Virus record (IMG/VR): IMGVR_UViG_3300042297_000287
Location: 1 to 28,243 of that record
Direction: 5' to 3' (one strand)
Origin: a virus
Lineage: Duplodnaviria; Caudoviricetes
DNA: 28,243 nucleotides
In this document: piece by piece, positions 1 to 28,243 of the stretch
Numbering within the stretch: the stretch's first letter is position 1
How the letters are laid out: each line of letters opens with the position of its first letter
Notes under the pieces: generated by a model
The model's database searches: none
The model's input: only the letters and a program-made list of their open reading frames with translations
What the model was told of the DNA's origin: nothing
Made by a program: the position numbers and the translations under genes

Positions 1-330
1 AAATCCTGCTGTCACGTGGACAAATAAGCCGAGCCTTCCGAGCGAACTTTTGCCCTGGATAATTGGAACGTGCTTCATGGTCTCCGTGTATTCCACCGTG
101 GAAGCAAGGTAAACAATGCCAGGTTGGAGAATCAATCCTTCATCGGGAATAATCATGGGTGCGGATGGGTTTTTCTTGCGCACATCCAATACGCGCTCCG
201 TGTAAAGTACCAAGGTATTTGACAAAGTTAAATCGTAGGAATTAGTACCAAGGTTCTCAGGGTTAAACGGCTCAATAACTATGTTACCTTCGGTGATTTC
301 GTCAATGATGGTTTTGTCGGTTAAAATCAT
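1..330 (-). CDS. dcd: dCTP deaminase (partial, runs off the left edge)
   Basis: Not in the ORF track. Hand translation from ATG at 330: MILTDKTIIDEITEGNIVIEPFNPENLGTNSYDLTL...GKSSLGRLGLFVHVTAGF. Contains the SYDL and xKSSLGRLGL...TAG motifs of the trimeric dCTP deaminase family. Confidence 0.92.
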   Translation of the reverse strand, partial: MILTDKTIIDEITEGNIVIEPFNPENLGTNSYDLTLSNTLVLYTERVLDVRKKNPSAPMIIPDEGLILQPGIVYLASTVEYTETMKHVPIIQGKSSLGRLGLFVHVTAGF

Positions 331-371
331 TTTGTTTCGTTTTTGTTTTTTTTTTAAGTTCTTGTTTAGGT

Positions 372-575
372 TTACCTCCAAATAAAGAAGCTAATTTCAA
401 AAGTTTCTTCGTAATATTTTTCAAACGAAAGACTAGAATCTTCATTTAATGCTTCATTAAAAGTCATTTCATGCTGCTCCTTTTCCATTTTAAGGGCTTG
501 TTCAATATCTGAATTAACTATTCCATTTTCTAAAAGTATTTTTTGCAATACCCATTCAACTGCCGTTTGTTTCAT
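372..575 (-). CDS. Small phage protein of the MKQTAVEW type, function unknown
   Basis: MKQTAVEWV...EQALKMEKEQ...FEKYYEETF pattern typical of small Bacteroidota-phage proteins. AT-rich, and overlaps the stop of the upstream gene. Confidence 0.7.
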   Translation of the reverse strand: MKQTAVEWVLQKILLENGIVNSDIEQALKMEKEQHEMTFNEALNEDSSLSFEKYYEETFEISFFIWR

Positions 576-901
576 TTATCGTATTTTTTACGGTTATCAA
601 ATTCCTTTTTAGTAAAATAATATTCAGTCAACATTTGGGCGTTGCATTGCAAGTGAGCCGCGTGCAATAATCCTGATTCTGGGTCAATGTCCTCACCCAT
701 GCGAATGGCTTCCAAGTGACGCAAGGCAGAGGCGATAACCTCACTCCATGGCATACCCTTTTCCCAATTTCCAGCGGGATATTTATCCAAACCCTTTGTC
801 CAAACTTTGGCACATTCGCGGTTAGCCAACGGGGGGATTAAGTCATACCTGATTTTTTTATCATTAAACCTCAGCCCCCTTGTTTCGTTTTTCTCATTCA
901 T
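572..901 (-). CDS. DUF5664 / dATP-dGTP diphosphohydrolase-domain protein
   Basis: GLRFNDKKIRYDLIP...GLDKY..GNWEKG...ALRHL...GEDIDPESGLLHAAHLQCNAQML matches the family signature. Confidence 0.88.
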   Translation of the reverse strand: MNEKNETRGLRFNDKKIRYDLIPPLANRECAKVWTKGLDKYPAGNWEKGMPWSEVIASALRHLEAIRMGEDIDPESGLLHAAHLQCNAQMLTEYYFTKKEFDNRKKYDK

Positions 902-1493
902 TTAAAAATCTTTTGTAGTACTCGCTTATTTCCTTACAAGTTTGCTCAATCAAAACAATGGCTTTGAGTAAGTCATCCATTTCAAAGGTATGATTTAATT
1001 CATAACTTTCGCCCGTAAAAGATAAGCCGTTTTTCGTTCTTTTTGTTCCCAGCCAGTTGATTTGGCTTTCGGGAATCGTATCACCATTTACAAACATTGC
1101 CAGCGCGTAAACTTTCATTTGAAGGCTATTGTGCAACGTGTGCATTGTCCACGGTCTCCCTGAGGTTTTAAAATCGATAACGCGGTTATTTTCCCTGTCC
1201 CATGCATCAATATAACCAACGACTTGAATGTCATTTATACTTAGGCTTATCGGTTTCTCAGCCTCAAGTCCTTTGAAGTCTTGTATTTTGTCAATGTAAA
1301 AATCTGGAAAGGTTTCCATGATTATTCCGTTTTTTATAAACGCCTCCGTGTCCTCGGCAAAGCGTTTGCCAAAATCCATGTAAATGGATGGTTCTTCGGG
1401 AAGGTTTAAAAAGTAACGGTCGATATACTTTTGGCGGTCACTGTACCAAAGGTTTATCTGGCTGACTGATATATATTTTTTTGGAAGTAGCAT
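894..1493 (-). CDS. PD-(D/E)XK exonuclease (RecB/Cas4-like)
   Basis: N-terminal ISVSQI, then E...GYID...VIDFKT and LQMKVYAL motifs. Confidence 0.85.
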   Translation of the reverse strand: MLLPKKYISVSQINLWYSDRQKYIDRYFLNLPEEPSIYMDFGKRFAEDTEAFIKNGIIMETFPDFYIDKIQDFKGLEAEKPISLSINDIQVVGYIDAWDRENNRVIDFKTSGRPWTMHTLHNSLQMKVYALAMFVNGDTIPESQINWLGTKRTKNGLSFTGESYELNHTFEMDDLLKAIVLIEQTCKEISEYYKRFLNE

Positions 1494-1495
1494 GG

Positions 1496-1705
1496 TTATA
1501 TATTTTCATTAGGTTTAAAAAATACTTCAGCACCATTTATCCAACCGTCTTTATAGGCGTTCATAATTTCCTCGGCATACATTTTCTTTGCCTCATTCAA
1601 AGCATCGACAATGGCTTGGTATTCGCTTTCGTAAAACTCGGAGGCATCTAATACCTTGTCATAAAAGTATTCCAGCGACGTTTCTTTTTCTTCTTGCTCT
1701 GTCAT
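1496..1705 (-). CDS. Small hypothetical protein, likely related to 372..575
   Basis: Start reassigned to ATG 1705 (MTEQEEKETSLEYF...), preceded by A-rich CAAAACAAAAGAAAC. ALNEAKKMYAEEIMNAY resembles EQALKMEKEQHEMTF. Confidence 0.65.
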   Translation of the reverse strand: MTEQEEKETSLEYFYDKVLDASEFYESEYQAIVDALNEAKKMYAEEIMNAYKDGWINGAEVFFKPNENI

Positions 1706-1729
1706 GTTTCTTTTGTTTTGCGGCGCGGT

Positions 1730-1757
1730 AAAACCCCAGCCATGTTTCAGGCTGGGG
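1730..1757 (-). terminator. Rho-independent terminator
   Basis: Minus strand CCCCAGCC-TGAAACAT-GGCTGGGG-TTTT, an 8-bp GC stem just after the stop at 1777. Confidence 0.6.
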
Positions 1758-1776
1758 AAAAAACGTACCAAATTGA

Positions 1777-2235
1777 TTAAAAATATTTTCCGATTTGAAT
1801 AAAGATCGTGGCGGCGGCAGGTTGCGCCTGGGCAGGCTCAAGTCCTGAGGCTTGCAACTGGTGAAATATGTCAGCGTAAACCGAGGTCATAAGCGTGGCC
1901 TTCTCTGTTATTTCTTCATGTGTCATTTTACCGTTGTTTTTAAGCGGTACATTTGCCGCCTGCTGCACGTTTGCGCCTTCGGTGGGTGTTTGTACCTTTT
2001 CAGGTATTTCGTTCGCTGTGACCATGTCAAATGCGACCTTGTAACTTTTGCCGTCGTGGATAACGGTCACGGCGTCATCTTTTTTCAATGCCATTAACTT
2101 TGTATCGTCTGCTTTCCCGTAAACGCGCGCCTCCGTGCCGTTGTCCAATGTGATCACGGCGTTAATGGATGGTCCGTATTGACCTTCAAACACTTTGCCC
2201 GCCGTGTATTTAACCTTGCCTTTTAGAATATTCAT
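1777..2235 (-). CDS. Hypothetical protein, possibly ssDNA-binding (beta-rich N-terminal domain)
   Basis: Likely start ATG 2235 (MNILKGKVKY...). Beta-rich N-terminus, linker and helical C-terminus. Close to the exonuclease gene. Function is an inference. Confidence 0.55.
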   Translation of the reverse strand: MNILKGKVKYTAGKVFEGQYGPSINAVITLDNGTEARVYGKADDTKLMALKKDDAVTVIHDGKSYKVAFDMVTANEIPEKVQTPTEGANVQQAANVPLKNNGKMTHEEITEKATLMTSVYADIFHQLQASGLEPAQAQPAAATIFIQIGKYF

Positions 2236-2470
2236 TTCCTGCTTGAATTTGAAAATTTTGAGAATCGTACCACATTTGTTTCTTGTGGTCACTTATTGCC
2301 TTCCAGTCTATTTCCTGATCGTAATTAACTTTGTATCCTGCAAAAAAGTATTTTTCAAGTTCCCTCGCTCCTTTATCTCTCCACCATTTTTTTAATCTAA
2401 ATGGTTCAAGAACATAGTCAGGGCAAACACTTAATGACACTTTTAATGCAAATTCTTGTATTGTAATCAT
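2210..2470 (-). CDS. Hypothetical protein
   Basis: ORF packed in the operon with an ATGA overlap to the upstream gene. Confidence 0.6.
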   Translation of the reverse strand: MITIQEFALKVSLSVCPDYVLEPFRLKKWWRDKGARELEKYFFAGYKVNYDQEIDWKAISDHKKQMWYDSQNFQIQAGNEYSKRQG

Positions 2471-2808
2471 TTTGTTGGTATTTTTTCCATTTCCTTAATA
2501 GCATTTCCGCAATATTCAATAATGCTAATATTCAAATTAAACATTCTTGAATTTTTGTTATTTGCCGCGTGTTTTTCAAATTTGTGCATCATTTCCAGAA
2601 CTTCATCTTTGTAAAATTGTATCGGTGTTACTTTGTAAGAATCAACTAATTTAAATGTATATCTCAGCGAATACATATACATATCTAAAGACATAAGCCA
2701 ATCGTTCTGGCTATCAAGGCTTAACTTGTTGATTTCTTGCCTAAGTTTAATAACGGTTTCTTCGTAATAATTTAGAAGATTGTTTGCTTGCTCTAATGAA
2801 TTGTTCAT
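2467..2808 (-). CDS. Hypothetical protein
   Basis: 113-aa ORF with A-rich leader AAAAACAAACCAAAG-ATG. Confidence 0.7.
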   Translation of the reverse strand: MNNSLEQANNLLNYYEETVIKLRQEINKLSLDSQNDWLMSLDMYMYSLRYTFKLVDSYKVTPIQFYKDEVLEMMHKFEKHAANNKNSRMFNLNISIIEYCGNAIKEMEKIPTK

Positions 2809-2821
2809 CTTTGGTTTGTTT

Positions 2822-3085
2822 TTAAAGTGATTGATTTGTTAAAATTGTCCAGTCTATTTCATTCTCAGCAACAAGAGGCATGAGATTGTAACGGGTGATT
2901 TGTGGATATAACTCCATGTCAATGTCCTCTGGCTCAAATGTCCAGCCGTGGATCTCCATGTTATCCTCAGGGGAATGCGGCGACGTTTGCCCGTACAAGC
3001 CGAAGCCGTGGGAGAAAGTCACGTGTACAAAGTGACCCAGTTTTTTATCAAGGGTACATTTGCAGGTGTATTTTGTAATATTCAT
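2822..3085 (-). CDS. Hypothetical protein
   Basis: 87-aa ORF with leader AAAACTTACCAA-ATG. Confidence 0.7.
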   Translation of the reverse strand: MNITKYTCKCTLDKKLGHFVHVTFSHGFGLYGQTSPHSPEDNMEIHGWTFEPEDIDMELYPQITRYNLMPLVAENEIDWTILTNQSL

Positions 3086-3096
3086 TTGGTAAGTTT

Positions 3097-3372
3097 TTAA
3101 AGTCTTCTAAATTTTTTGTTTGTCAAATCTATTTTACCCAGCGCCTTGCTAAAGCCAAATGGAGTTTTGTAAATTTTCTTATTTAACCTTATCGTTGTTT
3201 TATACTCATTGTATATGCGGTTTAAAACAACGTCAATGTTTTCTATATCAACAATCGCCATATTATCATGATGCCAACCGTTTGTTTCGGTGTACCCATA
3301 ATAAAAGTCAACCAAGAAAACGCCTGATAATGCTTTGCGAAATTGAAACATGTCCTTAAATTCTTTTTTCAT
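3097..3372 (-). CDS. Hypothetical protein
   Basis: Start reassigned to ATG 3372 (MKKEFKDMF...) because it has nearly the same leader (AAAACTTACCAAA) as the next gene. Confidence 0.7.
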   Translation of the reverse strand: MKKEFKDMFQFRKALSGVFLVDFYYGYTETNGWHHDNMAIVDIENIDVVLNRIYNEYKTTIRLNKKIYKTPFGFSKALGKIDLTNKKFRRL

Positions 3373-3394
3373 TTTGGTAAGTTTTAAAAGGTGG

Positions 3395-3510
3395 AAAAAA
3401 AAATTGCCGTCTCTCCGAGCTGTCACTAATTTTTACGTCACGTTTCTGTTTTTAGCCTGTAACCAGGTATCTGCAAGTGTTTTCGACTTTCACGAAAGGC
3501 ATTAGTTCAC
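3395..3510 (-). ncRNA. Putative structured intergenic RNA ending in a terminator-like hairpin
   Basis: ACTAAT/ATTAGT outer stem enclosing TTTCG/CGAAA and CCTG/CAGG hairpins, then GACA-GCTCG-GAGAGA-CGGC-AA-T9. Confidence 0.4.
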
Positions 3511-3520
3511 CTATATTATT

Positions 3521-3739
3521 TTAATAACCTCTATTTAAAAGTTGGGTAATTCTTTTAGCAAAACCTCTTTCAGTATAAAATCTTACTACATCTTTTTTTA
3601 TTGAGAAAGTATATTTTCCTTCATAGTAAGTTATCATATTTATTCCATCCCTTGAAATTGCATACCAACCAGCAGTATCATTAGCCGCCCAAAATACATT
3701 TTTTTCGTTTCTTTCTAAATTAATTTCTAAAGTTGTCAT
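3521..3739 (-). CDS. Hypothetical protein
   Basis: 72-aa ORF with leader AACAAAAACAAACGATT-ATG. Confidence 0.7.
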   Translation of the reverse strand: MTTLEINLERNEKNVFWAANDTAGWYAISRDGINMITYYEGKYTFSIKKDVVRFYTERGFAKRITQLLNRGY

Positions 3740-3837
3740 AATCGTTTGTTTTTGTTGTGTGAAATATCGTTATGTTGTTTCAATACGTAAATTTAAATAT
3801 AATTATTTGAATAAAAAAATATTTACAAAAATAAATT

Positions 3838-3870
3838 AAAAAAAAGTGAGGCATAATTTCTATGCCCCAC
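3838..3870 (-). terminator. Rho-independent terminator of the replication operon
   Basis: Minus strand GTGGGGCATA-GAAAT-TATGCCTCAC-TTTTTTTT, 25 nt after the stop at 3895. Confidence 0.8.
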
Positions 3871-3894
3871 CAAAACAAAACCAAATTATGAAAC

Positions 3895-4629
3895 TTATCT
3901 TAGCAAAACCTTGCGCCATACGGCTAACTTGTAAGCAAGTGCGCGGGCTCTGGGCATATTTCCTTCTTCTATTTTCCTCATGTGGTTCTTGCGATCAATC
4001 ATATTATCTGAATCGGGCTTTTCCTGCTTTGCCATTTCCTGCGCTTCAAGCCACAAGGCTTCCTTTTCCCCTTCCTTCCATTCATTGATATAACCACGCT
4101 TAACACATTCGTCGTACCAAAATACGGGTATTTCATCGAGCGGCTTTTGAAAGTTTTTCAACTTATTATCAAAATCCTTGTCATATTCCTCAGCCACTTT
4201 CCCCAGGCGTTTAATGCGATCTTCTTCTTCTTTCTTTGCCTGCAAATCGGAATCCATGGCAAAGTAAATCTTTTGCCTCCATGTTATATAAGCGGTTAAT
4301 ATTCGCCCAATGGCATGAAGGTCAACTTTGCCGTATAATTTATGATCATTAATATCAAGCTCCTGCTTTGCAAACTTTTCAAAGGCGAGTTTAATCTCAT
4401 CAACGGCAAGTAATTTGTAATTTGAAATAAAGTCCGTTACCTCCATTAAATGCTCAGGCTTTGGCTCAATGCCATACACGGGGAGCAAGTGGCTCAGGGC
4501 TTGCGCAATCTTTGGTATCGCTTCCTTTGTACCCGTTTTAAAAATCCTGAGTTCGCGGTTCTGAATTACAAGTTGCACGTCTTGTATTTTCTCTTCCACG
4601 CGGTTTGCAATCATTGGTAAATTGTTCAT
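3895..4629 (-). CDS. Replication-associated protein (helicase-loader position, like lambda P)
   Basis: Directly downstream of the initiator. Helical 244-aa ORF with no ATPase motif seen. Function inferred from synteny only. Confidence 0.5.
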   Translation of the reverse strand: MNNLPMIANRVEEKIQDVQLVIQNRELRIFKTGTKEAIPKIAQALSHLLPVYGIEPKPEHLMEVTDFISNYKLLAVDEIKLAFEKFAKQELDINDHKLYGKVDLHAIGRILTAYITWRQKIYFAMDSDLQAKKEEEDRIKRLGKVAEEYDKDFDNKLKNFQKPLDEIPVFWYDECVKRGYINEWKEGEKEALWLEAQEMAKQEKPDSDNMIDRKNHMRKIEEGNMPRARALAYKLAVWRKVLLR

Positions 4630-4644
4630 AATTGGTTGTTTTTA

Positions 4645-5661
4645 TTAATCTTGAAACTTTGCCATGCGTTCGGCAAGCAATTCCTGAATCCTGTCATTAT
4701 ACGCCTTGTCCTTTGCGGCTGGGCTTGTCGTTTGGTAAGCGGTAAAAATCTTTGAGGCTTGTCCATAAAGGTTGCCCACCGTGAAATTTGCCCTCAGCCA
4801 TTTGTCATTCAAGTTCCATGCCGCCTGGATAAAAACCTTCAATGCCTCAAGGCTATTGCCATGCCTGTCGATTTTATCAATGTATTTCAGAAGATTTGCC
4901 ATTTGTCCCGCGTCTTTGGGCATCATGATATAATGTCCATTTTGGTCAGTTGGATACGCGGCACCGGATAACGATTCAAACGTTTGGCAAAACACGGAGA
5001 AGGCGGCGTAAGTGGGGGAGGGCTGGCGCTCGGCTTTCGGCTCGGCGGCTTTTTCTCTTTTCGTCGCAAAACTTTTCTCTTTTTCTAATTGTGTAATTAA
5101 AGTAAATGGATTAACCTTTTTACTTTGGTTAATTTCATTTTCAGTAATTTCAATTTTTTCAAAATGCGAAAATTCCGAAGGATTTTCAATAATATCTGAG
5201 TTAGTAAATGTATTTAGTACTTGGTTAGCAACTGGTATAGGTTCGCCTTTTCGTGAAAATCGATTTGCCCTTTTGGAAATATCCATTTGCCCATTTGGTA
5301 AAATGGTATTTCCCTTTTGGTCAAATCCATTATCTGGTAAATGAAAGTTATCTGAAAGGTATAAATCTTCGTTAACAAAGGCATACCAAATCGTTCTGTC
5401 GTAACCAATTTTATTATAATTACCTTTTATTAAAATACCTTTATCGACAAGGCTTTCAATAATCCTTCGCACTTGCTTTTCGCTCCAAAAGGTAAAATAC
5501 AAACCAAGTGACTTATTTGTATTATACGTCCAATACTTACCATCATTAAAATTATTTCCATTAGCCTTATTTAACCTTATCCAAAATTGGAAGGATTTTA
5601 TCATAATGGCTTCGTCAATACCGTAACGATTAGCAAATTCAACGTTAAATGAAAACTCCAT
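4645..5661 (-). CDS. Phage replication initiator / replisome organiser
   Basis: N-terminal FNVEFANRYGIDEAI...WI..NKAN...DGKYWTYNT...FWSEKQVRRII..L...GNYNK..YDRT.WY winged-helix signature, followed by an iteron-encoded linker. Confidence 0.85.
   Translation of the reverse strand: MEFSFNVEFANRYGIDEAIMIKSFQFWIRLNKANGNNFNDGKYWTYNTNKSLGLYFTFWSEKQVRRIIESLVDKGILIKGNYNKIGYDRTIWYAFVNEDLYLSDNFHLPDNGFDQKGNTILPNGQMDISKRANRFSRKGEPIPVANQVLNTFTNSDIIENPSEFSHFEKIEITENEINQSKKVNPFTLITQLEKEKSFATKREKAAEPKAERQPSPTYAAFSVFCQTFESLSGAAYPTDQNGHYIMMPKDAGQMANLLKYIDKIDRHGNSLEALKVFIQAAWNLNDKWLRANFTVGNLYGQASKIFTAYQTTSPAAKDKAYNDRIQELLAERMAKFQD
5241..5330. repeat. Iterons of the replication origin inside the initiator gene
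   Basis: Four imperfect 22-bp repeats: GTTCGCCTTTTCGTGAAAATCG, ATTTGCCCTTTTGGAAATATCC, ATTTGCCCATTTGGTAAAATGG, TATTTCCCTTTTGGTCAAATCC. CCC cores at 5268, 5290 and 5312. An AT-rich tract lies next to them (about 5075-5220). Confidence 0.75.
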
Positions 5662-5767
5662 AAGTTATAATAAAAAATGCCCAACGAGTAGGAGTTCATT
5701 GGGCAATGTGAACAATGCGGATATTGTCCCGAAGTTCTTTTGAATCGCTCCTACCTGATTCAAAAGA
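5662..5767 (-). ncRNA. Three-hairpin kissing-loop leader/attenuator, copy 1
   Basis: P1 TCTTTTGAATC/GATTCAAAAGA with loop AGGTAGGAGC. P2 GGACAAT/ATTGTTC. P3 TGCCCAATGA/TCGTTGGGCA with loop ACTCCTAC, then T6. GTAGGAG is complementary to CTCCTAC. Confidence 0.8.
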
Positions 5768-5769
5768 TT

Positions 5770-6264
5770 TTACAAATTTAACAAATTTTCTTTAGGTATT
5801 ACATTTAATTTTGCAAATTCGCCATGATATTTTTGAGCAGCCTGATTATAAGCACTGGCGGCGTCTTTCAGTTCAATGTAATAACCAATATGAATTTTTT
5901 TATTTTCGCATGATATTTGAGCAACCCATTTTTTATTTTTAATACACCAAGACACCCCATTAAAACCAGATTTATTAAATTTACTCATTTTCCTATTTTG
6001 ACTATTTTGCGCCTTAGTACAAATTCTTAAATTAATCTTTCTATTGTCTAATTTATTCCCATTAATGTGGTCGACAAACTCACCTTCTTTGGCTTTAATT
6101 ACCACTCTATGTAACTGAATTAATTTGTTTTCAGGTTTACTGGTTCTTATCGCATAGTAATTAGTATGAGATTTTAATAAATACCATTTCCATTGATTTA
6201 AATACTCAAAATCATCATCATCTACTATGGTAATTACACCCTGATTAAGTTGTATTTCTTTCAT
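5770..6264 (-). CDS. HNH homing endonuclease with C-terminal AP2 domain
   Basis: LHRVV...VDHINGNKLDNRKINLR...QN (HNH) plus SGFNGVSW...KWVAQI...HIGYY...AASAYNQAA..YHGEFA (AP2). Confidence 0.92.
   Translation of the reverse strand: MKEIQLNQGVITIVDDDDFEYLNQWKWYLLKSHTNYYAIRTSKPENKLIQLHRVVIKAKEGEFVDHINGNKLDNRKINLRICTKAQNSQNRKMSKFNKSGFNGVSWCIKNKKWVAQISCENKKIHIGYYIELKDAASAYNQAAQKYHGEFAKLNVIPKENLLNL
5773..5780 (-). promoter_or_regulatory. Bacteroidota sigma-70 -7 box (TAAATTTG)
   Basis: Matches TAnnTTTG, 5 nt upstream of P1 of leader copy 1, within the last codons of the HNH gene. No well-spaced -33 box seen. Confidence 0.65.
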
Positions 6265-6267
6265 GAG

Positions 6268-7011
6268 TTAAAAATTTAAAACAAGCATTTCGCTTGTTAT
6301 TCTATCTTTAGCAATTTTAAAATATTTTTCATCTATCTCAATGCCTATAAATTTTCTGTTATGTCTTACACATGATAAACCCGTTGTTCCGCTCCCCATA
6401 AATGGGTCAATTATAATATAATCCTCAGGAATAATTCCTATTATATTGTCCATAACCTTCAGGGGCATCTGACATGGGTGTTCAGTTTTTTCAGCACTTA
6501 CATTTTTGACTTGATTAATTTCCCACCAATCATATAATTTAGCTGATTTACCTTCTTGAATGCGCTTAGCAATTCTTTTGTCTGTTGGATTCTTATAATC
6601 TTGAGCTACTTTTTTGAAATCTGGCTTAAAACCAAAAAAAGCTATATCCCTATGTTGTTTTCCTGTATTGCTATTGTAAACCCAGCTTACAACTTTATCA
6701 GGAAACATACCAATATTGTAACTATGTTTATATAAGTTTTCTGGATAGTGAATAATAACTTGCTTGTTTGAGCCAAAAATATTGGAAAGCCAGTTATAAT
6801 AATCATCTTCTTTCATTTTGTCAGAATAATTATTGTAATGATAACCAATATTAAATGGGGGGTCAGAAACAAATATTACCTTATTAAAATCAATGTCTAA
6901 TTTAGGTAATATAATATTATTATCTCCACGATATATTTCTATTTCATGTTCCCTATTTAACCCATGGGATAAACAAAATTTAGAATAAGCAACTTCTTTT
7001 AATATTTTCAT
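6268..7011 (-). CDS. DNA methyltransferase, N6-A/N4-C type, beta-class motif order
   Basis: Motif IV SDPPF, then HPCQMP, then motif I DPFMGSGTT and FIGIEID. Confidence 0.9.
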   Translation of the reverse strand: MKILKEVAYSKFCLSHGLNREHEIEIYRGDNNIILPKLDIDFNKVIFVSDPPFNIGYHYNNYSDKMKEDDYYNWLSNIFGSNKQVIIHYPENLYKHSYNIGMFPDKVVSWVYNSNTGKQHRDIAFFGFKPDFKKVAQDYKNPTDKRIAKRIQEGKSAKLYDWWEINQVKNVSAEKTEHPCQMPLKVMDNIIGIIPEDYIIIDPFMGSGTTGLSCVRHNRKFIGIEIDEKYFKIAKDRITSEMLVLNF

Positions 7012-7119
7012 AAGTTATAAAATAAAAATTGCCCAAAAGGCACTACTCTTCTGGGCAAAAGTGAAACAATTTTAGTTGTTCCAAATACCTTTTGCTGGGT
7101 AGTGCGTCCTGCAAAAAGT
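7012..7119 (-). ncRNA. Three-hairpin kissing-loop leader/attenuator, copy 2
   Basis: P1 ACTTTTTGCAGG/CCAGCAAAAGGT (one A-A mismatch) with loop ACGCACTAC. P2 GGAACAA/TTGTTTC. P3 TTGCCCAGAAG/CTTTTGGGCAA with loop AGTAGTGC, then a T-tract. GCACTAC is complementary to GTAGTGC. Confidence 0.8.
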
Positions 7120-7124
7120 TTAAG

Positions 7125-7132
7125 CAAATATA
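7125..7132 (-). promoter_or_regulatory. Bacteroidota sigma-70 -7 box (TATATTTG)
   Basis: Matches TAnnTTTG, 5 nt upstream of P1 of leader copy 2, the same spacing as copy 1. Confidence 0.65.
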
Positions 7133-7150
7133 CAAAATTTCCCTTAGATA

Positions 7151-7564
7151 TTACTCAGTTTCATTAAATTTCATCATTAAAGGCAAATCCCAAACTAAAG
7201 AAAAAGCAATGATTTCTCCTTCTGGTGGAGCATACATATAATTCTTTGTTTCATCGCAATATCTAAATTCATAAATAGGTTCTGGAATATTATCTCTTTC
7301 GATATAAATACCTGTTGCAAATTGTAAAGTGTTTTCATCTTCTGATTCATGCTTTATCAATAACATTAAATCAACCATATCGCGCTGCAAATCTTCAGAT
7401 TTTGACAAATAATAAGCGTCAGTAACTGTGGTAGTTTTTGGGTCATACCAAATAATGTCATGTCTATAAACTTTGTGTTTGTTTACGACTTTAAGTTCTT
7501 CACCATATTTCCCTCCATGAATGATTAGTTCATCGTTCCAAATTTCATTCTCGTTAATTTTCAT
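7151..7564 (-). CDS. Hypothetical protein
   Basis: 137-aa ORF with no recognised motif. Confidence 0.7.
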   Translation of the reverse strand: MKINENEIWNDELIIHGGKYGEELKVVNKHKVYRHDIIWYDPKTTTVTDAYYLSKSEDLQRDMVDLMLLIKHESEDENTLQFATGIYIERDNIPEPIYEFRYCDETKNYMYAPPEGEIIAFSLVWDLPLMMKFNETE

Positions 7565-7565
7565 A

Positions 7566-7700
7566 TTATTTTGTTTTTGTTTTTCTTTTTTTCCACGGCG
7601 GATTCCCCACGGCGCTTTGCATTTCCATGTATTTTACCACGGCTGGCGGCGTTTCGTATGTCAAAACCTTGTCCAGGGCTGCTTTAATGAAATTTGCCAT
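7566..7700 (-). CDS. Small hypothetical protein (44 aa)
   Basis: Below the track cutoff. MANFIKAALDKVLTYETPPAVVKYMEMQSAVGNPPWKKRKTKTK fills the gap between its neighbours almost exactly. Confidence 0.55.
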   Translation of the reverse strand: MANFIKAALDKVLTYETPPAVVKYMEMQSAVGNPPWKKRKTKTK

Positions 7701-7705
7701 GTGCT

Positions 7706-8560
7706 TTACTTTTTTATAAAGTGATTTTTTACAAGTTCAACAAATTGGGAGCATTGAGTATATGTGTTTTGTTCCATTGTTTTAAGATCGTCAATCATTT
7801 TACCTTGAGTTAATTTTGCAAAATCAATATTTTCAAAGCCATAAGCAACTCCGTATTTTTGAACATTGTAAAATTCTTCCTTTGATAAATCTTCGGAAGG
7901 TATTACGATGCTTTGGCAGCCGCAAAGAGCAGCCATTGTACTGTGATATGTATGTGGGTCGAAACTTATAAATAAAGTAATTTGATTATAAATTTCAGCC
8001 AGTTCATTTAAATTATTACATTTATCAATAATCTCGTCAATGCTAATAATCGGTAAATTAATCAAGTGTTTGTAACTCTTTAAAACATTCATTTTATAAT
8101 CAAAATCTTTGCATTTCCTTACAAGCAATCCTATTTTATCCCTTTGTTGACCAGTGTTCTGCATGATGCTTAACTTAGGATCGAGAACGGTAAGTATAAA
8201 AGATTTATCGTATTTCGTATTTCTTACAAATTCGTGGTTATATGTAATTACAAGTTCACTTTCGTTATACTCCTTATCTCCAGCGTGCCATCCTGGGTAA
8301 TACAAAACATACCTCACCACATTTTTAGCGTTAAATGGATTACCAGTTATAACCTCAGGATAAATGGTAATGGTATCATTCAACGCTGCAAGTTCTTTCG
8401 CCTTGTCAAAATTTACACAAATAGCCTTTGAATCAATCAAGGTTTTATTTGCGCAAACATAAGTTGTATAATCCTTAGACAATATTTTAGCCAAGTCATG
8501 CAAAACTTGATTCCCTCCAGACTTCCAGTCATAATCAAATGAAAAAATTAAAAATGTCAT
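7706..8560 (-). CDS. Putative glycosyltransferase (WavQ-like / GT-B-like)
   Basis: Start reassigned to ATG 8560 (MTFLIFSFDY...). SGGNQVLHDL, IYPEVITGNPFNAKNVVRYVL and FISFDPHTYHSTMAALCGCQSIVIP motifs. Confidence 0.7.
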   Translation of the reverse strand: MTFLIFSFDYDWKSGGNQVLHDLAKILSKDYTTYVCANKTLIDSKAICVNFDKAKELAALNDTITIYPEVITGNPFNAKNVVRYVLYYPGWHAGDKEYNESELVITYNHEFVRNTKYDKSFILTVLDPKLSIMQNTGQQRDKIGLLVRKCKDFDYKMNVLKSYKHLINLPIISIDEIIDKCNNLNELAEIYNQITLFISFDPHTYHSTMAALCGCQSIVIPSEDLSKEEFYNVQKYGVAYGFENIDFAKLTQGKMIDDLKTMEQNTYTQCSQFVELVKNHFIKK

Positions 8561-8573
8561 TTGCTTTGTTTTG

Positions 8574-8695
8574 TAACAAGGGCGGGAATCGAACCCGCGA
8601 CACACTCGCTTGACACCCTACACACCTCATACTTTCGTATGGAACGGACTCGAACCGTTGTCGCCAGTTGCTCTACCCAGCTGAGCTACCTTGTT
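8574..8695 (-). tRNA. tRNA-like RNA with the anticodon loop replaced by a structured insert of about 50 nt
   Basis: Perfect acceptor AACAAGG/CCTTGTT, D arm GCTC-AGCTGGGTA-GAGC and T arm GCGGG-TTCGATT-CCCGC. 122 nt long, no encoded CCA. Confidence 0.75.
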
Positions 8696-8700
8696 AAACC

Positions 8701-8769
8701 TGCAAGTGAAGGAATCTAATCTTCGTCTTTTTGCCGTCGCAAAACATTTTAACATTAAACTAACTTGCG
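8701..8769 (-). tRNA. Degenerate tRNA-like element
   Basis: GCAAGT/ACTTGC acceptor, TAGTTTAATGTTAAAAT D-arm-like segment, TTTTGC-GACG-GCAAAA hairpin in place of a 7-nt anticodon loop, and GAAGA-TTAGATT-CCTTC T-arm-like segment. Confidence 0.55.
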
Positions 8770-8772
8770 CCA

Positions 8773-8836
8773 CAAAGATATAAAAATATTCTTAAAAAAT
8801 ATTTTAAATTTGATAACAAATAAAATATTATCTTTG
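8773..8836. promoter_or_regulatory. Divergent promoter region
   Basis: TATCTTTG on the minus strand (8780-8773) and on the plus strand (8829-8836), at the point where gene orientation flips. AAAATATT occurs three times in this interval. Confidence 0.75.
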
Positions 8837-8853
8837 CAGAAAGAAAAAATAAA

Positions 8854-9231
8854 ATGATAAAATTAATAGTTGCAGGTCGCATTGGTCAGGATGCTGAAAT
8901 TAAGTCCGTTGGAGATACAACCGTTTGTTCTTTCTCCGTGGCTCATACGGAAAAGACATTTGGAAACAATCCCACGGAAAAGACGGTTTGGGTCACTTGC
9001 TCAATGTGGGGTGAACGTGGTTCCAAACTTGCGCCACACTTGGTAAAAGGTACGTATGTCGTGGTCGAAGGAACAGGCGGCGTGAATGCTTACATGAAAA
9101 ACGGAGAACCGACGGGAATCATTCGTTGCATGGTAAACAACATCGAGTTTGGAGGCAAGGCAACGGCTGGGGAGAACAACCCAAAGATGACAGATGAAAC
9201 AACAGTTAAAGACGAATCACTCCCATTTTAA
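8854..9231 (+). CDS. ssb: Single-stranded DNA-binding protein
   Basis: AGRIGQDAE...FSVA...T.WV.C..WG....LA..L.KG..V.VEG OB-fold pattern and an acidic LPF C-terminus. Confidence 0.93.
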   Translation: MIKLIVAGRIGQDAEIKSVGDTTVCSFSVAHTEKTFGNNPTEKTVWVTCSMWGERGSKLAPHLVKGTYVVVEGTGGVNAYMKNGEPTGIIRCMVNNIEFGGKATAGENNPKMTDETTVKDESLPF

Positions 9232-9233
9232 TT

Positions 9234-9458
9234 ATGACGCCTGAGTATCAAAAGCAGTATCGGGAGAACATGACCGAATACCAAAAGCAAAAGCAAAGGG
9301 AATATTTTAGGCTTTATCACCAGAACCAATCACCTGAGAAAAAGGCTGAGAAAAGGATTAAGAATCAAGCATGGTATCAAGCGAACAAAGAGAGGGTTAA
9401 TAAATACCAAATGGAACGTTATTACAGATTAAAAGAACAAAAAAATGAATGTCAATAA
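9234..9458 (+). CDS. Small basic helical-repeat protein
   Basis: Repeats YQKQYREN / KQREYFRLYHQN / AWYQANKERV. Confidence 0.65.
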   Translation: MTPEYQKQYRENMTEYQKQKQREYFRLYHQNQSPEKKAEKRIKNQAWYQANKERVNKYQMERYYRLKEQKNECQ

Positions 9459-9618
9459 ACCAGCCGCCGCCGTGTTTTCGGTAAGCTATCGGGACGAAAA
9501 AATAAGAAAGAAGTTGCTTGATTTGCAATTTCAACTCTGGAAGGAAACCAACGTCAAGCACTCGATGGAAGATGTTTTAAACCTTTTATTGGATAATTAC
9601 CAAAAGCACAATAAATGA
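9445..9618 (+). CDS. Small protein, possibly ribbon-helix-helix DNA-binding (57 aa)
   Basis: Below the track cutoff. MNVNKPAAAVFSVSYRDEKIRKKLLDLQFQLWKETNVKHSMEDVLNLLLDNYQKHNK, ATGA-coupled to the next gene. Strand-helix-helix pattern. Confidence 0.6.
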   Translation: MNVNKPAAAVFSVSYRDEKIRKKLLDLQFQLWKETNVKHSMEDVLNLLLDNYQKHNK

Positions 9619-10619
9619 GGTTAGGCATTGTAACCAATTTAACCAGTCCCACCACCGATTATTATCGTTCGGTTAATCCATTCATGCGGCTTCGTTCACA
9701 AATGGTAAATCTTCATATTACTTACCTCAATCCTGAGACGGTAAAATGGTACGATTTTTACGACGTTGACGTTATCCTCTTCCAACGCCCAAACGGTGAC
9801 GGAATGTTATCAATGATTGCTGAGGCGAAGAAGATGGGTAAGAAAATCATCCTTGACCATGACGATCTTTTGCATGAGGTTAACGCCGCGAATCCAGCGT
9901 CGGCACACTTCGGGAAACCTCAGGTGAAGGAATCGGTTGAAAAGGCTTTCAAGTATGCAGATTATATCATTGTTTCAACGCCCTTTCTCAAAGAGTTTTA
10001 TAAACAATTCTTTGACGAAAGTAAGATAATGGTTATTCCAAACGCTATTGACTTTCAAGTGACGCCCCTTTGCCCCGTGTCACCTGATAAGCTGGAGGCA
10101 AAAGTAAAACGCGTGTTGTGGCGTGGAAGCATGACGCACATTGAGGACTTGAAAACTGTGGATACGTTTTGGCATTATGTCAGCAGCCGCAAGGACACCG
10201 AGGTGGCATTCATTGGAATCCCTGAGTGGTTGGGAAAAACATTGTATCCGAATGTCAAGGTCATACCGTGGAACAATTCCTTATTTCAATATTTCGAGTT
10301 AATCAAAAACAGTGCGGCTCATTACGCCGTGTTTCCGTTGACAAATGACAATTTCAATCAAAGTAAGTCGAATAACTTTGCTATGGAAATGCTTGTCACA
10401 GGTTGCGTGCCTTATGCACCGAAGGAAATAACGGAGTTCAATGTTCCAGGCGTTCGGTTGTACGAGGGTTCAGACGATTTGTATTATCAATTTGAAAAGG
10501 CTTTGGAAAAGGATGGGAATTATTTTAATCATTTGCAGGCAGGCAGGAAATGGCTTTTGACTGAGCGAAATTTGCTCACCGTCAACAACAAACGTAAACA
10601 AGTGTTAAAAGGAATATAA
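9615..10619 (+). CDS. Glycosyltransferase (GT-B fold)
   Basis: YYR..P, ILFQR, ILDHDDLL, ADYIIVSTPFL, VIPNAID, WRGS.TH..DL and PL....FN.SKSN motifs typical of phage GT-B enzymes. Confidence 0.85.
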   Translation: MRLGIVTNLTSPTTDYYRSVNPFMRLRSQMVNLHITYLNPETVKWYDFYDVDVILFQRPNGDGMLSMIAEAKKMGKKIILDHDDLLHEVNAANPASAHFGKPQVKESVEKAFKYADYIIVSTPFLKEFYKQFFDESKIMVIPNAIDFQVTPLCPVSPDKLEAKVKRVLWRGSMTHIEDLKTVDTFWHYVSSRKDTEVAFIGIPEWLGKTLYPNVKVIPWNNSLFQYFELIKNSAAHYAVFPLTNDNFNQSKSNNFAMEMLVTGCVPYAPKEITEFNVPGVRLYEGSDDLYYQFEKALEKDGNYFNHLQAGRKWLLTERNLLTVNNKRKQVLKGI

Positions 10620-10873
10620 TGGCAATATCTGGAGGTAATAATAATTTATCGTTTGACCCAAACGAAAAAGAAAACACGGCAAAAGATTTGTATGAATCAA
10701 ACGTCGAGGTTGCATTTAAAGAATTTCAGAACTCGAGCGCTTATTGCGATCCAGAAGCCGAAAGACAGTGGAAAGAAAGGGCGGCTGAAATCAACGCACA
10801 AAGACGGTTGGAAAAGAAAATTGAAACAAAAATTTACAAGCGATTAATTAAAGAGTTGCTGAAGAAAATATGA
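10619..10873 (+). CDS. Hypothetical protein
   Basis: Coupled to both neighbours (TAATG and ATGA overlaps). Confidence 0.65.
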   Translation: MAISGGNNNLSFDPNEKENTAKDLYESNVEVAFKEFQNSSAYCDPEAERQWKERAAEINAQRRLEKKIETKIYKRLIKELLKKI

Positions 10874-11991
10874 TAATTGAAAAAAAGCAAATCGCCGATT
10901 TAATACCCGCGCCTTACAACCCACGGCAAAGCACGGCAAAGCAGGAAAAGCATTTGAAGGAGAGCCTTGAAAAGTTTGGCATGGTTGAACCCATTATTTT
11001 CAACAAGCAAACTGGGTATATCGTCGGCGGTCATTTCCGTGTCCGTGAATTAAAGAAACTTGGCATCAAGGAAATTGAATGTGTCATTGTTGATTTGAAT
11101 GAGGCAGACGAAAAGGAGTTGAATATACGATTGAACGCAAACACAGGTTCATGGGACTGGGACACACTGGCGAACGATTGGGAGGTCGTGGACTTGGAAG
11201 CGTGGGGGTTGGAGATACCGCAGTTTGACAATGAGGCTGAGGAACTTGAAGCAAGTGAGGACGATTACGACGTACCCGAAGGGGGCATTGAAACGGACAT
11301 TGTCATTGGTGACTTGTTCGAGATTGGGGAGCATCGGTTGCTTTGTGGGGATAGCACGGATAGCGATGCGGTTGCACGGTTGATGAACGGGGAGAGTATT
11401 AAATGCGTTATTACAGACCCGCCGTATGGGATTAATTGGAACGGAAATTATACAAGATTTAGTAAAAATGGAGTATCTGAAAGTTATACTAATTACGACG
11501 ATATAAAAAATGACAATAAACCATTTGACCCTTCTTATTGGACTGTTTTTGAAGAAGTAATTATTTGGGGTGGTAATATTTTTAGCAATAAATTAGATAC
11601 AGGAACTTGGTTAATTTGGGATAAAAGAAGTTCGGATGGAACATCTTTTTTAGCAGATGCAGAAGTTGCGTGGATGAAAGGTGGTTATGGTGTTTATTTA
11701 AAATCTATAAATCAACAATCTGAAAAATCTAAACTAAGAGACATAAGTCACCCAACAAAAAAACCTATTGAATTAATGAGTTGGTGTATTGAAAAGTTAA
11801 AAAATAATAAATTAATTCTTGACCCTTACCTCGGTTCAGGCTCCACCATGGTTGCCGCGCACCAACTGAAACGCCGTTGTTTTGGCATGGAGTTAGAACC
11901 AAAATATTGCGCCGTTATCATTGACCGCATGAAGAAACTTGATTCAACATTGATTATTAAGCGTAACGGGGTGGAGGTAAAAACAACGTAA
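10870..11991 (+). CDS. ParB/Srx-domain DNA methyltransferase fusion
   Basis: LIPAPYNPR...SLEKFG.VEPII...GGHFR (ParB-N), an acidic linker, then HRLLCGDST, TDPPY, HPTKKP and DPYLGSGST. Confidence 0.9.
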   Translation: MIIEKKQIADLIPAPYNPRQSTAKQEKHLKESLEKFGMVEPIIFNKQTGYIVGGHFRVRELKKLGIKEIECVIVDLNEADEKELNIRLNANTGSWDWDTLANDWEVVDLEAWGLEIPQFDNEAEELEASEDDYDVPEGGIETDIVIGDLFEIGEHRLLCGDSTDSDAVARLMNGESIKCVITDPPYGINWNGNYTRFSKNGVSESYTNYDDIKNDNKPFDPSYWTVFEEVIIWGGNIFSNKLDTGTWLIWDKRSSDGTSFLADAEVAWMKGGYGVYLKSINQQSEKSKLRDISHPTKKPIELMSWCIEKLKNNKLILDPYLGSGSTMVAAHQLKRRCFGMELEPKYCAVIIDRMKKLDSTLIIKRNGVEVKTT

Positions 11992-12001
11992 TAACAACGA
12001 A

Positions 12002-12331
12002 ATGGGAGGCAAAGGAAAAATAGAACCACGTTGGAAAAAAGGGGAGACAGGCAACCCCAACGGTCGCCCTAAGAAACTCCCAGCCCTTGACTTGATAATG
12101 GCAAATGTCATGGGGCAGGAAAAAGACGGTATCACGGCGGCGGAGGCTATTATCATGAAGCTCAGGGAACAGGCGGCAAAGGGTGACATCAAGGCGGCTC
12201 AGTTGCTCCTTGATAGGGCATACGGCAAGGCAAAGCAAAACATTGATATCACGACGCAAGGGGAAAAGGTGACCGTGCCAACGATTATATTTACAAAGGA
12301 AAATAATAATAATGAAAAAAATAATGATTAG
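12002..12331 (+). CDS. terS: Terminase small subunit (DUF5681-like)
   Basis: WKKGETGNPNGRPK and GDIKAAQLLLDRAYGKAKQ motifs, upstream of terL. Confidence 0.75.
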   Translation: MGGKGKIEPRWKKGETGNPNGRPKKLPALDLIMANVMGQEKDGITAAEAIIMKLREQAAKGDIKAAQLLLDRAYGKAKQNIDITTQGEKVTVPTIIFTKENNNNEKNND

Positions 12332-12650
12332 TCAGCCAATGAATGGCTTAACAGATGAACAGATTGATGAAACAAGAAATAGATTTTTTGAATTTGCCTG
12401 TAAAGAAAAATTTGATGTTGTCAATACTTTCTTTACAGGAGGATTTAATTCTCCTAGCTCAATGAAATCAAGAGGAATAATTCAAATACCTGTATATTTT
12501 TTAGCAAAGTCACTTGAATATATGAGCGAATGCACAACTGTTTATTTTGCAAAAGGCTGGGAGAATGCACGGGGTTGTAAGATTGAACATGAAGTTGCTT
12601 TGCAATATGGATTGGATGTTATTTACGAGGCAAATGAGTTGAACGAATAA
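12312..12650 (+). CDS. DUF4406 family protein (nucleoside deoxyribosyltransferase-like fold)
   Basis: IMISQPMNG...LAKSLE.MS.C..VYF.KGWENARGCKIEH.VA..YGL signature. Confidence 0.8.
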   Translation: MKKIMISQPMNGLTDEQIDETRNRFFEFACKEKFDVVNTFFTGGFNSPSSMKSRGIIQIPVYFLAKSLEYMSECTTVYFAKGWENARGCKIEHEVALQYGLDVIYEANELNE

Positions 12651-12656
12651 GTATAA

Positions 12657-13886
12657 ATGGAAATAAAGGTTAGTGACAAATACCAAGCCCTTTGGCAACC
12701 GAGGACGCGTTACTTCCTCATCACTGGGGGGCGTGGCTCGGCAAAGTCTTTCACCGTGGGGCTTTGGGCTTGTAATATGTTACTTGCTTACAAAAATTGG
12801 AAGGTACTGTTCACACGTTACACGTTATCAAGTGCCAACATTTCCGTTATACCAGAGTTCCGTGAAAAAATTGACTTGTTGGGCGTGGGTGATGAGTTCA
12901 ACATGACCAACGCGCAGATAAGCCACAAGGTCACAAAGAGCGAAATAATATTCTCAGGAATCAAAACAAGCTCAGGAAACCAAACGGCAAAACTAAAGTC
13001 AATACCTGGGCTCAATGTTTTCATCGTGGACGAGGCTGAGGAATTTGTAAGCGAAAAGGACTTCGATACCATTGACGAATCAATACGTATGCCTGACACG
13101 CCTAATCTTGTTATCCTTGTCATGAACCCGCAAGACGTGGAACATTGGATATGGAAGCGGTGGTTTGAAAAGTCGCATCGCATGGAGACGATTGACGGGC
13201 ATTTGATACCGATAAGCACGCATGAGGATATAACGCACATTCATACCACGTACCTTGACAACTATCATAACATAAGCAAGGATTACATCGCAAAGATTGA
13301 CGTAATTAAAAGCAAGTCACCTGAGGCGTATGCACACCGTTTCCTTGGCAAGTGGCTTGATAAAAAACAAGGCGTTATATTTCCAAACTGGGTGGAAGGG
13401 GAATTTGATACAAGCCTACCTTTTGCCTACGGGCTTGACTTTGGTTTTTATCCTGATCCCTTGGCACTTGTTAAAGTTGCGGTTGATACCACGGCAAACA
13501 AGATATATGTAAAGGAAATCATTTACGAACAAAGTTTATCTTACGACATGGTTGTTACAAAGATTAGGAATGAGGTTGAAACGGATGCCATGATTATCGC
13601 GGACACGAGTGAGCCGCGTTTGATTGACGCGCTTTTGAGCAACGGTATCAATGTAAACAAAACGGAAAAGTACGCGGGCAGCGTAATTGATGGAATAAAA
13701 CGAATGCTTGATTTTACTATTGTTGTCACTGAGGAATCGTATAATTTAAAACATGAGTTAAGGAATTATATTTGGAATGATAAAAAGAGTTCAACGCCAT
13801 TGGACGCGGATAACCACGGGATTGACGCGCTTAGATACGGTTCACTTCGTTTAATGCAAGGTTCGGATTCACTTGCGCACAACTAA
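12657..13886 (+). CDS. terL: Terminase large subunit (PBSX-like)
   Basis: Walker A GGRGSAKS, Walker B FIVDEAEE, MNP coupling motif, nuclease motifs GLDFGF..DP and NHGIDALRY. Confidence 0.95.
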   Translation: MEIKVSDKYQALWQPRTRYFLITGGRGSAKSFTVGLWACNMLLAYKNWKVLFTRYTLSSANISVIPEFREKIDLLGVGDEFNMTNAQISHKVTKSEIIFSGIKTSSGNQTAKLKSIPGLNVFIVDEAEEFVSEKDFDTIDESIRMPDTPNLVILVMNPQDVEHWIWKRWFEKSHRMETIDGHLIPISTHEDITHIHTTYLDNYHNISKDYIAKIDVIKSKSPEAYAHRFLGKWLDKKQGVIFPNWVEGEFDTSLPFAYGLDFGFYPDPLALVKVAVDTTANKIYVKEIIYEQSLSYDMVVTKIRNEVETDAMIIADTSEPRLIDALLSNGINVNKTEKYAGSVIDGIKRMLDFTIVVTEESYNLKHELRNYIWNDKKSSTPLDADNHGIDALRYGSLRLMQGSDSLAHN

Positions 13887-13891
13887 AAATT

Positions 13892-14125
13892 ATGACACCA
13901 AAAGAAAAAGCAGAGGAATTAATATATAAGTTTAGTGAACACATCATGACCTTTTATGAATTAGAAGGCTGGGTTGAACATGTTGATTCGTCAAAAGCAA
14001 AGGGACACGCGTTGACTGCCGTGGATGAGTTAATAAAAATCCATTATCTTTTAACGACTACACACGACACATCTCCTTCTATTAATTATTGGAAAGAAGT
14101 AAAAAAAGAAATACAAAACCTATGA
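13892..14125 (+). CDS. MTPKEKA-type small protein, paralog 1
   Basis: MTPKEKAEEL...AL.AVDELI...YWKEVKKEIQNL. Confidence 0.8.
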   Translation: MTPKEKAEELIYKFSEHIMTFYELEGWVEHVDSSKAKGHALTAVDELIKIHYLLTTTHDTSPSINYWKEVKKEIQNL

Positions 14126-14343
14126 CGCCAAAAGAAAAAGCAGAGGAATTATTTAATCATTACCACAACCTGATTCAAAGCATCGGAGGCGAACTTGGGC
14201 AGGAGATCCTTGTTTCAATCCTGGCAAAGCAAAGCGCCTTGTATGCGGTAAAAACATTATTAAACGATAAGCATCCAACAGAAGATTTTAATGAGACATA
14301 TTATTATTGGGAAGAGGTTGAACACGAAATAGAAAGTATATGA
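14122..14343 (+). CDS. MTPKEKA-type small protein, paralog 2
   Basis: Start reassigned to ATG 14122. MTPKEKAEEL...AKQSALYAV...YWEEVEHEIESI. Confidence 0.8.
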   Translation: MTPKEKAEELFNHYHNLIQSIGGELGQEILVSILAKQSALYAVKTLLNDKHPTEDFNETYYYWEEVEHEIESI

Positions 14344-14582
14344 AGGCTCAGGACAAAGCAAGGCAATTGCATTTACAAATATATGACCAACTGCCATACA
14401 AGCACAATGTAACGGGTGAATACGACGGCTTTAAAAAGGCAAAGAAAATAGCTTTGCTTTTAACCGACATAATTATAAGTAATAATCAAACGATTTGCGG
14501 ACAACTTGGCTCAGACGTGGACGAAAACACGGCGTACTGGTGCGAAGTTGAATTGCATTTAAAAAACATAATAACGAAATGA
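14340..14582 (+). CDS. MTPKEKA-type small protein, diverged paralog 3
   Basis: MKAQDKARQL...AKKIALL..D.II...YWCEVELHLKNI. Confidence 0.7.
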   Translation: MKAQDKARQLHLQIYDQLPYKHNVTGEYDGFKKAKKIALLLTDIIISNNQTICGQLGSDVDENTAYWCEVELHLKNIITK

Positions 14583-14878
14583 CAAACAACGAAAAGGCGG
14601 TTTACATCATTCACCTGATTGAGGAAATAACAAAGGAAATTCAAGAGCATCCAATGCGAAGGAAACAACTGCTTCTCCTTCGCTCACACCTTGAAAAGGC
14701 AGTACGGTTGACGGGCACGGGAAGGTATAGGGAATTAAAAAGACCTGAATCATTGCCATTGGTGAGCCATGAAAAAGTATTAACCCCAAAGGTTAATGAA
14801 AATCAAAAGAACATTGAGCCGAGCGCAAGCATCGCAGATAATATTCCCGAACCCTCAAGAAAAAGCAAAAGAAAATAA
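14579..14878 (+). CDS. Hypothetical protein
   Basis: Coupled ORF with a helical N-terminus and a basic, probably disordered tail. Confidence 0.65.
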   Translation: MTNNEKAVYIIHLIEEITKEIQEHPMRRKQLLLLRSHLEKAVRLTGTGRYRELKRPESLPLVSHEKVLTPKVNENQKNIEPSASIADNIPEPSRKSKRK

Positions 14879-15771
14879 TGGTACAATTTCATTTAAGCCA
14901 CTCCGATACAAAGTATTTTTATCCTGAGACCGCAGCGGATATAACACTGGAACAATACGTTTACTTTCATAAGTTTATCTTACCTCAATACCCAGAGGTT
15001 GAACTTGATGCCTTGATTGCACAAAAGCAAATGAAGGCGGCGTATGATAAAATCAAACCGTATGCAAAGAAGTTAGGCATTGACTTGAAAACAACGCCGA
15101 CGGAAGTGGTGCAAGAATTGGAAATAATCCTTTTGACAGATAATGTCAAAGACAATGTACGTCGTTTCCTTCCAGTATTGATTGACCAATTCAACGCAAA
15201 TCAAAAGGCATTGGACAAGTGTCTTGAAATCATGGACGAGGTTTGGGAGGCTCAGGTAAAATACCCGTACATGGCAAAGGTGGTAAACTATTTCACGGGC
15301 ATTCCCTTGGATGCTTGTTATGGAAAGGTTGCCGAAAGTCTGGAGTTAAAATACCTTACCTTCATGTTCTCAAAGATACTCAATGCGATAAGCGTACCCG
15401 AAGAACTTAAGTACAAACAGATTTATGATTTCAACGGAACTTTGTATTACCTTCCCGATAAGCTAATGGCAAAATCCACGTTGCTTGAGTTCGCTGAGGC
15501 AGCCCAATTTGACAAGGGACGCAAGGCGATTGAAAACAATGATGCTCAGGGCTTGCTTCATGTCATTGCCGTGTTGCTGAGGAAAAAGGACGAGGCGTAT
15601 AGCGACGAGGTTTTTCAAAGGAATTGCATTGACTTTTTAAAATTACCCTTACAAGTTGGCTTTGAAATTGGTTTTTTTTTGACGAAGTTAAGCGAGAGTT
15701 ATCAAGTCGATTTGCAGACCTCTATGCTTCGCAAGGCGATGCAAAGTATGCCAGCGCTTCAAGACAATTGA
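14878..15771 (+). CDS. Putative tail assembly chaperone (G form)
   Basis: DITLEQY near the N-terminus. Contains a GGT TTT TTT TTG slippery site near its end and precedes the tail genes. Confidence 0.65.
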   Translation: MVQFHLSHSDTKYFYPETAADITLEQYVYFHKFILPQYPEVELDALIAQKQMKAAYDKIKPYAKKLGIDLKTTPTEVVQELEIILLTDNVKDNVRRFLPVLIDQFNANQKALDKCLEIMDEVWEAQVKYPYMAKVVNYFTGIPLDACYGKVAESLELKYLTFMFSKILNAISVPEELKYKQIYDFNGTLYYLPDKLMAKSTLLEFAEAAQFDKGRKAIENNDAQGLLHVIAVLLRKKDEAYSDEVFQRNCIDFLKLPLQVGFEIGFFLTKLSESYQVDLQTSMLRKAMQSMPALQDN

Positions 15772-15953
15772 ATGATAAATACGGTTGGTACTTGACAATA
15801 AAGAAAATAGCTGAGTGCGGATTGTTCAACTTGGCAGGGCTCACACCCTTACAATCAAGCGAAAGGGCAAATTTATATGAGGTCTTTCAATACCTTGCGA
15901 GCAAAGCGGCTGAGGATAACTTATATAATGAGATACAAAAGCAAAAGAAATGA
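15672..15953 (+). CDS. Minus-1 frameshift extension of the chaperone (GT form)
   Basis: The -1 frame is open from 15666 (after TGA at 15663) through the T9 run to 15953: FDEVKRELSSRFADLYASQGDAKYASASRQLNDKYGWYLTIKKIAE... Confidence 0.75.
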   Translation, partial: FFFDEVKRELSSRFADLYASQGDAKYASASRQLNDKYGWYLTIKKIAECGLFNLAGLTPLQSSERANLYEVFQYLASKAAEDNLYNEIQKQKK

Positions 15954-16405
15954 CACTATTAGAAATAGCAGACTTATTCAAAAGTACCACGGACGCAACG
16001 CAAGGACTAAACGGGTTTTCTTTCGGTTGGCCTTCGGATCGGACACGGTCACAGGATTACGACGACGTGGGGGAAAACAGTACAAACTTATTCCCCAGGG
16101 TTTTCTTTTCCGTGCCAACGCTGACAAACAACCCGATAACACGCCGCGACGTGTATCAAATTACTTTGTTCTTTGACGATTTACTTGGATACAATGAAGA
16201 TGGAACAGTTAACGAAGATACGCAAATAGAAAAGTGGTCAGCCTTGACGGTGTTGGCTGAAAAATTCATGTTGCAGATAAATACAAATAAGCAAGCTGGT
16301 AATATTTCCGAAGGGGTTCAAATGACATTGGATAGCTTTTCCTCGATACAAAGATTAATAAGCGTACAGGCGACGTTCAACTTAAACGTTATTTCATCAT
16401 GTTAG
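15950..16405 (+). CDS. Putative tail terminator/completion protein
   Basis: 151 aa with an FPRVFF beta pattern. Assigned by size and position. Confidence 0.5.
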   Translation: MTLLEIADLFKSTTDATQGLNGFSFGWPSDRTRSQDYDDVGENSTNLFPRVFFSVPTLTNNPITRRDVYQITLFFDDLLGYNEDGTVNEDTQIEKWSALTVLAEKFMLQINTNKQAGNISEGVQMTLDSFSSIQRLISVQATFNLNVISSC

Positions 16406-16926
16406 ACGAACTTCAAAAGTTAGCGGATAACATTGCGCAAATGGCGATTGACGCCGTGGCGAATGAATGGAAAGCACAAGGGCACAACTTGACAGGCTCA
16501 GCTATAAAGAACATGGAAACGGTTATACGCTTTCAAACAAATGAATTAATCATTGAAGGCTATATTCCTGATTACATGGCAATAAATAACAAAGGGGTAC
16601 TTGCAACAAAGATCCCTTATTACCCAGGCAGCGGACGAAAGGAAAGTGAATACATTAAAGGCTTAATGAAATATGCTAAACAAAGGTTTGGCGCTTCCGA
16701 CAAAGAAGCTAAATCAATAGCCTTCGCCATTGCAAGTAAACATAAAAAAGAAGGGATGCCAACGATTAAAAGTCAAAAGCATTCACAAACAGGAAAACGC
16801 ACGGGCTTCATTGAACAGGCGTTGGAAAAGAAGGAGGCTGAAATGGCTGACTTGATAAACAGGGCGATTACATACAGTATTCAAGCCACGGTTGAAACAT
16901 TTTACAAATCAATATTAAACAGATGA
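16399..16926 (+). CDS. Putative tail-completion/neck protein (HK97 gp10-like)
   Basis: GHNLTGSA, Y...NKG and AFAIA.K.KKEG...TGFI motifs. Confidence 0.55.
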   Translation: MLDELQKLADNIAQMAIDAVANEWKAQGHNLTGSAIKNMETVIRFQTNELIIEGYIPDYMAINNKGVLATKIPYYPGSGRKESEYIKGLMKYAKQRFGASDKEAKSIAFAIASKHKKEGMPTIKSQKHSQTGKRTGFIEQALEKKEAEMADLINRAITYSIQATVETFYKSILNR

Positions 16927-18125
16927 GTTACACGATAAACCCTGATACCATATCAAGCAGCCTTTACCCTGTGGCGTTTCGCTCCATTGAACCGTCGGGC
17001 GTTATTCAGCAGCAAGTCAATGTTTACCTTGATGGAACGCTTGAAGGATCTTTTTTGGCAGCGCAAACGGGAACAAGTGGAACGTCGGCGGTGTTTGACA
17101 CGAATGTCCAATCGTTTTTAATTGGACAACTTGCACCAAAGACAAACGCCAAAACAAGTTTCTTTGGAAACCTTTACGGATTCAGCCTTACAAATAATAG
17201 CGACGTTATTTCATCATTGTATTGCACGGCGTTTAATCAAACAGTTAATTCATCGGGCTTCGTCGTTACCTCCACGGCATCGCAAAGCAGCACCACGGCA
17301 TACGTGTTGCCTTCCTTGTTTGTCGATGGGGAATATGACATGGGGGACTTTTACCAACCGTCGGCAAATCCTTTTTTGTTCCTTACACAAAGGAATGATT
17401 TTATTAAATGCAATTCCTCAGGTAACATATTTTTAAGTTACCTCGGACGCGGCACCAATGCGGCTCAATTTGAATTTTATTTTAAGTCAGGATCTTCAGC
17501 CGTTACGATTGTTGACAATTTAAACTCCACGGCAAATAATGATTTATATTCTTTGTCCGTTGGCGTATCAAATATATTTGGAAGCAGCGCCATATTTCAC
17601 GCGGGCAATTTTCCAACCAATCCAGATTTATACGATTATTACGATGTGTCCGTTGGCTCATACGACGGAGCATTTACAAGGCAAAGCGAAAGGCAACGTA
17701 TTTACATTTACCCAAATTGCAACGATAATATCGAGCTTCATTGGTTCGGTAAGCATGGCGGCGCGGAAAGTTACCAGTTTACAGGCTTAATGATTGATAA
17801 GCAAACGAGCAACGCGGACACGATTAACCTTGCTCAGCGTTGGAACATTGCCGCAAGTCCAAAGGCAAACACATTTGATAAAAATGTAATTAAGGTTAAT
17901 CAAAGGTCAAACAAAAGTAAGACGGTCACGGTGGCGGTAAGTCATGAAGATGCTTTGTATATTTCAACAATGTTTAATAGTCCTGAGGTGTACATTATTG
18001 AGAATGGGAAATATGTAAACATTACCATTGCCAACGGGGAGATAAACACGGATAACAACAGGGCGACGGATATTGGTGTTTCATTTGAAATCATTTACCA
18101 AAATACGCCAGTCGCTCAGTTATGA
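16923..18125 (+). CDS. Virion structural protein (tail)
   Basis: S/T-rich beta protein with C-terminal L.W...GG.ESY.F.G and MFNSPEVY motifs seen in Bacteroidota phage tail proteins. Confidence 0.6.
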   Translation: MSYTINPDTISSSLYPVAFRSIEPSGVIQQQVNVYLDGTLEGSFLAAQTGTSGTSAVFDTNVQSFLIGQLAPKTNAKTSFFGNLYGFSLTNNSDVISSLYCTAFNQTVNSSGFVVTSTASQSSTTAYVLPSLFVDGEYDMGDFYQPSANPFLFLTQRNDFIKCNSSGNIFLSYLGRGTNAAQFEFYFKSGSSAVTIVDNLNSTANNDLYSLSVGVSNIFGSSAIFHAGNFPTNPDLYDYYDVSVGSYDGAFTRQSERQRIYIYPNCNDNIELHWFGKHGGAESYQFTGLMIDKQTSNADTINLAQRWNIAASPKANTFDKNVIKVNQRSNKSKTVTVAVSHEDALYISTMFNSPEVYIIENGKYVNITIANGEINTDNNRATDIGVSFEIIYQNTPVAQL

Positions 18126-20557
18126 TAAAATTATTTATAAATAATCAAGAAGTCGATTTAAACCAAAAGGATGTTAATGTAACCATTGATTATTCGATTG
18201 AAAACATTGAACTTGGTAACATATCTGGAGCGCACTCAAAGAGGAATGTAACATTACCAGGTACAAAGACAAACATTGAAATCTTTGAAAACATTGAGAC
18301 GCCAAACGTCATTGTAACCAATGCTTACAAGTTACTTCCTGCACGCCTTGAGGCAAATGGTGTTCCAATTCTCACAGGAAAAGCACGGTTGGATTCAGGC
18401 GAATTGAATGCCATGAACCACGGATTCAAGGCGAATAATTACAAGGTTGCTTTGATTGGAAACAACGCGGATTGGTTCGCAGACGTGGGTAACATCTTAG
18501 TTAGGTCATTGGGATGGCAGGACATAACCGTTTCCACGGCGACGGTAAAAGCCAATTACAATCCATTGACTTCGGAACATTGCTTTATCCTGATGAAATG
18601 GAAAGCGTGGGAAAACGAAACGTACATTGTGGACAATGAGTTGACGCCCGCCATTTTTATTTGGCAAATACTGGAAAAGGCTTTTCAAAATAAAGGTTAT
18701 CAATTAAACAGTATTTTCAAAACGGATCCTTTCAGCCGATTGATTATTCCCATGGGTCTTAATCTTGATGCTGATTATATTGCAGATTTTGTAAACATGA
18801 GGGCGTCCAATCCTTCGCCTTCATCCTTTGTTTATTCGGCTGGTGATTATGGAACGGTTGACATTGCATTCACAAACGAAACAACGTCACCGAACTTTGA
18901 CACAGGAGGTAATTACTCAGGAGGCGTTTATACCGTTCCTATTAATGCCTTGTATGAGTTAATCGCCGAGTTGAACGTTACCTTAACGGCTTCCATTGGT
19001 GACTTAAATCAATTCGCAGAACTCATTCTTTTCTTTGAGGTTAATGGAAATAATGTTTCAACGTATGATTTGACAAATGAAACCACGTTGAATGATTCTA
19101 TTGCGCTTGAATTCCTGGGGGACTTGGTGGCAGGGGACACGGTTAAAATGAGGCTAAGGTACGAGAATGTCACATTTAACTTAGTTATCGGTGGTTCATT
19201 CTCCGTGGTGGCGCAAAAGGAAGGATTAGAGGAAGGAGAAACCGTAAATTTGCAATATGTTATACCTAATAGTTGGTATGTTAAAGATATTATTGCGGAC
19301 TTAACAACCATTTTTAATTTAGCATGGGAGACAGACGTATTAAGTAAACAGGTTTACGCGTATCCAAAGGACAATTATACGGTGAGGTACAGAGCCAACG
19401 CAAGTGGAGCGATTACCCTTACAACGTTTGACGGCTTTTTTAAGGACACGAATAAGTACGACTTAAATACCCGTGACATTGACGGAAGCGAATTAACCAT
19501 TCTTGATAATTACAAATCAAGTCAGGTACTGGCTTATGCCACGGATGATGACACTACAAACAAAGAAGAAGCAAGGCGCGGGGTTAACATTTACTCAGGG
19601 GGTTACAACTTTCCAGAGGATCGTTTTCCAAATGGCATTGAATTTCTTTATACAAAGTTCTTTGCAAAAGCCATTCATATAAACGACGTTGCCATTACCA
19701 CGGGTGGAACATACGGGGCGCAGATGCCACTTGTTTTTGGCGACGATTATAATACGGTGCCAGATGCAGAACCCAATTATAACTTGGCACCTCGTTTACT
19801 TTATTACGCAGGTAGGCGCAGCGGCTTAGACGGATACGTAAGATTATACGATGAAGCAAGTTCGGCGGCTTCGGCTTTTGATTTTCCTGCGGCTTTCATG
19901 GTAAATTACAATGACCCGAGCGGCGGCGATTTTAACCTTTCTTTTTCCGATGAAGTCACGAATTATACAAATGTGATGCAAGGCGTTTTTAAAACGTTTC
20001 ATTTACAAACATACAAAAGGATTGAACTTGGAAAGCAATATACGACCTTTGTCAAATGGGAAAACAAGGACATAACGCAACTGTCATTCAGACGCAAGGG
20101 AATGATTGGAAGTTCCAATTTCATCATTCAAGAACTTGAATACAATCCCAAATCCAATAGCCCAGCAAGAACGGTTATTTTATACGATGAAAAGCCAAAT
20201 GTAAATGACCTGAGTAAAGTGTCAAATACGATTACACTGGCAGGCGCACCTCCGCAAGGTGGCACGGTGACAGGATCAGGAAGCGGCTTAGTGGGAGCAA
20301 ATGGAGCGACGGTTAACATTCAGTTGTCTTACACGCCGTTCCTTAACTCAATGACCAATGTTCTTGTCTTGGCGGTTAACTCGGGTATCACTCAGGTAAG
20401 CAACACGAATGCAAATGTACTTGTATTCCAGAATGGTCAAAAGTTGATACCAACGATTCAATATATTATTAGCGGCTCAACCATTGGAATTAATGTGAAT
20501 ACCCATTACGATGGGGCAAATTATGAAGTTATTGTAAACGGAGTAACAAAAGGATAA
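18122..20557 (+). CDS. Large tail/baseplate protein
   Basis: N-terminal LFINNQEVDL...SKRNVTLPGT..N..IF pattern, 811 aa, next to the tape measure gene. Confidence 0.65.
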   Translation: MIKLFINNQEVDLNQKDVNVTIDYSIENIELGNISGAHSKRNVTLPGTKTNIEIFENIETPNVIVTNAYKLLPARLEANGVPILTGKARLDSGELNAMNHGFKANNYKVALIGNNADWFADVGNILVRSLGWQDITVSTATVKANYNPLTSEHCFILMKWKAWENETYIVDNELTPAIFIWQILEKAFQNKGYQLNSIFKTDPFSRLIIPMGLNLDADYIADFVNMRASNPSPSSFVYSAGDYGTVDIAFTNETTSPNFDTGGNYSGGVYTVPINALYELIAELNVTLTASIGDLNQFAELILFFEVNGNNVSTYDLTNETTLNDSIALEFLGDLVAGDTVKMRLRYENVTFNLVIGGSFSVVAQKEGLEEGETVNLQYVIPNSWYVKDIIADLTTIFNLAWETDVLSKQVYAYPKDNYTVRYRANASGAITLTTFDGFFKDTNKYDLNTRDIDGSELTILDNYKSSQVLAYATDDDTTNKEEARRGVNIYSGGYNFPEDRFPNGIEFLYTKFFAKAIHINDVAITTGGTYGAQMPLVFGDDYNTVPDAEPNYNLAPRLLYYAGRRSGLDGYVRLYDEASSAASAFDFPAAFMVNYNDPSGGDFNLSFSDEVTNYTNVMQGVFKTFHLQTYKRIELGKQYTTFVKWENKDITQLSFRRKGMIGSSNFIIQELEYNPKSNSPARTVILYDEKPNVNDLSKVSNTITLAGAPPQGGTVTGSGSGLVGANGATVNIQLSYTPFLNSMTNVLVLAVNSGITQVSNTNANVLVFQNGQKLIPTIQYIISGSTIGINVNTHYDGANYEVIVNGVTKG

Positions 20558-23500
20558 TGGCACAAGTAATAGGTTTTCAAATACAAATAGACGGGCTTGG
20601 CAAAACGGTTGAAACGGCAACGGAGTTAAAAAGAGCTATTGCCGACGTGAATGCTGAGTTAAAGAAAACAACGGACGTTCAAGAAATAAAGAAACTTGAA
20701 ACAAAGTTGGTTGACTTGAAGGCGGCGCAAATGGAGGTTAACAAAGTTGTTAAGGAACAAATCAAAAGCCGTAACGAAGAAATAACCGCAACCGACAAAG
20801 CCAACGGGGCTTATCGCAAGTTAAGCAAGGAATTGAATGACCAGCGCAACCGATACAAGGATTTGGCTGCGGCTGAGCAAGAATCAAGTCAGGAGGCAAA
20901 AGATTTATTGGTTTCAATCAATAACCTTGATAAAAAACTAAAGGGCATTGATGCCACGGTTGGACAATTTCAAAGAAACGTTGGCGGTTATACTGAGGCA
21001 TTGGGGCAATTCTTCCCGAAACTTGGGGGAACAATTGGCGATGTTACAGGATTGGTTGGTGATTTATCAATGGGCTTTGCAAATCTTGGTAAAACAACGG
21101 GGGCTGCAAACATTGGATTAGGCGCGGTTGGTTTAGCATTAACGGCATTTAACGCAATCAGCGGAATTATAGGAGACCTTAATCAGGCGGCAAAAGAAAT
21201 AAACGACCTTAAATTAGCTTTAGAAAACTTTGGTGTTGCCTCCGAAGACCTTGACCTTGTTTCGTCTCGTGCTAAAACGATTGGTGAGGTATTTAAAACA
21301 AACGCGGATGACATTGCGGCGGCGGCAAACACATTAAAAAATGAATTTGGAGTATCATTTGAAGAAGCTTTTGACGCGATTGAAAAAGGTTTTTTAAAGG
21401 GTGCGGATTCTCAGGGTAATTTCCTTCAACAATTAAAGGAATATCCCGCGCAATTTGCGGCAGCTAATTTGAGTATTGAGGAATTTTTAGCCGTTTCAAT
21501 CGACGCTGCAAACAAAGGGGTATTTGACGACAAGGCTTTAGATGCTATTAAGGAATTTGGAATAACAGTTAAGGAACAATTATCGGGAACAAGGGATGCT
21601 TTTATTGGTGCATTTGGCGAAGAGTTTACAAATCAATTATTCAATAATTTAAACAGCGGTGCAATATCAAGCGGACAGGCTTTAAAGATTGTAACGGATG
21701 AAATAAAAAACAGTGGTGTATCTGGTAAAGAATTACAAACATTAATATCAACTCTTTTCAAGTCCGCTGGTGAGGATGCTGGGGACTATGTTTTGACCCT
21801 TGGAGACGTTGTAAGTAATACGGATAAATTATTTGAGGCAGATACAAATCTTCAAAAGCAAGTCAAAGAGAATTTAAAAGTCACTCAGGCGAACAATTTA
21901 GCAACGGCGAAATATTCGGAATCGGTTGCAGATGCTGAAATAAGAAGAAAGGAATTTACTGACGGGTTAAGTAAACTTGGAAAAGTTTTATTTGACGTGG
22001 TTATATTTTTTGTCCAACCTTTGCTTTCAGCATTTAACGCCGTGGTTGATGGTTTTGGAAAAGGATACGACGCAATTAAATTCATAGCCGATGAAGGTTC
22101 AAGAATTATATCTAAAAGTTTTTCAAAGAATAGCGAAAAAGAATTAAACGCAACCATTGCGGCAAATAAAAAGAAACTTGATGCAGAAAAGAAACTTCAA
22201 GACGATATAAATAAAGTCGGCGGAAAAGCATTTTTGGAAAATGAGGCAAGGGCTGAAAAAATAAGGGAGGCGGCGTTAAACAAAAGCAAGGCGGATGCAG
22301 CGTTGTTATTAAAGACGGAAGATGGATTAAATCAAGCTATTGCCGATAAAAAGAAAAAGCGTGGAAGCTTGGTTTTTGGTACTCCAGAATTTAAAAAGGT
22401 TGAATCAGAAATAAAGCAACTTGAAAAAGAATTAGAAAAGTTTAATCCATCTAAGGCAGGTTCAAAAGGCGGTGAAAAGTTTGTAAAATCATTTACCGAA
22501 GGTTCACTTGCAGAACTTGAAAACCAACGTTCCGAATTACAAAGCGCGTTTTCAAACGCCGTGGTTGGCTCAGGAACACAGAAAGAACTTGCGGTAAAGT
22601 TAAACGCAATTAACAACCAAATCAAAACGGCGGTTGAAGAACAAAATCAAATATTAGCCGATGCCACGCGTGGTAACTTGCTTAACAACTTGAAAAACGC
22701 TGAGCAACTTGCAACGCTTCCATTGACAACAAAGCCCCCAGAGTTATTAAAAAAGGAGGTTGAGGACATTCAAAAGGTATTTAAAGAGGTTACAAAAAAC
22801 GCGGACGAATTTAGGGAGCAACAAAGAAAAAAGGAAGAGATAGAGTTAGAGGAACGCGCAAAGAGAATAGAAACTTATTTACAAACCGCTTCTTTAGTAA
22901 CCGACTTTTTTTCCACGGTTCAGCAAGCCCGTTTTAAAAAGGATGCCGACCAATTAAATGAGCAGATTGAATTGACAGAAGAAAATATTGCAAACCTTGA
23001 AGCCAAAGCCGAAAAGGCAAGTGGTATAAAAAAGAGGCGATTAGAAAAAGAGATTGTTCAAGAAAAGGCGTTATTAGAATCAAGAAACAAAGAAGCCGAA
23101 GCATTGCAATTAAAAGCCGCAAAGGCTGAAAAGAAAATTGCCATTCTTCAATCAATCATTCAAGGAGCGTTGGCGGTAAACAGGGCTTTAGCCGTTCCAC
23201 CTGGTCCGCCATTTACTATTGGCTCAGCAATTACCGCAGGTGTATTCGCAGGAATACAAACGGCTACGATTATAGCCCAGCCCCTTGCTGAGGGTGGCGT
23301 AGTCACAGGGCAACGGGTGAATCAAAAGCAAAATATACCAACTCGGTCAAATGGTGATAATGTTCTTGCGTATGTTAAACGTGGTGAGGTTGTATTGAAT
23401 CAACGCCAACAAAGTTTACTTGGCGGTTCTCCAACCTTTAGAAAACTTGGTATCAAAGGTTTCGCGGAGGGTGGCATGGTTCCACCGATTAACCCACCGA

Positions 23501-23670
23501 TACAAGGCTTAGGTTTACAGGGGAACATGAATGAATTCTTACAAGTCATGGAGGCAAAGACCGACGCGATAAACAACAGGATAGACCGGTTACAAGCTTA
23601 CGTTGTAAGTGAGGATATTGCGCGCGATCTTGCTGAGGGAAACAAGTTGAAAATAAACGCCACTTTATAA
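20557..23670 (+). CDS. Tail tape measure protein
   Basis: 1037 aa, coiled-coil. QRNVGGY, minor-tail core QLKEYPAQF...DKALDAIKEF, C-terminal AEGG...GEVVLN...FAEGG. Confidence 0.9.
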   Translation: MAQVIGFQIQIDGLGKTVETATELKRAIADVNAELKKTTDVQEIKKLETKLVDLKAAQMEVNKVVKEQIKSRNEEITATDKANGAYRKLSKELNDQRNRYKDLAAAEQESSQEAKDLLVSINNLDKKLKGIDATVGQFQRNVGGYTEALGQFFPKLGGTIGDVTGLVGDLSMGFANLGKTTGAANIGLGAVGLALTAFNAISGIIGDLNQAAKEINDLKLALENFGVASEDLDLVSSRAKTIGEVFKTNADDIAAAANTLKNEFGVSFEEAFDAIEKGFLKGADSQGNFLQQLKEYPAQFAAANLSIEEFLAVSIDAANKGVFDDKALDAIKEFGITVKEQLSGTRDAFIGAFGEEFTNQLFNNLNSGAISSGQALKIVTDEIKNSGVSGKELQTLISTLFKSAGEDAGDYVLTLGDVVSNTDKLFEADTNLQKQVKENLKVTQANNLATAKYSESVADAEIRRKEFTDGLSKLGKVLFDVVIFFVQPLLSAFNAVVDGFGKGYDAIKFIADEGSRIISKSFSKNSEKELNATIAANKKKLDAEKKLQDDINKVGGKAFLENEARAEKIREAALNKSKADAALLLKTEDGLNQAIADKKKKRGSLVFGTPEFKKVESEIKQLEKELEKFNPSKAGSKGGEKFVKSFTEGSLAELENQRSELQSAFSNAVVGSGTQKELAVKLNAINNQIKTAVEEQNQILADATRGNLLNNLKNAEQLATLPLTTKPPELLKKEVEDIQKVFKEVTKNADEFREQQRKKEEIELEERAKRIETYLQTASLVTDFFSTVQQARFKKDADQLNEQIELTEENIANLEAKAEKASGIKKRRLEKEIVQEKALLESRNKEAEALQLKAAKAEKKIAILQSIIQGALAVNRALAVPPGPPFTIGSAITAGVFAGIQTATIIAQPLAEGGVVTGQRVNQKQNIPTRSNGDNVLAYVKRGEVVLNQRQQSLLGGSPTFRKLGIKGFAEGGMVPPINPPIQGLGLQGNMNEFLQVMEAKTDAINNRIDRLQAYVVSEDIARDLAEGNKLKINATL

Positions 23671-23934
23671 ATGTGTAATTGCATGAAGACGGATAACATT
23701 TGGGGAGAACTTGGTTCTCGCATCCCCGAGGAATACAAGGCGCAAGTTACCGCCACGGTAAACAGGACATACAGGGTTTTAAGCATTGACCCGAATGATA
23801 TGGATTATTTGTTCAATGTTTATAACAATTTTGTTAATCATTATGAGCCTGAGCGGCGAAATTGTCCCGCGTGTCGGACAAAAGTCGTTGGTAAAATGAG
23901 GCAAATAGTGCAATATTGGAATGAAAATGGATGA
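23671..23934 (+). CDS. Small Cys-rich protein (putative zinc-binding)
   Basis: MCNC at the N-terminus and CPAC near the C-terminus. Confidence 0.65.
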   Translation: MCNCMKTDNIWGELGSRIPEEYKAQVTATVNRTYRVLSIDPNDMDYLFNVYNNFVNHYEPERRNCPACRTKVVGKMRQIVQYWNENG

Positions 23935-24277
23935 ATTTGAAATGATTAACAAAGATTTATTGCAGGATTTTACCCATGAAATCTTGAATAAATACAGTGC
24001 ATTTTGCCAAAAGGAAAGCATTACACCCAGTTTCTTTCACCTTATTTCCTTCCTCGTTAAAACAGACGTGGTAAAGGAAAAGACGGTGGCGAAATATATG
24101 GTTATGCACCTTTATCCAAATAGCCTTTATTCAAATGATTCAAAAATGGATGCCATGATGGAAATAAGCATACGAACGGGAATAAGTAAGAAGCACGTTT
24201 ATAACATGGTTCAGCACCCTGAGCGGTTTGGTTATCAAATCAAGCAAAAAAGAAAAGATAAAAACGATAGCGAGTAA
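23921..24277 (+). CDS. Putative DNA-binding protein with C-terminal helix-turn-helix
   Basis: MMEISIRTGISKKHVYNMV fits an HTH pattern reminiscent of Mor-like activators. Confidence 0.5.
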   Translation: MKMDEFEMINKDLLQDFTHEILNKYSAFCQKESITPSFFHLISFLVKTDVVKEKTVAKYMVMHLYPNSLYSNDSKMDAMMEISIRTGISKKHVYNMVQHPERFGYQIKQKRKDKNDSE

Positions 24278-24282
24278 TTTTG
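24275..24282 (+). promoter_or_regulatory. Possible -7 box (TAATTTTG) for the head operon
   Basis: TAnnTTTG match 21 nt before the protease start. A short motif in AT-rich DNA, so it may be chance. Confidence 0.4.
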
Positions 24283-24303
24283 TAAATAAATTATTTTTCT
24301 TTT

Positions 24304-25683
24304 ATGACATACGCCGATTATCCAGATGCTGCAAAGAACAACGCACGACGCGCACTCGACCATAAAAAGAATGGCACGGATTGCGGAACGCTTGTAGGAT
24401 GGCAACGTGCGAATCAAATCGCAAATGGTGAGGGATTAAGCGAAGAAACGGTTCAGCGTACATATTCCTTTTTAAGTCGCGCGGAGACGTATGATCAAGG
24501 GAAATACTTTGATGAAGATGGTTCTGAAATTTGCGGCTCAGTAATGTATGACGCATGGGGTGGAAGTGCCATGAGGGTTTGGGCGGAGGCAAAGTACAAG
24601 GCGATACAAAAGAACAAAGCAAAAAACATGGCAAAAGTAAGTATAGATATTTTAGGGGAAATTTCGGAATCGGTTAATTCTTACAATTCAGTAAGAACCA
24701 AAATTAACCAGGCGAACGGGCAGCCAATTAATTTAACAATATCCTCAGGCGGTGGCAGCGTCACCGAAGGCATGGGTATTGCGGATTTAGTGGCAAATTA
24801 TCCCGAAGAAACCACGGCAACAGGAATCGGCTTGGTAGCAAGCATTGCAACGGTTGTACTGTTGGCGGCTGACAATGTTAAAATGACTGAAAACGCCTTC
24901 ATGATGATTCACCGCCCTTGGAGTTATACGATGGGTAACGCCGACGAACTTGAGGCAACGGCTGAATTATTGGACAAGATGGAATCAAAGTTACTTGACA
25001 TTTACACGGCTTCGGTTATTAAACGCAAAGGAGACCAAAAGAACCTAAAAGAAATTATTACGAATATGATGGCAGCTGAGACTTGGCTGACCGCTCAGGA
25101 AGCATTGGAATTTGGCTTCATTGATGAAATTGTGAAAGTTGGCGAAAAAAACATAGACATGTTACCGTTGCAAAATAGCCTAAGCAAATTTCTAAATGTT
25201 CCAGCCGCATTATTAACAAACACAAAAAAAGAAGATGAAATGGGTAATTCTATTTTAGAAAAAATCAAATCCCTTCTTAATAGCATAGACGAAACTCCAC
25301 CCGTGGAAAATGTTATTGAGGAAGAGGAGAAAGTAATCGAAGAGCCTGAGATGGATGAAGTTGAAAAAGCTATTTCCATGTTAAAGGAAAAAGGTTACAT
25401 TGTAATGTCACCCGATGAAATGGATGCCATTAACTCGAAGCAAAAAGAGGAAATGGAATCAATGTACAAAAAGACCGATGAACAAAAGAACTCTATCAAT
25501 GAAATTGAGGCGGTTCTTGAAACATTGGGAAATGAATTGGTTGCACTTCGGGCGCAAGTTAAAAAAGGCGTTGGACTTCCTTCGGGCGGCTCAGCACATG
25601 AAAAAACTCAGGAAACAAAAGCGAAATCGAGTTACTTTGATTCTTTCGCTTCATTAGTTCAAACTAAAATCTCACAAAGATAA
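24304..25683 (+). CDS. ClpP-type prohead protease with extra N-terminal domain and C-terminal scaffold
   Basis: ISSGGGSV, GLVASIA (Ser), MMIHRP (His) and ETWLTAQEALEFGFIDEI motifs. Acidic coiled-coil C-terminus. Confidence 0.9.
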   Translation: MTYADYPDAAKNNARRALDHKKNGTDCGTLVGWQRANQIANGEGLSEETVQRTYSFLSRAETYDQGKYFDEDGSEICGSVMYDAWGGSAMRVWAEAKYKAIQKNKAKNMAKVSIDILGEISESVNSYNSVRTKINQANGQPINLTISSGGGSVTEGMGIADLVANYPEETTATGIGLVASIATVVLLAADNVKMTENAFMMIHRPWSYTMGNADELEATAELLDKMESKLLDIYTASVIKRKGDQKNLKEIITNMMAAETWLTAQEALEFGFIDEIVKVGEKNIDMLPLQNSLSKFLNVPAALLTNTKKEDEMGNSILEKIKSLLNSIDETPPVENVIEEEEKVIEEPEMDEVEKAISMLKEKGYIVMSPDEMDAINSKQKEEMESMYKKTDEQKNSINEIEAVLETLGNELVALRAQVKKGVGLPSGGSAHEKTQETKAKSSYFDSFASLVQTKISQR

Positions 25684-26147
25684 TGGCAACAGCAAACGTT
25701 AATGGTTTTCTCGATTCAAATACATACGTCGGGCAAAACAGTTTAAACCGCACTAACCCTTATGCCAATGCAAATGGAGTAAACGCGGAGCAATTATACG
25801 GCATCGATACCTTTACGGATCGCATTCCCGTTTCCTTCACTTATGGCACTTCCTCAGCTGGAAAGCGTTTAAACTTTGCACCATTGACAGGGGTAACAAG
25901 TGCAAGCGATTTTTACAAGGTTACCGTAATTGACGAATCAGGAAATGAGGCATACGCCAACTGGCAATCCTCAGCACCAACTGCTATTTTACAAATTAAT
26001 ACCTCGGCGTTAAACGCGGGTAATGATTGGAAAGTATTATTTGCCGTAGCAACAACTGCAGGTGCAAAAACAGAGTTTTCATTTGGTATTGAGGATGCTT
26101 TTGTTTTGACAAATACGTCTGCAACCATTTCTTACCCAAACCTTTAA
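25683..26147 (+). CDS. Putative head decoration protein
   Basis: A/S/T-rich beta protein between the scaffold and the capsid gene. Assigned by synteny. Confidence 0.5.
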   Translation: MATANVNGFLDSNTYVGQNSLNRTNPYANANGVNAEQLYGIDTFTDRIPVSFTYGTSSAGKRLNFAPLTGVTSASDFYKVTVIDESGNEAYANWQSSAPTAILQINTSALNAGNDWKVLFAVATTAGAKTEFSFGIEDAFVLTNTSATISYPNL

Positions 26148-26159
26148 AATTAAAAACAA

Positions 26160-27143
26160 ATGGCATTAGTTGAAATAAGCCAACTTGACGTATCCTTCAG
26201 AGGCACGGAGGCAAATAACATTTTTTTAGAGCCAGTCTTTTTTGACGATGATTTACGCGGACAGTTCCGTGTACTTGGAAACGTTGCGAATAAAAAGAAG
26301 ATGGTTTTTGTACAACAGTTGGAAAACATTGTACGTAAATACTCAGGCTGCGGATTTAATCCAGTTGGCTCGGTTGACATTTATCAGCGCACCATTGACG
26401 TTGAAAAAATGAAGGTGGATTTAGAAATGTGTTGGGATGAGTTCGAGGATACCGTTTTCGAGGAGTTATTAAAAACAGGCACAAGGCTTCCAGATGTTTC
26501 GGGAACGTTGATTGAAAACATTCTTTTGACCCGTACACAACAGGCGATAAGAAACGACATTACCCGTCTTTCTTACTTCGGTGACCAGTCAAGCAATAAC
26601 CCTAACTTTGATTCATTAGACGGTTTTTGGACTGTTTATTATCCTCAGTTGGTTACACAAGACTTGGTTCCACGTTGCAACACAGGCTCAGGTACAGACC
26701 TTGGCGCGGGTGACGGCTTCGCAATCCTTCGCGCGGTGTATGACCAAGCTCCTTTGCAGTTGAAAGGTTTACCTGCTAACCAAAAGGTGTTCAATGTTAC
26801 TCAAAGCGTTTATTCTCAGCTTCGTGAGGACATTGAAAACGGCGGTGGTGGTGACTATGGTTTACTTCAGTTGATTAACGGTGTTGAGCAATTTACCTTC
26901 CGTGGCGTAACTGTGATTCCTCAATTCCGTTGGGATGATATTGCAACAGGACTTGGAACAACTAAGCCGCATTACGTTGAATATACTACGCCTCAAAACA
27001 AGGTACTTGCGACCGACGTGTTAAGTCCTGAGACGGCTTTAGAACTTTGGTACGACCAGAAAGACGAAAAGGTGTATATTAAAGCGCGCTTCAAAATGGG
27101 CGTGAATTATATTCACCCATCATTAATCAGCTTAGGCTACTAA
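26160..27143 (+). CDS. Major capsid protein
   Basis: 327 aa after the protease/scaffold. C.F...GSV...QR.I.V.K.KV..E.C..EF, ..DGF and C-terminal YIKARFKMGVNY patterns. Confidence 0.8.
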   Translation: MALVEISQLDVSFRGTEANNIFLEPVFFDDDLRGQFRVLGNVANKKKMVFVQQLENIVRKYSGCGFNPVGSVDIYQRTIDVEKMKVDLEMCWDEFEDTVFEELLKTGTRLPDVSGTLIENILLTRTQQAIRNDITRLSYFGDQSSNNPNFDSLDGFWTVYYPQLVTQDLVPRCNTGSGTDLGAGDGFAILRAVYDQAPLQLKGLPANQKVFNVTQSVYSQLREDIENGGGGDYGLLQLINGVEQFTFRGVTVIPQFRWDDIATGLGTTKPHYVEYTTPQNKVLATDVLSPETALELWYDQKDEKVYIKARFKMGVNYIHPSLISLGY

Positions 27144-27152
27144 TAAAAAAGA

Positions 27153-27701
27153 ATGAGCGCAATAACAAGCGGTTGGCTTAATCAATGTACAGACGGAACG
27201 TGCGCTGGTGGTATTGGTAAGTTTTACATTGCCAATGCTAATCAAGTAACAAGCATTACCAACAACGCATCGGGAGCAACCACGGCAATAACAATGGCTT
27301 CCACGGCTGCCGTTTTTTACGAGATTGAATTTAGGGACAACTCAGGAGCATTCACGGAAACGGTGACGCAAGATCCAGATACTTTGTCAGTAGCCATTGA
27401 ACAAAGTTTGGTAGGAATCATTAATTGCCGCGATCAGGAATTAAGAAACCTTATTCAAGACATGGCGAATCAGGCTTGCGGCTTGGTTTGTGTTCACGTG
27501 GAAAATACTGGGCTTTATTGGATTTGGGGAGTTGAAACCATTGGGGCAAAGAAAAGGGTGGCAAGGTTGACAAGCGCCGAAGGTTTATCTGGTGCATTGT
27601 TTACCGATTCAAACCAAGAGACGCTTACCATTACTTGTAGAACCACGAACAAAGCAAGGTTTATCGTTAACGGCGAAACAGTGATGAACGCCTTAGATTA
27701 A
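27153..27701 (+). CDS. Major tail tube protein
   Basis: C.GGIGKFYIAN, FYEIEF, VHVENTG.YW.WG and TLTIT pattern of Bacteroidota siphovirus tail tubes. Confidence 0.7.
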   Translation: MSAITSGWLNQCTDGTCAGGIGKFYIANANQVTSITNNASGATTAITMASTAAVFYEIEFRDNSGAFTETVTQDPDTLSVAIEQSLVGIINCRDQELRNLIQDMANQACGLVCVHVENTGLYWIWGVETIGAKKRVARLTSAEGLSGALFTDSNQETLTITCRTTNKARFIVNGETVMNALD

Positions 27702-27708
27702 TTTGAAT

Positions 27709-27945
27709 ATGATAGTTAGAGATAAAAGCAAACAAATGCTTTACGTGGGGGCTGACCTTTCGGGCAAAGCTGGAATCATTCGAAAAACTATCGGCGAACT
27801 TTCACAAAACGAATTGAGGGCTTGGTATAAATCAAGCCCTCATGACGTTGGGCAACACGTCATTTATACCCCTGAGAAAAAAAGCTATGAGCCAACAATT
27901 AAAGAAAATACAGGCAGTCCCGAACAGGAACAACAGGGTAAGTAA
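27709..27945 (+). CDS. Hypothetical protein
   Basis: ORF between the tail tube and portal genes. Start is ATG 27709 or TTG 27703. Confidence 0.55.
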   Translation: MIVRDKSKQMLYVGADLSGKAGIIRKTIGELSQNELRAWYKSSPHDVGQHVIYTPEKKSYEPTIKENTGSPEQEQQGK

Positions 27946-28243
27946 ACGGAATCAAAGCCCTTTACTTGCCTCGGTTACATTAGATACTTCCAATACCATG
28001 CTGGTAAAGGAAGATATTTTTAACGAGCCGTCACGGGAAAGGCTTGATTTTACGGGGGCAAAATGGGTAAGGTTCTTCACTCAAAAGGATGACTTTTTAA
28101 AGAGCCTTATTGCCATTGTCAATAATTCGCCGACGTTACGAAGAATAATCGAAGATAAAACAAACATGGTCGTTGGTGACGGCTTCATTCCTATGAAAGG
28201 TAAAGCAAATACATTGCTTACCACTTCCATGAAGGGTGAGGTA
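27887..28243 (+). CDS. Portal protein, N-terminal part (runs off the right edge)
   Basis: Not in the track. Hand translation MSQQLKK...KWVRFF....DFLKSLIAIVNNSPTLRRIIEDKTNMVVGDGF matches the WV.F...L..L...SPT...II..K..M..G.G portal N-terminal pattern. Confidence 0.75.
   Translation, partial: MSQQLKKIQAVPNRNNRVSKRNQSPLLASVTLDTSNTMLVKEDIFNEPSRERLDFTGAKWVRFFTQKDDFLKSLIAIVNNSPTLRRIIEDKTNMVVGDGFIPMKGKANTLLTTSMKGEV

Follow-up and report, generated by a model that had tools for sequence, protein, structure and literature searches.

What does a phage leader do whose first hairpin carries, in its loop, the exact complement of the loop of its own predicted terminator? The question is raised by the minus-strand replication region of a 28,243-base virus record (this whole stretch is hereafter called the window), the source of which we read as an uncultured freshwater phage. 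The original prediction, made from the letters alone, held that two minus-strand elements in this region share one architecture, that the loops within each copy are complementary over 7 nt, and that the elements stand before a replication initiator and a methyltransferase. We recovered all of these features in place, with the two copies heading the genes that start with the ATGs at 5661 and 7011.

The two elements in the window

Each element consists of a TAnnTTTG promoter box, two hairpins, P1 and P2, and a predicted intrinsic terminator, P3 (Table 1). In both copies the box is separated from P1 by 5 nt, and P3 is followed by a T tract (T6 in copy 1 and T5 in copy 2), beyond which lie TTATAACTT and the ATG of the initiator or of the methyltransferase gene, respectively. 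In the accessible text of a study on Flavobacterium the TAnnTTTG box occupies -12 to -5 (PMC9723704), and this spacing places the +1 of both copies one base ahead of P1, with predicted terminated RNAs of about 97-99 nt. TAnnTTTG by itself is frequent, with 44 sites in the window, and the box carries weight because its spacing is fixed in the relatives (24-27 nt from the box to the P1 code in 56/56 elements).

The minimum-energy fold of both copies comprises the three hairpins (-32.4 and -33.4 kcal/mol for copies 1 and 2), and none of 200 shuffled sequences was equally stable (z -4.80 and -5.00). Over spans of 117 nt the minus strand folds better than the plus strand, with z-scores of -4.45 versus -3.00 in one copy and -3.95 versus -2.33 in the other. 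A scan of 3000-9000 detected 7 terminator-like sites, the two P3 hairpins included, against 3.5 expected. The P1 loop (code a) and the terminator loop (code a') of the same copy form 7 Watson-Crick pairs, as against 2 across copies. A 7-base match would arise between random 10- and 8-nt loops with a probability of 0.0004-0.0008 per copy, and with the terminator loop shuffled at fixed composition with a probability of 0.014 and 0.003. Each of the four 7-mers has one partner only, with no other target elsewhere in the 28-kb window. Contigs from the lake DNA runs X1 and X2 span both elements without a single differing letter, and the presence of both copies unchanged in independent DNA runs excludes an assembly error.

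Table 1. Positions of the leader elements and adjoining genes in the window
Feature	Position	Strand	Basis and remarks
Copy 1 promoter box TAAATTTG, Bacteroidota sigma-A -7	5773..5780	-	Sequence; lies in the final codons of the HNH gene; predicted +1 5768
Copy 1 hairpin P1	5736..5767	-	Fold; loop code a GTAGGAG at 5754-5748
Copy 1 hairpin P2	5710..5729	-	Fold; spacer stem, variable loop
Copy 1 predicted intrinsic terminator	5672..5705	-	Fold, terminator scan; P3 5705-5678, U tract 5677-5672; loop code a' CTCCTAC at 5694-5688
Copy 2 promoter box TATATTTG, sigma-A -7	7125..7132	-	Sequence; predicted +1 7120
Copy 2 hairpin P1	7087..7119	-	Fold; loop code a GCACTAC at 7105-7099
Copy 2 hairpin P2	7062..7083	-	Fold
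Copy 2 predicted intrinsic terminator	7024..7058	-	Fold, terminator scan; P3 7058-7029, U tract 7028-7024; loop code a' GTAGTGC at 7046-7040
Replication initiator gene, 338 aa	4645..5661	-	phrog_11233, E 5.5e-31; phrog_678 O-like, E 1.8e-10
Four 22-nt repeat units, family D1, within initiator gene	5242..5329		Repeat search
HNH-AP2 endonuclease gene, second in the cassette between both leaders	5770..6264	-	PF13392, PF00847; phrog_99
N6/N4 DNA methyltransferase gene, immediately following copy 2	6268..7011	-	PF01555, E 3.2e-25

The plus strand of the window encodes an SSB, a terminase and likely structural genes. Its DNA is seen mainly in lake metagenomes, and among cultured phages the terminase is closest to those of Riemerella phages (46%). 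The RNA runs X15, X16, X17 and X20 contain only contigs of relatives, each making up a small share. From the promoter type, the terminase matches and the occurrence of the DNA we infer a Bacteroidota host. A scan of GTDB recovered one locus only (L269), a 43-kb contig of the window's phage family in a bin labeled Pseudomonadota, which we take as a likely mis-bin because it conflicts with the Bacteroidota promoter and the matches to Riemerella phage terminases. The initiator gene, directly behind copy 1, gave no match in Pfam. The repeats within it are, presumably, origin iterons by their likeness to those of lambda O, which would make the origin separate from the leader.

Several further features of the region deserve record in their own right. 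In the initiator genes of relatives (L001-L066) the C-terminal half is kept, and the N-terminal starts are several and unrelated. A terminator-like hairpin at 3845-3871 (-) ends the initiator operon behind a 244-aa gene, and a TAnnTTTG site then follows at 3833. Divergent TAnnTTTG sites are found at 8780 (-), ahead of tRNA-like genes, and at 8805 and 8829 (+), ahead of the SSB gene; the kissing leader is absent at these sites (8780-8830). One of the tRNA-like genes (8574-8695, minus strand; Rfam RF00005, 45.1 bits) has an anticodon arm enlarged by about 50 bases and is not called by ARAGORN; similar matches occur at L038:74-195 and L022:540-626. The second tRNA-like element (8700-8769, minus strand; 40.5 bits) has an anticodon arm that closes in a 4-nt loop.

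A leader family with covarying loops

We fetched 68 viral loci by searches with the initiator and 80 by searches with the methyltransferase. An unfiltered reading of the DNA upstream of the initiator revealed the leader with several other loop pairs. At the nucleotide level, a blastn search of 50,697 phage records with copy 1 returned nothing beyond matches of 20-27 nt. A descriptor scan yielded an alignment (A2) of 43 sequences, from which matches lacking the promoter-P1-P2 layout and reverse-strand duplicates had been left out. In A2 each of the 7/7 loop pairs varies on both sides and 98.3% of 301 cells are paired (0/500 shuffles), a figure that is partly circular because A2 was picked for complementarity. 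The stems are paired to 92.4% (P1), 99.2% (P2) and 92.3% (P3) over the 43 sequences. G-U pairs account for 2/301 cells of the loop pairing and are frequent in the stems, for instance in 13/43 and 10/43 sequences at single positions. Invariant columns number 17 of 116.

The original prediction had claimed natural covariation of the loops and proposed a covariance-model search, which we carried out with a model (R1) built without the pseudoknot and run on 361 sources, with partial coverage of L193-L268 and L406-L477. The element set was defined as the strong sense-strand R1 hits plus those in L130, L354 and L396, with weak reverse-strand echoes dropped. It comprises 97 distinct elements in related phage DNA, of which 94 keep at least 7 contiguous Watson-Crick loop pairs; the remaining three are in L074 and L396 (6 pairs each) and L354 (3 pairs). 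The last two are distant forms in their own right: L354:328-427 has two hairpins and a match that is broken and bulged, and L396:5148-5258 is found ahead of a different gene. Among the elements outside the training set 51/54 keep at least 7 pairs, and six of them have codes unseen in training. When the P1 loop of one element was cross-matched with the P3 loop of another, 323 of 3192 combinations (10%) passed. The 94 elements use 22 different 7-letter codes, which require at least 30 pair changes, and one code is shared by 17 elements. A looser pattern scan of viral contigs, which returned mostly chance matches and served as a background set, reached 7 pairs in 14/109 of the matches listed, 12 of these having the family layout. 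Both the covariation and the complementarity thus hold across the family, and we conclude from these comparisons of sequence that the element is a real conserved leader family with a covarying loop-loop match.

The code is exchanged readily against the rest of the element. Scaffolds that are 93-96% identical can differ in one or two code pairs, and ten P2 types are common to different codes, with 93/94 core elements still having matched loops; mismatched recombinants are absent. That P2 has been swapped between codes and the loops still match suggests that the match within a single element is maintained by selection. Diversifying selection on the code itself was considered and gave a mixed result, the close pairs showing code versus scaffold divergence of 0.05 versus 0.05 and 0.08 versus 0.15.

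The geometry of the pairing is similarly constrained. It mostly ends at 7 pairs, the next pair being Watson-Crick in 9/56 and 7/56 elements on the two sides and the flanking positions being unpaired in 31/43 and 37/40. The kiss duplex has an energy of -9.3 +/- 1.0 kcal/mol over the codes, the terminator a' loop is 8 nt long in 86/93 elements, and the unpaired linkers joining P1, P2 and P3 measure only 6 +/- 1.5 nt. A G+C-rich hairpin followed by a U tract, with 6-8 U in the first 8 nt, occurs in 56/56 elements, and the predicted terminator hairpin has a mean energy of -15.1 kcal/mol.

Genomic position and the origin of the second copy

Of the initiator loci for which upstream sequence of 2.8 kb or more is available, 51/53 have the leader within 3 kb upstream. 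The two initiator loci without a leader are distant matches; L067 and L068 lack it. The U tract is followed by the ATG after 11-31 nt. In phages with a single copy the leader heads an operon in which methyltransferase, ParB-like, HNH or helicase genes precede the initiator. The gene that comes first after the leader varies freely, the flanks are often shuffled and none of the downstream genes is metabolic. In L006 the same 137-aa upstream gene is followed directly by the leader and the initiator, and this arrangement implies that the second copy of the window belongs to an inserted leader-methyltransferase-HNH cassette. The two copies in the window would thus represent a cassette inserted ahead of the initiator's own leader, rather than a demonstrated designed pair.

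Five complete relatives have 1, 1, 1, 1 and 2 copies as detected by the model, all ahead of replication genes. Domain searches in these genomes recovered tyrosine integrase (PF00589), serine recombinase (PF07508), S24 (PF00717) and ParA (PF13614) domains in 0/5, although divergent forms could escape such searches, and likewise a NusG-family gene in 0/5. Among sixteen distinct two-copy combinations the codes are never identical (16/16), which would happen by chance with P of about 0.26, and identical copies would also be lost through recombination. The proposal that the code keeps the two copies orthogonal finds no support in these figures, with four of the five complete relatives having a single copy.

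Cultured phages with the same design

Leaders of the same design are present in cultured phages. Ahead of its replication operon, Flavobacterium phage elemoF_6-3D has the box, a P1 that carries GTGGAGG and a terminator that carries CCTCCAC; elemoA_7-9A has the code TGAGAGC, elemoA_13-1A the code GTGAGATG and Olleya phage Harreka_1 the code GTGGTGG, in each case with the complement in the terminator. Taken alone, each of these leaders (elemo and Harreka) has a shuffle P of 0.014-0.051; chance would be unlikely to put four different codes at this one position. The elemo isolates of one host strain alone carry three codes. The leaders of elemo (Elemovirus) and Harreka lack P2 and have a long unpaired linker instead, and they are missed by model R1; the likeness to the window family is one of design only. 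In elemoF and Harreka, a' exactly fills a 7-nt loop that is closed by a 3-bp stem. An internal loop lies below this mini-stem (L276:1507-1610 and L270:3682-3790, from Harreka and elemoF, respectively), which we take to resemble a loop E motif. Isolates including Harreka are termed lytic in the accessible text of PMC8776804. Bacteroides phage Barc2635 and Riemerella phage RAP44 have no such leader at their replication genes, and the regions examined in tant8-1 and P2559S gave no R1 match. As cultured Elemovirus phages and Harreka carry the design with natural alternative codes, the element is now testable.

A proposed mechanism and its alternatives

The distance between U tract and ATG appears to leave no room for a promoter, and the operon would consequently be reached via read-through. 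We tentatively propose, with a confidence that falls somewhat short of an even chance, that the leader is an attenuator: P1 would capture the terminator loop on its emergence, and a fraction of the polymerases would read through. Under this model a leader of about 97 nt would be transcribed from the host-type promoter, and the P1 loop would grab the 7-base terminator loop as the RNA leaves RNA polymerase. Capture would delay the stop hairpin P3, with the result that some transcripts continue into the replication genes, and P2 would act as a spacer that sets the timing. More speculatively, finished short RNAs might base-pair with newly made transcripts at the P1 loop and promote the stop, amounting to negative feedback on replication. 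For this attenuator we infer transcription and termination of the leader, a pairing that lowers rather than raises termination, and the spacer role of P2.

Folding of truncated transcripts is consistent with such a capture: the a:a' pairing beats nested folds in 31, 40 and 39 of 56 elements when 0, 2 and 4 nt, respectively, lie beyond a', and is dominant in 0/56 with 10 nt exposed. RNA polymerase covers about 14 nt of nascent RNA, and the a:a' pairing window would accordingly coincide with the U tract. By a rough geometric estimate the linkers span about 65 A, where a kiss at angles of 120-180 degrees would take about 73-84 A; the short linkers thus make the cis kiss tight, and a captured loop could hinder the closing of P3. 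This steric argument does not carry over to the cultured phages, which have a long linker in place of P2. A precedent is the ZTP riboswitch, in which, according to the accessible text, a pseudoknotted fold blocks terminator nucleation within a window of 7-15 nt (10.1101/521930). Against the attenuator counts the equilibrium, as computed with a folding program that cannot model pseudoknots, which favors the terminator by 11.1 +/- 3.3 kcal/mol over folds lacking it. A longer antiterminator helix was also considered and rejected: it is present in copy 2 (-24.5 versus -33.1), but its flanks are not conserved.

The same stability of the terminator favors the best-surviving alternative, in our estimate an unlikely one, in which the loop contact is made once the terminator has folded and either reinforces termination or fixes the short RNA in a compact shape, read-through being left to leakiness or to a host or phage protein that recognizes this shape or melts it. 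A kiss made while the terminator is folded, which could favor termination, is suggested by the exact size of the a' loop, by the rarity of pairing beyond 7 bases and by the mini-stem on which elemoF and Harreka carry a' as a 7-nt loop; in the lysine riboswitch, too, a loop-loop contact supports termination, as stated in the accessible text of PMC3082890. However, the short linkers tighten a cis kiss of three intact helices, none of the five complete relatives has a NusG-family gene, and the first downstream gene varies freely.

Less probable is a reading in which the leader is an RNA counter of lytic phages that addresses itself: the terminated leader would accumulate with genome copies, its terminator loop would dock with nascent P1 and shut the replication operon, and the code would be an incompatibility address, altered again and again as co-infecting Bacteroidota phages evade each other. 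The address could also point outward, a possibility that we regard as more doubtful again, with the leader acting in trans as a small RNA similar to P4 CI and the code serving to exclude co-infecting phages that share it, or to give immunity against them, by shutting down their replication operon. The diversity of the codes, the near-identical scaffolds with one or two code pairs changed, the three codes in elemo isolates of one host strain, the loose contig ends with other codes in one sample and the absence of repeated codes in two-copy phages would all fit such an exclusion RNA. The last of these is nevertheless compatible with chance, as given above, and one code is shared by 17 elements; the divergence of the code is not clearly faster than that of the scaffold in close pairs, integrase, recombinase, repressor and ParA are absent from the five complete relatives, and the four 7-mers have no other sites in the window.

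The phi29 pRNA self-assembles through loop-loop pairs between molecules, and a similar self-assembly of the leader into a structural or protein-binding particle, with its position at replication genes being secondary, would accord with both predicted RNA ends lying within hairpins and with the sterically tight cis kiss. We consider it very improbable, as the element is always found at the front of a single operon and directly ahead of a start codon, few letters are invariant and the terminase genes are located elsewhere. A ligand-sensing riboswitch, whose architecture of a 5' leader with a pseudoknot and a terminator is the one seen here, is harder still to credit in the face of the absence of a conserved unpaired core (all 7 kiss pairs, the P2 loop and the linkers vary), the lack of an Rfam match and the non-metabolic downstream genes. 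The least likely reading is a DNA-level structure (a cruciform, a single-strand origin, or a recombination or endonuclease site), suggested by inverted repeats that adjoin the initiator and HNH genes amid frequently shuffled flanks, and opposed by the many G-U pairs that the stems tolerate, the fixed promoter-box distance, the one-sided T tract and the likely iterons within the initiator gene.

Relationship to known regulatory RNAs

The element had originally been recognized as no named family, and Rfam 15 bears this out, with no match at E<=1 over either window element and, in 10 related loci, one weak overlap only (STnc310, 26.8 bits against a threshold of 40, E 0.82). The attenuator proposed here has its closest counterpart in the CI RNA of phage P4, with its seqA and seqC targets, and its homolog IsrK of Gifsy-1, which the accessible text of PMC4825925 describes as leader RNAs of the replication operon for which premature termination is the likely control. 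As far as that text goes, the likeness extends to a short terminated RNA (predicted in our case) that derives from a phage's replication-operon leader, to pairing between parts of the same leader and to premature termination as the likely control. In contrast to CI, as described there, the pairing segments are here two 7-nt stretches that are both hairpin loops, one being the terminator's own; CI is processed and has targets to either side of it, whereas each 7-mer here has one partner. Moreover, the five complete relatives lack lysogeny genes and Rfam reports no match. By analogy, the leader would work most like the control of replication genes by P4 CI and IsrK, yet it does not belong to that group. 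The analogy with P4 and P1 immunity in the original prediction is thereby retained for leader control and weakened for immunity itself, the absence of integrase, serine recombinase and S24 repressor domains from the five complete relatives arguing against immunity of the P4 type.

With the ZTP (pfl) riboswitch, as portrayed in the accessible source, the family shares a pseudoknot that is possible just before terminator nucleation and read-through decided in a short window. Unlike that riboswitch it has no conserved ligand pocket, its paired letters are freely exchanged, and the partner is the loop rather than a stem strand of the terminator, which need not displace the pairing. The L2-L3 contact of the lysine riboswitch is an intramolecular loop-loop helix that affects termination (PMC3082890), as is predicted for the kiss of the family; in the accessible description that contact belongs to the ligand-binding domain and needs a kink-turn, and none is evident in P1 of the family.

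Plasmid replication control offers a second group of parallels. An antisense promoter of TAnnTTTG type on the opposite strand near the end of the element was found in only 2/57 elements. RNA-based control of plasmid replication includes the IncI/IncB repZ pseudoknot with antisense Inc RNA, antisense attenuation in pT181 and pIP501, and RNAI/RNAII of ColE1; a kissing loop that affects termination is also known within the ligand-binding domain of the cobalamin riboswitch. As in the plasmid rep leaders, the leader precedes an initiator gene and has loop pairing, and the loop letters could be an incompatibility code. Unlike them, both partners lie on one strand, the host replicon is a tailed phage and the pairing lies off the translation start. 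The earlier comparison with IncI/IncB therefore stands for the loop-paired initiator leader and is weakened by an antisense promoter that is not conserved and by a pairing without reach to the translation start.

A kissing-loop leader is undescribed in the literature searched, most subscription journals being outside its scope, including the accessible parts of PMC5737381, PMC10690425 and PMC7430163. Short motifs of the leader are absent from the accessible tables of candidate viral structured RNAs in PMC10690425, whose first sheet lacks sequences, and the alignments of that study may hold the leader unannotated. The leader family is thus likely to be uncatalogued, and would represent RNA-based attenuation of phage replication genes, with the mechanism offered as a proposal drawn from sequence.

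Implications

Little is known of how Bacteroidota phages time and limit the expression of their replication genes. The leader is compact and its natural covariation is unusually clean: 22 codes are matched, P2 has been swapped and mismatched forms are nearly absent. It raises the question of how nucleation of the terminator hairpin is affected by a loop-loop contact made with the hairpin's own loop. If the reading as an RNA counter is true, the family would define a sense-strand, protein-free and ligand-free class of attenuators across unrelated phage families. If the RNA also acts in trans, it would be a phage counterpart of plasmid incompatibility, and its codes would constitute a ready set of orthogonal RNA switches for engineering in Bacteroidota.

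Follow-up and report, generated by a model that had tools for sequence, protein, structure and literature searches.

The window, that is, the whole 28.2-kb virus record analysed here, is estimated to be 71% complete and has the gene content of a tailed phage, with a terminase, a tape measure, a head protease, an SSB and DNA-metabolism genes. The terminase is nearest to those of Riemerella phages (46%) which, together with TAnnTTTG boxes facing outward from the gap at 8770-8840, makes a Bacteroidota host likely. The minus strand holds, at positions 8574-8695, a 122-nt element which we predict to be the gene of a tRNA-like RNA with two D-loop/T-loop elbows (double-elbow RNA). The Rfam tRNA model matches the element with 45.1 bits, against a gathering score of 29, leaving 59 nt of the anticodon region unmodelled, and no other Rfam family reaches threshold on it. 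ARAGORN run without introns calls no gene at the element, and no tmRNA at default settings; with introns allowed, as the earlier note had advised, it forces a tRNA-Pro(AGG) call in which 41 nt are intron. Against named phages, BLASTn gave short tRNA-arm matches only, none reaching 80% of the query, and a search of plasmids gave no match. Folded as a single sequence, the element is no better than its shuffles (z = -1.35; 20 of 200 shuffles equally good) and its MFE structure is not a cloverleaf, so that the case for its structure rests on homologues.

Four nucleotides upstream of the element lies a 70-nt tRNA-like gene (8700-8769, minus strand; Rfam 40.5 bits) with a 6-nt anticodon loop and an atypical T loop. 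The earlier note, which had the coordinates of the element right, left its strand unstated and missed this neighbour. The 70-nt gene is nearly identical in eight viral contigs. It precedes the double-elbow RNA in the window and in L139, and is absent before it in L002, L159 and L278, where the element directly follows the promoter box; elsewhere the double-elbow RNA sits among other tRNA-scaffold RNAs or alone between ORFs. At the eight loci with the 70-nt gene, the slot behind it is occupied by a double-elbow RNA in three and by another anticodon-defective tRNA-like gene in five. The double-elbow gene behaves as a movable cassette, and the 70-nt gene as an optional cassette of the same slot. 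In two close relatives, small phages that are 84-87% complete, the double-elbow gene is the only match to the tRNA model. The third gene, which fills the double-elbow slot in L320, L322, L324, L325 and L327, shares with the other two cassettes a GCGAC after the first anticodon-stem strand, and the cassettes appear to swap at a shared acceptor-stem start.

A TAnnTTTG box, the Bacteroidota sigma-A -7 element, is found at 8773-8780 on the minus strand, and a mirror box facing the ssb gene at 8829-8836 on the plus strand. As PMC9723704 reports this box at -12 to -5, transcription would begin near 8768, which is where the stem of the RNA cassette has its first base. The window contains 44 such boxes, against 39 expected by chance, so that it is the position of the box which speaks for a promoter; the box is kept upstream in relatives. 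A scan for sigma-70 promoters had no match at the cassette, nor was a terminator found.

On the other side, the next ATG (8560) lies 14 nt past the 3' end of the element, as the earlier note had stated, and opens a 284-aa ORF (7706-8560, minus strand) whose family is unassigned. The protein has 201 homologues and matched nothing in Pfam, PHROG or PDB, and an ESM Atlas score of 0.85 gives a weak glucosyltransferase lead. This ORF follows the element in two of 26 contexts, the others having different ORFs or RNA cassettes, and is not a constant partner of the RNA. The proposal that the element is a switch for a glycosyltransferase gene is not supported by its context, and the enzyme label itself is a weak lead.

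A search of RNA runs gave 20 rows holding part of the stretch, in small shares, and six distinct ones were compared (X1, X2, X3, X6, X7 and X18). Contigs from X6 and X7 bridge a close homologue of the element (L186:2980-3101) and X1 reaches the end of that homologue, with no joint inside; X2 and X3 do not cover the element and X18 covers part of it. Because X1, X6 and X7 cover the flanks too, their source may be DNA or a long precursor.

Anatomy and conservation of the element

The earlier note had described canonical acceptor, D and T arms around an anticodon stem with one mismatch, enclosing an insert of about 50 nt. Every piece it listed is present, and the enclosed stretch measures 54 nt (positions 34-86 of the element and one base beside them). 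The counts that follow refer to the family of the window, 26 distinct sequences which are 75-96% identical to it.

Read 5' to 3' on the minus strand, the element begins with the outer acceptor strand AACAAGG (8689-8695), which pairs with CCTTGTT (8575-8581). All seven of these pairs change on both sides within the family, 94.5% of cells are paired and none of the 14 columns is invariant; pair 1-72 is broken in nine of the 26 sequences. The outer D arm (8669-8688) is canonical, with U8, A14 and G18, and its four stem pairs are invariant in all 26. Next comes the 5' strand of an anticodon-type stem (ACTGG plus C, 8663-8668), paired with GCGAGT (8604-8609) and also returned by RNAalifold; two of its six pairs show changes in both partners, 25 of the 26 sequences lack a pair at the middle position, and the stem of the window has one G.G mismatch. 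The linker GAC (8660-8662), invariant throughout, would correspond to an inner variable loop, and its last C, judging from tRNA and YrlA anatomy, may be a second Levitt base. It is followed by the inner T arm, AACGG-TTCGAGT-CCGTT (8643-8659), with all cells paired and one of five pairs changing on both sides, the letters of its loop being partly set by the search patterns. The inner acceptor-type stem, CATAC-GAAA-GTATG (8626-8642), has 5+1 bp, a bulged A and a GAAA loop, replaced by TTTT in L145; here too all cells are paired and three of six pairs change on both sides.

The G/T-rich strand of the insert is probably a second D arm. This reduced inner D arm, TGT-AGGGTG-TCA (8610-8625), has a conserved GG and 82% of its cells paired; one of its three pairs changes in both partners, and 14 of the 26 sequences have a non-standard third pair. 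Its stem is of 2-3 bp in the window family and is returned neither by RNAalifold nor by folding, which makes it the weakest part of the two-core model in this family. After the 3' strand of the shared stem come the outer variable loop GTGTC and the outer T arm (8582-8603), whose stem is fully paired in the family with three of five pairs changing on both sides, and then the outer acceptor 3' strand with the discriminator (8574-8581). The discriminator is A in 15 sequences, T in six, G in three and C in two; in the window it is A (8574), followed by CAA, so that CCA is not encoded in this copy. Five of the 26 family members do encode it.

From 5' to 3', the insert thus runs from GAC through a T arm, a hairpin and a GG segment to the 3' strand of the shared stem. 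Because the tRNA-like domain of the YrlA Y RNA (RF02553) has the same order of variable loop, T arm, closed acceptor and D arm, as described in PMC4201824 and 10.1101/312249, we prefer to see in the insert another tRNA core, circularly permuted, which shares one 5-bp stem with the outer tRNA and points in the opposite direction. The earlier note had recognised the T-arm hairpin and the GNRA hairpin, which stand, and had not recognised a whole second core or a probable D arm in the G/T-rich strand. The model that emerges is of an RNA with two predicted elbows, no anticodon and one free acceptor end. We are highly confident that the inner T arm, the hairpin and the shared stem are real, and consider it probable that they form a true second elbow in the window family.

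Like YrlA, whose permuted core folds into an L (10.1101/312249), the element carries its T arm, closed acceptor and D arm on an anticodon-type stem with no anticodon loop and with conserved elbow bases. Unlike YrlA, it has at the other end of that stem a complete tRNA body with a free acceptor and not a module for binding Ro60. The best hit of the YrlA model on the element has 15.6 bits (E 1.9; gathering score 69) and lies off the insert, and the model has no match in 19 loci.

The covariation of the insert among homologues, which the earlier note had suggested looking for, is present. In the two-core structure 94.8% of 936 cells pair, compared with 29-42% in slid controls. Both sides change in 17 of 36 pairs, against 7.9 in shuffles, with none of 500 shuffles as high, a control which ignores relatedness. 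Ten of these 17 pairs sit in the outer acceptor and T stems, and each compensatory change within the insert has one or two sequences behind it. RNAalifold, supplied with no structure, recovers every helix but the inner D stem, and also misses the one base pair that lies past the bulge. Of the 55 columns of the insert 33 are invariant, against none in the acceptor, and the 7-bp acceptor and the T arm are intact in all members. From these alignments the elbows appear conserved and the identity elements not, with the invariance of T loops and D stems being partly circular, since the search patterns demanded specific letters there. Constrained folding, which covered 19 of 29 sequences, was mixed: the inner hairpin and the shared stem form in many of the 19, and alternative folds are seen for L145, L131, L177, L223, L180, L261, L289 and L303.

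A wider class of double-elbow genes and its relation to known RNAs

Exact-pattern scans of viral contigs gave 123 stretches (in 3 of 64 parts of the viral collection), 69, 14 and 27; further scans gave 75 metagenome-contig stretches and nine matches in 185,579 prokaryote genomes. These counts are lower bounds, as the patterns require specific D-stem and T-loop letters. One of the 14 family-pattern matches, L197, was rejected as a chance match. A descriptor run over 319 loci and the window gave 121 matches, 74 of them distinct, of which 52 were kept, those whose outer D stem has 4 bp and whose link measures 5-13 nt. The 22 that were dropped were mostly ordinary tandem tRNAs or weak parses, and included the long-stem members L160:2648, L287:2799 and L295:2194. 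The kept matches, selected on their outer features and two T arms, form 19 clusters when their inner parts are grouped at 70% identity.

The shared stem has 4 or 5 of its 5 positions paired in the tRNA register in 15 of the 19 clusters, compared with 17% of 342 cross-cluster pairings, and the summed score of 73 exceeds the maximum of 64 found in 20,000 permutations. An inner hairpin of at least 5 bp follows the inner T arm in 13 of the 19 clusters, against 26% of shuffles, and GG occurs in the inner D segment of 18, against 13 expected (P about 0.006), the limits of this segment having been set automatically and being visibly wrong in a few clusters. In the four clusters where the shared stem falls below 4 of 5, L131 reaches 5 of 5 in a shifted register and the other three (L251, L256 and L295:2483) leave it unpaired; the cluster of L096, with five sequences perhaps of gut type, has no clear inner hairpin. 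CCA is encoded at positions 74-76 in at least one member of seven of the 19 clusters. Several phages carry two or more double-elbow genes.

The inner D arm, reduced in the window family, is fully canonical in L131, L174, L130:3394, L160:2648 and L231:181, and two canonical D arms are found in longer forms (L231:181-322, L249:2482-2614, L160:2648-2795 and L287:2799-2951). In L231:181, a 7-bp inner stem is closed by a discriminator and CCA, and both anticodon stems appear by eye to be cross-paired; in L249 the inner stem is followed by G-CCA. The layout of L231:181 suggests that two tandem tRNAs exchanged strands, and the class likely goes back to neighbouring tRNA genes in which the acceptor and anticodon strands came to pair crosswise. 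The reading as two separate tRNAs in tandem, each without an anticodon, was rejected: the outer 5' strand pairs on average at 2.9 of 7 positions with the strand after the inner T arm, compared with 5-7 of 7 with the distal strand, this distal pairing being itself a selection criterion.

None of the nine matches in prokaryote genomes was parsed by the descriptor or had the layout by eye and, judging from these scans, the double-elbow layout seems virus-biased. The RNA is also present in a 270-kb phage record which lacks the putative head protein of the window, and this suggests that it has passed between unrelated phages.

Other unusual tRNA-scaffold genes came to light in the same loci. Structured cargos replace the anticodon arm in L161:2500-2626, L301:32-155 and 181-289, L130:3237-3371, L249:2251-2360, L295:3148-3265 and 4227-4372, L186:2781-2901, L273:3059-3179 and L280:1076-1215, and some of them recur between phages. 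L264:2999-3173 and L314:2044-2218, near family members, hold a different tRNA-scaffold RNA, which is 175 nt long, encloses a T loop and has its D region expanded. A further phage contig has a permuted tmRNA (L177:3139-3436, minus strand; Rfam, 64.3 bits), with a double-elbow gene immediately downstream. Compact phage elements of another layout, in which 35-40 nt separate two T loops, are found in L017, L087, L097, L038, L056, L059, L062, L050 and L039. Bacterial loci hold tandem tRNA-like genes with shrunken anticodon arms (L241:3990-4127 and L242:3983-4115, from Pseudomonas nitroreducens and Motilimonas) and a tRNA whose D arm is preceded by an additional T hairpin (L238:3990-4100; also L317).

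Among established RNAs, the canonical tRNA (RF00005) shares the outer acceptor, D arm, variable loop and T arm with the element, which differs in having no 7-nt anticodon loop, no conserved identity elements and a second core inside. A decoding tRNA was rejected because a 54-nt insert takes the place of a 7-nt anticodon loop with U33. The sequence TGTCAA, which the earlier note had tentatively seen as the remnant of an Asp(GTC) loop, is kept in seven of 26 sequences, and that idea is not upheld. The tRNA-like domain of tmRNA has an acceptor and a T arm without an anticodon, and an insert at the anticodon position. Our element differs from it in having an invariant D stem, no G3-U70, no tag frame and a length of 122 nt only; pair 3-70 is U-A in 18 family members, C-G in seven and U-G in one, and the tmRNA model reaches 13.3 bits, against a threshold of 47, over 17 nt. 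The catalytic core of a group I intron takes at least 200 nt. With an insert of 54 nt and no Rfam intron family at E values up to 10, a group I intron was rejected, and on this point, as on tmRNA, the earlier note was right. The tmRNA domain is also compared in 10.1101/312249.

Lak megaphages have tRNA genes with conserved inserts, one of which is predicted to be tRNA-like; insert-free alleles exist there and the insert may be a tRNA in normal order (10.1101/356790), whereas our element has a permuted inner core and no insert-free allele in five pattern matches. The species 1 and 2 RNAs of T4 (rnaC and rnaD) are likewise stable phage RNAs, of 119-139 nt, from a tRNA cluster and with unknown function; they were rejected as relatives, having no internal second T loop by eye and no match to the family model. 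In Rfam, tRNA is the only family that covers these elements in the window and 19 loci. The literature searched, which holds few subscription papers, gave no description of the double-elbow layout. PMC10690425 presents tRNA-like candidates in viruses without this layout, and a 16-nt core of the element is absent from six of its supplement files.

Possible functions of the double-elbow RNA

The view of the earlier note, that the element is a conserved, non-decoding tRNA mimic and not a product of decay, is borne out by the family covariation, by RNAalifold and by the 19-cluster test. A normal tRNA at the locus in related phages, which that note had named as evidence against itself, was not seen in any of the five matches of one exact-pattern scan. 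Our preferred explanation, put forward tentatively, is that the element encodes a tRNA look-alike without an anticodon, conserved in phages, which may serve as a stable early decoy and engage host factors that bind the elbow or the 3' end of tRNAs. It would be transcribed early in infection from the Bacteroidota-type promoter just upstream, released by RNase P and trimmed at its 3' end, and CCA would be added to its single free acceptor end; CCA being encoded in seven of 19 clusters makes a tRNA-type 3' maturation likely. Held by covarying pairs, the outer arms (acceptor, D and T) and the three parts of the inner core (T arm, acceptor-type stem with its cap, reduced D arm) would form two elbows, as predicted from tRNA and YrlA structure, with the second in the position of the anticodon loop. 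As this second elbow replaces the anticodon loop, the RNA could not decode and would offer no anticodon loop to cut. It might then titrate a host defence or stress factor that reads the tRNA body or the CCA end, candidate targets being toxins that modify tRNA and sensors of tRNA that is uncharged or damaged.

A trans-acting mimic is favoured because the two elbows and the pairable free acceptor end are conserved and the features read by synthetases and codons vary. The earlier note had also thought of a decoy for anticodon nucleases, which we consider doubtful: the loop that these enzymes cut is missing, and in PMC11555353 rescue by a phage tRNA was lost once its anticodon was changed, the counter-defence described there being replacement and not decoy. 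The architecture is far better supported than the function, and the decoy step is drawn from anatomy and context, no target, partner gene or phenotype having been found. A broader proposal, which we regard as possible and rather doubtful, is that phages repeatedly built bivalent anticodon-less mimics by cross-pairing tandem tRNA genes, and that these RNA inhibitors, reshuffled as cassettes behind early promoters, clamp or cross-link host tRNA-sensing defence and stress proteins.

The outer tRNA could alternatively be an expression scaffold only, with a YrlA-like elbow as cargo that disturbs or recruits the host Y RNA, Ro60 or Rtc RNA-repair pathway. The inner T-acceptor-D order matches YrlA, unrelated cargos occupy the anticodon arm in other phage genes (L161:2500, L301:32 and 181, L130:3237, L249:2251 and L186:2781), acceptor sequences are freely exchanged while the insert is kept, and a Bacteroides control genome has TROVE. 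We nevertheless find this unlikely, as no TROVE (Ro60/Rsr) gene was found in ten carrier records, five of them at least 90% complete, or among the 42 ORFs of the window (record 71% complete), no Ro60-binding stem is seen, the YrlA model misses the insert, and the fixed 5-bp spacing between the cores suggests that their joint geometry matters. Somewhat less likely still is a modulator of translation, whose single acceptor end, charged or uncharged, and elbow would bind EF-Tu, RelA or a ribosomal tRNA site and slow or redirect host translation. The intact 7-bp acceptor and T arm of all members, CCA in seven of 19 clusters and the early promoter position are consistent with such a role, which is opposed by the lack of conserved synthetase identity (the discriminator and first pairs vary), by a second elbow that would be expected to clash with the decoding centre, and by the need of small lytic phages for host translation. 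If RNase P opened the inner acceptor loop, a two-piece RNA with two CCA ends could act as a bivalent acceptor decoy, as suggested by the inner 7-bp stem of L231, closed by discriminator and CCA, and by G-CCA in L249; the YrlA of M. smegmatis is cut likewise (PMC4201824). The same source reports that YrlA stems below 7 bp stay uncut, and with an inner stem of 5+1 bp, a bulge, a GAAA cap and no CCA, this route is improbable for the window family.

Three further explanations seem very improbable. A small intron, spliced out to give a decoding tRNA as in the unexplained tRNA introns of Lak phages (conserved inserts, one tRNA-like; 10.1101/356790), is compatible with the model that ARAGORN can force; against it speak the flanks of the insert, neither of which conserves a U33 or an anticodon, the lack of matching identity elements, the five pattern matches with no insert-free allele, and RNA-library contigs from two studies with no joint within the element, contigs being prone to drop rare forms. 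If the element acted in cis on the downstream gene, as a switch or as a signal for processing, it would use the alternative helix of GCGACA and TGTCGC that the earlier note had pointed out. Both strands are present, 88.5% paired, and the ATG follows on the same strand within 14 nt; the central pair is broken in 11 of 26 sequences, 196 of 500 shuffles are as good, and the gene is there in two of 26 contexts. Lastly, a neutral scar, left when tRNA genes were duplicated or recombined and carried along with the cassette, would fit the freely recombining slot, the degenerate inner D arm and the 75-96% identity of the family to the window. Against it stand the compensatory changes in the inner helices, an insert more conserved than the acceptor, the geometry shared by 15 of 19 clusters and retention in phages with no other match to the tRNA model.

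Phage 'pseudo-tRNAs' are commonly dismissed as decay. The double-elbow RNA is kept by compensatory change and is common to small and jumbo phages, and its architecture recurs in many clusters. Engineered tRNA scaffolds are its artificial parallel. The role of non-decoding phage tRNA-like RNAs becomes directly testable with a 122-nt synthetic RNA. If the decoy explanation holds, phages would have an RNA counter-defence based on shape, in contrast to the known replacement of tRNAs, and the class may also show how permuted mimics of the YrlA kind could have come from tandem tRNA genes.
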